From contig CM109174.1 of assembly GCA_048593225.1 (NCBI GenBank), forward strand, positions 125,683,754 through 125,747,753: DNA of 64,000 bases. The letters are read 5' to 3'. The position numbers were made by a program, and so were the translations under genes. Positions 1 through 64,000 of this stretch are shown here, in pieces. The DNA is from Sarcophilus harrisii (Eukaryota). The first letter of the stretch is position 1; each line of letters opens with the position of its first letter. The notes beneath the pieces are model-generated. The model made no database searches. It saw only the letters and a list, made by a program, of their open reading frames with translations, and was not told the DNA's origin.

Positions 1-351
<351 letters not shown>

Positions 352-643
352 TAACACTGAGCGGGTCCCCTCACTCTGTGGGCCTCCCTTATTCACACGT
401 CTAGGGGAAGCGGCCTGAGCCAAGGGATTTTCATTGTCTTTGACCTCCAGGACTGATTAGAGACCAGGGCTTCCTTTCTAGGCTGACAGTTTTGTTCCAC
501 TTAAACCTCTTCAGATGTTGTGAACAAAGCATTTTGCAATTGGTAACAAGCTATGCTAACCCTGTACTAGGGAAACCCTCAATTTCTGAAGCTGATCAGA
601 AACAATAGGCTCTTGACCCTTCCCTTGAGCCAATTTCCGCTAG

Positions 644-985
<342 letters not shown>

Positions 986-1039
986 TGACGTCCCAAAACC
1001 TGGGTTGAAAAGCAAATTGTGGAGAGGTGATGGGAATAG

Positions 1040-1426
<387 letters not shown>

Positions 1427-1628
1427 TAGGAACAGAAAGGAAAACAGGATAAGGCTCACTTCAGGAGTTGTAAAAAAAAAAAAAATTTGTTTTTGAGATG
1501 AGAACAAAGGAAATACAGATTTAGGATTTGGGTAGATTGGACCAGAGAGGAGGTTCTCCTGCCTGGCCTGGCCTCCTGCCCTCCCCCCTCACTGGCTCAG
1601 ACCCCACTCCCCCCTCCTCTCCCTGCAG

Positions 1629-2007
<379 letters not shown>

Positions 2008-2296
2008 TGAGCACTCTTGATTTTTGGAGTAGTGTGGGTGGGCCTGGGCTGTTCACAAGATGGATGTCAATGGAGGTCAGGCCCAGGGTTCCAAGTTCTG
2101 ACTGGGTCTCCCTCAATCTGTCCTGAAGAGATTAGCTCTCTGGTTGGTTCTGGGCTCTATCTAGGTTCCATCTAGGCTGTGCAGATTATAGTCTTGGAAA
2201 ACCTTAGAGGTAGGTAGTGGATCTTTGGTGTTTTGAGACATGGAGGAGGGACGGATAAATTATAAAAGATAAAAGATGGCAGATAAAGGCACCTGA

Positions 2297-2491
<195 letters not shown>

Positions 2492-2798
2492 TAAATCCCA
2501 GTCCTAATCCTACTAGAGAGCCTGTTTGAAACATTCCCCGTAAGTCTTCCTGCTTATCCCTCCCCCATCTCTCATTTCCCCTCTTAGAGACTCCCAACTT
2601 CTCTCTTCATTAACCCAGTGGCTCAGCAGCCAACAAAATCCTCCACCCTCTGTCCTGACTCCCCTCAGTGCAGCTGTACCATACCCAAGACCCTACCTCA
2701 AGAATTTCCTGGAACCACCAGATGGTGAATAGCATCCCTCTTGCCCTGCCTCCCACCCCCAACAAGCTGACAGATGACACTGTTATCTCTGTTCTCAG

Positions 2799-2828
2799 GA
2801 TACAAGAGAGTATGAAGTCTCCATCTAA
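2799..2828 (+). CDS. SEZ6L2: SEZ6L2 terminal coding exon (DTREYEVSI*, includes stop)
   Basis: Acceptor gttctcAG at 2797-2798. It encodes DTREYEVSI followed by TAA at 2826-2828, matching the family C-terminus. Confidence 0.75.
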   Translation, partial: DTREYEVSI

Positions 2829-2996
2829 GCACCAATGGAAGGAGTAGAACTTTTGGATGTCCCTTCCTGACCCCTCCCCCCAGACCAATCTGGGAAGGGG
2901 GGAAGAAGTAAAAAGAACTGGATCTTCCACTCTCAGCTCTCAACATCTCATGCTTCTCCCTTCTCCTTGTAAATACCCTAAGACCCCATTAAGGAC

Positions 2997-3002
2997 AATA
3001 AA
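2997..3002 (+). other. SEZ6L2: AATAAA polyadenylation signal, probable SEZ6L2 3' end
   Basis: AATAAA lies about 170 nt downstream of the stop codon, after which the sequence loses coding character. Confidence 0.5.
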
Positions 3003-4215
3003 TACCCTGAAGATCCTCTGGTAAAAATAAGCCAGCACCCTGCCTCCCAAGTCATCCTTTTTCTCTGTTGCCAAATGCAGGGGGTCCTTTTGCCTCCTAT
3101 ACCCATAATCTGGCTCCCCAGCTCTAAAATACAGTTGTCCCTTGGTTACTTAGCACTGGGGCCAATAAGGGGAGAGGGGTAATATATCTTAGTCCAGGTC
3201 CTAACCTACTTGTCCCTGTGGCTACCACAGGGATCAATCTCACTCAGAAGGCTTGATAAAATTTTCCTTATTCTCTGGTGGCTCTCATTGCTTGCCAGTT
3301 CCCTGGCCACACATGTTCCTGTCCTACCAGCACTATCCATTCTTGGATTTTCCTTTTGCTCTCCCCTACCCACTGCTCCTTCCGGCCAAGAGCTCTAGGC
3401 AGCCCCTTTTTTGCCCAATAGCCCCAGTCTTTTGGCTAGGCAGAGTAAGAGTAGGGAGGGCTAGGGAAATGACCCCTAACCCCTGCAATCCCTCCCTCCC
3501 TCCAGGTTCCCCCAGTTCTACCCTTTACCCCTTCTGGCTTCTGGATTTTTGTTTTCAAGCAATAAACAGAAAATCACCATTTGTAACTGGGCCCAGTATT
3601 ATGGTGGGGGCAGCTTATAAGTGGGAAGAGGGAGCAGAAGAATTTGTTGGGGGAATGGCAAAACAAGACCATACTTCCTACTCTTATGGAAGCTGAATAG
3701 GTTCAACTGAGGCTTGGAGCAAATACTCTCTTAAATGCTTAACTGAAGATCTAATGGCAACAGCCCTTCAGAGAGAAGTAAGAGCTATGAGAATGAAAAG
3801 GGAATTTCCAGATCTTCCAATCTCACCACATATTGTACAGCTGAGGGAAAAAAAAGAGGCCTAGAAAAGGAAAAATGGTTTCTACAAGGCCACTAACTTA
3901 AGAGCAGAGAAACAAGGTCCCCCAATTCCCCCTGTATTTGATCTCTTTCCATTCCACCATCATGGCTTTTGAGGAGAGCCAGGAATTCCTCTTATCCTCA
4001 GAGCTCAGTGATCTATGTCCAACCCTCAGTTGACTATGTGAGTAAATGAAGGAGATTCTGGGAGAGAATACAAAGTAATAGATAATTCAAAATAGTCGAT
4101 TATCAATGATCCTAGATTAGAAACCCCTAGCAGATAATCTGCAATACTAGATAGTCCAAAAGCACTTTACATTCTTCCTAGGGATGAAATCATAGGATGC
4201 TAGTGCTTAAGAATT

Positions 4216-4250
4216 GATTTTGTTTTGTTTTGTTTTGTTTTGTTTTGCCT
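4216..4250. repeat. (TTTTG)n microsatellite
   Basis: Seven tandem TTTTG units; poly-T runs follow at about 4318-4350 and 4395-4415. Confidence 0.8.
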
Positions 4251-7200
4251 TTTTTAATGATTATGCTGAGCTTTAGTGAATGCTATTATAAAAATAGAAT
4301 TTGCCTTTTTTCATTAAGTTTTGTGTTGGGTTTTTTTTTTTTTTTTTTTAATGGTGATGCTGAGCTTTAGTGAATGCTACTATAAAAATAGAATTTGCCT
4401 TTTTTTTTTTTTCCAGCAAGGTGGTAGTGGAAGTTCAATAATAAAGTCATGTCCTAGACAACCTACCTTGTAGATCATATATACCTGAAGAACTCCTTAA
4501 AGATGAGCTAATCTACTGTTCCCCTCTCTCCCTTGTACCAGTGGTAGTGTATCCCACTCATTACCCTTCTCAGATAAGGTCAGACTACAGCATTGCCTGA
4601 ATTGGGGGAGGGGAAAGCGGGGGTCCCCGTCTCTTTATTAGTCTCTGGCTCCTGATGGTGTCATGGCCGGGCTGTAGGGAGTGAAGAAGAATGTCTTTGG
4701 GAGAGTCTTTGGGTCTTGCGGATGATGACACTCATAGCCAGGAGTCCACCCTAGGATTTTTTCAGATGAATTGTGAAGAGTGGGATCTCAAGCCACATTC
4801 TGAGGGAAGAAAGGGAGGAGAGGAGAGATGTGAATTCCTCTTCCCTTTCCTAAATGATTCTTTCTTGGGTCAGGAGTCAAAGGAGAACATCTGCTTCTAA
4901 AGCCTTTGAAGGAAGTATTCTGTCCCTCCTAATATTTTTGTGATCTGCTGTCCCTTGGTCCCCACAAACCTAGATCCTGCCCCAACCCCCAAAGCACCCC
5001 TATAGAATCTTAGTGGTAGAGGGTCTTACAGGTCATCTGGGTTAACATCCAACCATGGAGAAATCTCACCTACAACCTCTTAGAGAGATGGTCATCCAGT
5101 CTTTGCTTCAACACTTCTAGTAACCCAGAGCTTTTTGAGGCAGCTGGTGAGCAGTTCTGATGGAATATTTTTCCTAAATGGAAATCTCCTTCCCTGTCAC
5201 TTCCTTCCATTGAGTCTAGTTCTTCTCTCTGGAGTAAATACAGATTACAGCTATTGCCTCTTCCACACGATAACACTTCAAATCTATGAAGTCAGGTTTC
5301 ACATCTTTCCCAAGTCTTCTCTCTTCCAAGCTAGGTAGACATAGTTCCTTCAAAAGCTACATATAAGAATGATTTTTCAGGTTCATCCTCATGCTAATTA
5401 CCTTTCTTTGGGTGAATTCCATCTTGTCAATGTACCTTTGACTCTACCTTAAAATGTTGCAGCCACCGTTCAAAATACCTTGATACTTCCTTGCTCTTTC
5501 CTCAAAGGATAGGAAGAGAGGCCTTCTGGGATTGTAGTCGACCTCCGAGCATTCCGTCGGGGAGTCAAATACATGCTTCCACCCAGAGTGTCCTCTTGTC
5601 GTACAGTCTCTACCTAGAAAGGGATAGAGATTAATGCAAAATTCTATTCCCAGGTGCTAATCAGGAATAGAGTAAGGGAACTCTTCTCCCTCACCTGCTT
5701 ATGTTGGGATAGGTCTTTCTCTTTCAACTTCAGCAATTTAACTTTCTCATCTTTAAAATCTTCAACCTAAAGCATTACAAGGAAGAAGAAGGGCTTGGGT
5801 TGTTTCTGGAATTTGGAGTATAATCTTTCTTATTCTGAGGTAGGGGAATTCCTGTAGTTTCCTCCCTCAAGTGAGAAAGCATAAGAATCTTCTCTCTTTC
5901 ACATCCCTTTCTACAATCTCTAGTTGGAAGAAAATCTTATCACATACCATCTCTCTGGATGGCAGGAGATGAGTCTTGTTTCTGGTCCTGTTTCTGTCAG
6001 AACTACAAAGAAGAAGAAAGGATGGGATAGAAAGAAAATGAATTCCATAGTAAAAATGAATTCTATGGTGGAGTGCAGCCCAGCTACTCCCTCTTCAAAG
6101 TTCCTTCCCACCTAAAGTTCTCCATAATATCTCCCCCCAAAAGTGAATTCTCATTTCCTACTTCCCCTTCACCCCTGTAAAATATAGAAAACTACTGGAT
6201 TTGAAATATGAAGACTTGGGTTCAAGACCTGGTTCTGACACTTTCTAAACTTGTGAGCAAGTTATTAGTGTATTTTTTTTTTTATTTCTAAGTGGGGAAG
6301 ATAACACTTGTACTCACAAGTTACTTAGCTTTTTTGTTTTATTATCTGTAAAATGGGGAAAATAATATTTGCACTCCACAGCCCTATAGGTTGTAATGAA
6401 TAAAACAAATTGTAAAAGCCCCATAAAACAATATTATTGTTTCTCTTTCTTCAATGCCCCAGTGCCCTAAGGTGTGACCTTTCTCTTCAGGGATTCTCAC
6501 CGAGTATCTGTGCCCTTGGTCCGAGTGGTTGGCGGCACTGAAAACATAGGCCCTAGTTAGAAAGAGTGCCTCTCTCTGTGACCAAAAAGGGAAAAAGGGG
6601 TTGGAATAACTAGTCACAGGGATTGGGTAAGTAAGATCAAGAATACGGAAATGAAACACAGATGCTTGTAAGGTTGTATGACGTTAGGTGGGAATGGCAC
6701 CTAAGGGGGGGCCTGCCAGGGTTCAAAACGGGTTCCTAGGGAGTAGACTTTGGGGCTGGAGTTCAGGGCACTGTATTAGAGCAGGGATCACCGTGTCGGG
6801 ACATCTGAGTTCCCTGGTCCAGTTTTTTCAATTCCTTGGGCAGGTCAGAGCCTATTGGATATTGGGCTCCCATCAGGGCCTCGTTGGTAAGTTCTGTGCT
6901 GATACGGACCAAATACTCCTCAGATCTGGTTAACACCTTGCAGGAAGGATGAGAGTTGAGGGGACCAGGGTCAGATGGTTGATTTGGGGGGAGAAAAGTG
7001 CCCCTTTCCCTGCAATCCTCCCACTGCACTCACCGCTGGTGTAGGGGGATTATGTGAATTTAGAGTGCCCTTTTTCTCCTGAGGCCCTGAAGGACTGGAC
7101 GCCATCCCCTGGGAACAGGTAGAGAGAGGTGGGCTATTAAGTTGGAAAGTTACCCCACTTTTTTTTTTTTTTTCCCCTTTGGAGGGTGTGGGCCAGGCAT

Positions 7201-7862
7201 GGCCTGAGACTATCCCATGATGTTATTTTCAGTTGTGCGGAAAAACCACCTTCTGGTTTCCTTTCTCCAACAGATTAACACACAAACTTTAGGGCATCCA
7301 GCCCATCATTAGTCGTTTTTCCACTTTCCCTCACACCAGTCTGTCCCCCCTCCCTTTCCTCAATTTGGTCCCTTCAGTTGACTCCCTCCTCCTCCACCCC
7401 CTAGTCCTCAGGGTCCTTTCCCAAACCCAAGGGTTCAGTTTCCCATTTTCGAGACCTGATGTTGGATAGAAATTGCCTATGGCCCGGGAGGGGAGAGACG
7501 GGGAGGTCTTTCTAGTAGTCCCGCCGTTGCTGTTGCTATGGTTACCGGTCGCAGAGGGAAGGGAGGATGGAAGGGGGAGGGGAAGAGTGGCACGGGGAGG
7601 TTGCCCCGGGAACCACGCAGGCGGAGGGAGCTCGGCGGCGCGTTGCTAGGAGACAACTCCTTTGAATTCTAGACGTCAAATCCGAAGTCATCTTTTTTTT
7701 TTTTTCTTTCTTTCTTTTTTTCCCGGCATCCCTTTCTTCTCCGCTCAAGCATCATATGCAGTAGAACTACTCAGCTTGCAGGGCGGGGAGAATTATTTAT
7801 CCTACTAATAGGCTTGAATATTGAAAGAGTAGTATCCTCCCAGGGCCCAGGGGGCGATCTCT

Positions 7863-8088
7863 AGAGTCAGCTCCTTCTAGTCTAAAGCTGCTTCCGGACG
7901 CTCTAGCTGCCACCTTGACGTCCTGGAGTAACTGAGATCAAAAGAGGATGAGTCAGAGTTGGAGGAAAGGGATGATTTAGGACGGAACCAAATGCTTCAT
8001 GCGGTGGGTCCTTGAAGCGTGGGTTACGTGAAATAAGTCTCTCTTTTGTTCCTTTTTAAGAGAAAGACCCTCACCAAAAATTAAAGCT
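7863..8088 (+). repeat. Local direct repeat, copy A (226 bp)
   Basis: About 93% identical to 9240-9465 in the same orientation. Begins AGAGTC, ends TTAAAGCT. Confidence 0.85.
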
Positions 8089-8129
8089 AGTTATTAGTGT
8101 GCTTATCTAGCTTCTCTTCGGCACCTTTT

Positions 8130-8830
8130 CCATTCTGAGTTTACAATTCGTTCCCAGTCTCTGTGCGCGTAACCCCCTCCCCGCCCTGAACTTGGTTCAA
8201 GCCGCCGGAGAGCCGAGCAGGAAAGAAAGGGGAAAGGAAGAGGGCCGTTCTTAAAGGGATCGGGGCCGCTTTTGGCCGCCAGCTTTGCGTCAGCGCGGGC
8301 GGAAGGGCAGATTTCTGGGATTCCGGGGGCCCCCCCCGCCCGGCCGGCGCTGTGACGCCAGGAAGAAAGGTGGAGAGGAAGGACTTGGAGTCCCTCCCTG
8401 GGCCCCGAGCGAGCGGCCTAAGGGGAGCTGCCTCCCTGCAGGAGGAAGGCCGGCCGGGCGCCGGAAGCTGCACAGCTGGACCGGCTGATGCCTGGGACGG
8501 CAGGGGGGGCTTGCACATCTGGGTCCCGCCCGGGGCGGAGGCCGCGGGGTCCGCTGCGGCCCCGGAGCTGCTGATGCGCGGGGGCGGACGGGGCGGCTGC
8601 ACGGGGCCGGCGCCGGGGGGTGCCTGCGGGCAGAGGGAAGGGGCGGAGCGGCAGCCGGGGACGCGGCAGCCCGAGCCCGGGGCTTGCTTAGCTGCCTGAC
8701 GCGGCAGCGCCCGGGGACCGCTGCCCCTCCCCCGCGTTTCCAGAGGCCGTCCCTCCGCGCCCCGCCGAGATGCCGGAAGAAAACATCTTTCTGTTCGTGC
8801 CCAACCTCATCGGTGAGTCTGCGGACCCCG
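8130..8830 (+). promoter_or_regulatory. CDIPT: CpG island / CDIPT promoter and 5'UTR
   Basis: Very high GC and CpG density immediately upstream of the CDIPT ATG at 8770. No TATA box; typical housekeeping promoter. Confidence 0.6.
8770..8812 (+). CDS. CDIPT: CDIPT exon 1 coding part (MPEENIFLFVPNLI-G)
   Basis: ATG in good Kozak context (gagATGc); donor GTGAGT at 8813. Near-identical to the human CDP-diacylglycerol--inositol 3-phosphatidyltransferase N-terminus (from memory). Confidence 0.9.
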
Positions 8831-8988
8831 AGCGCGGGCCGCAGCACCGCGCGTGACCTTGGGCGGGCGGCTCCCCGTCCCCGATGCTCCTCTCCCCGGC
8901 CCGGGTCTCGGTGGGGGTCGGTGGGGCCCCTCGGGCCGGCCCCGTTTGTTCACACCCGTCCTAGTGCTCTCTCTGCCCTCGTCCTCAG

Positions 8989-9123
8989 GCTATGCTCGCA
9001 TCGTCTTCGCCCTCATTTCCTTCTACTTCATGCCCAGCTGCCCGTTCACTGCCTCCTCCTTCTACTTGCTCAGCGGGCTCTTGGACGCCTTCGACGGGCA
9101 CGCAGCCCGGGCCCTGAATCAAG
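8989..9123 (+). CDS. CDIPT: CDIPT exon 2
   Basis: Acceptor gtcctcAG at 8987-8988. It encodes YARIVFALISFYFMPSCPFTASSFYLLSGLLDAFDGHAARALNQ (CDP-alcohol phosphotransferase motif D-G-x2-A-R); donor GTGACC at 9124. Anchored to ORF 8853..9284. Confidence 0.9.
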
Positions 9124-9239
9124 GTGACCGAACGCCCAGCGCGCCGCTCCCCTCCCCCCCCCCCCCTTCCCCCTCCCCGAGCACCCTCCCCGGACTCGGG
9201 CCGGGCACCGAAGCAGGGGGGGAGGGGCTAATCATTAGC

Positions 9240-9465
9240 CAGAGTCGGCTCCCTCCGGTCCAAAGCTGCTTCCGGACGCTCTAGCTGCCACCTGGACGTC
9301 CTGCAGTAACTGAGATCAAGAGAGGATGAGTCAGAGTTGGAGGAAAGGGATGACTTAGGACGGAACCAAATGCTTCATCCGGTGGGTCCCTGAAGCGTGG
9401 GTTACCTGAAATAAGTCTCTCTTTTGTTCCTTTTTAAGAGAAAAATCCTCACCAAAAATTAAAGC
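9240..9465 (+). repeat. Local direct repeat, copy B (226 bp) in CDIPT intron 2
   Basis: About 93% identical to 7863-8088. The spacing between copies is 1377 bp. Confidence 0.85.
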
Positions 9466-9936
9466 TCCCTGGTGGTTAGATCGCAAAACCCCGAATTAAG
9501 GGAACCAGAGAGGTTTGGAGCACTTTCCCCTGGGGAATCTTCTCTGGGTGTGTTGAGATTGAAAAAAGGAGTTTGGGGTCACAGACTGGTGTCACGGGGT
9601 GTCTCGGAAGAATTTGCAGTCAAGGGGCAAAGTTTAGTGAATTGTAATGTCATTACAAACCCGGGCTTGGAATTTCCCAAAGAAATTTGCTACCCACCCC
9701 TTACACCTTCTAATCTTGGCCCCTTATCTGCTCTTAGATCCCTGTCTCAGTTGATTGGCAGTTTCTGACTCCTAGTCCTCTCTGGGCCCAGGAGAGAATG
9801 AACACCCTTAGTTTTTCAGTTCCTGCCCATCTGCGGGTTGGGAGCAGCGTTGCTCATGCTGACCCTGGCCGGGGTCCATTCACTCTCACTGTTTTCATCC
9901 CAGACTTCTGTCTCCCTCATTTCTACCTCAATTTAG

Positions 9937-10090
9937 GAACACGCTTTGGGGCAATGCTGGACATGCTGACTGATCGATGTTCCACCATGTGTTTGCTGGT
10001 AAACCTAGCTCTGCTCTACCCGCGGGCCACCCTGCTCTTCCAGCTCAGCATGAGTCTGGATGTTGCCAGCCATTGGCTGCACCTACACAG
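9937..10090 (+). CDS. CDIPT: CDIPT exon 3
   Basis: Acceptor atttAG at 9935-9936. It encodes TRFGAMLDMLTDRCSTMCLLVNLALLYPRATLLFQLSMSLDVASHWLHLH; donor GTTACA at 10091. Anchored to ORF 9798..10127. Confidence 0.9.
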
Positions 10091-10375
10091 GTTACAACCA
10101 CCACCCCACCGGGCTGAGAAAGTATAGCCTTGGGTTTGGCCCGTCACTCACCGAGTTACTTCAGGAGGGGTCCTAATGATCACCTTTCAGTGAGGGTAGA
10201 AAGAGGAAGTCCTAGAGATACTTCACTGGGGAATGGGCCTTTCTTCTTAGAGGCAAGGGAGAATCCATGGGTTAGTGGGTGATGGAACAAGAGAAATATG
10301 GGTGGGGGAAGTGGGGCAAGGTGGGAGTTTGAGTGGGAGAGGGAATACTTTATATTCTCGTATCTTTCCTTCCAG

Positions 10376-10457
10376 CTCCGTGGTCCGTGGCAGTGAGAGC
10401 CACAAAACTATTGACCTAACAGGGAATCCCATCCTTCGGCTCTACTATACTTCCCGG
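10376..10457 (+). CDS. CDIPT: CDIPT exon 4
   Basis: Acceptor ccttccAG at 10374-10375. It encodes SVVRGSESHKTIDLTGNPILRLYYTSR; donor GTGAGT at 10458. Anchored to ORF 10275..10547. Confidence 0.9.
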
Positions 10458-10586
10458 GTGAGTCCCAATACAGATCTTACCCCTAGACGGCACTTTGAGT
10501 GTCCAGATACCTTGCCTTGCTGCCAGGTATCCACTTCCATTCTCTGAAGTCTTAACTGGTTTTGGAATGAATGTGAGGGAGCATAT

Positions 10587-10588
10587 GA

Positions 10589-10633
<45 letters not shown>

Positions 10634-10668
10634 TGTGTGTTTGTGTGTGAGAGAGAGAGAGAGAGAGA
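10587..10668. repeat. Compound (GT)n(GA)n microsatellite in CDIPT intron 4
   Basis: About 27 GT repeats (with two GTTT interruptions) followed by about 11 GA repeats. Ends about 65 bp upstream of the exon-5 acceptor. Confidence 0.85.
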
Positions 10669-10734
10669 AAGAGACGCTGAAATTGTGAGCCCACTATTCA
10701 AATTAAAAACACATGTTTTACCTTCTTCTTGCAG

Positions 10735-10816
10735 CCAGTGCTATTCATCATGTGTGCTGGGAATGAATTTTTCTACTGTCTGCTTTACTTGCTCTATTTC
10801 TCCGAGGGGCCATTAG
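10735..10816 (+). CDS. CDIPT: CDIPT exon 5
   Basis: Acceptor tcttgcAG at 10733-10734. It encodes PVLFIMCAGNEFFYCLLYLLYFSEGPL; donor GTATGA at 10817. Anchored to ORF 10729..10944. Confidence 0.9.
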
Positions 10817-11031
10817 GTATGACCCATGGGGGCCAGGAGGCAGATCTGAGGTCAAGATGTGGGGAGTGGGAGCCAGAGGGAGGTCTGGCTATGTCAGGGT
10901 GGCAGGTGGAGATTGGAGGGATAACTGATTTGACTAGATACTGATACTGAGCCTCTTAAGTGAATTCACCTGAATTAATTTCCTCCTCTTCTTTGTTTCT
11001 TTTCCCTCTCTATATTGGACCCTTTTTGCAG

Positions 11032-11177
11032 TGGGTTCAGTGGGTCTGTTCCGACTGGGACTCTGGATCTCCGCTCCTATTGCTTTTCTCAAGTCCCTCA
11101 TCAGTGTCATCCATTTGGTCACTGCCGCACGCAACATGGCTGCCCTGGATGCTGCTGACCGTGCCAAGAAGGAATAA
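11032..11177 (+). CDS. CDIPT: CDIPT exon 6, terminal (includes TAA stop)
   Basis: Acceptor ttttgcAG at 11030-11031. It encodes VGSVGLFRLGLWISAPIAFLKSLISVIHLVTAARNMAALDAADRAKKE*. The six exons sum to 639 nt (213 codons), the same length as human CDIPT. Confidence 0.9.
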
Positions 11178-12910
11178 CCCTGATGTCTTCTCTGCTTCCA
11201 GCAAAGTTCCAGCCCCGTTCCTCTCGCTGCCCCGCCCCCTGCCCCCCACGGGGCTGTTATGCCCTCCCCCAATGAGGTCAGCCTTTTATGTAGCACAAGG
11301 CGAGTCCTCCACAGTGCTGTCACCTTCCCTCCATGTCCCCCAGTGCTGTCAGAACTTCTTAAAGGCTGTCACTGTTCTTTGTCCCCCCTCCCACGTGATA
11401 CCACTTCCCAAGATGAGGGTAGCAGCTAGACATCAGATGAGGGCTCTCTTCCTGGGGACAACGGTGGAAGTCCCAGCCACAGAGGTGAGGCCCTGGCTCC
11501 ATGACCTGGGGGTGGCTGTGCTCCTTGGGAGAGATGGGGTGTCCTAGCACGGAGCCAGGCCAGGGGGCTGTTGGCAGCAGCCCCAGGAGACTCTGGGACC
11601 CATGCAAGCTGGCATGGTGCTGCTGTTTGAGGAAGATGGCGTGGGGGCTGGGTCTCCACTAGGAGCCAAACTCCCCTCCTGGTCTGGACGGTCCAGGATT
11701 GGAGGAGTCTTTGCCCTGGGGACTTTACCCAGGAGGGAAGGAGACTGTCTGGATCCTTCCCTGTTGTATTGTGTCTCATGATGTGTAATCTGGCCCTGAG
11801 GCCTTGATGATAAAGGAGGAAACTTCACAATCAGAGTCCAGGCTCCTGTCTTCACTCCCTGGATTTTACTTATGGTGGGGATAGGATGAGGGCTACCCCT
11901 TCCTTGGAACTTCCTTTGACTGAAGCAGTGAAATGGTCTGCATCATCTCCCCCTCCCCTCCCCTGTAAAAGGTTCTCTCCCTTCTGCCAGCAGAAGACCT
12001 AAGACTCATCTACTCTGAGAAGTCTGTTAGATAGACTTCTAATTTCTAATAGAAATTAGAAACTTCTAATAGATTTCCTCCCAATCCCCTGGGATCCTGT
12101 TAAACTCTAGCAATTATTGCCCATGATGCTAGGTACTTTTAATAATCCTCTTTTGTTCACTATCCACCTTTTGGCCTTATCTTTCCCATGGGACTTTGAA
12201 CTCCTTGGGGGAAGGTGAGAAGTGTGCCCATGGGTGAGTCACTTATTCCTGATTATTTCCCCATCACCCCATCAGGAAAATATCAGTAATTATACTTCTT
12301 AGGTGAAGGGAGGCAGGAAGGGTGGGGGTGGGGTGGGGCCAGGCAGGGTGTGCAATTGGCTCCAGTGTTTGCTGCAGTAGAACCATATTGACTGCAGGTC
12401 TGTGAGGGGATTAAAATGGTCCCACCATTAGTAAGACTGAGGTATAGAGTTCTGAGCCAATGACATTTTTTTTTAAAAGAGTCTTAGTGAAGTAGACTTT
12501 CAGATCTTCCTCTTAATCCGAGATGCCTTCTTCCAGGCTCCTGTTTTTATGGGGCTAGGTGTCCAGACCTTCGAGAACAGCTATACTGAATGCAAAATAT
12601 GTCAGTGGGGTCAAGTTGGGTGAAGCAAGGAATCTCTTCACTCAAGATGGACAGGCTTCTCCTGAGGCTGGGCAGGAGGAAAGAAGCTATCACAGTCAGT
12701 TACTCTTTGTCATAAGATGGTCACTTGTTCCTGTTGGACAAAAAAATTGGTCTGAAGTATAAGTATTTTAGGGGACTTTTATGCAGTTGAGTCCCCTCCA
12801 CCATGGTGGGCTTCATCACCACCTCAAGGCAAAACAAGAGTGGAAAACCTTTAGTTAACTTCCTGTAGTTAAGCAAGTGAACTTAAGAATCTTCAACTCA
12901 CAGCTCTGGG

Positions 12911-13040
12911 GCTTTTTTTTTTTTTTTTTTTTTATTGCTGAGACAATTGGGGTCACAACAGCTAGTGTTAAGTGTCTGAGGTCAGATTTGAACTCGGATC
13001 CTCCTGACTAAAGGGCTGATGCTCTTATCTACTGCACTAC
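12911..13040 (-). mobile_element. tRNA-derived/MIR-like SINE copy (minus orientation, poly-T at its start)
   Basis: Reverse complement of the motif ...CTGGGCAAGTCACTTAAC...GACCTGAGTTCAAATC..., which is shared with the copies at 37010, 42995 and 43373. Confidence 0.6.
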
Positions 13041-14952
13041 CTAGCTGCCCTCAAAATAGAACTTTGATAGGATACTATCCAAATGATTACTAGTGATTGA
13101 AAGAGTAGTGGCCCAAATTATTCCTCATACCCACAACATACAACAGGATAGGACTCAAGGTCATAGTTGGACATGAGAGTCTTGTACTAAATTAGCTGCA
13201 GCCAGAGGAAGAGAAAATGGAAAGTTGGGAGTTTTGGGGGTAGATGTGAAATAACTTGTGTACATACAAGGGAAAAAATGTTGGTTCAAATCTCGCCTCA
13301 TTCCTTTGGGGAAGAATGTCATTTTACTTTTCCGAAGGGCTGGACTACATGGCCTCCATAGTCCGTTCCAGCTCTAAATCAGTTTTTTGAATTTCCTCTG
13401 CCATCTATTATATGTCTGACCTTCAGCTTCCCTGAGCCTGTTTTTTGTTCACCTCAAATGAGGGCTTTGAGCTAGATGTCCTGCCAATTCAGCTCCTTTC
13501 TTCAATCATGCTAGGCTCCTTCCTACCAAAGGTTTTAAATCCAGACAAGTGTGGTTAAAGCTATGATTGTCTCACCAGCTGGGAGAGAGATGCTGTGAAA
13601 ATGGAGAGATGGGAGAAGGTTTCTAGTGGAGAATTCTTCAAGGAAGATGAACCAGTTGGTTTCTGATCAGAGCAAAAGGAAATGCAATGGAATTCTTAAA
13701 GAACCAAAATATTTATAAAGTGCCACCTGTGTGCCAGGCTTTAGAGAAGATTCTGAGACCTAATATCAGGTAAATTGACTCAAGGAATCTGGCCAGAGTA
13801 GATGGCACTGTTTCTATCCTATGTAGCAGTCGAGTAAGGGTTGCTTTTGGCTAGAGGCCCAAAGCAAGTCAGGGCCAGCCTGACAACCCAGAAGGCAATC
13901 GGAAGCATGTATGACAAACTGCTCTTTTCACCATCAGAGCTAGGAGCCTTGGAGATCACAAAGAGATCCAGAATCATAAAATTTTAGAGGATTGGTTAGG
14001 ATTAAAATCATAATCCATCCAGACTAGCCTTTCATGTTTTTCTCCCTAAGCCAATGTTTCTCTAGAGGAGGATAGATTTAAAATTTAAATTAAAAAAAAA
14101 CATAAATTACATCAACAAAAAGCAATTGGGGGAGGCCTTCAATTTGGGGGAAAAAAAAAAAAAAAAGCTATACCAGAAAGGCTGGGTTAGCACTGTTGCT
14201 CTGACCTGTGAAGCCTTTTCCTATGCATTAGAAATATAAAGTCCTACTCACTACTAAAAAAAACCACTTTAAAATGTGAGAATTGTGCGATTTAAGTTTG
14301 CAAAGCTTATTAATTGTACAAAATAGAAATAAGCTCATATTCTGCTTAGTTCCTTGGCAAAAAGAAAAGGTAGGGCCTCTCCCTCAGGGCTACATCCAGT
14401 ATCCAGCCAGTACCAGACCTCAGTAATTTTTTAGAAATGCAAAAATCAAAGCATATTGTGGGGAGAGGGGGAAATACTCCAAATTAGGTAGTCTTCTGGT
14501 TTTAATTGGTGGCCTTTTAAGTACTGTATATAGAGTCATCCTTTGTAGCTTTCACCCTGCCTTAGGTGAATAGGGGAAACCCAATATATTAGGAAAAGGA
14601 GCCAGGCTTTTTGGTCCATGCTTACCTAGGTTAATTCTTTTACACAGAAGGAAACCAGTTCAGTGGTGAAAGGGGCTTGTTCAGGATGACACAAACTCAA
14701 ATTCAAGTCTTTTAATACCAATTCTAGTGCTTATTGCTGTTTTGCTGCTTCTTTCACATCACAAATGGAGAAAAGCAAGCTAGGTCTACCTTTAAGCAGT
14801 CTACCCAGATGTTTAAAGGAGAAAACATGAGGGATTCCTATCATCCTTTCCTGAATCACAGACCTCTCGTCCTCCCCTCTCTGGTCCCCTTTACTCCCAA
14901 TCCCCAGGAATGAGGCACTAAATGAAAGCAGAGAACCAACTGAAAAAAGGGG

Positions 14953-14958
14953 TTTATT
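14953..14958 (-). other. MVP: AATAAA polyadenylation signal (minus strand), probable MVP 3' end
   Basis: TTTATT on the plus strand about 120 nt downstream (on the minus strand) of the predicted MVP stop codon at 15074-15076. Confidence 0.5.
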
Positions 14959-15073
14959 TTTTTTTGCCATTGAAAACTAAGGCAGAGAAAGCCCTCAGGG
15001 CAGAAACTAAGGCACAAAAAGTTCTCAGGGAGGACAGTGGTCTAATTTTCCAGTGGAGCTGGGGGAGAAGTCC

Positions 15074-15229
15074 CTACATCTCGGTATCCTTATCCTTCTT
15101 TTTTAGCTCAGTAGGATGCCCAGGTGCCCCAAGCCCCAGAAGCCCAGTGGCTGTGCTGAAGAGATTGATGGGAGTGGAGCCATCTGTAATAAGGGTTGAT
15201 TTCAGACCAAGACCTTGGAGCAGTTTCAC
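15074..15229 (-). CDS. MVP: MVP terminal coding exon (includes TAG stop)
   Basis: Acceptor tatcAG read on the minus strand. It encodes [51 protein letters not shown]. The first ~30 residues match the human major vault protein C-terminal region; the tail is shorter and divergent. Confidence 0.75.
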
Positions 15230-15669
15230 CTGATAAGAGAAGGAAACAAAAATTATAGGATGATAAAATATTAAGAACTAGAAGGAACCTTGGAAAATAA
15301 TTCCTTTATATAGATTTTGTTTTTTTTTTAAGTTTTCCAAACTGTTTACCTTATTACCTCCCTTCAGAAACAGTTTCTGGGGCTAAGTGGAGTTAATTAA
15401 CTAACCTAGTGTCACATAGCAAGGACTTTGTATAAAGGTGTTCTGATTTTCTATTATACACATAACAGGTAACATTGAAACTGAAAAGGGACCTTGGGGC
15501 TGTCTCTAGTAGTAGTGTGAAGTCATCCCTTCCAGTCAGCTCAATGGCAATTTTCTCCCCTCCCCATCCAAAGACCCACAGCCTCTGGCCCTCAGGAAGA
15601 ACAGGATCTCCCTGTTGTTGCTACCTGAACTGGGGCAGTCCCCTCCCTCATTTCTCCTGGCTGGCTTAC

Positions 15670-15858
15670 CTGCAGCTCGGGCCCAGCCAGTGCCAGGTCC
15701 CGGATAGTGTTGGAGCCGAGAGCCTCTGTCATCTCCTTGAACTTTTTAACCTCCACTGCAGCCAGTTTCTCTGCTTTGTTCAGTTCCAGCTCCATTTGGG
15801 CCTTGGTATAGGCAAGCTCATGTTCCCTGGCTTTCTGTACCCGAAGTAACTCTGCTTC
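15670..15858 (-). CDS. MVP: MVP coding exon 13 of 14 (coiled-coil cap helix)
   Basis: 63 codons, [63 protein letters not shown]. Acceptor tttcAG and donor GTAAGC. Anchored to ORF 15592..15876. Confidence 0.85.
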
Positions 15859-16262
15859 CTGAAAGAAGGAAAGCACTCAGCTCAGGCCCTGAGGGACCAC
15901 CCAGGAGACCCCCTTGAGGCTGGCTCTGCCCAGGTCTTGGGATGCATAAGAACATGCGAAGCAGAGAAATGGTCTAGTGCAAATACATCTGCCCCAGGAA
16001 TACACAACAGAGGACTGGTCAGAGGGGGGGGAGGGGAGGATGTCCGGAAGGGTTTTATGCAGAAGATACCAATTTTGTGGAATCCTGAAAGATAAGGAGG
16101 GAGAGCCATTCTGCACCAAGCAGGGACCAAGCATGGAAAATTTGAAGGATACAGTGTGAAAAAGGTTGCCTTTCCTCCTCCTCCTTTCAGGTTCCCTTCT
16201 GTTTTGGCTCAAACCAGGGAACCTTTTCTTTAGGACACTTTTTAAAGGTGCTTCCCACTTAC

Positions 16263-16389
16263 CGTTTCTATGGCTAAGGCCTCCGCTTTCAATTTGGCCT
16301 GAAGCACGGCTCCTTCTCCCTCAATCCGGGCAGCCTCTGCCCGGGATTCCGCCTCCGCCTTAGCAGCCCCCGTCCTTTCTACAACAGTG
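16263..16389 (-). CDS. MVP: MVP coding exon 12
   Basis: Encodes (S)[42 protein letters not shown]. Acceptor ccccaAG and donor GTAAGT; phase continuity with the neighbouring exons. Confidence 0.75.
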
Positions 16390-16724
16390 CTTGGGGAGGA
16401 AAAGTTGGATGAGATCCATGGAAAGAAACAACTTCCTATCCCTTACCTGACACTTTCTCCCTCTACTGATTAGCTGCATCTTTCAATAATTAATTCATCA
16501 TTTATTAATAAGTGCTGGGTGAGGCAACACAAAGAAGTGAGCAAGAATAGTAGCTTAGAGCTCAATAAACTCAAAGACCCCACTACTGAGATGAGAGCTT
16601 ACCATCTGACAAGAATTGTTGGGAAACTGGATAGCATTTTCAGGATTTCACATGGATAATTGCTATCATATTGCTTGGTTGCTCAATGAGTAAGGGGAGA
16701 GAATTCAGAACTCAACATTAAAAA

Positions 16725-16900
16725 AAAAAAAAGAATGATAAAAACAAATATATGTTTTAAAAGAACATTAAAAATGACAAAAACATATATTTTAAAAGAA
16801 CTCAACATTAAAAAATGATAAAAACAAATACATATTTTAAAAGAACCAAAAAAAGGAATGATAAAAACAAATACATATTTTAAAAGAACCACCAAATATA
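16725..16900. repeat. AT-rich minisatellite, about 42-bp unit, 4 copies
   Basis: Repeated units GAATGATAAAAACAAATACATATTTTAAAAGAAC... Confidence 0.6.
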
Positions 16901-19521
16901 TATTTTAAAAGAAACCCCAATAAACCACAAAAACTGAAAAGCAGATTGGAAGAAATTGGGTTTAGATTAATACCTCACACCTTGAAACCAAGATAAACTC
17001 CAAATGCATGGCTGGTCCAGATAAGAGGTCACATTATAAACAAATTAGAGGGATAAGGGAGATATTACTTTTCAGATCTATGGATAGGGGAAGAGTTTGT
17101 TACCAAGTAAAGGAACAGAAAGGGTGACAGAAGATAAAACTGACAATTTTAATTACATAAAATTAAGGTTTTTTTTTGTTTTTGTTTTTTTTAAACAAAT
17201 CCAACATAGCTTAGATGAAAAGGAAACAGCTAACTGGAAGAAAAATCTTTGCAGCAAGTTTCTTTGAAAAATGTCTTATTTCTAAGATGTAAGCCATTGG
17301 TTTAAATTTGTAAGAATAAAAGTTATTTTTCAATTAATAAAAGATAAAAGGATCTGAATAAGTAAGTAGTCCTCAAGGGAAGAACCTAAGCTCTTTATAG
17401 CCATGTGAAAAGAATGCTCCAAATCACTAATAATTAAAGAAATACAAATTAAAGCAATTTCTCAGATTGATAAAGCTGACCAAAAAAAAATGTCAAAACA
17501 CCAACATTAGAGGAGCTGTGGGAAAACAGGCCCATAGATATCCTATTAGTAGAGCTGTGAATTGATACAGTCACATTCAGGAAATCAATCTGGGGAGGGT
17601 GGAGCCAAGAACATCAGAAGTGCAGGAAGAAGTACAGCAATCTCTCTGCTCCATCTCTTCCAAAAAGATTTAGAAAAAGGTCCTGAACAAATGTGATAGT
17701 AAAATCCAAGAAAAAAAAAATCACAGTGAATAATTTTTCCAGTCTAGGTCAGGATGCAAAGACAAAAAAGGTCTATGGACATTGAGGAAGAGATATGATC
17801 AGGATGATGTCATGGGGAGCACTGCAGGACAGGGAGAAGACATGCACCTGGTACTGCAGGGTTTGGGAACAGGTGCCAACTGGAAGCTCTGTTACTACCC
17901 AATTCCAGATCCGTAGATCCAGGTTAGACTGAGGAGGGTATCTGGACCTAGGGAGAGTGTTCTGGAGCAAGCAGCAGTGGAAGGCCCTAGGCTGTGTGCC
18001 AGACAAATTTATAAGTAGCAGCTGGGTGGTTCAGATCTCAGAAACAAAGGAGGGTCTCAATTCCAGCATCCATACCAGCCTGAAGCTTGCAGAATAACCA
18101 GGGTAGGAAGCCCAGACCAAAGTATAGTCTGCAGTTCTGTCACTCTGAACCAGCAGAGCTTCCTCGTGACTGATAGGGAATGAGTCCAGCCTCAGTCCAT
18201 TGTTGCTCAGACTTAATTTGCAGAACTCAGACTAGGATGAGCCAGTGATCAGCCTTGGGAAGTACTGAAAGCTTACTTTATCCAGCAGTGGATAAAGCTC
18301 CCTTAACATCAAATTTGAAGGGAAGTGGCTGGAAGAAGGAATAAACAAACCAACAAAAAAAGAAATCTAACCATGAAAAGCTATTATGGTGACACAGCCA
18401 TTCCAGAAAAAAAAAAAAAAAAAAAAAAAAGAATGTCTCCTAAGAATCTATAAGCAAAGCTTCAAAGAAAAACACAATTTGGGCACAAATTCAACTAGCA
18501 TTTCCAGAAGAAATTAAAAAAAAAAAAAAGAATTTAAAAAATGAAATGAGAACCCTAAAGGAAAAATTTGGAAAAGAAATGAGAACTGTGGGGAAAGAAA
18601 CTGGAAAGGGAATCAGTATAAGAGGTACAAAAATCTTGTCTGAGCAACAAAATCCTTGAAAATTAAAATGGACCAAATAGAATTCAATGATTTTATATGC
18701 CAACCAGAAATAATAAAACAAAATCAAAAGACCTTTGAAAAGGGGGAAAAAAAGTAATCTCATTGCAAAAACAACTGAGCTAGAAAAGATTGACAAGAAA
18801 AAAAAATTTAAGATATCATAATCAAAAAAAGCACCTACTAGACATCCTATTTCAATAGGATCTTAAGTCTTGATCAATAAATCTTGAAAGAAAACTGCCT
18901 TAGCACCATAAAGTGGAAACTAAAGAGGATTCTTTGGTGATCTTCCAAAAGAGGTCTCAAAATATATGTATATGCATGCATAAAAGTGTATATGTATATA
19001 GGCTTAAAGCCAAGAACAACTTACCACTAAAACTCAGTATAATCAAAGGAGGAAAATGGATTTTGAATCAGCCTGATTGTGGTATAAAAGCTTTAAAAAG
19101 CAAAAACAGGAATTCAAAGAAACATGAAAAGTTAAATATTAATGGACAATCATAAGGGACTAAACAAAAATTAACTCCTTCCCTAACTTGGGAAGATGAT
19201 CACAAAGAGAATCTGATTAGACAGAAGGATTGGGAGTAGCTCTGTTATTTCTTGATGATTGTAAAAGAACAGAAGAATACACAGTGGAGTGAGAAAGAGG
19301 GAAAGGAAAATTAGGGAAAACTCTTCTAGAGGGTGTAGATAAACTCTAATCTTCACTCTTATCTAAATTGGTCAAGGGAAGAATGAATACACACACACAA
19401 ACAAACACATAGTACATTTCACTCAATATGAAACAGGAGGGACAAGGGAGGAAGATGTAGCAATAAAAGTGAGTAGGTTAAGAGACAGATTAGTCCTAAG
19501 CAAAACTAGGCATCTATAAAA

Positions 19522-19524
<3 letters not shown>

Positions 19525-19592
<68 letters not shown>
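19525..19592. repeat. (AT)n microsatellite, about 34 units
   Basis: Uninterrupted ATAT run within MVP intron 11. Confidence 0.9.
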
Positions 19593-19601
<9 letters not shown>

Positions 19602-19689
19602 TATATATATATACATACATAATTATAAATATTTCATATGATTCTTTTTTTTAATGTTACTTAAAAAATAGAAATTGAATGTATGCTCA

Positions 19690-20165
19690 TCAACTAAGGA
19701 ATGGAGAAACAAGTTATGGTACATAAATGAAATGGAATACTATTGTGCTGTAAGAATGAAGGGAATACTTTCAGGGAAACCTGTTAAGACATGTATGAAC
19801 TGATACAGTGAACAGAAATAGAACAATTTATATAATGATGACAATATGATAAAGACAAATCTTTTTGAAAGTCTTAAGAATTCTGATCAGTGTAATGACC
19901 AAACAATTCCACACAATTCATGATGAAACATGTTACTCCTTTCCTAATAGAGAAATAAAAGACCTAAAGTGTGAGAGGAGACAGGTACATGTATGTGAAT
20001 ATAGTATATGTATATGTGAGTGTATACAAGTGAAATTTCCCTTTGGATATAACCAATGCAGAAATAGGTCTTGTTTGGCTACTCATATGTTTGTAATAAG
20101 GTTTTTGTTTTTCTTTTGTTCCCATTTGGAAGGGAAGGAGAGAAGAATTTAAAAACTAACTTTTT
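19690..20165 (+). mobile_element. L1 3'-end fragment (marsupial-type)
   Basis: Contains ...GGAATGGAGAAACAAGTTATGGTACATAAATGAAATGGAATACTATTGTGC..., the same family as 21055, 37290 and 44150. Ends in a T/A run. Confidence 0.6.
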
Positions 20166-20822
20166 TTTTTTTAATAGCCTTTTATTTACAGGATATATGC
20201 ATGGGTAACTTTACATCATTAACAATTGCCAAACCTCTTGTTCCAATTTTTCACCTCTTACCCCCTACCCCCTCCCCCAGATGGCAGGATGACCAGTAGA
20301 TGTTAAGTACATTAAAATATAAATTAGATACACAATAAGTATACATGACCAAAACATTATTTTGCTGTACAAAAAGAATCGGACTCTGAAATATTGTACA
20401 ATTAGCTTGTGAAGGAAATAAAAAATGCAGGTGGGCATAAATATAGGGATTGGGAATTCAATGTAATGGTTTTTAGTCATCTCCCAGAGTTCTTTCTCTG
20501 GGTGTAGCTGGTTCAGTTCATTACTGCTCCATTGGAAATGATTTGGTTGATCTTGTTGCTGAGGATGGCCAGGTCCATCAGAACTGGTCATCATATAGTA
20601 TTGTTGTTGAAGTATATAATGATCTCCTGGTCCTGCTCATTTCACTCAGCATCAGTTCGTGTAAGTCTCTTCAGGCCTTTCTGAAATCATCCTGTTGGTC
20701 ATTTCTTACAGAACAGTAATATTCCATAATATTCATATACCACAATTTATTCAGCCATTCTCCAACTGATGGACATCCATTCAGTTTCCAGTTTCTAGCC
20801 ACTACAAAAAGGGCTGCCATAA
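20160..20822 (-). mobile_element. L1 3'-end fragment, reverse orientation (poly-T leader)
   Basis: Near-identical copies at 27118-27480 and 39245-39920, and in forward orientation at 22430-23010 and 32690-33380. Confidence 0.7.
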
Positions 20823-20925
20823 AAACTAACTTTTAAAAAAAGGGAAGTAATTTGGAATTATGTCTCCATAACTACAAAATTCTGTATGCCCTTTGACCCA
20901 GGCACCTCCCAATAACCAAAGTAAA

Positions 20926-20959
<34 letters not shown>

Positions 20960-21054
20960 AAAAAGATCTATACATATATGTACTGAATATTTTTAGCAGT
21001 TCTTCATATAGTGGCAAGATCTGGAAACTAAGGGGAAGCCTGACATTTGAGCCA

Positions 21055-21450
21055 TGGCTAAACAAATCATGGTATATGAATGTAATATATTACTATTGTA
21101 CTATTGTACAGTAACAAATGAAGAGAGTTTCTGAGGAGCTTGGAAAGATTTATATGAACTGATGTAGAATGAAGTAAGCAGAACTAGGAGAACAATTTAC
21201 ACAATAGCATCAACATCATCAAAACAAATACATGTGTGAAAGCTTTAAGAACTTTTGATTCAAAAGGACTCATGCTGAAATCACTCACTCAAGATGGAGA
21301 AATGATGGACTAAGACAAAATGAGATATACATTTTGGATAGTCAATGTGAAAATTGGTTTTACTTGACTATGCTTATATGTTACAAGGATTTTGTATTTT
21401 TTTTTTTCCTACTCTGGGGAAGAAGAGAAAATAAATTCTTGATTTTTTTT
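21055..21450 (+). mobile_element. L1 3'-end fragment
   Basis: TGGTATATGAATGTAATATATTACTATTGTAC...GAACTGATGTAGAATGAAGTAAGCAGAACTAGGAGAAC... family. Confidence 0.55.
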
Positions 21451-22429
21451 TTTTTTTTAAGTTTCAAATGATGGGAATATTAACAGGTAATACACAAAGA
21501 CCCTGTTCTGGAGGAATGCATAATCCCACATTGGGGAATATGACATGCAAACTGTTATCTGATACAAAGCAGAATACTACAGGGAAAAAGGAGAGCTCCA
21601 AAGTAGTCGAATTTGAGACAAGAGTGACCACTTTTAGCCAGAATCAGGAAAGATTTTGAAATTAGGGATTAACAGATTGAAATCTAATTAACAGATTGAT
21701 CTGTTCAAATACAAAGAAGCAAATGTGCACAAGAGGTCACTGAATAGTCCAGTTTGGCCAGAGCATTCAAGAAGAGAATTAAGAAGAATGGAAAAGTAGG
21801 TTGGAACCAGACCCATGGAGGGCCTTAGATAGCAGGTCGAGGAAGTTTCTATTTTACCCTCAAGGCAATGGAAAGCCATGAGGGTTTCTATAATCAAAGA
21901 GCTGAGTTGATAGCCCTGTGCATTATAAAGATGCCTTTGGCAGTCACATGGATAGATTGAGATGGGGTGAGTCTGGAGGCAAGAAACCAGTTAAAAGGCT
22001 ATAATAATCCAGACAAAAGCTTAACAAATCAGAGTAGTGATAGAATAAGTGGAGATGTAAGGAAGAATGCAAGAAATGCTTGGAGAACTGAAGAGACTTA
22101 ACAACGATTTGGATATAGTGGCAAATGGGTAAGAAGGTGAGCCTTTAAAGAAGGAAGAAAAAAGACTGGAAACCTCGTAACATCTCCAGTTCTTCCTTCA
22201 TTAATCACTTCTCCAACTCTTGCAGCTAATCAGCATTCCTTTTATTTTTCCTTTCTTGTGTGAAGGAAAAGTTGAACAGAGGAAGACATTGAAGGATCAT
22301 GGTGTCAATGGCAGGAAAGACAGATTGGGGAAAATCTAATGAGTTTCATTGGTCCAGTGAATTGGTCCAGTGGTCCAGTGAACAATGAATTGCAACAATG
22401 CAAAATAATAATAATAGGATCAAAATTAC

Positions 22430-23010
22430 ATACACATCAATAATGGTATACCAAATATGAATGTTATGGAATATTATTGTTGTATAAGAAATGACCAGCA
22501 GGATGAATACAGAGAGACTTGGAGAGATTTACATGAACTGATGCCAAGTGAAATGAGCAGAACCAGGAGATCATTATATACGTCAACAACAATACTATAT
22601 GAGGATCAATTCTCATGGACGTGGCTATCTCCAGCAATGAGATGAACCAAATCAGTTCCAATAGATCAGTAATGGACAGACCCAGCTACACCCAGTGAAA
22701 GACCTCTGGGAAATGAGTGTGGACCACAACATAGTATTTACACTCTCTGTTACTGTTTGCTTGCATTTTTGTTTTTCTTCCCAGGTTATTTTTTTACCTT
22801 CTTTCTAAATCTGATCTTTCTTGTGCAACAAGATAACTGTATGAATATGTATATATATATATACTGTATTTAACATATACTTTAACATATTTAACAGGTA
22901 TGGGACTGCCTGCCATCTAAAGGAAGGGGTAGAGGGAAGAAGGGGAAAAGTTAGAACAGAAGTTTTTACAAGGTTCAATGATGAAAAACTGCCCATGCAT
23001 GTTTTGTCAA
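22430..23010 (+). mobile_element. L1 3'-end fragment
   Basis: Forward-orientation counterpart of 20160-20822 (..GAATATTATTGTTGTATAAGAAATGACCAGCAGGATGAATACAGAGAG..). Confidence 0.65.
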
Positions 23011-23361
23011 TAAAAAGCTAAAATAAAAAAGAAAAGTTAAGAAAAGAAAAAGCTTTAATAAAAAAAAGAATTTAAAAAAATGTAAAGGAGAATAGGTGGT
23101 GGAATTTCTGACAAGCCTAGAAAGGAACACAAAAATCTTATTTACTGGTACTTTTGTTAAAAGGTTTAGAGGGAATTTGACAAGATTTTTGCTATTTCTT
23201 CTGTTAAGTTACTTTATTGTTTTAGTTGATGATTAAACTTAAGGTTTTTAAATTGTTGGTGACACTGGAAGGTAAGAGTAACAGGTGACAGTCAGAGGGG
23301 CAAGGAAGGCCTCTCTGCATCCTCTTTTCTCATGGACTATGGAGCCATCTTCTTTCCTTAC

Positions 23362-23478
23362 CTCTCGGCTTCCAGAAGCAGCAGCATCTTCTGAGCTTTC
23401 TCAGCTTCCACTTGGTCCAAGATCTTCTGTCTCTTCAGTCGCCCCTGAGCCTCCTGCTCCAATCTCTGAGCCTCATGT
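23362..23478 (-). CDS. MVP: MVP coding exon 11
   Basis: Encodes [38 protein letters not shown]. Acceptor tatcAG and donor GTAAGG. Anchored to ORF 23358..23603. Confidence 0.85.
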
Positions 23479-23624
23479 CTGATAGAATAGGAGACAGGAA
23501 AAGATTCTTGTGAGATGGTTGTAGAGGAAGAATGGGAACCAGGCAGGGCAAGGGACAAGTGCATTGTGGGGGAGGAAGGAAATTGGCATTTATTATTAAG
23601 CACCTACTATGGACCAAGTTCTTT

Positions 23625-23860
23625 GCCAAGTTCTTTACAAAATATTATGTGCTAAGTTTTTTTTTTTTTAAACAAATATTGCCTCATTTGACATTTACAA
23701 CAACTCCGGGAGGTAAGGGCTATCATGATTCCTGTTTTACAGATGAGGAAACTGAGGCAGATAGTGGTATTTTGTCCAGGGTCATACAGCTAGTAAGTTC
23801 TGAGGCTGGATTTGAACTGAGGTTTTTCTGACTCTATTACACCAGCTGGTTCACTCAAGG
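23625..23860 (+). mobile_element. MIR-like SINE
   Basis: ...ATTTTACAGATGAGGAAACTGAGGCAGATAGTGG...GTCATACAGCTAGTAAGTTCTGAGGCTGGATTTGAACTGAGG... is a classic MIR/THER-type core. Confidence 0.65.
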
Positions 23861-23978
23861 AAGCCCATAGCACTAAGTACACAGGGATCTCAACATACAA
23901 AGGAGTGAATGCCATGGACCTAAGGCAGGAGAACTGGGAGGGGGAGGGGGTGTTGGAAAAGCCATCTGCTCGGCTCAC

Positions 23979-24365
23979 TTGGCAGCAGCTTCTTGGGAAT
24001 TCGTGGTGATTTCAATGGCCAGCTGCACACTTCGCTGCAGGGCGTCGCGGGTCCGCTGGTCCACAGGTTCCACAGATTGGACATCCACGCTACTGATCAC
24101 CAGCCCATTCTGGGGAAAGAAAGCACGGTCCCGGGGCTGAAGCATGGGGTCCTCTCCAGCTCCTTTACGCTCTATTTCCTCAAAACCGAAGACGGACGTC
24201 CGGATGATGCGAGCTGAATTCTTGTGGAAGTCATCAAAGGTGACTGAGGCCACAGCCCCGCGCACCCGGGAGGCGATGGCTTTGCAGGCGTCGCCCACAA
24301 AGTCTGGGACGGAGAAGAGCCGAGCAGCCTCTTGGGGATTATTCTGGTCTCTCACTTCAAAGTGC
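23979..24365 (-). CDS. MVP: MVP coding exon 10 (shoulder domain)
   Basis: 128 codons, [50 protein letters not shown]...[19 protein letters not shown], near-identical to human MVP. Anchored to ORF 23975..24355. Confidence 0.9.
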
Positions 24366-24699
24366 CTGTGGGAAAAGAAAGGGAGAAAGATGTCCCACCT
24401 CCTCCCCTACTGCGGTCTGGGAGTTAGGGCTGTAATTCAGAACCTCATTACCTCTGGTCTGGATTACGGCAATGGGCTCCTAAATGGTTTCCTTCACTCA
24501 TCTTACTCCACTCTAATCTGTCTCCACCCAGTTGCCAAAGTGCTATTTCCTTAAATAAAATTGTGACTGTCATTCTCTACCAAAACTCCAGTGCTGCTCT
24601 ACTATCTTTGAGATAAAATATAATTATAATATATAATAACAATAAGAATATGGTATTTCTGTAGCATCTATTTTGTGCCAGGCTCTGGACTAAGTTTTA

Positions 24700-24900
24700 T
24701 TCAATCATTTTAATTGTGTCCAGCTTTTCATGATCCAATTTGGGGATTTCTTGGCAGAGATATGGAAGTGATTTGCCATTTCCTTCTCTAGCTTGTTTTA
24801 TCAATGAAGAGCTGAGGCAGACAGCGTTAGGTGACATGCCCGGGATCTGGTGAGTTAGGAAGCCAGATCTGATCAGGAAGATGAGTCCTCCTGGCTCCAG
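24700..24900 (+). mobile_element. MIR-like SINE
   Basis: ...GATTTGCCATTTCCTTCTCTAGCTTGTTTTATCAATGAAGAGCTGAGGCAGACAGCGTTAGGTGACATGCCCGGGATCTGGTGAGTTAGGAAGCCAGATCTGA... Confidence 0.6.
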
Positions 24901-25169
24901 GGCCTGGGCTGCACCACCCCAGCTGCCCCCATTGTACTAAGTGCTTTTCACAAATACTGTGAAGGACAAATCTCTGTCTTTGCATCCTCAGAACTTAGCA
25001 CAGAGCATGGCATCTGCCACAGGCTCTCCTGTGCCTGTTCAGACCCGTCGGACTCTTGACAAGGTTCCCGGGACCTCCCTCTGGACAACTTGGGTTGGAC
25101 TAATCTCCCCCTCTCCCTGCACTGACACAGCAGAAGATCCTGGCAGGACCTGGGGGAATCCCTAGGTAC

Positions 25170-25367
25170 CAGTTGTAAGCCAGCTGGAGCTGCAGTCGGG
25201 CATGGTCCGCTGTTTCAATGGTGATGACATCAGTAAAGAAATCAGGCCCCAGTAGCAGGCAGAGTGTCCGGCGGGCATGGGGCCGCTTGGGCCGGCCAGC
25301 TGAGAGGGACAACACCGTGAACTGTTCTTCAGGGCCAAGGCACACCAGCTCTGGCCCAAACACAACC
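25170..25367 (-). CDS. MVP: MVP coding exon 9
   Basis: Encodes [65 protein letters not shown]. Acceptor ccacAG and donor GTACCT. Anchored to ORF 25100..25363. Confidence 0.9.
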
Positions 25368-25472
25368 CTGTGGAAGGTCCAGAGGGTCAGCCAAACAGAG
25401 AATTCACAGCCCCCAATCCCAAGCGCAACATCCCCCCGGATAGGAGAATTTTCTTCCCATGTTTCCCCTCAC

Positions 25473-25717
25473 CGGGCTTTCTTTTCCCTGTAGTCATACA
25501 CCTGCACAGCTGCATTGTGGGGGACCCGGTAGCTCACAATTCGAGTCTTATCCCTGGGAGGGAGGGAACCACTTTTTCTTGACTCCCCCAATGCACCCCT
25601 GTCTGCCAGTGGGTCTTGCCCCATGCTCAGCAGTTCTTCCACCCCAGGAGGCAGCTCCTTTTCCCACAACTCTTCATCGTGGGTCAGCATATAGGTTTTA
25701 CCAACAACAGCCCGGAC
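25473..25717 (-). CDS. MVP: MVP coding exon 8
   Basis: Encodes [81 protein letters not shown]. Acceptor ttctctAG and donor GTGAGG. Anchored to ORF 25469..25690. Confidence 0.9.
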
Positions 25718-27117
25718 CTAGAGAATAGACCAGAGTAAAGAAGACATTCTCCAAAGAGGGCAGGGATGAGGAAATAAAAGAATCCAAAGCTTTAGCCCAC
25801 ATTGCTCCCTATACTCAAGAACAGAATTTCTCAGTTCCAGCACAGAGGTAAGGGCTATAGGCATTTAATAAACATGTATTGAATTGCATTAAAACACCTG
25901 GGTTCTGCTACTATTTCATTAATAGTCTTTGGAAAGATTTATTCCTTCCTTTGAGCCTCAGTTTCCTCTCTGTTAACGAAACTAAGGAAGGATAAGGGAA
26001 AAGTAGGTGCTGAGGTCTCCTTCAGTTCTAAAATCTAGGGTCCTGAGATCTGAAATGTCATCCCCTGACAGCAGAGATCCTGCTCATCTTTTACAGCTTA
26101 GTTCAAATGCTTTGCTTTCCAGTAAGCCTTCTCTACTTTCCTTACTTTATAATCTTCCCCCTGCCCATCCCTAGTCTTCACATAGCACTGTGCATTTATT
26201 TCTCTTAATAAATATTTAATGGATTGAGTTCAATAAGGATCTACAGTGTAGAACATTGAGCTAGGCCCTAGAAGAGGCAATGAGTTAAATAAGCTACAGT
26301 GTTTATTCTCATGAAGCTTACATGTTGGCCATATTAATTTTATGCAGCTGATAGTGAACTGGCTCTTAAAGAAATTCCAAAAGAATAATGTACTAAAAAT
26401 ATTATGCATTTTTTTTGAAGCTCTCCTCATCTCATCCAGACTGAAGTATAACAACTACTCAAGGCCTGACCCCATAGTTGAATAGAAACTTCAATATTTT
26501 TCCCTTTTCCAACAAGGCCAGTTTGCCCATCCTCAAGCAATCCATGGCCCCCTGATTCTTAGGGGTTTATCATGTCAGTTTAGAATTCAGTGTCAACACC
26601 TGATCATCTTTAGCTCTAGTAGAGTTCAAAACTTCAAATCTTAAGCAATTTGCCAGCCTCAGTTTCCCCAGAAGCAGGGACTACCATGGTGTTATGGATT
26701 ATTTATATTATGTTATTATATGTTACTGTATTATTTATATTATATATCATCGATTTATATTATGGATTCTGTTATAGTTGTTCATGGGCATATTTGGGAA
26801 AAATACAAACTTCATCTTAAGTCTGGCTGATCTGATCCAGCTTCAATGAGACTCCAGCTCTTTCTTTAAGCCAAGCCCTAGAAGACTTTTGCCTTCAGCA
26901 TCCAGATTTTTCAAAAACTTTGTAAACCTTCCCTGATCAATGAATCACCAATAAAAGACTAAACCCTCCCTTTGGGCCTTAGGCTACATCAGTATTTCCT
27001 TTATTACTGTTTTCCTCTTAGTCACTGGGATTAACTTTCTGTTAGACTTGTGGGTGGTACTTCTTTTTTCTACCAGCCCTATGCAGCTGACCATAAGAGC
27101 AATTTCCCAGAGTTTAT

Positions 27118-27480
27118 TTCTTTTTTTTTTTCTTTTTTTTTTTTTTTATTTAATAGCCTTTTATTTACAGGATATATACATAGGTAACTTTACAGCATTA
27201 ACAATTGCCAAACCTCTTGTTCCAATTTTTCACCTCTTACCCCCCCACCCCCTCCCCTAAATGTCAGGATGACCAGTAGATGTTAAAATATATTAAAATA
27301 TAACTTAGATACACAATAAGTATACATGACCAAAACATTATTTTGCTGTACAAAAAGAATCAGACTCTGAATTATTGTACAATTAGCTTGTGAAGGAAAT
27401 CAAAAATGCAGGTGTGCATAACTATAGGGATTGGGAATTCAATGTAATGGTTTTTAGTCATCTCCCAGAGTTCTTTTTCC
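27118..27480 (-). mobile_element. L1 3'-end fragment, reverse orientation
   Basis: Poly-T leader followed by AATAGCCTTTTATTTACAGGATATATACATAGGTAACTTTACAGCATTAACAATTGCC...; copy of 20160-20822. Confidence 0.7.
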
Positions 27481-28299
27481 CCAGAGTTTATTTCCAAGGA
27501 AAAAGGGAATATGCAAGTTTATAATACATCAGGACAAATACAGGCAGATAGAAGACAAAATTTCCCCCTCTGGGATCTTAAGGACATAGTGTTTTAGGCA
27601 TAAAGAGAGAATCATAAGACAAAGCCATGGGACACCCATACCAAAGAGACCAGATTGTTTATATTCACATACCTTATTCTGGTTAATATTAAAAATCAGA
27701 AAAATAAATTGGGGGCAAGGTCTGGCAGAATTATTTGGTGAGGGGGCCACTACTTGGGCCTTTTGATTTACTATACTCTAAGCACCAGACATTTTCTCTG
27801 ACTGTTCCCCTTCTAGCTGGAATGTTCTTCATTCTCATTTCTGCCTCCTGGTTTCCTTCAAGTCTCAGCTAAAATCCTATCTCCAAGAAGCCCTGTGTGG
27901 CCTAATTCCCAATCTCTCTTCCAGAAAATGTCCCTTTATTATTTCCTATTTAACACATACACAAGTTTCTGAGGACTAGGACTGTCTTTGTATCCCCAGG
28001 GCTTAGCAGAGTGTCTGGTACTCAGAAAGTGCTTAACAAATGTTTACCAGATTGGATTGAAGTTTTGTCACTTATTAATTGTCTGACTTATTGATTGACT
28101 GATTGAGGGGAGCCTGCCTTTCCATTCTGGGCTTCTGTTTCTTCATCTAAAAAAATGAGGGGTTGGTGGAGAAGTGGGGGAAGGTGTCAGAAAAGGGAAA
28201 TAAATTCTTTTGGAATTTCTTTAAGAGCCAGCTCTTAGGAGCTTGGAGGTAGGTATAGGGTTCTAGAGCTATGGCAGGCACCTGAGGCAGTTTCAGATC

Positions 28300-28470
28300 A
28301 ATTAAGGCAGCTTGATGGGGAGCACGCTGGACTTGGAGTTAGGGAAATTTTGTTCAACTCCAGCCTCAGACACTTATTAGTTCTGTGACCCAAGCCATTT
28401 AACCTCTGCTGCCTCAACTTCCTCATCTGCAAAATGAAGACGCTAATAGCAGATTCCTGCAGGATTGTTA
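28300..28470 (+). mobile_element. MIR-like SINE fragment
   Basis: ...CTCAGACACTTATTAGTTCTGTGACCCAAGCCATTTAACCTCTGCTGCCTCAACTTCCTCATCTGCAAAATGAAGA... Confidence 0.55.
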
Positions 28471-28584
28471 TCAGGACTGAAGGAAATAGCATATGGAAAG
28501 AGCTTCATGAAACTTCAAGGGCTACATCGATTCTAGTGATGATTATTATGAAATTCCAGATCTGGGTTTGGAAACGAGACCTAC

Positions 28585-28869
28585 CTTGCCAGTCTTGATA
28601 TCCCGCACATAGATGCCCTCATTCTCATCCAGAGGGATGGCCTGTCGCCGCTCTATCACTTCTACTTTGGCTGGGGGAACATATTCCAGGGGTCCCCTAA
28701 TCAGCCAGCGGTCTCCGGCCCGCCTTTTCTTGCCATTCTCCCCATCGTTCCCTTCCTCCAGAGGCTGGAGGGCCCTCAACAGCAGCCCTTCATCTTCAGA
28801 GAGCACAAACACCTCCTGGATGCCTTCCTCTAAGCTCTCCCCAGGATGAAGGAAGAAAGATTTCTCCCC
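28585..28869 (-). CDS. MVP: MVP coding exon 7 (vault repeat)
   Basis: 95 codons, [40 protein letters not shown]...[18 protein letters not shown]. Donor GTAGGT. Anchored to ORF 28546..28812. Confidence 0.9.
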
Positions 28870-28950
28870 CTGTCAGGAGAAGGTGGAATAAGGCACTCGG
28901 CTCTTCCCAAAGTGTTCCCCCCTCGCGCCCACCCCCGCCAGCCTCATCAC

Positions 28951-29187
28951 CTTCACCACGCGCTTGTGTCCCAGCTGGTTCTTGCCGTCGGGCCCCACGG
29001 GGTCCAGGATCACACAGTAGTTCCGTGGCCCCAAGGTAGTGATGTTCACAATCCCCAGCACTTCCTCATACACATCAGGCACATGGGCTTCGGTGTCCGC
29101 TTGGGTGACCAGCCACTCCTCCCCCGTGTGGCGCAGCAGGCCCCTCACATCCCGGAAGTTCCGCAGGGCCCGAAGGTGCAGGGCTAT
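28951..29187 (-). CDS. MVP: MVP coding exon 6 (vault repeat)
   Basis: 79 codons, [79 protein letters not shown]. Acceptor tgtacAG and donor GTGATG. Anchored to ORF 28873..29148. Confidence 0.9.
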
Positions 29188-29820
29188 CTGTACAGAAGGG
29201 AGAAGGAAGCTAGAAGGGCCTCTGGCCTCTAATCAAGAGGGATGTGATCCCCCACTCGGGCCACAACACGGAGCCGCCCTTTATGTGGTTAAGATGTGTT
29301 AGTACTCTGCGAGCAGTCTCAGTTAATCCTCACAGCAGTCCTGACCCTCAGCTCCTCAATTGGTCCCCACTGCTCCTTTACCCCTCATCACTTCCACATC
29401 TAAGGGACTTAGGAAAGCTGTACTGATAGAAAAAGGTTTTCCATTCATCCTAATTTCAGGGTGACTTTCCAACACCTGCTGGTCAGGTTACAATGAGGTT
29501 AATTTATTCTTGTGCCATGGATCTTTTTAGGAGGCTGGTAAAACCCATGAACCCCTTCTCAGAACTGAGTTTTTAAATATATGAAATAAAATATATAGGA
29601 TCACAAAGGAAACCAAGGTTACTGAAATATGCCAAGTTAAAAAAAATTATTTTTAAATTAGAGACCCTAGTGTTCAGAACCAATGGGCTAGATTCTGGAA
29701 AAGTGAGCTTAGAAAGATCACTACTTATGTTCCTTATCCACCCCATCCTTGGATAGTCTCCCCATTCAGTTTCCCTCAGTCTTTGTGGGATCCCTCCCAA
29801 TTCCCCAGAGCTTATTGTAC

Positions 29821-29915
29821 CTTGTCTGTGAGGACCACAGCGTTGACCACATCCAGAACTTCCTCAAACACACCTGGGAGGTAGGCCCCCATGGAGCGTA
29901 CCAGCCATTCTTCTC
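29821..29915 (-). CDS. MVP: MVP coding exon 5
   Basis: Encodes (G)[31 protein letters not shown]. Acceptor gattAG and donor GTACAA. No track anchor; coordinates come from the sequence lines and the phase and length check. Confidence 0.75.
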
Positions 29916-30415
29916 CTAATCAAGAAAGTGATGTTAAAGGTTAGAAAATCTGGCAAAGCCCTGAAAAGACCATCTTAGTGGGTCCTGGTGATGAATACCC
30001 TTCCCTATAACAGACAGATGCAGGGCAAGGACCTGTCAAACTTCAAGCTGACAAATTCTGCTTGTTATCACTCATTTCTCTTGCTTTCTGACCTCAGCAA
30101 TGTTGTGTTTTTTAAAAGGTTGATCTGTGGAAAAATAAATCTCTTTGAAATGGAGAATTCAGAAGTGTCAGTATTTATATATCTCCTTCAGATACTTTGT
30201 CTCTTTCTTAAACTGACTTGTTTTCCCATCTAAGGCCTCTGCCAAGTTCCCGAGGCTCTCTCCATGTCCATGGTTTCTCTCCAATCTCCTTTGTTCCCCT
30301 CAACCCTTCCCTTTGTAAACATCTCCACCCTTCTTGTTCTCTGCCCTCCAGATCATTCCTCACTCCCTGTCCCACCCCCTTCCCCGCCCCGGCTCCAGTT
30401 CCCCTGTCCCCTTAC

Positions 30416-30547
30416 CTGTCACTCTTGGTTTGCCATCCCGATCCAGACATTCTTTCCGGGCTCGCAGGCGAAGAGCTTGGTTATGTCGAATCACGGTGGC
30501 CTGGATTGTCTCCACCACTTCTACTTCCTTCTGGGGGATGTATGTGC
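30416..30547 (-). CDS. MVP: MVP coding exon 4
   Basis: Encodes (G)[43 protein letters not shown]. Acceptor ctttcAG and donor GTAAGG. Anchored through plus-strand ORF 30218..30667. Confidence 0.85.
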
Positions 30548-31000
30548 CTGAAAGGATGGAATGGAAAGTGTAGAAAATGCTTTATTATAATGTTCAGAAA
30601 ACTGATCATCATACTGTTTAAATCTAACTTTATGGGACTAGAGAGAACGTCGCCCTACTCTCAGTAACTTTCCCGGAATGCCAGAGATGTCTACATGGAA
30701 TTATGGGTTCCTCTCAGGGCCTGGATCCCATGAAAAGCAAACCTTCCGGAGCCTGGAGGACAGAGAATCACACATCTTCCAGCTCTTTTTCTTTTATCAA
30801 ATGACCTAATAAAAATTTCTTCCTAAAACTATTTTAGATTTTGGAGTTTCTTTTCATAATTGACAAAATAAAGGAGAAAACAGGGGAAAGCAAGAGAGGC
30901 AAGTGATTGGGGAATCCTTCCTATTCCACCCAGGATGAAACCTGCTGAATGAGGTCAGATTCTACATAGCCGATGACCATTAGGGAGACAAATGACTTAC

Positions 31001-31124
31001 CAGGCCCTTCAAAGAGCCATTCATCTCCTGCTATTCTTCTCTCCTCATTCTCATCTTCAAAGTCAAGTAAAGCCTTAAGGTGCAGTGCGGTATTGGGTAG
31101 GACCACCTGAAGTGGAGTTATATC
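31001..31124 (-). CDS. MVP: MVP coding exon 3
   Basis: Encodes [41 protein letters not shown]. Acceptor tcctAG and donor GTAAGT. Anchored to ORF 30921..31106. Confidence 0.85.
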
Positions 31125-32689
31125 CTAGGAGAATAGAAAAAAAATCCATGATTCATCCCTGAGGCCCTCAGAATTAGGACTCTCAAAGATCTGGATGGGA
31201 GGGCCTGAAATTCAAGGTGGACTCCCAGTTTTGGAAGTGAGAAATCAACTTCTGTCATGTAAAGAAAACAATGAAAAATGCCCTGAGCAGCACCTGTTCT
31301 GTCCATTTCCTCTAGGTTTGGTTTTCCTAAAAGTGTAAGTAGAGAATTTTGAAGGCTGTATTTTATGAATCAGAGAGTGCCAAGTTCTTTTTTAGGCATA
31401 AGTAGTAAATGCCCAAATATCACACAATCGTGTGAAATAGGAGACACAGCAATGAACCTGGAAGCATAAGATAAGTATTTCAGTTCTGAGTGAGACAATT
31501 ACTAGCTTTGTGTTAACCTTGGGTAAATGTTGCTTAATCCCTCCAAACCTCAGCTTCCTCCTCTGTAGAAAGAAGTTAATTAAGATCTTGGTCTAGATTA
31601 AAAGCTAGATGGTGAAATTATTTGGATCTAGGGAAGAAGGGATGGTGCCATTTTAGCACTTAGAGCTATCTATCACTAGGATAAAACAGGAATGCTGACA
31701 CATCTTTATCTTGTCCTTTAATTTTATCAGGCCATATTTCAAAGCATTCAGAAAAAGGATAGGTGGAATCCCAGATTTGAAATTCTTAAGGAAGAATTGT
31801 TGAACAAAAGACTGAGGGAAGAGGAAAGGAGGAGGCAGGAACTCCTCAAAAATAAATTCTGTTGGTGAACATAAATGATTCCCATGAGTAAGAAAAAAGT
31901 GTCAATGAGACCAAATGGTTACATACACATCACTGATAAACACTGAATTTGGAAAAGCAAATGAGCAAAGTAACTGAGACAAAATTCAAAAACATATCCT
32001 GAATCTGTAAGAATGCCAAGACTAAAGCTGCAAAAGATCTAAGATATGTAAATAAACAATAATGACCACAAAATAGTTTTAAAAAAATAAGATGGAACAG
32101 AAAGAAAGTAGCAAGGGACCACCCCTCAAGGTGATGAGACATGGTAAAAACTGAAAAAAGGAAGAAGTACTCAAGTCATTTTGCTCCTGTCTTTTTTCTC
32201 TACCAAGAAGAATGACCTTTAGACTGGGAAAGGTTGAACAAAAATGGTTAACAGGGCATTGAAAGAAAAGTCAACAGATGAAATGATAAATAGGTTATAG
32301 CTGTTCTCAATTATGGTCAAGCCACTGTGCCAGGGTGAACCCTGTCCCAGAATCCTAAAAGGATTTATTTATGCGACTTAAAAACTACCAACAGTAGTTA
32401 AGCAGAATCATGAGGAATAGGAGGAAATATTATTGGAGACATTCAAATGTTCCATTTTGAAAAAATAATGGAAGGCAGATTCTCAAATTGTAAGTTAGCT
32501 AGCTTATTTTTTTTGTTGTTTTGTTTTTCCACTTAACAGTATTTTATTTTTTCCACTTACATGTAAAAGTTTTCAACATTTACTTTTATAATATTTTGAG
32601 TTCCACTATGCTCAAAATTATCATACTGTGCATACCCTTTATATTACTACTGGGCTTATATTCCAAAGAGATCTTAAAGGAGGGAAAGG

Positions 32690-33380
32690 GACCTGTATGT
32701 GCAAGAATGTTTATGGCAGCCCTTTTTGTAGTGGCCAGAAACTGGAAACGGAGTGGATGCCCATCAATTGGAGAATGGCTGAATAAATTGTGGTATATGA
32801 ATGTTATGGAATATTATTGTTCTGTAAGAAATGGCCAGCAGGATGATTTCAGAAAGGCCTGGAGAGACTTACACGAACTGATGCTGAGTGAAATGAGCAG
32901 GAGCAGGAGATCATTATATACTTCAACAACAATACTATATGATGATCAATTCTGATGGATGTGGCCCTCTTCAACAATGAGATGAATCAGATCAGTTCCA
33001 ATAGAGCAGTAATGAATTGAACCAGCTACACCCAGCAAAAGAACTCTGGGAGATAACTATGAACCACTACATAGACTTCCCAATCCCTCTATTTTTGTTG
33101 ACCTGCATTTTTGATGTCCTTCACAGGTTAATTGTACACTATTTCAAAGTCCAATTCTTCTTGTGGAGCAAAATAAGTATATGGACATGTATACATATAT
33201 TGTATTTAACTTGTACTTTAATATATTTAACATATATTGGTCTACCTGCCATCTGGGGAAAGGGATGGGGGGAAAGAGAGGAAAAATTGGAACAAAAGGT
33301 TTTGCAATTGTCAATGCTGAAAAATTACCCATGCATGTATCTTGTAAATAAAAAGCTATAATTTAAAAAAAAAAAAAAAA
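32690..33380 (+). mobile_element. L1 3'-end copy with intact poly(A) tail (33361-33380)
   Basis: About 690 bp ending ...CATGCATGTATCTTGTAAATAAAAAGCTATAATTT(A)16; the most complete member of the family in this window. Confidence 0.75.
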
Positions 33381-36300
33381 GATTTTGAGTTCCATTGTTG
33401 TTCTACCTCCATCTACCCCAGTCACCCTCCTCAAGATGGCAAGTAGTCTAATATAAATTACACCTGTATCCTCATATCAAACATATTTCTACATTAGTCA
33501 TATTGTGAAAGAATTAGAAAAAAGCACGAGAAAGAAAAAAATTAAAAAATGACAATAGTTTCCTTTAATCTCCATTCAGACTCCATAAGTTTCTTCTCCA
33601 TAGCATTTTCCATCATGATACTTTTGGAATTGGCTTATATCACTGTATTGCTAAGAAGAGCTTAGTCTATAAAAGTTGATCATTACACAATATTGCTGTT
33701 ACTGTTTATGATATTTTCCTGGTTCTAGCAAATTTATTGCTGACAAAATTTTTAAAGGGGTGGTTTGTGGATCCTTAGAAAGAAAATCACTAATTGTTAT
33801 GTGCCAGCATGAGTTCTCTAAAGACAAATAATTCTGGGCTGTTTTTTTCTTTTTTGACAGCTTTTTTGATTTGGAAAATATCATTTGTCGGGCCACTAAT
33901 AAAAATCCAGCACAATGGTGTTGAGGACCAGACAGACAGATGTGGGAAATAGGGAGATTTAGACAAAGGTAAAAAGATAGGAATTAAAAAATAAGATGTA
34001 GTAATACAACCTGGAATGAACTCTAAGTGGAATGCTCTCTCTAGGGTATTGTTGTTCTTAGTGTTTGGGAAACATGCTGATCCCATGAGGAAGAATGAAT
34101 GTATAACATGAATGAGTACAAATCCATGAATATTAGAACAGTTAGAAGAGTAGACCAAATTTATTAAGTTTTTTTTTTCCTACTTTATTAAATTTAAAGT
34201 GCAACACTTTGGTTAAAAAACAAACAAAAAATTTTACAAGTACAAAACTAGGATATACGAGTAGACAAAAACTCTCGTGGAAAGGAATGAGGTTTTTAAA
34301 GTATTTTACAAGCTCAACATGAGTCAAACATGTTATATAGCCAAGTCAAGTCAATAAGCATTCATTAAGTACTTATTATGTGCCAGGCATTGTGCTAGAG
34401 ATACAAAGGGCTGGTTATTGTTCTTTATGCGTAAAGAGGACCAAAATGGCACCATTTCTTGTTTTGAATGGGATAGTGTGAGGGTCAAAAACACTCAATC
34501 TACAACAAAAGATACTTAGGCAGAGCCATTTGAGATGCTCCCTTTTTGCGGGGGCTTAATTTTACAGTGCTTGATATACAGAAAATACAGCTGAGTCAAA
34601 GTAAAATTCAGAGTCTCATTGGTTAATTGATATAGCTTGCCCATGCAGAACTTTCAGTTCATGGGTACAATTGGTGAGAGGATTCCAAAACTGACCAAGT
34701 TGATGGTCATTCACTGGCCTCCTGTTAGCCAACAGGGAGCTGTAGGTAACTCTGGTAACTTGAAGACAGTGTTAGCTGCTGGCCAGAATACCCATAGGCC
34801 TGTTTCTCCAGCAAAGTGATTTGAAGATTGAGGGACCATCAGAAATACTGGGGTATTTTCTATATCATTGACTCATCTCCACCATGCCAGAGTGGATTAC
34901 CTACTCAGCAGAAAGGGTGGAGGTCCTATAATCAAGGAAGTGAACTTTGTAACAAGCCATTGAACTTAGAATCTTAAAGCCCATTAGAAAAAAGAATCTA
35001 TCCTACCTTATCTAATCATCTCCAAATAAAGATATGTAAATATCTATTAACACTAGTTGATTATACTGACTGAATATATATTAGTGGAAAAGCATATCAC
35101 TAAATAATTACTATGGAATCATACCAAATTGAATAACACTGATTGAAAATAAGCTAGGGGTCTAAGTCTACAGGGTCTAAGTCATTATTTTCTACAATAG
35201 TCACCTCCCACATTGGGCAGACTAGGGTTAGGTTAGGTGGAGCAGGCCATTTTTAAGGGCACCTTTTCTAGTCCTTTCCTCACCAGAAGCAGAGCAGGGT
35301 GGCTGCTCAGACACCCAAGGGTTCCAAATCCCCCTGTTGCTTCAACACAATGAGAAGAGAACTCTAGGCCCTGGGCTGCTTGTGGACAGGGTGTGACTAC
35401 TTCCAGTGCATTCCACCTGCTGATTCATCACCACAGGACTTTGAGGCAGGCAAAAAAGGCAAAATGGTGAAGTCTTTGACTTGAACATAATTGGATTTAA
35501 GGGCCTTCATGGCCCTTGGGAAAAACTGTTCTCATCTGACCATTCCACCAGGGAAGTCTTCCCGTATCTGGGTTAGATACCCCTAAACTGCTGAGGGATT
35601 TAAGGCCCCTCAGGTACCCTCAGCCTGATTTAGCCCATCTGTCGACACTGGCTGCTATATAAACCACAGCCTCTTGTGGCCACAGGTGGGAAATGGATGG
35701 CAGGTGAACACCAAAGGTGGAAAGCAGCCCTGAAAGGGCTCAGCGGCTCTCACATAGATGTGTTAGTCTCCTCTGACCACCTATCCACCCGCATACAACT
35801 ATAAGCAAAACAAAATATATTCTCTGCCCTCAGGGAAATTCTACACCAAGGGAAGACAACACATATGAGGAAATTGAAAAAGAAAGGGAATGGGGAAAGG
35901 GGAAAGTGGAAAGTAAAGACAGCAGAAAGTCTGGATAGCCAGGAATGGAGCCCAATAGCTAGTCTAGGTGCCTTCCTTAAATTGGAGGTACCTGGAGGAA
36001 CCAGCCAATCAGCGGGGCTGTGGTACAGCATGAACTTCTAGGGTGGGAAGGCTGCTGTGGACATGATGAAGGATGGAGCCCGGAGAAGAATGTCTGAGAA
36101 ACAGTTGGAAATAGCAACTGTAGCTCGATAAGAGAGACTGGGGCTGGATATATCAGCTGGTGAAGATTTCTGAAACATACATTTTTGGACATGGTCAGGG
36201 TGGAAATTGCTTTTAGCTATACATAAGCATTATAAGGGATTTTTTCCCCAATTTTTTTTTCCAGTAGAGATGATAGGAGGGGAAAATGGGAGGGAGACTA

Positions 36301-37009
36301 GAATGGAATTAAAAAGAAGGCCAGAAAGAGAGGATGAGAATGTCCTTGAAACATACATGAAAAACTAATGTTCTGTTCAGTAGACCAAAAAAATACTCAG
36401 AGGAGACATGACTGCTGCTTTTGAGAACTTTAAGGGCTGACATGTAGAAAAGGGATTGGCTTTAGTTTATTTAGCCACAGAGGGAAAAACTGGGAATAAA
36501 AGTGTGAAAGTTACAGGAAGGTAGGTTTTGTTACTAAACAAGATTTCTAAAAAGTCTTAATTCAGTCTTAAGCTTCAGTTTTCTAAAAATGTACTAAGTA
36601 TTTTGGAAATACTATAATTTTAAAAAATTTCTAATAAAGTTGAGAAAAAATAGAGGAAAAAAACACAGAAAATAAGGAATTGCCTCATTATTGGAAAAAC
36701 TTCTAGCTGAATATCTTGGAGGGGAAGTTTCCTGTTGCACTGCCCATGATGCTCTATATCATCATATACTTCTGTATTGATTGTTTCTCTTCTCCCCTCA
36801 AATGCTCTTCCTCTTGAAACTTATTTCCTTGTAAACTCAGCCAGTTTCTGTATGAGGCCTCCGAGCTACTAAAGCTTCCCCACCTCCACACAGTTTGTAT
36901 TTGATTTGTTTATGCCTATAAGTACATATATGTTGTATTCCCAGTTAGAATATAACCAGAGGCTGCAATAGATACGGCCTTAAAGGTCTCTATCTCCACC
37001 GAAGGCTCC

Positions 37010-37190
37010 TGTGAACCCACAACTGTTGTAGGCAAGGAGCTCAACCTTGCTTCCTGAAGTCAGGAAGACCTGAGTTCAAATCTGATCTCAGACACTTAAA
37101 CTTCCTAGCTGTGTGACCCTGGGCAAGTCACTTAACCCCAGTTGCCTCAGTAAAATAAAACAACAATAACAACAACAACAAAAGCTCTGC
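37010..37190 (+). mobile_element. tRNA-derived SINE copy with (AAC)n-rich tail
   Basis: ...GACCTGAGTTCAAATCTGATCTCAGACACTTAAACTTCCTAGCTGTGTGACCCTGGGCAAGTCACTTAACCCCAGTTGCCTCAG...AACAACAATAACAACAAC. Confidence 0.7.
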
Positions 37191-37289
37191 AATCCAGCAA
37201 TACCAGTGCTAGGCTATATCCCAAAGACATCCAAAGAATAGAAAAAGACTTATTTGTACAAAAATATTTAGAGCAGCTCTTTCTGCAGT

Positions 37290-37612
37290 GGCTAAGAATT
37301 GGAAGTGAAATTGGGGGATGGCTAAATAAGCTGTGGTATATGATTGTAATGGAATAGTATAGTGCCATAAGAAATGACAAGCAAGAATATATCAGAAAGA
37401 CTTAAATGAACTGATACATAGTAAAGTAAACAGAAGCAGGAGAACATTTGTACAGAGTAACAACAATATTATTTAATGAACTGTGAATAACTTAGCTATT
37501 CTCAACAATACATGATGAAGCATGTTTTCCATCTCCAGAAAAAAATGATACTGACTGAATACTAACTGAACCATGCTGTTTTCCACTTTAATTTTTTTTT
37601 CTTTCGAGTATT
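37290..37612 (+). mobile_element. L1 3'-end fragment
   Basis: Same family as 19690, 21055 and 44150. Confidence 0.6.
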
Positions 37613-38268
37613 CTAGTACAAAGTGACTAATATGGAAATCTTTTTACATAATTGCTTCACATCTATAACCTATATTTGATTATCATTTCAGGGAAGAGGG
37701 AAAGGAGAGAAAAAGGGTTGTATCTGGACTCAAACCTTAAGTAAAAATGTTTTAAAAAAAATAAAGATGATGAAGTCTAGAAAGTAAATGACTTGTCTAC
37801 ATAGTTCAGGTCATGCCAATGGGGAAATCCCACCCAGAGATTTCTTCTCTTCCTGATCTTATCCCACTTTATTGTTTTTAATAATTCTATAAGTATCACG
37901 TGATCTGTGTCAACAAATGGGTAAAGTGAAATGTTTAAAAGGACTAACTGCATGCTGCCATGGTCCCTAGGAAAACTCTGTGAGAACTCAGTTCCACAGC
38001 AGCATGTGAAATAATTTAGTTATTGGTGGTCAATTACTAATAGGCAAAGAGGGCTACTGACAACTGTAAGCAAAAATATGGCAGTGAGAAAGCATGAATG
38101 TGTTAAAGGAACAACAAGAGAATGCTGATGCTCAAAAGTGGAAAGGAGGTTAGAGGGCAGAAGGGAATTCCTTGATAATTCAGTTCTACACAGCCTAATT
38201 TTAGTGCTAGCCAGGGCCCTGCCCCTCATGCATCGCTTCCTTGCAGAGGAAGGACTCCTTCTGGGTAC

Positions 38269-38467
38269 CTGTTCCAGCTCCTCTCCTGGGTACAGTGGAA
38301 AGGGGTCCTGGGCCAGCCGGATCTCCAGGTCCGCATGACGAAGTCGCACTTGCCCAGTAGCTACATCAAATAGTACAGAGCCCGCTTTATCTCGGGCTAC
38401 AGGATTAGCTACAATGCAATAATGTCGTGGTGGGACTGTCACCATCCGTGCTGGGGCAAACAGCACC
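38269..38467 (-). CDS. MVP: MVP coding exon 2
   Basis: Encodes (R)[66 protein letters not shown]. Acceptor ccccAG and donor GTACCC. Anchored to ORF 38020..38478. Confidence 0.9.
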
Positions 38468-38773
38468 CTGGGGAACAAAGGGAAAGTATGAGGAATCGCC
38501 GAGATCTTCCTCTAAGCCTTCCCACCCACCCGGACACAGCCCTGAGAGGTAAGCTCAGTGCTTCAGATAATGAGTGTTCCAGCAAGGAACACAGGCCTCC
38601 AATCGACCAAAAGCTGTCTGCCTGCCACATTCTTGCCCGAATGAGGTTTAACTTTTGCCTGGACATGAAGACAGAATGAACGACCTGGAGAGCCCGATCA
38701 ACAAGGTCTATCCCTCCCTGCCCCAGACTTTCCTTTTTCTCTCCCTCTCTCCTTTTCAGGACTCAATACCAAC

Positions 38774-38901
38774 CTTTCATTGTCCTGCCGGATGTAAGTC
38801 TTGGGTCCAACCTCCACCCGGGACACGTTGCTGTTCTGGTCAAGCACGTGGATGAAGTGGTATGGGGGGATTCGGATGATGGAATCTCCCTTATTTGCCA
38901 T
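38774..38901 (-). CDS. MVP: MVP first coding exon (ATG at 38901..38899)
   Basis: Encodes [42 protein letters not shown] plus AG; donor GTTGGT. Human MVP starts [42 protein letters not shown] (from memory). A possible acceptor ctctgaAG lies 5 nt upstream of the ATG, implying a non-coding upstream exon. Confidence 0.85.
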
Positions 38902-39244
38902 GGTGACTTCAGAGTCAAGATGGCCGGAATCAGGAGTGGTTAATACAGGATCTCTGGTGTGGGGAGAAAGAATTCAAATGAATGACAAACTGTGCATATT
39001 CTTTGATCTAGCAGTGTCTCTCCTAGATACTGTCTGTATCCCAAAAGATCATCAAAAAGTGAAAGGGATCTACTTATGCAACAATATTTATAGCAGCCTT
39101 TTTTTTTTTGTAAAGGCATGGAACTGGAAATTGAGTCCCATGAGTTGGGGAATGGCTGAATTGTTTTTTTTTTTTTTTTCCTTTTTTTTTTTTTTTTTTA
39201 CTTTCTTGAACTAGTTTTTGTTGTTATATATTTTGAATCTTCCC

Positions 39245-39920
39245 TTATATTTTTTTTTCTTTTTTTTTTTTATTTAATAGCCTTTTATTTACAGGATATA
39301 TACATGGGTAACTTTACAGCATTAACAATTGCCAAACCTCTTGTTCCAATTTTTCACCTCTTACCCCCACCCCCACCCCCTCCCCTAGATGGCAGGATGA
39401 CCAGTAGATGTTAAATATATTAAAATATAACTTAGATACACAATAAGTATACATGACCAAAACATTATTTTGCTGTACAAAAAGAATCAGACTCTGAATT
39501 ATTGTACAATTAGCTTGTGAAGGAAATCAAAAATGCAGGTGTGCATAAATATAGGGATTGGGAATTCAATGTAATGGTTTTTAGTCATCTCCCAGAGTTA
39601 TTTTCTGGGCATAGCTAGTTCAGTTCATCACTGCTCCATTAGAAATGATTTGGTTGATCTCGTTGCTGAGGATGGCCTGATCCATCAGAACTGGTCAACA
39701 TCTAGTATTGTTGTTGAAGTATATAATGATCTCCTGGTCCTGCTCATTTCACTCAGCATCAGTTCGTGTAAGTCTCTCCAGGCCTTTCTGAAATCATCCT
39801 GTTGGTCATTTCTTACAGAACAATAATATTCCATAATTTTCATATACCACAATTTATTCAGCCATTCTCCAACTGATGAACATCCATTCAGTTTCCAGTT
39901 TCTAGCCACTACAAAAAGGG
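39245..39920 (-). mobile_element. L1 3'-end copy, reverse orientation (in MVP 5' flank / putative intron 1)
   Basis: Poly-T at 39245-39270, then the family sequence seen at 20160-20822. Confidence 0.7.
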
Positions 39921-39924
39921 CTGA

Positions 39925-40440
39925 ATGGCTGAATTGTTAATGGCATATGAATGTAATTAAATATTACAAGCAGGCTTATTTCAGAAAAGCCTGGAAAGAC
40001 TTGGGTGAACTGATGCTAAGGGAGGTGAATAGAACCAAGAGAACATTGTACACAGCAACAAGATTATGTGAAGATCAATGTGGCTCTTTTCAACAATGAA
40101 GTGATTCGGGGCAATTCCAATAGACTTGGGATGGAGAGAGCCTTCTGCATCCAGAGAGAGACTGGGGACTGAATGTGGATCACAACATAGCATTTTCATT
40201 TGCTGCTGTTGTTTGTTTTTCTTCTGTTTTTTCTTTCTTTCACCTTTTGACCCAATTTTTCTTGTGCAGCATGATGAATATGGAAATATGTTTAGAAGAA
40301 TTGCACATGTTTAACATATTGGATTAGCTGCTGTCTATGGGAGAGGCTGGGGGAGGGAGAAAAATTTGGAGCACAATATTTTCCAAAGGTGAATGTTGAA
40401 AACTATTTTACATATATTTGGAAAAATAAAAATATATTAA
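39925..40440 (+). mobile_element. L1 3'-end copy, forward orientation, abutting the reverse copy head to head
   Basis: Starts inside the same family (..GGCTGAATGGCTGAATTGTTAATGGCATATGAATG..) and runs to an A-rich end near 40440. Confidence 0.6.
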
Positions 40441-42994
40441 AAATAATGATTACTACTATTGACGTACATTTATATGATTTGTGAAAAATATAAATGTATT
40501 GGGAATATACGCTTTAAAAAATAACAACAAATAAATGATAGGGAAGGGGTCACAGAAAACAAAGAAAAATGAAGGGAAGGAGAGAACCAAGCCTTATACA
40601 AAAGCTTGAACAAAAAAGGATTTTTGGAAACTCTTGGGGAAAACTTTGATTTCTTCCGTTTTCAACACAGACCAGCAAAACAAAAACAAAAAAGGCATAG
40701 TAGATACAGCATCATCCCTAGACAGGAGGACCTGAGTCCAAAGCTAGCCTTAGGCAATTACTACCTGTATGAACCTGGGCAAGTCTTTTAACCTTGACAA
40801 ATCCAAAACCAAAATAAAAAGCAGAGGAAGAGTACTCTTCATTCTATTTAAGACCACCCCATCCCCTGCCACTTCCTCCTCACATGACAGTATGTTTGTA
40901 AGAATTCAAAGTACCATAATCTTTTAGTATTACAAGGTTCATCATGTGGAAGAGGCAAAGATTTGACTTGTTTTGCTCAGCTCCAAAGGGAGGAATGAGG
41001 AACCACAGATATGTTCAGGAAAGCATATTTTTACTTTAAGTAAAAACTCCTTAGCAATTAAGAATTGCTCAAAAGAGGAATGGATTGTTGCAGGAGGTAG
41101 GTGACTCTCCTTCAGTGCAATTCTTTCAGCTGATGACTATTGGTTGGGGATATTGTCCAGGAAATTCCTGTTCAGGTATGGATTATATGACCACTGAGAT
41201 TCTTAATTAGCCCAAAGACCTTACTTAAACTCTCCCAAGCCTACTCTTAGCTAGTCCAATTTCAAGTTTTTAAAATAATAAAAAACTATGCAAAATCCTT
41301 CTCTGCTGTCTTATTTCACGGAGGTGATTTTGGTTCTTGGAAGGTTCTGCCAATAAACCTTAAGTTCTGGAAGGCTCTGCGCCACACTAGAAAAGCTTCA
41401 CATACAGTTTTGGTGACAGACTGAGTACCAAAGTAGCTACTACATATAGGAAGGCTCATCACCAGCTGGTTGCCCACTAAGTGACAAGATTCTCTGGCAA
41501 GTCAACCTCAAAAGAGAAAATAAACATTCTTGTGTGGCTGCCTCACATATATATACTTATAGCAGAGTGATAAAAAAGGGGGCAGGAGCTGCTAAGAAAC
41601 ACAACTTTTAAACTTAAAAAGAAGAACTCAACAGTAGATATTCTAAATGTGGGATTTTGTGTCCAATGGCAATGACTTGAAATACTTTTGGTTAAGCTGA
41701 CTCACATTATATAGTGATAGTCTCACAAATGAAAACAAAAGTGTTAAGCTAATGGGAAGGATAGCAAATATATTCTTCTCGGAAAGATAAAAGAATCAAA
41801 GAGATTGTTTCATTAGGTGCCCCAAAACAACTAAAAATAAAAATTTCATGGGATACTTGGTCATATCATCTTGTAGATGTTCTTAATGAGGATAAGCAAA
41901 AAAGACCATTTAGAGGGTGGGATAATCAATACACTGACATCCACTGCAGACATGAACTTCAAACTAAGCCAATAGAAACGTTGATATTTGGTGACTCCAT
42001 TGTAAAAATAGATACTGAGAATGGCATTCAGGTTGAAGAAATTAAAATGATTAAAGATTTATATCCTATTCTGAAAATTCAGACTAGAATATTATGAATG
42101 CTCTCTTCCAAAAAGAATTTGAAAGGTGCTGAACATGGCAAATCAATGTCACAAAAATGAAAAATTGACTTCCAACAGGAAACTTAAGTTTCACCTGAAT
42201 ATCAGCCCCCTTTTCTTAGCATAGCCAATTGAAATGTGTCCTGACTACAAGACCCTCTTCTTTCCTGAATGTCAATAAAGAGGGTAACCTCCTTTCCATT
42301 AGAGTTAGTGATTTTACTGAGGTAGCCAATCTAACTCACTTTATTATATGTATCACTGTTAATAAACTGATTTTGCTTGTAGTATATACCTCAGTTTACC
42401 TTATCCTTCAACTTTGCTAAAGTTGTTAATTGTTCCAACTAGTTTTTTAGTTGATTCCCTAGGGTTCTCTAAGTATATCATTATAACATCTGCAAAGAAT
42501 GATGATTTTGTTTCTTCACTACCTATTTTTATTCCTTTAACTTTTTTCCTGGTATCTCTGGCACAACATTGAATAATAATGGGCATCCTTCCTTTATCCC
42601 TGATGCTATTGGGGAAACAATGTTTATACCCATTACAGGTAATACTTGCTCTTGATTTTGGATACTACTTATTTTAAAAAAGACTCCATTAATTTTTATG
42701 CACTATTTTCCTACTAGCGAACTAGTTCTGCAGTCTTAATATAAATTCTTTGTGGTCAGTGTATGATTTTTGTGATATATTACAATAATCTCTTTGTTAG
42801 TATTTTAAGTTAAAATCTAAAAATTATGGAAACTGGTCTATAATTTTTCTTTTTCCTCTTCCTGGTTTAGGTATTGGAACCTTATCTGTGTCATAAAAAG
42901 AATAGTAGGATACCTTCTTTACCTATTTTTTTTTCCACTTGTGCATTCATCTGGCATTGGGGATTTTTTCAGGCTTGGTTCAATTACTTTTTTT

Positions 42995-43150
42995 AAAGAT
43001 AGGGTTATTGGGGTAGCTAGGTGGCACAGTGAATAGAACACCAGCTTTCAATCAAGAGGACTAGAGATCAAATCTGACTTCAGACACTTAACACTTCCCA
43101 GCTGTGTGACCCTGGGCAAGTCACTTAACCCCAACTGCCTCAACAAAAAA
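42995..43150 (+). mobile_element. tRNA-derived SINE copy
   Basis: GGGTAGCTAGGTGGCACAGTGAATAGAACACCAGC...GACTAGAGATCAAATCTGACTTCAGACACTTAACACTTCCCAGCTGTGTGACCCTGGGCAAGTCACTTAACCCCAACTGCCTCAAC(A)n. Confidence 0.7.
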
Positions 43151-43372
43151 TTTTTTCTAAAAAGTTATTTAAGATTTCATTTTTTCTTTTCTTAACCCAG
43201 TTAATTTATATTTTTGTAAATAGTCATCCATTTAACTGAAATTGTCAATTTTACTGGCATATAATTAGATAACTCCCAATTGTTGCTTTAATTTCATTTT
43301 CATTGGTGGTACATTCACTCTTTTCATTTGATATTAGTAATTTGGTTTCTTTTTAAATTTTTAAAAATAAAA

Positions 43373-43530
43373 TTAGGGGCAGCAATAGATAGAGCACCAG
43401 CCTTTAAGTCAGGAGGACCTGAATTCAAATTTGACCTCAGACACTTAATAGTTCCTGGCTGTGTGATCCTGAGCAAATCACTTAATCCCAATTTCCTCAG
43501 TAAAAAAACAAAACAAAATTTAAAAAAAAT
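43373..43530 (+). mobile_element. tRNA-derived SINE copy
   Basis: GGGGCAGCAATAGATAGAGCACCAGCCTTTAAGTCAGGAGGACCTGAATTCAAATTTGACCTCAGACACTTAATAGTTCCTGGCTGTGTGATCCTGAGCAAATCACTTAATCCCAATTTCCTCAG(A)n. Confidence 0.7.
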
Positions 43531-44149
43531 CAAATTAACCATTTCCCCCACAAAAGTAGTTGCATTTTATTTATTTGCTCACTTTCAATTTTATTAATTC
43601 TTTGATTTTCATGATTTCATTTAGATGTTTAATTAGGGATTTTTAATTTGTTCTTTTTTTCTAGGGCTTTTTTCCCCCTCTATATGCTCAATTTATTCAT
43701 ATGCTCTTTCTCTCTACATTTAGAAACATAAACTTTCCCCAAGTATTCCTTGGCTACATTCCAAAGGTGGGACAGAAGTCTTTCTAAGAGACAAGGAGGA
43801 AAAGAGAGAGGTTGATCTCTGGAATTCCCTACAGGGGAGAGGGGGGCTGGATCTACTTCACAGGAGAAGGAAAAAAAAAAAAAAAAAAAGACTCCTAACA
43901 GACTTTTCTCCTTCCACTTTCTCTTTCTCTTCTGAGTGCTGCATCCTTAATGCCAAAATAATATTAGACACAACTGATGGTTCATGAAGGGAGGTTAGAA
44001 TAACGGAAAGATGGCTAAATTTTAGAGAATCAGCATGTTGGCTTGAATCCTCCTCATTCACTATGTGACCTACCTTCTCTAGGATTCAGTTTTCTCATCT
44101 GTACAAAAAGGGAACTTATAAGGAAATCATAAAGGAGTGAAAAGGCACA

Positions 44150-44640
44150 TGTGTAAAAATGTGTGTAGCAGCTCTTTTTTTGTGATAGCAGAGAATTGGA
44201 AAAAGAGTAAATGCCCATCAATTGAGGAATGACTGAACAAGTGTTATATGAAGATAATGGAATATTATTGTTCTATAAAAAATAATGAACAAGCTGATTT
44301 TAGAAAATCTTAGCAAGATTTATACAAACTAATGCTGAGCAAAACAAGCAGAACCAGGAATACATTGCACACAATAACAGCAAGAATGTTTGATCAACTC
44401 TGAAAGACTTGATTCTTTTCAGGGTTCAGTGATCCAAAGCAAATGCATCAAGAAAAAAAAATTGGGAGATTGCATGTAAATCAATACATATTATGTTCAC
44501 TTCTTTTTTGTTTTTTAAAATCTTTTTCATGGTTTTCCCTTTTGCTGATTTTTTTCTCCCAACATGATTCATAAAGCAATGTGTATTAAAAAATAAATCA
44601 AAACAAAAAACAAGAAGGGGATTAAACTAGATGACTTCTA
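44150..44640 (+). mobile_element. L1 3'-end fragment
   Basis: ..GAGGAATGACTGAACAAGTGTTATATGAAGATAATGGAATATTATTGTTCTATAAAAAATAATGAACAAGCTGATTTTAGAAAATCTTAGC... Confidence 0.6.
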
Positions 44641-47600
44641 AGGTTTTTTTTTTTTTTTTCCCCTCCACCTCTATGATCACAGGTCACTTTCTCGTTCAAA
44701 AGTCTTCAATGGTTTCATACTGGTAAAGCCTGAATTCCTTCTGTTATTCAAGGTTTTTCACTATCTGGCAGCAGCCCAATATGCATTACTCATTCCCTAG
44801 CAATCCTTTGCTTACAGTTTCCTAAGCCCAGAATGCCTTCTCTGTCCCTTTTAGGCTGTTGAATCCCTATTCCTCCATTAATGCCCATCTCAAAGACAAT
44901 GAAAATTGTCTTCGTTTTACCCCATTTTACTTCAATTGTCCCCCTTGAGTTTCACATGGCATTTGGTACTTCATTAGTGCATTCATATTGAAATATTGTC
45001 TTCTGGCACATGTAACAGCAAACTATGATGCTAAGGTTCACAGGCTCATAGATTTATTATTGGGAAGGACTTCTGAGGCTATGGAATTCAACCTTTACAT
45101 CTGACAAATGAAGAAACTGACACAGGGGTTATGGAAATGGAATGAACCACACTATCTTATGACAAGCCTGGATCCGACTCATTTCCCTTTCTATTCATTT
45201 ATGGGTTTAATTCATTTTTTCTTGTGAAAAAACTTTATTGCGTTACTATTTACTTTTGTATTACTTAAACCTAGCCCTTCATTGCTGGGAAGCTGGACTA
45301 TCTCTATCTGCTGTTTAGAGACCCTTAACTAAGGACCAAGTTACACTGACCAGAAACCCAGTCAGACCTGAAGACTGATCCAGTATTGGTCCAAGAGTTA
45401 TTGTTTCCTTTTTCTTTTGATTGAATATAGATACTTGGGGCAGGGGGGAAACCTCTTTCCCTGATTTTAGGAAATTGTACCCATTCATTCTCCCCTGCCT
45501 AGTTTAAAAAACCCTTAATCTTTCTTCCAATTAAAAATCAGATTACCTAATCTTGAATCCTAATTTATATCCTGTTTTCTTTTAATATATCTTCCCCTTC
45601 TATTCAGAGTCCAGGGTCAAGCTGGGTAGATCTGGGTCTGATCTGGTATGCAACTGACATGCTTTGCTTAAAAAACTGATATACTTGGAATTTCAAACCT
45701 TTATTTTCTCAGTTATTTCAGGTTTTGCCCATCACAGTGTTTTAATGAAATCAGCCAGAATCAGGAAAGGATTCAGAACTCCCCCTCTCCCACCAGGGAA
45801 TAGTATCTTAGCTTTGCAGAAGACTGCTCCAAAGGTCAAACTTCCCTATCAATTTCAAATTATTTTAAGTTAAGAATCCCCCCTATACTGTTGGGAACCA
45901 TTTGCCCCCCCATCTTGCTGAGGAAGAGATACTCCCTTTAAGGAAAAGGACCCATCAACAAGACAGCCGAGGGTCACATAGCTAATAAATGTCTGAAATA
46001 GCCTCATTTCCATCTGCTCAGGACATCTAGAACTGTATGTCCCATAGACTTTTTAAACTCAATCTTTCTCTCCCCTCTCCTTTTACTAATTTACCTTTTA
46101 CTATGAAGTATAACAGTACTTCTTGTCTCCTCCCACTCTAGTAAATCCTGTACTCAATCATCAAAATGATTTTTCTAAAGTACAAGTGTGACCTCCTTCC
46201 CCCAATTCTAATGGTTCTATTCCAATTCTATTTCTTCCAGAGCTCCTCTGTTTGGCTTCTAAGGACCTTCACAAACTGCTTCTTACCTTTTCAATCTTCT
46301 TTACTCCCTTCTATCTCATTTTAAAATTCAGTAGACACTGACCTCTTTCCTGTTCCTTGAACAAGATACTCCCGTCTGGAACTTAAGCTTTTTCACTGGC
46401 TTTTCCCATTGGTCTGGTGTGCAACCCTTCTGGCTTCCCTAAAAGTTTCACAAGGTCTTTTTCCAGTCCTCCTTAATGTTACCTTCAATTTACTCTGCAC
46501 AGTTGTTTCTATGCTACCTGCCCCTGGGAATCCCTCAAGATCAAGAACGTTATTCTCCATCAGTATCTAGAGCAACAGTATTTGCACAGAAGAGCTATTT
46601 GGTGTTTCTTAACTTCCAATCAACTAATCTTTAATGCGGAGCCAGCTGTCTCATGCTGGGTCTCGGTGCCCAGGACACAGCAGGTGTTTTATCAAGCTTT
46701 TGTTGAAAGATCCATGAACTTCTTTTAATAGTGCCTTGTTCCTAACTTTCCTTGGAAAGATACTGCATGCCGCCTACCTCAGCTTTACATTCACAAGAGA
46801 GACTCCGGGGGCACCCGATAGCAGTCATGTCCGTGTGCTTTTATTTCTGGGAGCAGGCGGTCCCATTAAAAAACCGAAACATTTGTTACAGCTAGCATGG
46901 CTTTTTATAGCTAATGGATCACGAAGAATTACCCTGTGAGCGAAGTGCAATCAATTGGGCCTGAGCGACGCGCCCCGGCTCACACAACTAGTAAGGGTCC
47001 GAGGCCCGATTAGAACTCGGGGAATCCCCACTTCTACCCACTCCGCCTCTTGCTGGCAACAGGTCCGACGGCTAAGACTTGTCAGTGAGAAGCCAGCTGA
47101 GGAGACGGTGGCGGAGGCCGAGTCGGAAGATGAGGAAAATGATTTCCCCCTCTCTTGGATGATTTCCTTATCCGCAAAAGGGGAGTTGGGATCTCCAAGG
47201 CCCCTCCCAGGATCGTTACGAGATTTCTAAAGGCCCTTTCGGTTTCCAGGCCGTGGGTTTCGCTTCCTGCTTTTCCTCTGGGCTAACCCACTACCAAGGC
47301 CAGAGTGAGTCCCGGATTAAGGCCCTGGTTAAAAGGGTGGGTCGGGAGACAACTCTTGGCCCGGGGGGCTCGGGCCCAGACTGGGCCAAAGATTGACAAA
47401 GGAGACTGGGAAGTTGGGGCAAGGAGTAATCTCCCAACCTCGCCCGGAGCTCGCCCGGAGCGACAGTCTCAGCCGCGTCTGGGGCGGCTTTAAGAGGAAG
47501 AAGCTAGCCGGGCTGACCTACACCAGCCCGGGGCTGAGCCCCGCGCGGGAGCCCGCCCAGGAGCGCGGCGGGCGGGGGCGCAGGGGCAGACGGCGCGTTC

Positions 47601-48004
47601 CCTCTCAGCCTGCTCGGCGCGGAGGGCCAGGCAGCGCAGGAGCCTCTCCCGGGGCGGAGAAGGGGGGCGGCGGCGAGCGGGGCCCTAACCGCAGGGAGCG
47701 CTCTTCCGCTGCCAAGGCCGGGGCGCGCCCGTCAGTCGGGGGGATTTCTCCGTGCACCCCGAGCCCCTTACCCGCTCCTCCAGGAGCCCCTTCCAGAACA
47801 GCAGCGCGCTGCCCCGGCGGCGGTATCGAATCCGTGATAGGGAGGGCATCAGCCGCTGGTGGGAAGGGGAGAAGGGGCGGGGGCAACTCACCCGGGGTAG
47901 CCCCTTCCCGGCTGCCGCTCGCTACCCTTTTCTCCGGCCTGGGGTCCCGCCCCGCCCCAACAGGCTCCTTAAGGGAAGTGGGGGGGGGGGCGAGGCCGGA
48001 GAAC

Positions 48005-48119
48005 ACTTACGAGGGGGTCTCGGAGCCGCTGGGCGGGAGGTGCGGTCGGCGCGGCCGCCGTCTCATGCCTCAGAGTCGCAGCGCTCCCCCGCCCGCCTGC
48101 TCCCAGCCTGCTTATATAG
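48005..48119 (-). promoter_or_regulatory. MVP: Candidate MVP core promoter and non-coding exon 1: TATATAAG (minus) at 48112-48119 and GTAAGT donor at 48010-48005
   Basis: Seen in sequence: a minus-strand TATA-like box and a consensus splice donor about 100 nt downstream, inside a CpG island. Inference: in human the MVP transcription start lies next to the PAGR1 3' end. The acceptor would be ctctgaAG just upstream of the MVP ATG (38907). Confidence 0.3.
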
Positions 48120-48425
48120 ACTTCCCGGCAGCACGAGCCGGGCCCGGGAGGGGGTGGGGCCGGAGCCTTTAAAGGGCCCAGCGGGGGCGGGGCGGGGGGC
48201 GGCGCTGCCTCCGCCGGGAAGCTCCCGGCTGTGAAGGCTCCACTTCCCACACGCATGATGTGGGGAGGCCGGGAGGAAGGGCCAAAGTTCTGGCCGAGCG
48301 TCCCGGGAACCCCGGGGTACTCGTGCACCTCCGCCGAGGGGAAGGGGGGCGGGGACGGCAGCGCCGCCCGCCCGAGCGAGCGAGCGCTTTCTCCGCCGCA
48401 GGGAGAGGGCAGGGCCGAGGCCAAG

Positions 48426-48431
48426 CTGCAC
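48426..48431 (-). other. PAGR1: AATAAA polyadenylation signal (minus strand) for PAGR1
   Basis: TTTATT on the plus strand about 190 nt downstream (on the minus strand) of the PAGR1 stop, in an AT-rich pocket within GC-rich sequence. Confidence 0.55.
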
Positions 48432-48617
48432 GGGCTTTATTTAGGTACTAACTATCGGTATAAAAAGCCTGGCGCCTAACTGCGCGCTTACAAAGACACA
48501 CCCACCGAAAGGCGCCCGGCCCCAGCGCGCCGCTCTCCCCAGCCGGCCGGCCTCGTGCCGAGCGCGCTCGCGTCCCGGGGCCTCGCAGGGGCGCCTCGCA
48601 GGGGAGCCCCCGGTCCG

Positions 48618-48817
48618 TCAGTACTTCCTCTGCCGCAAGAAGAGCCCCCCTCCGGTCGGCCGGACGGGCGTGCTCGAAGGCGAGGGGTCTTCCGAGTCCA
48701 GGCTGAAGAGATCCCGGCCCGTCCTGAGGATCTGCTCCTCCAGCTTCTTGTGGCGCTTCATGTCGGAGAGAACCTTATCGAGGCGGGCCTCGCGCTTCTG
48801 GCTCCGGGCCGAGCTCC
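48618..48817 (-). CDS. PAGR1: PAGR1 exon 3, terminal (includes TGA stop at 48620..48618)
   Basis: Encodes (G)[65 protein letters not shown]. Acceptor cacccAG. Human PAGR1 ends ...RSSGSSLFPRQRKY (from memory). Confidence 0.85.
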
Positions 48818-48984
48818 CTGGGTGAGCGCACGGGATGGGAAGCCTGAGGACCCGCCGCCCGCCGCCCGCGCGGGGCCCCGGAGAGGGAGCCAGAAGGTCA
48901 GTGACACCGACTCCGCCGCGGGCAGGGGGCGCACACCCGGGCTCCCTCCCCTCCCCCCCACGCGCCCCCTCCGCAGCGCCGTAC

Positions 48985-49067
48985 CTGGGGTCCGCCTTCT
49001 GTCAATCAGGGAGTTCTTGGGCGTCATCGGCTCGTCGTCAAAGTCAAACTCTGTGGGCACAGGAGGT
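48985..49067 (-). CDS. PAGR1: PAGR1 exon 2
   Basis: Encodes (K)[27 protein letters not shown] plus G. Acceptor cctcAG and donor GTACGG. Anchored to ORF 48758..49060 (its leading M is really a GTG valine). Confidence 0.85.
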
Positions 49068-49382
49068 CTGAGGCCGACCAGAGAGAGCGCTGCGGGTTAG
49101 ACACCCCCAAGGAGAAGGGGGGCGCCCCGCTTTTCCCCGACACGCTCTCCGGGTCTCTCTCTGGCCCTCCTCCCTCCCTCGCTCGGTAGATCCCCCGGTT
49201 TCCTGCCCCTTCCCTGGGGCTTCCAAGTCCTACTTTAGAGAAGTTGGGGAGCCGCGAGAAACTGCCACCCAAGGGCCGCCTGCCTCGGTCTCCTCGCCCG
49301 TAAAAGCCCGCCCCTGCCCCCGGCGCGGGGGCCGCCTCGCCGGGGCTCTCCCTCCCCCCGCCCTCGGGCAGCCCCCGCTCAC

Positions 49383-49879
49383 TTTTCCTCCTCCTCCTCC
49401 TCCGCCTCAGGCTCTTCGTCGGATTTCTCCTCCTCGCTCTGGACCTCGGGAGTGGGCGGTCTGCGGGGCAGGATCTCCGCCTGCAGCTCCAGAGTGCCGT
49501 GGGTGGCCAGCAGCTCGTAGAGCTTCCGGATCTCGGCGGGGGGTGGCATCCAGGGCTCTCCGTCCCGGGGCAACTCTAGCTCCTCGTCGCTGCAGGGCAC
49601 GCACCAGTCCTTCTTCCCTTCATCTTCCTCGTCTTCCTCCTCCTCCTCGGATGTTCCCGCCGGTTCCACCTGTGGCTCTTCCGGAGCGGGCTGCTCCGCT
49701 TCCACCTCCACCTGGACTTCTTCTCGGGCCCTTTCCCTTTCCTGCTGCTCTGCCTCCGGAGTGGGGTCGGGGCGGGAAGGGGCCCCGGCGGGGTCCTCCA
49801 CGGCCAGGGCCTCCAGGCCAGACGTCACCTCCCCTTCCCCGGGCTCCGACGCCGCGCCGGTCACCGCCAGGGACTCCAT
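49383..49879 (-). CDS. PAGR1: PAGR1 exon 1 coding part (ATG at 49879..49877)
   Basis: Encodes [30 protein letters not shown]...[75 protein letters not shown] plus AA; donor GTGAGC. Matches the glutamate-rich human PAXIP1-associated glutamate-rich protein 1. Confidence 0.85.
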
Positions 49880-50700
49880 GGCCCCGGGCCAGGGCCCTCA
49901 CGCTGCGGGGGAGGAAGCCCTACAGTGACTGACAGCTCAGGGAATCCCGGGCCGCTGGATACTGGCCCGCCCTCGGGGGGAGGTGAGTCTGCGAGAGGGA
50001 TCCCCGGCCCCCAAGTGCGGGAAGGGGGAGAGCCCCAGCTTGGCAGCGTAAGGGCGCGCTGCCCCCCACCCCCGACCCCCATTTCCAAAGGCTTCCACAT
50101 CGGCCCCGGGACTGGGCTCTCCCAGCGTAGAGGGAGGAAGGAGTTCTTTACAAAAAGCCACGCCTCCACCCCCAGTTTACGAAGCCGCCCCGGGAGAGGT
50201 CACGCACCTCGGCGGGACCCGTCTCCAGCCTCTCCCCCTTGTCCCCGGGAGTCAGACCCGGACAAGCTTGGGGGGATGGGCCGGGGAACGAGGAGAGTCC
50301 GCGCGCGCGCGCTTCTCCCACGTTAGCTCCGCCCCCCACTCTCCGCCCCAGCGACCGCGGCGCGCGCATCCACACGGTCCCCCGCGAAGTCTGTCTCGGG
50401 GCCAACTCCCACGGCCACGCGGCGTCTGCCCGCGTCCCTTCCTGAGCGCGAGGAGACCCGATACGCACCTAGCGCAGCGCCCCTGCCCGCCCCTGTCTCA
50501 TCCCCACCCCGACTCGGGCCCCGGTAGGCGCGGCCCAGGAGGTGAGGCAAGAGCCCTGTGATCCAAGGGCCTGGCGCCTGCCAGGAATCAAGATGGCCAC
50601 CAGGGCCGCGCGTGCGCACCGCATCACACATGCTCGCTCCGTGCCTTCTCCCTGCGCCGCCTGCTCCTCGCCTTCCTTCCGCCTCCCCTCCCCCTCCCCA
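49880..50700 (-). promoter_or_regulatory. PAGR1: CpG island, probable PAGR1 promoter and 5'UTR
   Basis: High CpG density directly upstream (higher coordinates) of the PAGR1 ATG. No TATA box seen. Confidence 0.45.
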
Positions 50701-51959
50701 GAGAGGCGATGATTTTGAGGGCCGGCCGTCGCGCGCGTCTCCGCATCCCCTTAGGCTTTGCAGAGCTGCTGCTGCGCCACAGCTGTAGGAGGCGGGCAGG
50801 GCGTGCGTCTCCCTGCCCGTTTTGCAGATGAGGGAACTGAGCCGCAGAAGGGGGGCTGCAGGGGGCCGTCTGAATCCCGGGATTGGAGTGTGCCTGGGAT
50901 CACCTCGATGGGGGGGCGGGGAGTGGGGCAGCGGCGGGGAGTGGGGCAGCGGCGGGAGGGCAGAGCCCTGGGCTGGAGCGGAGGAGCAGATGGACAGAAG
51001 AAGCCGAGGAACAACGTCTCATGCACAATCTCAAGTTTATTGGTGCTCAGATTCATGCAGCATCCTCCATACAAAATGGGTAAACAGTAAGATAATTTTG
51101 CTGTTTTTTTTTTTTTTAAGATCCGTGGAGTTTTTCTAACCACGCTTTTTTTTTCTTTTCTTTTTTTCTTTTTTTTTGAGAAAAATCTACCACCTGGACT
51201 GGGTAGCTCCCTACCCCCACCCCCACCCTCTTGCCCCGCCTCGTGCGGCAAAGTCGCCCTAGTCCCCTTAAAAAAAAATCCACGAGGACACGCCCCTTGC
51301 AAGCCCAGGCTTCCAGCTCAGTCGCTGGGCATTTGGTCCGATTTTTTTGCTTTTTTTTTTTTCTTACAAAGCACGTGAATGGCACAACCCTCCCCCTATA
51401 AATAAACGAATACATAAATAAACTGTTAAAATCCTCTCCTTTGGGCAGCCAGGGGAGGGGGATGCGGGCCGGGGCACAGCGCCTGGGTGATTGGCCTGGG
51501 CCAGCACGCGCCCAGCTTGGAAACCACCCGCCCCAGTTACATTCCCTCATGCGTGGTACGTAAGACAGGCATCGCAGACCAAACAGCAATGCACCCCAGG
51601 CCCCCCTCCCCCCGCGAAATTAGGAGATTCCCTAAACCCACCCCCCTCCCTTTCCCTCATGCCCCTCGATGCAGCTTTCTCCCCGTACTCGGCTTCACAG
51701 GGAGATACTGGGAGGGGAGACATTTAGTCTGCTCCCAGGAATCGTCTTTGAAGAGACGGAACAGTCAGAGAGAGAGGCTGGGGTTTGTTTTTGCATATCA
51801 TTCCCGGGAGGATGTCTCAACATCATTCCCTTTCCCAATTTGAACTGGGCAAAGCCTCTGTCAACGCCTTCTTGTGAAAGAAGGAGGAGAGCAGGCTCTC
51901 AGAAAGATGGGTCTGTTCACCTGGAGGTGGGGACCAGGGTCCCGTCACCCACCACAGCC

Positions 51960-52560
51960 CCTTCAGTCTATTCGTTTTTGTAGTATGCTCAGGGGAGAGG
52001 GAAGGTGAGAAATGGAGGCAGGGAATGAAAGGGAAATGAGAGAGAAGGCTAGACTGAGACTGGGAACGACAAGATGAGAAGAAAAGAGATTGGGAAAAAG
52101 AGGAAGAGAGGCTGAGAATATGGGAAGAAAATAAGATGAATACGGGAAAGGGAGATGGGGAGGGAACAAGAAAAGGTGGACAAGATTGGGGGGTAGGGAA
52201 GGTTGGCGGGTAAGCAGAGAAGGGCCTGGAGAGATGAATGAGGTGGGAGTGGGGAGGGAGAGGAGAGGAAAGGAGTACTGTAAACAAGGCCCTGCTCCAG
52301 CTCCCTGGGTCTCCGAAGAATCAAGGGCTGCTGGTGGGGGCTATCATTAGGCCTCACCCCAGGAAAGAGATGGACCCCTGGTAGTTCAGAAGAAAAAGTC
52401 CGAGGGGCACAGGGTAGAGCTTCTCATTTAAATACTGTTCAGAGGAGAGAAAGGGATGGGAGGGGAGATGTTGAAGTGGGGAGGGAGAGAGACAGAGATA
52501 ATCAGAGATAGGCAGACAGATACAGAGAGACAGGCAGAGAGAGAGGGAGATGTTGGTGGG
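51960..52560 (+). repeat. Long purine-rich (GA/GGA/GAGA) tract on the plus strand, i.e. pyrimidine-rich on the PRRT2 sense strand
   Basis: About 600 bp almost devoid of C and T (GAGAGGGAAGGTGAGAAATGGAGGCAGGGAATGAAAGGGAAATGAGAGAGAAGG...). This also explains the spurious minus-strand S/P/L-rich ORF 51823..52287. Confidence 0.8.
52424..52434 (-). CDS. PRRT2: Predicted PRRT2 terminal micro-exon (..L-F-K-stop)
   Basis: Strong acceptor on the minus strand (cccatccctttctctcctctgaacAG | TATTTAAATGA). Joined to the T carried from the previous exon it gives TTA TTT AAA TGA, so the protein ends ...CVINFG-LFK*, against human ...CVINLGVYK*. Not confirmable without transcript data. Confidence 0.45.
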
Positions 52561-52782
52561 AGAGATAGAGAGAGCAGGTACAAGTTAGTGATAGACCTCC
52601 ACAAACAACCAGTTCAACTTTTCCTCAGATCTAGTCCTATTTCCACAGAGCCACAGTCCTTCTCCACCCACTCAATTCTCTTAACTAAAAATTTCTGGGT
52701 TCTACCATAATCACCCACCATTCACCCAACCTTCTTCTCCATCCCCATCTCCACTCCCCAACCAACTCAAGTTCATACTCAC

Positions 52783-52915
52783 ATCCAAAGTTGATGACAC
52801 AGGAGGTGATGATGATGAGGATCCCACCCACCAATGCTACGATACTCAATAGCTTGGCCACCTGTCCCAAGCGATGAGCTCCATCCACATCACCCTGCTG
52901 TAGACTGTTCCGAGA
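52783..52915 (-). CDS. PRRT2: PRRT2 coding exon (second TM helix region)
   Basis: Encodes [44 protein letters not shown] plus T. Acceptor gcgacAG and donor GTGAGT. Anchored to ORF 52685..52888. Confidence 0.85.
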
Positions 52916-53348
52916 CTGTCGCCAACAACATTGGGGATCACGGTGAGGGTCGGGTAACCAGTGTGAAGTCAGTCAGAATTGTCAGTCATGATGTATAGAG
53001 AGAAGAGGAAAAAAGAAGAAAAGGAAAAGAAATGATCAATATGAGGTCAAAAACGTTTTCTTCCCCTTTCTCCTCCCTGGGAAGTAGAGGATCTTGGAAA
53101 AGGAACCAGGGAAAAATGAAATCAAAGGAGAGGAATAAAAGGACAGAAATTTAAAGGGAGAGGCCCAGGATTTTTTGGAAATGTGGTTCTCAGGATCCAT
53201 GAGGAGGCGGCTCAGAAATAAACCCCCTTACCCCAATTCCCATCCCCTGCTCCCCCAGGGTTTTCTTCCATCAGGCACCTGGAGAGCACTTCACCTGAAG
53301 TATAAGGGAGCTAGGGTAAAGGAAAGGTAAGGATTCACAAGCACTCAC

Positions 53349-54284
53349 CATGATGGCATAAGCAAAGGCCACAACGTTGACTGGCCACATCGGGCAGAAG
53401 CAGGATAGGATGGCGATGATGATGTAGTCACGTGGCTTTGGAGTCCCTTCACCCCCCTCCACTCCTGGCCCCCCCAGCAGGGAGCTGGGTTGGCGGCTCA
53501 GACTGCCTCTGGGGGAGCCAGGCTTTGCACCATGCCCCCCAACTCCCCTCTCCTCATCTACCAATTGCTGGAGCACCTTTGGGGGTGCCCCATTGGCTGG
53601 AGGGCCTTTGGGAGGAGGAGGGGAGTGAGACAGAGGACTTGTGCCTTTGTCCTCCTCTCCAGCCTTCATGGGCACTACCGCCCCATTCTCTTGTTTCTCT
53701 ATCAGGTCCCCCGTTAGGTCCTCGGGTGTTGTCTTTTGGACAGGAGATGTTGGCTGGGAGGCTGGCCTGAGGTCAGAGACTGGTTCCTGCTTGGCCCCCT
53801 GTGATGCCTCCGAAGGCTCTTTGTTGACTTCTAGGATTGGGGCAGACTCTTTGTTCCCTTCTTGGGGTGGCTCTTTGCTGTCTTCTTGGGGTGGCTCTTT
53901 TCTCCCTTCTGGGGCTGACACAGACTCTTTGTGGGTTTCTGGTGTTATTGGAGGGTGGGAGTCTACTCCAGGGGTCTGTTCTGTTAATGAACTTCCTGGG
54001 TCTGGGATGGAGTCTGTATCCTTGACTGGGTTTGGGGTCCCTTCTGGTGCCTCTGAAGGTTTTGTTGCCTGTTCAGGGGAGGTCCCCACTTCTGGGCTAC
54101 CAGCTGATGGTCTGATGGAATCTGGAACCATTTGGGGGGTTTCTGTGATGTCCTGGGCCCCAGCTGGAGCCTGGGGAAAGGTAGTCTGTGCTCCAGGAGT
54201 GGTGGTTCCAGTCCCTTCGCCTTGGGCTGAGGAACCCTCCTCATCCCCCTTCATCTCTGTCCCTTCAGAGCCACTGGATGCCAT
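53349..54284 (-). CDS. PRRT2: PRRT2 main coding exon (ATG at 54284..54282; proline-rich N-terminus plus first TM)
   Basis: 312 codons from [17 protein letters not shown]... through ...[15 protein letters not shown]...[18 protein letters not shown]...[12 protein letters not shown]...[30 protein letters not shown]; donor GTGAGT. The C-terminal ~110 residues are near-identical to human PRRT2. Anchored to ORF 53271..54395. Confidence 0.85.
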
Positions 54285-54399
54285 CTTGAGATGGGAGAGA
54301 GGAGGGATGGGGGGGGGAGGGGAGAGAACAGCAACAGGAGATCCTGGAATAAGAGGAGACAGAGCTGGATCTGGGGAAGAGAAAGTGTAGAACACGGAG

Positions 54400-55750
54400 C
54401 CCGGCAGCCTCAGCAGGGTCTGAATGGTGAACTCTGGCTGAAGAGGGCTAAGGTAGTGGCCAAACGTGGACAGACTCGGGGGAAGGACGGACCCGGGAGG
54501 GCCACGCGTGTCCCTCTGAGCTCGAGGGCAGGCCAGCAGCTCTGGGCTGAGACTCCTTCCTTCCCGATGGGGCAGCCCCGAGTGGGGGCGGCGCTGCCTG
54601 TGGGATCCTCAGAAAGTGAGACTCTCCCTCACTCAGCGGGCTGCAAAGACCCGGGCTGAGCCTCTGGGGGCAAGGAGCAGAAAGCTGGCCTCCCTGGGGC
54701 TCCCCACCCACACCCACTTCCTCAGCCGCGGACAGAGACGCAGACACGCATGAACAGACCTAGGCGCTGACTGGCACAAGCAGGCAGGCAGACAGGCAGT
54801 CACCACCGCCTTGCCTACAGATCCGGCCTCTCGCAGGCACGTTGAGGAGCCCGCTGCCAGGCAGATGCCAGGAGAGATGCCCTGCGCTCTCTCTCTTCCT
54901 CCATTCCCCCTCCAGCTGGTTCCAATCTCCCTCCTTTGGTAACTCTCTCATCCCTTTTTCCTCCCCGACTTCAGCTCAGACTGGTGTTTTTTTTACTGCG
55001 TGTGTACAAGAGCCCCCTCCCCTAGGGAAGGGGGAATCCCTGATTTCTCTCCAACCCCTCCTCCCAGGGGAGCGCCCCCCCTTTCTCCTCAGATCCCCCA
55101 GCCTTTACATGACCCTAGCACCTTGGCTTGCCGAGGACCCTTTCCCCCCAAGTCACCACCCAGAACCTAGGTCCCTTCTCCCCCCCCCCCCCGCAGGGAC
55201 CCCGCATTCTTGCGCGGAGGCTCCATTTGTCCGTGCACCCCACACTCAGAGCGACTCTCTTCCACCCCTGCCCCCTCGGACCCCCGGGCCCCTCCCTGCG
55301 ACACCCTCCGCTCACCTGCTCTTCTTTTCCCAGAGCCCCGGGGGCTGCTCTTGCGGCGGCCGCTGCAGCAGCCGGGGAGCAAGCGAGCGAGGCAGCGAGC
55401 TAGAGATGGAGCGAGGCAGCGGCTCCCCCTCCTTCCTTCCACCCCGCCTTGTGCGCGCCGCCCCCGCCCCCCTGCACTCTATCGCCTCCCCTCCCATCCC
55501 GGACCCGGGGGAGCCTCGCGCGCCGGGGCCCCAAGTTACCCTGGCAACCAGGAGATTGCTTCGCCCCCCCCCTCCTCACCCAGCGACCCCCCCAGGCCCT
55601 CGCGCCCCCTTTCCCCTCCCCCCCTGCCCAACGGTCACCGAACTTCCCCTCCCCCCTCCCTCAGCTTGAAGGGCTGCGGTGCGGGGTGTGAGACCAGGCG
55701 GGAGAGGCTGGCATGGGGGGAAGGGGAGAGGAGCCGGGGCCGTGTCCAGA
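54400..55750 (-). promoter_or_regulatory. PRRT2: CpG island, probable PRRT2 promoter and non-coding exon 1 (candidate donor cagcagGTGAGCGG with exon end near 55316)
   Basis: GC- and CpG-rich block upstream of the PRRT2 coding exon. The minus strand reads ...GGAAAAGAAGAGCAG|GTGAGCGGAGGG. The acceptor ctctcccatctcaAG sits directly before the ATG. Confidence 0.35.
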
Positions 55751-56561
55751 GAGGGGGGATCGGCCAGGCTGCGGGATGAGGCTCAGGGTGGTGGGAGAGG
55801 GAAGGGACTCATGGGGGATGGCAATGAGAGAGGGCCCCGCCCCCACCCCTCACCCCAGGTGGACCAGGGGCAGCCCAAAAGGGCAGGGAGAGAAGGGTCC
55901 CACACAGTGCCCAGGACATGGAAAGGAGGGTCTTGGGAGGCGAGGCGCAGGGAAAGGGGCTGTGACGGAGCACCCCAGGGGAGGCTGGTGAGCCTCAGGG
56001 CAGATCGAGGCAGGAACTGGGTGTCAGTAGGGGCCGACTGCAACTTGCCTTCTTCACTGGCCCCACCCACCCCCGGGGCTGGGGCGCTCAGGCTTTCCCC
56101 AGCCCTGCCACTGTTCCAGCTTGCATCGATGACATGACTTTGCAGGTATTTGACTGTGGGGTCCCAAGATAGGCCCTTTGGCAGGGATGCTGGGGGGAGC
56201 TGGCGCTGCCCGAAGCAGAGCGGCTAGCCCGCCCGTGTCTAGCAGAAGCCTCCAATAGGGCTGAGCTGCTCATGGGCAGGGATTGCCCCCAGAGCCTGCT
56301 AGCCAGACTGGGGATCCTCCCTGCTCCACCCTGCAACTGGGCTGCAGCCACTGGTGCCCTCCCCTGAGGAGGACAGGAGCCTGAGATCAGGGCCCAGAGA
56401 AAGGAAAGAAATAGACTCCGGGGTCCTGTGGGTGGGAGCCAAAAAAGTCCTTTTGTGGGGACTGTGCCCGTGGCTCCAGGTGACAGGTATCTGGGTGTGA
56501 CTGAGAGGGTAGTGGGGCAACAGACAAATAGCCAGAATCAAGTTTTTGTTTTTGTTTAAAA

Positions 56562-56567
56562 TTTATT
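56562..56567 (-). other. MAZ: AATAAA polyadenylation signal (minus strand), probable MAZ 3' end
   Basis: TTTATT on the plus strand roughly 960 nt downstream (on the minus strand) of the MAZ stop codon. A 26-nt A-run on the plus strand (56675-56700) lies within the inferred 3'UTR. Confidence 0.4.
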
Positions 56568-57526
56568 GTAATGGGGTCCGCAAAGGAGGGGGTGAAGGGT
56601 GGGGAACATGCAGGGGACACAGGAACACGATGTCATGGCTAGGGCCACAATTTCTGTTGGGGAGAGGAGGGGGAATAAAAAAAAAAAAAAAAAAAAAAAA
56701 GACAGAACTACAGTTGAGATGAGAGGGGATGGGGGAAAATACTGCTGCTGCATTCCCCCCCTGGGAAGCACCTTTATTTTCTGGCACCCTCCCAAAAACT
56801 ATCCTCTCATTCTGTCCTTTACTTACCCTATTCCCCTCCCCAAGGTCCTGCCTCTTATTCTGCCTTCTCCCCAAAATGTTTTATCCCCTTAATCGCCCAG
56901 TCTTCATTATGTTACATTCTAGAGGAAGAAGATTAGGGCCAAGGACCCCAAACATACCCCCACTTGTGACTAAGTCCTTTACTGTTTGTTCCTCACCTTA
57001 ACCTCTTTCTTTTCAAATCTCTCTTCTCCCCACACCCAGGACAGAATCTTTCATTTTCCTTCTCTTTTCCTCCACACTCTTAAACCCCTGCCCTACCCTC
57101 CCCCCCCCATTTAAACAGCACCAACTCCCCAGGGATGGGCAGCAGACAGTAGGTAAATAGGGGACTGGAAAGGTGGGAAGGAAGAGGACCTTTAGGGAAG
57201 AAACGTTCTTGAATCCCTGGGGGAGCACGGGAAGGGCAATGGAGAAGAGAGGGCAATGACACAGCTGGTATGTCCTCTGTCACCCCTGAGATCAGTCTAG
57301 GGGGCCCCCAAATCACCAGAGGAACAATGGGGTTCACATAGGGAGGGGAGAGAAGAGAAACAAATGTTTAAAATCTAGCGAATTCCCCTAAGAAAACATT
57401 TCTTCACTCCTTCCTTCTGGTGGCTCCTTGGTTGGTGAGGGAAGGAACTGAGTTGGTGGGAAGGGGGTGGGAGAGGAGACAGGGGACTGAGGCCTTTCCT
57501 CTATACCCCAACCCCCACCTCAGGGC

Positions 57527-57690
57527 TCACCAGGGCTGTGAGGGAAGTGGCTGAGAGCTCACAGGGACACCCTCTGCCCCAGAAAGCGAGCCCACAGCTG
57601 TGGGGGTAGCTGCTGCAACTGCTGCTGCTGCTGCCGCCGCCGCCGCTGCTGCCGATGCTGCTGCTGCCATAGGACAGACCTCACCTGTAC
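57527..57690 (-). CDS. MAZ: MAZ canonical terminal exon (includes TGA stop)
   Basis: Encodes (G)TGEVCPMAAAASAAAAAAAAAAAVAAATPTAVGSLSGAEGVPVSSQPLPSQPW*. Acceptor gctgcAG. Identical in layout to the human MAZ isoform 1 C-terminus. Anchored to ORF 57527..57766. Confidence 0.85.
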
Positions 57691-58106
57691 CTGCAGCAAG
57701 TAGGGAGGGAGAGAGTTGGGGGGGGGGAAAGAGAGACAGAGTTATCAGTGTGGAACCTGTGGCCAAATCTTTGTCCCTTGTAGCCGCTTCCTCTCTCTGC
57801 CTGGGAAGCTGTTTCTTCTACCATTCCCTCCCCTGGGACACAGCCGTTGCACATTTCCTGCTCCCTCTCCAGAGGTTTGGGTTTTCACTTTTTAGCCTGT
57901 ATTCTTTCCCTTGGAGACACTTCAAAAGTTCTCCTCAAAGACCCTCCCTAGCCCAAGTATCCTCCCTAGCCTATATTTCCTAGTGACCTATCCTGCCCCT
58001 CTGGGCCTTCCTAAACTTAAGTACCCCGGGATCCCCTTCCACCCCTCACCTCCCATGCCCCACCAGCCGTGCGCCTCGCCTTGCCTGGTGGGTGCAGGGG
58101 TTCCCC

Positions 58107-58324
58107 TCAGCAGGTGGGCTGCGGCGGTGGCGGCTGTGGCTGGGGGGCGTCTCCAGGGACAGGGGGTGCGGCCCCCCCGAGGTGGGTCTGCATGTGGCCA
58201 GCCAGCTGGGTAGGGGTCTTGCAGTGCACACTGCAGAGCTTGCACAGGAGCCGGTCGGGCCGGGGGGCCTGGAGCCCGTGGTCCTTCACCGCATGGACGC
58301 GCAGGTATGCCGCCGTGGTGAAGC
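58107..58324 (-). CDS. MAZ: MAZ alternative terminal exon (isoform-2-like extra zinc finger, includes stop)
   Basis: Encodes (G)FTTAAYLRVHAVKDHGLQAPRPDRLLCKLCSVHCKTPTQLAGHMQTHLGGAAPPVPGDAPQPQPPPPQPTC*. Acceptor cccgtAG in the same phase as the canonical last exon. Matches the alternative C-terminus of human MAZ isoform 2. Anchored to ORF 58107..58289. Confidence 0.7.
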
Positions 58325-59406
58325 CTACGGGGTGACCGGGATGGGGACAGGGACAGGGGTCAGCTAAATGGAGACCCCCGGAGACGGGGATGTTCTCCTA
58401 GGTTGGGGACTTGCTTCCCCAGTATAAGTCAGGTCAGCTATGCCCAACAACCTGGGGAATGGCTTTCTAGGTAATGATCTTCTGCCCAGAGGTGGGATTA
58501 TCTTTTCATTCCCCAAACTCAGAACTTTTGTCTGCTCAGTAGATATTCCTTCCCAGAGATAGCTGTGATCTCTTTCCCCAGGACCCAATTTGCAAAACTC
58601 TCCCAACTTGCAAAACCCTCTCCAGAGGTGGCAGGATTCCTAGTTACTCAGGGCATTTCTTCTAAGTGAATGTATCCTTCCCCAGAGACGGCTGTGTCCC
58701 CCAACCCCCCAAAACCTAAGGATTTGGTTCCCAATTACTGAAGAAACTTACTCCATTTAAAGGAAGCTTGTTCTACTCAAAAGTAGAGTTGCCTGCATTA
58801 TCTCAGATGCAGGTCTTCCATCACCCACCTCTCATTACAATTACAGTTACTGTCACCCAGAGGGTTTAGTATTCTCTGCCTGGTATGTCCTTCCACAAAT
58901 GCTATTTGTTGCATGTTCTTCCTCAAACCCTGTTGGGCCTATTATACTCAGTCAACTTGTTCTCAGTGGATTGTTTCCCTTTGCAGAAGCGGTTGCATCC
59001 TCGGTTTCTCAAGACTGAGGGAAACCAGTTTCCACTTTCCCATGAAGTTTGTTCTACTTGGCTACTTCTTTTCCAGAGGCAACTGCATCCCACCCACCTT
59101 TTCTTCACTAAGACTTAGAAGATGGGAGCACCATTTCTCAGCACTAAGCCATGTTTTCTCCCTTACAACATAAATGTAGTTCTGCAAACTTTAGATCTTT
59201 TAATAATCTATTGTGTCTCTCCCTAGATGCAACTGTATTCTTTTTATCAAAGGGGAAACTAACTAATCCTTTGAACTGTATGTTTCCCTTCTACCATTTC
59301 CTTCTACCTAGTCTTGCTGATCTATATTTTTATTATGGAATTCAACATTGTAATGGGTCCTTTGTTATTTTTTCCCATAGTCCCTTTCAGTCCCTTCACT
59401 CCATAC

Positions 59407-59578
59407 CTTTGTTGCAGAGCTCGCAGACGTGGTGAGGTCCCTGGCTGTGCACCTTCATGTGGTCGGAGATGTAGGCTGCGCTCAGCATCTTGCCACATAC
59501 ATGGCATGGCACCTTCTCTTCATGCCGCACCGTATGTGCTCGGAGTCGGTCCTTGGTAGCAAATGCTGCTTCACATGT
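59407..59578 (-). CDS. MAZ: MAZ coding exon 4 (zinc fingers 4-6)
   Basis: Encodes TCEAAFATKDRLRAHTVRHEEKVPCHVCGKMLSAAYISDHMKVHSQGPHHVCELCNK plus G. Acceptor ctccAG and donor GTATGG. Anchored to ORF 59396..59665. Confidence 0.85.
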
Positions 59579-59873
59579 CTGGAGTGGAGAAGTCAGAGGA
59601 GAAGTTAAGAGGCTGTTAAGAGATATTAAGGGATGAATACTGGGGATGGGGCAGATAAAAGTCAAAGCCCCAGAAATGTGGAGTATGGGATCTTAGAGCC
59701 ATAGGCAAATAGGAAAGAAGAGATTAGTCCTTTAAGAAGGAATAAGAATTGAATTAAAAGCCAAATAGAAATAAGAATTCTGAGAGAATGAGATCTGAGA
59801 GGCTGTCTGGATAGGCAAAAAGGGGTTTGGTTTAAATAATGAAAAAAGTAGCAGTACATCAAGGTCTCCATAC

Positions 59874-59937
59874 CGCACATTTGAAGGGCCGTTCTGTTGA
59901 GTGCACCTGTCTGACGTGGCTGTTGAGGTGGTCTGGC
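59874..59937 (-). CDS. MAZ: MAZ coding exon 3
   Basis: Encodes (R)PDHLNSHVRQVHSTERPFKCA. Acceptor tgcAG. Donor chosen as GTATGG (not the weaker GTGCGG 3 nt upstream) because it keeps the C-x2-C zinc-finger spacing. Confidence 0.7.
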
Positions 59938-60279
59938 CTGGGGGAATTTGTTAGGGGAAGGGATTAGGCCTTTGGCCTTAAAAGTGGGGGTGATCCTACT
60001 TCCCCTACTCTGTACTATGTTTCTTTCCCTTACATTCTTTTTTTGAAGTCCAGCAACTATTTACCCAGCAATTCCTTCCCCTCATGCAAAACTTCTTCCC
60101 ACTGTGAGGCCATCCCTTTTTGTTTTTCTTGAGGTCTCCTTTAGGTGAGGCCTCTCCCTTTTGCCCTTAACTACCTTGAAACTCCCTTCTCTCCTCCCCC
60201 ATATCCTTGGAAGCTACCTTTGCCTGATGGGCATCTTCCCCCTCCCCCCCTCCCATGGGTGGCCCATCCCTGTGCACAC

Positions 60280-61127
60280 CGGGAAAAGCTCTTGCCACAG
60301 TGGGAGCAGTTGTAGGGCTTGTGCACAGCGCCGTCATGTGAGCGCACATGGTAGCTCATGCGGTCCTTGCGCTTGAAGCGCTGCTGACAGACAGGGCACT
60401 GGTACGGCTTCTCATCGGAGTGTGACAGCTTGTGCCGGTTCAGGTGGTAGACATCCCGGAAGGCCTTTCCGCACATCTCACATGCATGGTTCTTCCGGAT
60501 CCGCTTCCCAGAGGCTGTGGTGGTCACCACGCCGCCTCCACCAACTCCAGCCCCTCCACCCCCGGCTCCCCCTTCACCCCCACCCCCACCAGCTCCGCCC
60601 AGTGTCGCTGGCACGCTCAGGAGGCTCAGGGGCACCATGGTGGGCATCCTCATAGCACCTGGGCCAGCCCGCCCAGCCTTGGCACCCGTATGGATGGCTT
60701 CATGCCGTCGAAGATTATAGCCGTTCTTAAACTCCTTGGCACAGAGGGCACAGATGTATGGCCCTTTGCTCTTTGATTTCTTCTCCAAAGCAGTAGCTAC
60801 AGGAGCAACGACAGCTGTGGAGGTTGGGGCAGCAGCAGCTGTAGCAGTAGCAGCAGCAATTGTAGCTGGAGGTGCAGCTTCAGGAGCTGGTGCAGAGGTG
60901 GGAGGGGGTGGCGGAGGTGGCGCAGGGGGTTGTTTCAGGGCTGCTGTGTCCACTGTGGAAGCTGTGGCAGTAGCTGGGGGGGCGGCGGCGGCGGCAGCTG
61001 CTGCAGCCGCGGCTGCTGCTGCTGCTGCAGCAGCAGATTCCTGGGCTGCAGCGAGGACAGGGAGGAGGTCAACCTGGAGGGGCTCAGCAGACGGGGCCTG
61101 AGGAGTCGGTGGGGGGGCTGGGGCAGC
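60280..61127 (-). CDS. MAZ: MAZ coding exon 2 (poly-Ala/Pro region plus zinc fingers 1-3)
   Basis: 282 codons plus 2 nt: AAPAPPPTPQAPSAEPLQVDLLPVLAAAQESA(n)...VDTAALKQPPAPPPPPPP...KSKGPYICALCAKEFKNGYNLRRHEAIHTGAK...ACEMCGKAFRDVYHLNRHKLSHSDEKPYQCPVCQQRFKRKDRMSYHVRSHDGAVHKPYNCSHCGKSFS. Acceptor ttctcAG and donor GTGTGC. Anchored to ORF 60171..60953 and plus-strand ORF 60930..61556. Confidence 0.85.
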
Positions 61128-61254
61128 CTGAGAAGGAAAGAAGGGAGTGGAAAGAACATGTGGGACATAAGCATCCCACTCCTCAATTTCCCAGAACCCA
61201 CTATCCTGTGTACCCCCTCATCCCCCAACCTCCACCTGGTACTCGAGTACTCAC

Positions 61255-61446
61255 CTGGAATGGACTCTGGTTGCAGCCCTGGGATGCAAAGAACCGGGAC
61301 TGAAGCTCAGCCCCAACCTGCAGGGGATTCTGGGCGTGACCCTGAGGTGGGGGAAAAGAGTTCATTAGATTGCCAACCCCCCTGGAATCCAGTCCCAGTA
61401 CAGGGAATGGGGGGGCCAGGAGGGTGCAGGGGAAAACAGGAAACAT
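61255..61446 (-). CDS. MAZ: MAZ exon 1 coding part (ATG at 61446..61444)
   Basis: Encodes MFPVFPCTLLAPPFPVLGLDSRGVGNLMNSFPPPQGHAQNPLQVGAELQSRFFASQGCNQSPFQ; donor GTGAGT. Near-identical to the human MAZ N-terminus. Anchored to ORF 61201..61545. Confidence 0.85.
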
Positions 61447-61449
61447 GGC

Positions 61450-62900
61450 CTCCAGCCAGTAGGGTCTTAGGAAGAGAGGGAGAGAGTACTTGGGGTAACG
61501 ACCCCTTAAAACAGGTTCTTGAGCTCCCTGGATTAAAAGTGTCATATAAACAATAAAACTGGAAAAAAGAGAGTAATCCTCATCAAAGTGCCCGTCCCCT
61601 TAATTGGGGGGGGAAGGTCAGATCCCCTTGGGGGGGAGATGGCCCCGTAAATTGCCTCCAAAGTGGCCAAAAGGGCAGTATGCTCCGGAAGAAGGGATAA
61701 GCAAGCCAGCGAAAGCCGGGTGGTGGTGGCCAGAAGCCCGGGGTTGTGGGGTCAGCCCCCCGACCCCCCTCAGTGGCACACCACTCTCCTCACTGCAAGA
61801 GAACAATCGTTTTTGACCTGGGGAGGCCGCCTCCCCTCATTGTTGAGGGAGCGCGCCGGGCAGTGGGGGCTGGGGGACAGTCACATCCACATCCCCTCCC
61901 AGAAGGCGAGAGGACCAACTGCCACCCCACCCGCTCGGAAGGCTGAGGCGGAGAGAGGCAACGCCCCCTAGGCGGGAGGGGGAAAAAGTCCCCTCAGGTG
62001 GGGAGCAGGAGCTGGTGCAGGAGCCGAGGGGGGGGGCGGGGCCGAGGGGCAGGACCCGGGAAGGGAGCGGGAATGGAGGGTGAGACGACGCGGGAAGCGG
62101 CGCGAGGCGGCGGGCTGGGCGCCCGGTACGCTGCGGCGGTTGGAATCCCCGGGGTGGGTGGGGGGAGGGGGGAGCGCGAGGGAGAAGCCTCTGCCCCCGC
62201 CGCGCGCGCTCCCTCTCTGCGCCTCGGGGAGGGAGGGAGGGAGAGGAGGAGGGGGGCAGCTGCGCGCGCACCGGGCGCGCGGAGGGGGGGGTGGAACGGA
62301 AGGGAGGGAGGGGGGTGTAGGGAGGGAGATGGGGTGGGGGGGAGGAGAAGGCGTGGGGGGGTGGGGGGAGGGGGGTTGTTACCTGGAAGATGAAGCTGCT
62401 CCAGTTGCCTGGATCCATGGCGGAGGGAGGGAGGGAGGCAGCTCGCGCTCACCCCGGGGCGGGAGGAGGAGGTGGGGGGAGGGGGGACCAGAGGGAGGAG
62501 GAGGGCGGGCGGGAGGCGCGCGGGGCGGGAGGGATGGGAGGAGGATGGGGGGGGGGAGCGGAGCACACACTGCGCGCGGGGAGGGCGGGCGAGCGGGCGG
62601 GAGGGGGGCGCGAGGACACACACACGGAGTCGCGGGCAAGCGCGAGCGCGGGCGCGCGAGTCCAGGGGGGAGGGGGAAGAGAGAGGGACACGGGCAGGAG
62701 GGGGAGGGGAGGCGCCCAGCTGCCCCGGCCTCCGTTAGCGCGAGACCCTCAAGACAAGAGCTGATTGGCCTAGGATGGTGCAGGTGGTGGGCACGCGGGG
62801 GATGGGGCGGCTCCCCCCTCCCTCTACCGAGTCCCCCCCTCCCCTCTCCGCCAGCGGCCGTTATTCCGCGCGCACGCGCATAATGTCGCTGCCTTGGCTG
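61450..62900 (-). promoter_or_regulatory. MAZ: CpG island / MAZ promoter and 5'UTR (minus-strand CCAAT box at 62762-62771)
   Basis: Extreme GC content with dense GGGAGGG/GGGGAGGGG motifs. ctgATTGGcc on the plus strand is a CCAAT box read on the minus strand. Lies immediately upstream of the MAZ ATG. Confidence 0.5.
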
Positions 62901-63043
62901 AGCGAGTTGGGGCGCGCGCGCAGCGATGGGAGGGGCGGGGAAAATCCTAGGCACGCGCCTAACGGTCGTCGCCCTCCAGGCCTCACAAAAGTATTTTGCC
63001 GCGTTTCGGCCACCGTCCCTCCCCCCCAGGAGTTTATTTACAA

Positions 63044-63049
63044 TTGTCG
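63044..63049 (-). other. KIF22: Candidate AATAAA polyadenylation signal (minus strand) for KIF22
   Basis: TTTATT on the plus strand about 340 nt downstream (on the minus strand) of the KIF22 stop. Confidence 0.35.
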
Positions 63050-63385
63050 CTCTTCCCCTCCCCCTCTTCTCCCTAAAAGATGGCGGCTGTTGACCCTCCC
63101 TACCTTTCCCTTGGAGAAAAGGAGACGAATGTTAAATTGTGTTGAAAAAATAGATCAACAATTAGCCCCCGCGCTAGTACGGCAATAACACTACCCTTCA
63201 ACATCTCTTCCCCCACCCCCGGTTCCGAGAACAGATGCGCAGATGGCGGACTCCGGGAGACCCCCTCCCCCCAAGAATCAGGCAGAGGCGACTGGACAAA
63301 ACACTCTATTTACAAAACCCTCCCTCCCCCTCCCGTAAAACACGGACAGAATGCAGGGGCTGCTCGGGTCCACAGGCGGCGGCGC

Positions 63386-63445
63386 TCAGGCATCCCTCCG
63401 AGGCAAGGCACTGAAGCACTCGGCAGCGAAGCTTAGGATGTTGGC
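63386..63445 (-). CDS. KIF22: KIF22 terminal exon (includes TGA stop)
   Basis: Encodes [19 protein letters not shown]. Acceptor ctttcccAG. Human KIF22 ends ...FLKANILGLAAGQRCGAS (from memory). Confidence 0.75.
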
Positions 63446-63522
63446 CTGGGAAAGGAGAGTAAAGGATATTAGAGCCGCAGCCCGGCCCAGCCGCCCCCAC
63501 CCTTGCCCAGCACTCGCAGTAC

Positions 63523-63582
63523 CTTCAGAAAGGTGGCCACCTGCTTCTCGGAGATGCCTTCCACTCGCCCCAGGTCCTCCAC
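63523..63582 (-). CDS. KIF22: KIF22 penultimate exon
   Basis: Encodes [20 protein letters not shown]. Acceptor ccccgcAG and donor GTACTG; 20 codons, phase 0. Confidence 0.75.
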
Positions 63583-63679
63583 CTGCGGGGTAGAGAAGAG
63601 CATCACTCCGCTCCCACAGGCTCGCCTCCCCCTCCTTCTCCTTCTCCTTCTCCTCCTCCCAGGCCGGCCCCCGCCTCAC

Positions 63680-63901
63680 CTCCGCAAAGGGGCCGTGCAG
63701 TTCCCGCCAACCCACGATGAGCTGGGCTTTCTTCTCTCCGATGCGCTGCAGCCTCCGAAGCTCCTTGGCGGAGCCGGTGTTGAGCAGGCCCAGGATCTTC
63801 TTGCGGCTCTCCGCCAGTAGGTCCGGAGGCACCTGCAGCAGCGCCAGGGTGGTGCGGAGCCCCTCGGTCGGCTCCTCCTGCTGCCCGCAGAGCGGCTCAG
63901 G
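63680..63901 (-). CDS. KIF22: KIF22 exon encoding the helix-hairpin-helix DNA-binding region
   Basis: Encodes ...[66 protein letters not shown]; donor GTGAGG. The 5' boundary (acceptor ccggccgtAG at 63902-63903) is tentative. Matches the human KIF22/KID C-terminal HhH region. Anchored to ORF 63386..63832. Confidence 0.6.
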
Positions 63902-64000
63902 CTACGGCCGGACGGAGAGAGGAGGGTATGTGGGGGATCTCCTGGGGCTCCCTGCAGGCTGCAGGTAGGCAGCCAGCACCACGTGGAGGGGCTGGCCAGC

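What the first reader, a model, noticed from the sequence alone, without database searches (positions are those of the whole stretch)
7863..9465. 226-bp direct repeat pair bracketing the CDIPT CpG-island promoter, exon 1 and exon 2
Two copies lie in the same orientation 1377 bp apart: 7863-8088 upstream of the promoter and 9240-9465 in intron 2. They are about 93% identical, with about 15 mismatches over 226 bp. Between them lie only the CDIPT core promoter, the ATG exon and exon 2. The element does not look like the L1 or SINE families elsewhere in the window and has no poly(A) tail or TG..CA ends. It could be a low-copy segmental repeat able to mediate recombinational loss or duplication of the CDIPT 5' end, a pair of duplicated regulatory modules kept similar by gene conversion, or the terminal repeats of an old composite insertion.
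Basis: seen in the sequence. Interest (0 to 1): 0.5.

Follow-up and report, generated by a model that had tools for sequence, protein, structure and literature searches.

The report
Devil-specific copy of CDIPT upstream DNA
In the Tasmanian devil lineage, a 226-bp piece of ordinary DNA upstream of the CDIPT gene was copied 1.4 kb downstream into intron 2, most likely while a DNA break was being repaired; it is a real but ordinary structural mutation, not a mobile element.

Summary
The repeat is real: 7863-8088 and 9241-9466, same strand, 226 bp ungapped, 14 mismatches (93.8%). The window is Tasmanian devil; CDIPT exon 1 (8770-8812) and exon 2 (8989-9123) lie between the copies.

Five other marsupials each have one copy, always at the upstream position (71-90% identity). 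It sits inside a continuously conserved ~1.8-kb intergenic block and is no more conserved than its flanks. Bilby gave no hit. No other species has copy 2.

The outgroup intron reads ...ATTAGC-TGTTGGGAAGAGCT-CCCTGG...; in the devil about 13 bp are replaced by the 226-bp copy. Junction microhomology is 2-4 bp. There is no target-site duplication, poly(A) or terminal repeat.

Best explanation: a single microhomology-mediated templated insertion, roughly 3-13 Myr old. Ten devil-derived substitutions are shared by both copies. Afterwards copy 2 gained 11 changes and copy 1 gained 2.

The transposon/LTR reading is rejected and the gene-conversion reading is unsupported. The recombination-substrate reading is possible but weak, because the longest perfect match is 37 bp.

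A sharply local GC-biased substitution burst on the devil lineage (39:2 versus 62:84 elsewhere) covers source and target, suggesting a past recombination hotspot.

Not done: whole-genome copy count and confirmation in a second assembly. Interest is low.

The parts
7863..8088 (+). Copy 1, the source. It is an ancestral segment of the conserved intergenic region between CDIPT and a divergent minus-strand gene, and it ends about 150 bp upstream of the most 5' transcribed CDIPT base seen.
   Evidence: There is a single syntenic orthologue in Antechinus (89.9%), Sminthopsis (86.4%), Vombatus (75%), Dromiciops (72%) and Monodelphis (71%). Mean identity to Vombatus/Dromiciops/Monodelphis is 0.757 against 0.776 for the flanks. 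RNA contig L002 starts at 8240.
9241..9466 (+). Copy 2, a devil-lineage-specific templated insertion in CDIPT intron 2. It starts 118 bp after exon 2, at the 3' edge of the CpG island.
   Evidence: It is absent from intron 2 of Antechinus, Sminthopsis, Vombatus, Dromiciops, Monodelphis and Macrotis. It carries 10 devil-derived substitutions shared with copy 1 plus 11 of its own.
9234..9246 (+). Left junction, TTAGCC|AGAGTC. Outgroup sequence is ATTAGC-TGTTGGGAAGAGCT. The microhomology is either CT (2 bp, with a later T>C) or AGAG (4 bp), depending on where the break is placed.
   Evidence: Alignments of devil, Antechinus, Sminthopsis and Vombatus intron 2; source flank ...GATCTCT|AGAGTC.
9463..9472 (+). 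Right junction, AAAGCT|CCCTGG. AGCT is present at the end of the source and also in the outgroup target (AGAGCT|CCCTGG), giving 2-4 bp of microhomology. About 13 bp of target between two AGCT motifs are missing.
   Evidence: The orthologous intron resumes at 9463 in blastn against three species. Alignment with copy 2 removed is. Caveat: the G at 8086 is devil-derived.
8089..9240 (+). Unique spacer bracketed by the repeats: CpG-island promoter, 5'UTR, exon 1 (8770-8812), intron 1, exon 2 (8989-9123) and the first 117 bp of intron 2.
9149..9191 (-). Run of C-tracts (a G-quadruplex-type motif on the minus strand) 50 bp 5' of the insertion point. It is a possible fork-stalling or break-prone site; this is inference only.
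   Evidence: Regex scan. The adjacent stretch is also indel-prone: the devil lacks about 94 bp that Antechinus and Vombatus have.
7863..9936 (.). Zone of devil-lineage GC-biased substitutions. It contains both the source and the target of the duplication.
   Evidence: W>S:S>W is 39:2 here against 62:84 in the rest of the 22-kb locus (Fisher p=1.9e-10). The Antechinus lineage in the same zone is 5:11.

Best explanation
Copy 1 is ordinary ancestral sequence in the conserved CDIPT upstream region. Copy 2 arose on the Tasmanian-devil lineage after its split from Antechinus, roughly 3-13 Myr ago.

It arose as a single templated insertion. A break or stalled fork in intron 2, between ...ATTAGCT and AGCTCCCTGG..., lost about 9-13 bp. 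One 3' end annealed by 2-4 bp of microhomology to the duplex 1.4 kb upstream, on the same molecule, the sister chromatid or the homologue. It copied 226 bp (7863-8088), then re-annealed by AGCT to the other side of the break.

The result is a dispersed direct duplication with no transposon hallmarks. Since then copy 2 has drifted, mostly by A/T-to-G/C changes typical of this locus in the devil, while copy 1 changed little.

Shown: the direction of copying, the lineage specificity, the junction sequences, the absence of TE hallmarks and the asymmetric divergence.

Inferred: the one-step microhomology-mediated repair or template-switch mechanism, the meiotic-hotspot context, and the lack of function of copy 2.

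The confidence of 0.7 is for the whole statement. That copy 2 is a devil-lineage duplicate of the upstream segment I put at about 0.9; the one-step mechanism at about 0.65.
For: There is one syntenic orthologue of the element in each of five other marsupials, always upstream; none has the intronic copy.

The orthologous intron resumes exactly at 9463-9467 in three species. The outgroup target ATTAGC-TGTTGGGAAGAGCT-CCCTGG is replaced by C plus 226 bp. With copy 2 removed, the devil equals Antechinus minus 13 bp between two AGCT motifs.

There is no target-site duplication, poly(A), terminal inverted repeat or TG..CA ends, no Rfam match, and no other copy in 64 kb plus 7 loci.

Ten devil-derived substitutions are shared by both copies, 11 are private to copy 2 and 2 to copy 1. 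Combined with a 16.7-24.5 Ma Dasyurini-Phascogalini split (PMC5715987), this gives about 3-13 Ma.

Published meiotic-break structural variants are mostly under 2 kb, show microhomology and template switching, and are copied with about 1.2% error (PMC7615360). A devil-specific GC-biased burst covers source and target. Devil PRDM9 is reported as partial (PMC5519329).
Against: The mechanism is inferred from one fixed product. Microhomology of 2-4 bp is short, and the right-hand AGCT depends on a G (8086) that may itself be devil-derived.

The devil's pre-insertion sequence is inferred from outgroups.

The excess of changes in copy 2 (11 versus 2), with five of them in the first 21 bp, is not fully explained.

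The strict MMBIR templated-insertion signature used in PMC8421209 is short, inverted and within 100 bp, which this event is not.

I could not search the whole devil genome and could not retrieve a second assembly. Copy number genome-wide and independence from one assembly are therefore unverified.
Confidence: 0.7

Rival explanations
1. Two-step origin. First a tandem duplication of the 1378-bp unit 7863-9240 (element, promoter, exons 1-2). Then a deletion of about 1.17 kb between two AGCT motifs removed the second promoter and exons, leaving only the second 226 bp.
For: The left junction (end of 9240 joined to 7863) is exactly what a tandem-duplication junction would look like. The right junction lies at an AGCT shared by the end of the element and the target. 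This model needs no separate small deletion.
Against: It needs two events whose breakpoints happen to leave a clean 226-bp insert. The intermediate would carry a second promoter and ATG exon inside an essential gene. There is no remnant of a second spacer.
Confidence: 0.12
2. RNA-templated patch, of the class 2 templated-sequence-insertion type. A transcript running through 7863-8088 was reverse-transcribed, or used directly, to patch a double-strand break in intron 2.
For: Class 2 events lack target-site duplications and poly(A) and show microdeletion and microhomology (PMC5110952), as seen here. The source lies in a bidirectional promoter region where upstream transcription is plausible.
Against: There is no evidence that 7863-8088 is transcribed: the RNA contig L002 starts at 8240. 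The segment boundaries are not splice sites. Described class 2 donors are distant loci, whereas this donor is 1.4 kb away in cis, which favours direct DNA copying.
Confidence: 0.05
3. Copy 2 is a retained, functional duplicate of an upstream regulatory module (an intronic enhancer or alternative promoter). It may be kept similar to copy 1 by ectopic, GC-biased gene conversion.
For: Both copies keep an ETS-type CCGGAAG site and an AP-1 TGAGTCA site. The devil has an annotated isoform starting at Met66 in exon 3, whose 5' exon is unknown. All 10 shared derived sites are W>S, as biased conversion would also produce.
Against: Copy 2 is absent from the closest sequenced relatives. It evolves about 5 times faster than copy 1. 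It has lost the half-CRE and the ACGTG-containing site. Shared and private sites are interleaved, not in tracts. Copy 1 is itself no more conserved than its flanks.
Confidence: 0.07
4. The pair are two insertions of a transposable element, or the LTRs of a composite element.
For: The only support is the superficial picture of two same-orientation repeats bracketing a segment.
Against: Copy 1 and the whole spacer are orthologous and syntenic across about 70-80 Myr of marsupial evolution. There is no target-site duplication, terminal inverted repeat, TG..CA ends or poly(A). No other copy occurs in about 210 kb of marsupial DNA, and the metagenome scan returned only chance matches to the 20-mer.
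Confidence: 0.01
5. Copy 2 is an assembly artefact of the reference genome.
For: Only one assembly could be examined. The region is GC-rich and carries homopolymer C and G runs.
Against: Artefactual duplications are near-identical, whereas this copy differs at 14 sites. The direction of those changes (9 of 11 W>S) matches the devil-lineage pattern of the surrounding unique intron (15:4) and promoter (24:2), so the copy has evolved in place. The junctions are clean, with a matching 13-bp target loss.
Confidence: 0.03

Closest known systems
Templated insertions / insertional (dispersed) duplications formed by microhomology-mediated template switching or break repair (FoSTeS/MMBIR, polymerase-theta end joining, SDSA with template switch)
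   Same: The inserted DNA is a copy of a nearby template in cis. There are 2-4 bp of microhomology at both junctions and a small deletion at the target, with no target-site duplication. The size and distance (under 2 kb) match the structural variants seen at human meiotic hotspots (PMC7615360).
   Different: The strict MMB-TI signature of PMC8421209 is at least 10 bp up to read length, inverted, and within 100 bp of its template. This event is 226 bp, direct and 1.4 kb away. It is an old, apparently fixed evolutionary event, so the pathway cannot be determined.
Class 2 templated sequence insertion polymorphisms (Onozawa and Aplan; PMC5110952)
   Same: No target-site duplication, no poly(A), microdeletion and microhomology at the junctions; interpreted as a patch in a double-strand break.
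   Different: Class 2 donors are distant loci and are thought to be RNA-derived. Here the donor is 1.4 kb upstream on the same chromosome and is not known to be transcribed.
Low-copy repeats and Alu pairs as substrates of non-allelic homologous recombination
   Same: Two same-orientation repeats of about Alu size flank an essential gene's promoter and first two exons, so unequal exchange or single-strand annealing would delete or duplicate them.
   Different: The pair is 226 bp at 94% identity with a longest perfect run of 37 bp. This falls below the usual segmental-duplication definition (at least 1 kb and 90% identity; from my own knowledge) and well below the minimal processing segments in PMC2583991. 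No rearranged allele is known.
GC-biased gene conversion tracts at recombination hotspots (as in GC-biased fast-evolving regions)
   Same: There is a sharply local, lineage-specific excess of W>S substitutions (39:2) and a GC rise in the promoter block (0.707 against 0.62-0.64 in five of the six other species).
   Different: This concerns the context rather than the repeat itself. No recombination map was available to confirm a hotspot.

Membership tests
Transposable element / LTR pair | Both copies absent from the orthologous site in outgroup species (insertion polymorphism across lineages) | tested here: not met
   Copy 1 is present at the syntenic site in 5 other marsupials. Only copy 2 is lineage-specific.
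Transposable element / LTR pair | Target-site duplication and terminal structures (TG..CA, terminal inverted repeats, poly(A) tail) | tested here: not met
   The flanks are GATCTCT|...|AGTTATT and ATTAGCC|...|CCCTGGT. The ends are AGAG...AGCT, and there is no poly(A).
Transposable element / LTR pair | Many dispersed copies in the genome | tested here: inconclusive
   No extra copy was found in the 64-kb window or in about 150 kb of orthologous loci. The metagenome scan returned only chance matches. A whole-genome search is not possible with these tools.
Microhomology-mediated templated insertion (dispersed duplication) | Insert is a copy of a template elsewhere, with the empty site preserved in relatives | tested here: met
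   The template is 7863-8088. The empty site is seen in Antechinus, Sminthopsis and Vombatus intron 2.
Microhomology-mediated templated insertion (dispersed duplication) | Microhomology at both junctions, no target-site duplication, often a small target deletion | tested here: met
   The left junction has CT or AGAG (2-4 bp) and the right has AGCT (2-4 bp). About 13 bp of target are lost. The ancestral devil target is inferred from outgroups.
Microhomology-mediated templated insertion (dispersed duplication) | Extra point mutations near the breakpoints (error-prone synthesis) | tested here: inconclusive
   Five of the 14 differences lie in the 21 bp next to the left junction (a priori P=0.007; scan P=0.18). 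All five are W>S, like the regional background.
MMB-TI signature as defined in MMBSearch (PMC8421209) | Short insert that is an inverted copy of a template within 100 bp | tested here: not met
   The copy is direct, 226 bp long, and its template is 1378 bp away.
Tandem / segmental duplication | Adjacent head-to-tail copies, or at least 1 kb at 90% identity or more | tested here: not met
   The copies are separated by 1152 bp of unique sequence and are only 226 bp long.
Paralogous modules homogenised by gene conversion | Both copies old (present in several lineages) yet more alike within a species than between species, with conversion tracts | tested here: not met
   Copy 2 is found in the devil only. 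Shared and private sites are interleaved, and the longest identical run is 37 bp.
NAHR substrate | Uninterrupted identity at or above the minimal efficient processing segment | tested here: not met
   The longest identical run is 37 bp, against 134-232 bp (mitotic) and 300-500 bp (meiotic) in PMC2583991. Exceptions below 50 bp exist for closely spaced repeats.

The most novel reading that the evidence does not exclude
The CDIPT CpG island was a promoter-centred meiotic recombination hotspot on the devil lineage, in a species whose PRDM9 appears partial. On this reading, the 226-bp templated insertion and the roughly 2-3-kb burst of A/T-to-G/C substitutions are two fossil footprints of the same break activity. 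A further possibility is that the new intronic copy, which keeps ETS and AP-1 type sites, supplies the start of the devil's annotated N-terminally truncated CDIPT isoform (Met66).
Probability: 0.25. Interest if true: 0.45.

Novelty: new member of a known kind. Interest (0 to 1): 0.22.

Why it matters
The result turns an ambiguous repeat pair into a dated, polarised mutation with both junctions resolved. It is a clean natural example of a small dispersed duplication made by break repair or template switching, next to a CpG island that also shows a strong lineage-specific GC-biased substitution burst.

For annotation, the element should not be entered as a repeat family or an LTR.

For devil genetics, it creates direct repeats around the promoter and first two coding exons of an essential phosphatidylinositol-synthase gene. 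That is a weak but checkable fragile architecture in population and tumour genomes.

None of this would surprise a specialist. The side observation of a hotspot-like GC-biased tract is the more interesting lead.

Tried and rejected
1. Rfam scan of 7000-10500 at a permissive threshold: only noise hits.

2. Search for a third copy in the window and in all fetched loci: none found.

3. Metagenome scan for the most conserved 20-mer, as a proxy for a high-copy host repeat: six hits that match the 20-mer only, so chance matches.

The cluster listing supplied usable protein ids instead.

5. Attempts to reach a second assembly carrying an identical CDIPT protein (746-Mb contig, KAM9098667.1): the tool collapses it as a 'similar place' whatever the flank.

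6. Protein searches to obtain neighbour-gene ids from that assembly failed. The minus-strand ORF returned only 88-92 aa uncharacterised proteins. The MVP exon search used too strict a cut-off and returned only fragments; that was my error and it exhausted the cap.

7. Exact look-ups of junction-spanning and adjacent ORFs, to find independent run assemblies: nothing on record.

8. CTCF: no full core motif in the element. There are only loose half-matches, one of them in the conserved block just outside the left boundary.

9. Considered and rejected: an exon of either neighbouring gene (the boundaries are not splice sites and the RNA contig starts at 8240); a tRNA-derived SINE (no Rfam or structural support); tandem duplication (the spacer is unique).
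Full report
**Observation**

The repeat is in the sequence as described. The repeat finder and blastn give one direct pair, 7863-8088 and 9241-9466. Both are on the + strand, 226 bp without gaps, with 14 mismatches (93.8%) and a spacing of 1378 bp.

Similarity ends abruptly on both sides. There is no third copy in the 64-kb window and no Rfam family matches the region.

CDIPT lies on the + strand. Its exons are 8770-8812 (ATG), 8989-9123, 9937-10090, 10376-10457, 10735-~10817 and ~11032-11177. The spliced 213-aa protein is identical to Sarcophilus harrisii XP_031819448.1. The window is colinear with chromosome record LR735554.1 of assembly GCA_902635505.1.

The 1152 bp between the copies hold the following:
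- the CpG island, about 8100-9240;
- the 5'UTR, since a devil RNA contig matches 8240-8813 at 100%;
- exon 1, intron 1, exon 2 and the first 117 bp of intron 2.

**Which copy is old**

I fetched the orthologous loci, all with the gene order SEZ6L2, a small minus-strand gene, CDIPT, then MVP. They came from:
- Antechinus flavipes
- Sminthopsis crassicaudata
- Macrotis lagotis
- Vombatus ursinus
- Monodelphis domestica
- Dromiciops gliroides

The 226-bp element hits each of Antechinus, Sminthopsis, Vombatus, Dromiciops and Monodelphis exactly once. The hit is always 680-930 bp upstream of the CDIPT ATG, the position of copy 1. Identities are 89.9, 86.4, 75, 72 and 71%. Macrotis gave no hit, and none of the six species has anything like it in intron 2.

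The whole stretch 7000-8840 aligns to these species at 75-87%. Within it, the copy-1 segment is no better conserved than its flanks: 0.757 against 0.776 identity to the three distant species.

So copy 1 is an unremarkable piece of a conserved bidirectional-promoter region, and copy 2 is a devil-lineage novelty. This rules out a transposon family and the 'LTRs of a composite insertion' idea.

**The junctions**

Antechinus intron 2 reads ...GCTAATTATTAGC TGTTGGGAAGAGCT CCCTGGTTGTTAG.... Vombatus and Sminthopsis are similar.

The devil reads ...GCTAATCATTAGC C [AGAGTC...AAAGCT] CCCTGGTGGTTAG.... In blastn the orthologous intron resumes at 9463 in three species.

With copy 2 removed, the devil equals Antechinus minus 13 bp lying between two AGCT motifs.

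The source is flanked by ...GATCTCT|AGAGTC and AAAGCT|AGTTATT. The left junction can therefore be read with CT or AGAG microhomology, and the right junction with AGCT. A caveat applies on the right: the G at 8086 is devil-derived, so that microhomology may have been only CT at the time.

There is no target-site duplication, poly(A), terminal inverted repeat or TG..CA ends, and the segment boundaries are not splice sites. A C-tract G-quadruplex-type motif lies 50 bp 5' of the insertion point. The devil also lacks about 94 bp of adjacent intron that Antechinus and Vombatus have, so the spot is indel-prone.

**Timing and divergence**

I polarised changes with Antechinus, Sminthopsis and Vombatus.
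- Ten devil-derived substitutions are shared by both copies.
- Eleven are private to copy 2.
- Two are private to copy 1.
- One is ambiguous.

The duplication therefore happened after most of the devil branch's divergence from Antechinus. The fraction of the branch is 2/12 by the copy-1 clock and 11/21 by the copy-2 clock. The Dasyurini-Phascogalini split is dated at 16.7-24.5 Ma (PMC5715987), which gives roughly 3-13 Ma. Whether quolls share the insert is open.

The copies evolve asymmetrically (Tajima chi-square 6.23, p=0.013; exact p=0.022). Shared and private sites are interleaved, and the longest identical run is 37 bp. That argues against recent gene-conversion tracts.

Five of the 14 differences lie in the 21 bp beside the left junction (a priori P=0.007; scan statistic P=0.18). 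This may reflect error-prone synthesis, but it is not established.

**Mechanism**

The simplest reading is a single microhomology-mediated templated insertion. A break or stalled fork in intron 2 lost a few bases. A 3' end primed on the duplex 1.4 kb upstream, copied 226 bp, and re-annealed to the other side of the break.

This matches what is reported for structural variants at human meiotic hotspots. They are mostly under 2 kb, almost all show microhomology, there is evidence of template switching, and polymerase error is about 1.2% (PMC7615360).

It does not match the narrow MMBIR templated-insertion signature, which is short, inverted and within 100 bp (PMC8421209). It resembles class 2 templated sequence insertions in junction features, but not in donor distance or presumed RNA origin (PMC5110952).

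A two-step alternative fits the junctions equally well: tandem duplication of 7863-9240, then a 1.17-kb deletion between AGCT motifs. It needs two events and a probably harmful intermediate.

An assembly artefact is unlikely. Copy 2's private changes have the same A/T-to-G/C direction as the devil-lineage changes in the surrounding unique sequence, so the copy has evolved in place. However, I could not check a second assembly or raw reads.

**Context: a local GC-biased burst**

Devil-lineage substitutions are strongly A/T-to-G/C across 7863-9936: 39:2 with copy 2 excluded. The rest of the 22-kb locus is 62:84 (Fisher p=1.9e-10). The Antechinus lineage in the same zone is 5:11.

In 1-kb bins the bias is 30:1, 10:0 and 17:3 from 7770 to 10769, and is absent elsewhere. 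The 680 bp upstream of the ATG are 70.7% GC in the devil against 62-64% in five of the six other species; Macrotis is higher, at 77.2%.

This is the signature expected of GC-biased gene conversion at a recombination hotspot. The devil's PRDM9 orthologue is reported to lack KRAB and not to evolve rapidly, although the domain loss was not confirmed (PMC5519329). Both the source and the target of the duplication lie in this zone, so a common cause in break activity is plausible. That link is inference.

**Function and risk**

Simple consensus scans show the following:
- no full CTCF core in the element;
- an ETS-type site conserved in five of the six species scanned (not matched in Monodelphis) and present in both devil copies;
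- an AP-1 site in dasyurids only, present in both devil copies;
- a half-CRE that copy 2 has lost.

The consensus strings were recalled from memory, so these are leads only.

The devil's annotated isoform X2 starts at Met66 in exon 3. I could not see its 5' exon, so any link to copy 2 is speculation.

As a recombination substrate the pair is weak. Its longest perfect match is 37 bp, against minimal processing segments of 134-232 bp (mitotic) and 300-500 bp (meiotic), although close repeats have recombined on under 50 bp (PMC2583991).

**Verdict**

This is a new instance of a known kind of mutation, and its interest is low. The main unverified points are genome-wide copy number, confirmation in independent devil data, and presence or absence in quolls.

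Noticed in passing
window 7770-10770 (L001 9001-12000): There is a sharply local devil-lineage excess of A/T-to-G/C substitutions: 30:1, 10:0 and 17:3 per 1-kb bin, and 39:2 in 7863-9936 against 62:84 elsewhere (p=1.9e-10). Promoter GC has risen to 0.707 against 0.62-0.64 in five of the six other marsupials. It looks like a gBGC tract at a past recombination hotspot on the CDIPT CpG island.
   Followed up: yes
L001 1001-2000 (window about -230 to 770; 3' part of SEZ6L2): The Antechinus lineage has its own cluster of A/T-to-G/C changes, 24:0 in one 1-kb bin. Such lineage-specific GC-biased tracts may be common in this gene-dense region.
   Followed up: no
L005 (Macrotis lagotis) 9407-9649, against window 7875-8158: Bilby has no alignable counterpart of the copy-1 segment. 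About 242 bp sit in its place and do not match. Bilby's promoter block is even more GC-rich, at 0.772. The segment may be dispensable, or may have been overwritten there.
   Followed up: partly
window 7400-7700: This is the most conserved block of the intergenic region, with 0.83-0.93 identity to wombat, monito and opossum. That is higher than the CDIPT core promoter. It may be the start of the divergent minus-strand gene or a shared regulatory core.
   Followed up: no
window 4585-7105, minus strand (L001 5816-8336): A gene model with no Pfam domain is divergent from CDIPT. Its length varies among marsupials (196-243 aa). UniProt holds only 88-92 aa 'uncharacterized' versions from devil, opossum and wombat. 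It may correspond to the CDIPT opposite-strand transcript known in human; that link is from memory and was not tested.
   Followed up: partly
window 9937 onward (exon 3); protein P0127: The devil RefSeq isoform X2 (148 aa) starts at Met66 and so lacks the first part of the CDP-alcohol phosphotransferase motif. Several other marsupials have a 168-aa form that skips exon 2. The 5' exon of the devil transcript could not be seen.
   Followed up: partly
window 9186-9200, against L003 10499-10640: The devil lacks about 94 bp of intron 2 that Antechinus and Vombatus have, about 45 bp 5' of the insertion point, and Sminthopsis lacks a similar stretch. The region next to the C-tract motif at 9149-9191 is indel-prone.
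   Followed up: partly
window 7848-7862: A CAGGGGGCGATCTCT block immediately 5' of copy 1 is nearly invariant in all six species and resembles the 3' half of a CTCF motif. It was not included in the duplication.
   Followed up: partly
window 10572-10653: There is a (TG)n microsatellite in CDIPT intron 4.
   Followed up: no
L002 1-532 (window 8240-8769): The devil CDIPT mRNA contig carries a 5'UTR of at least 530 nt, GC-rich, with a long upstream ORF called on it.
   Followed up: no
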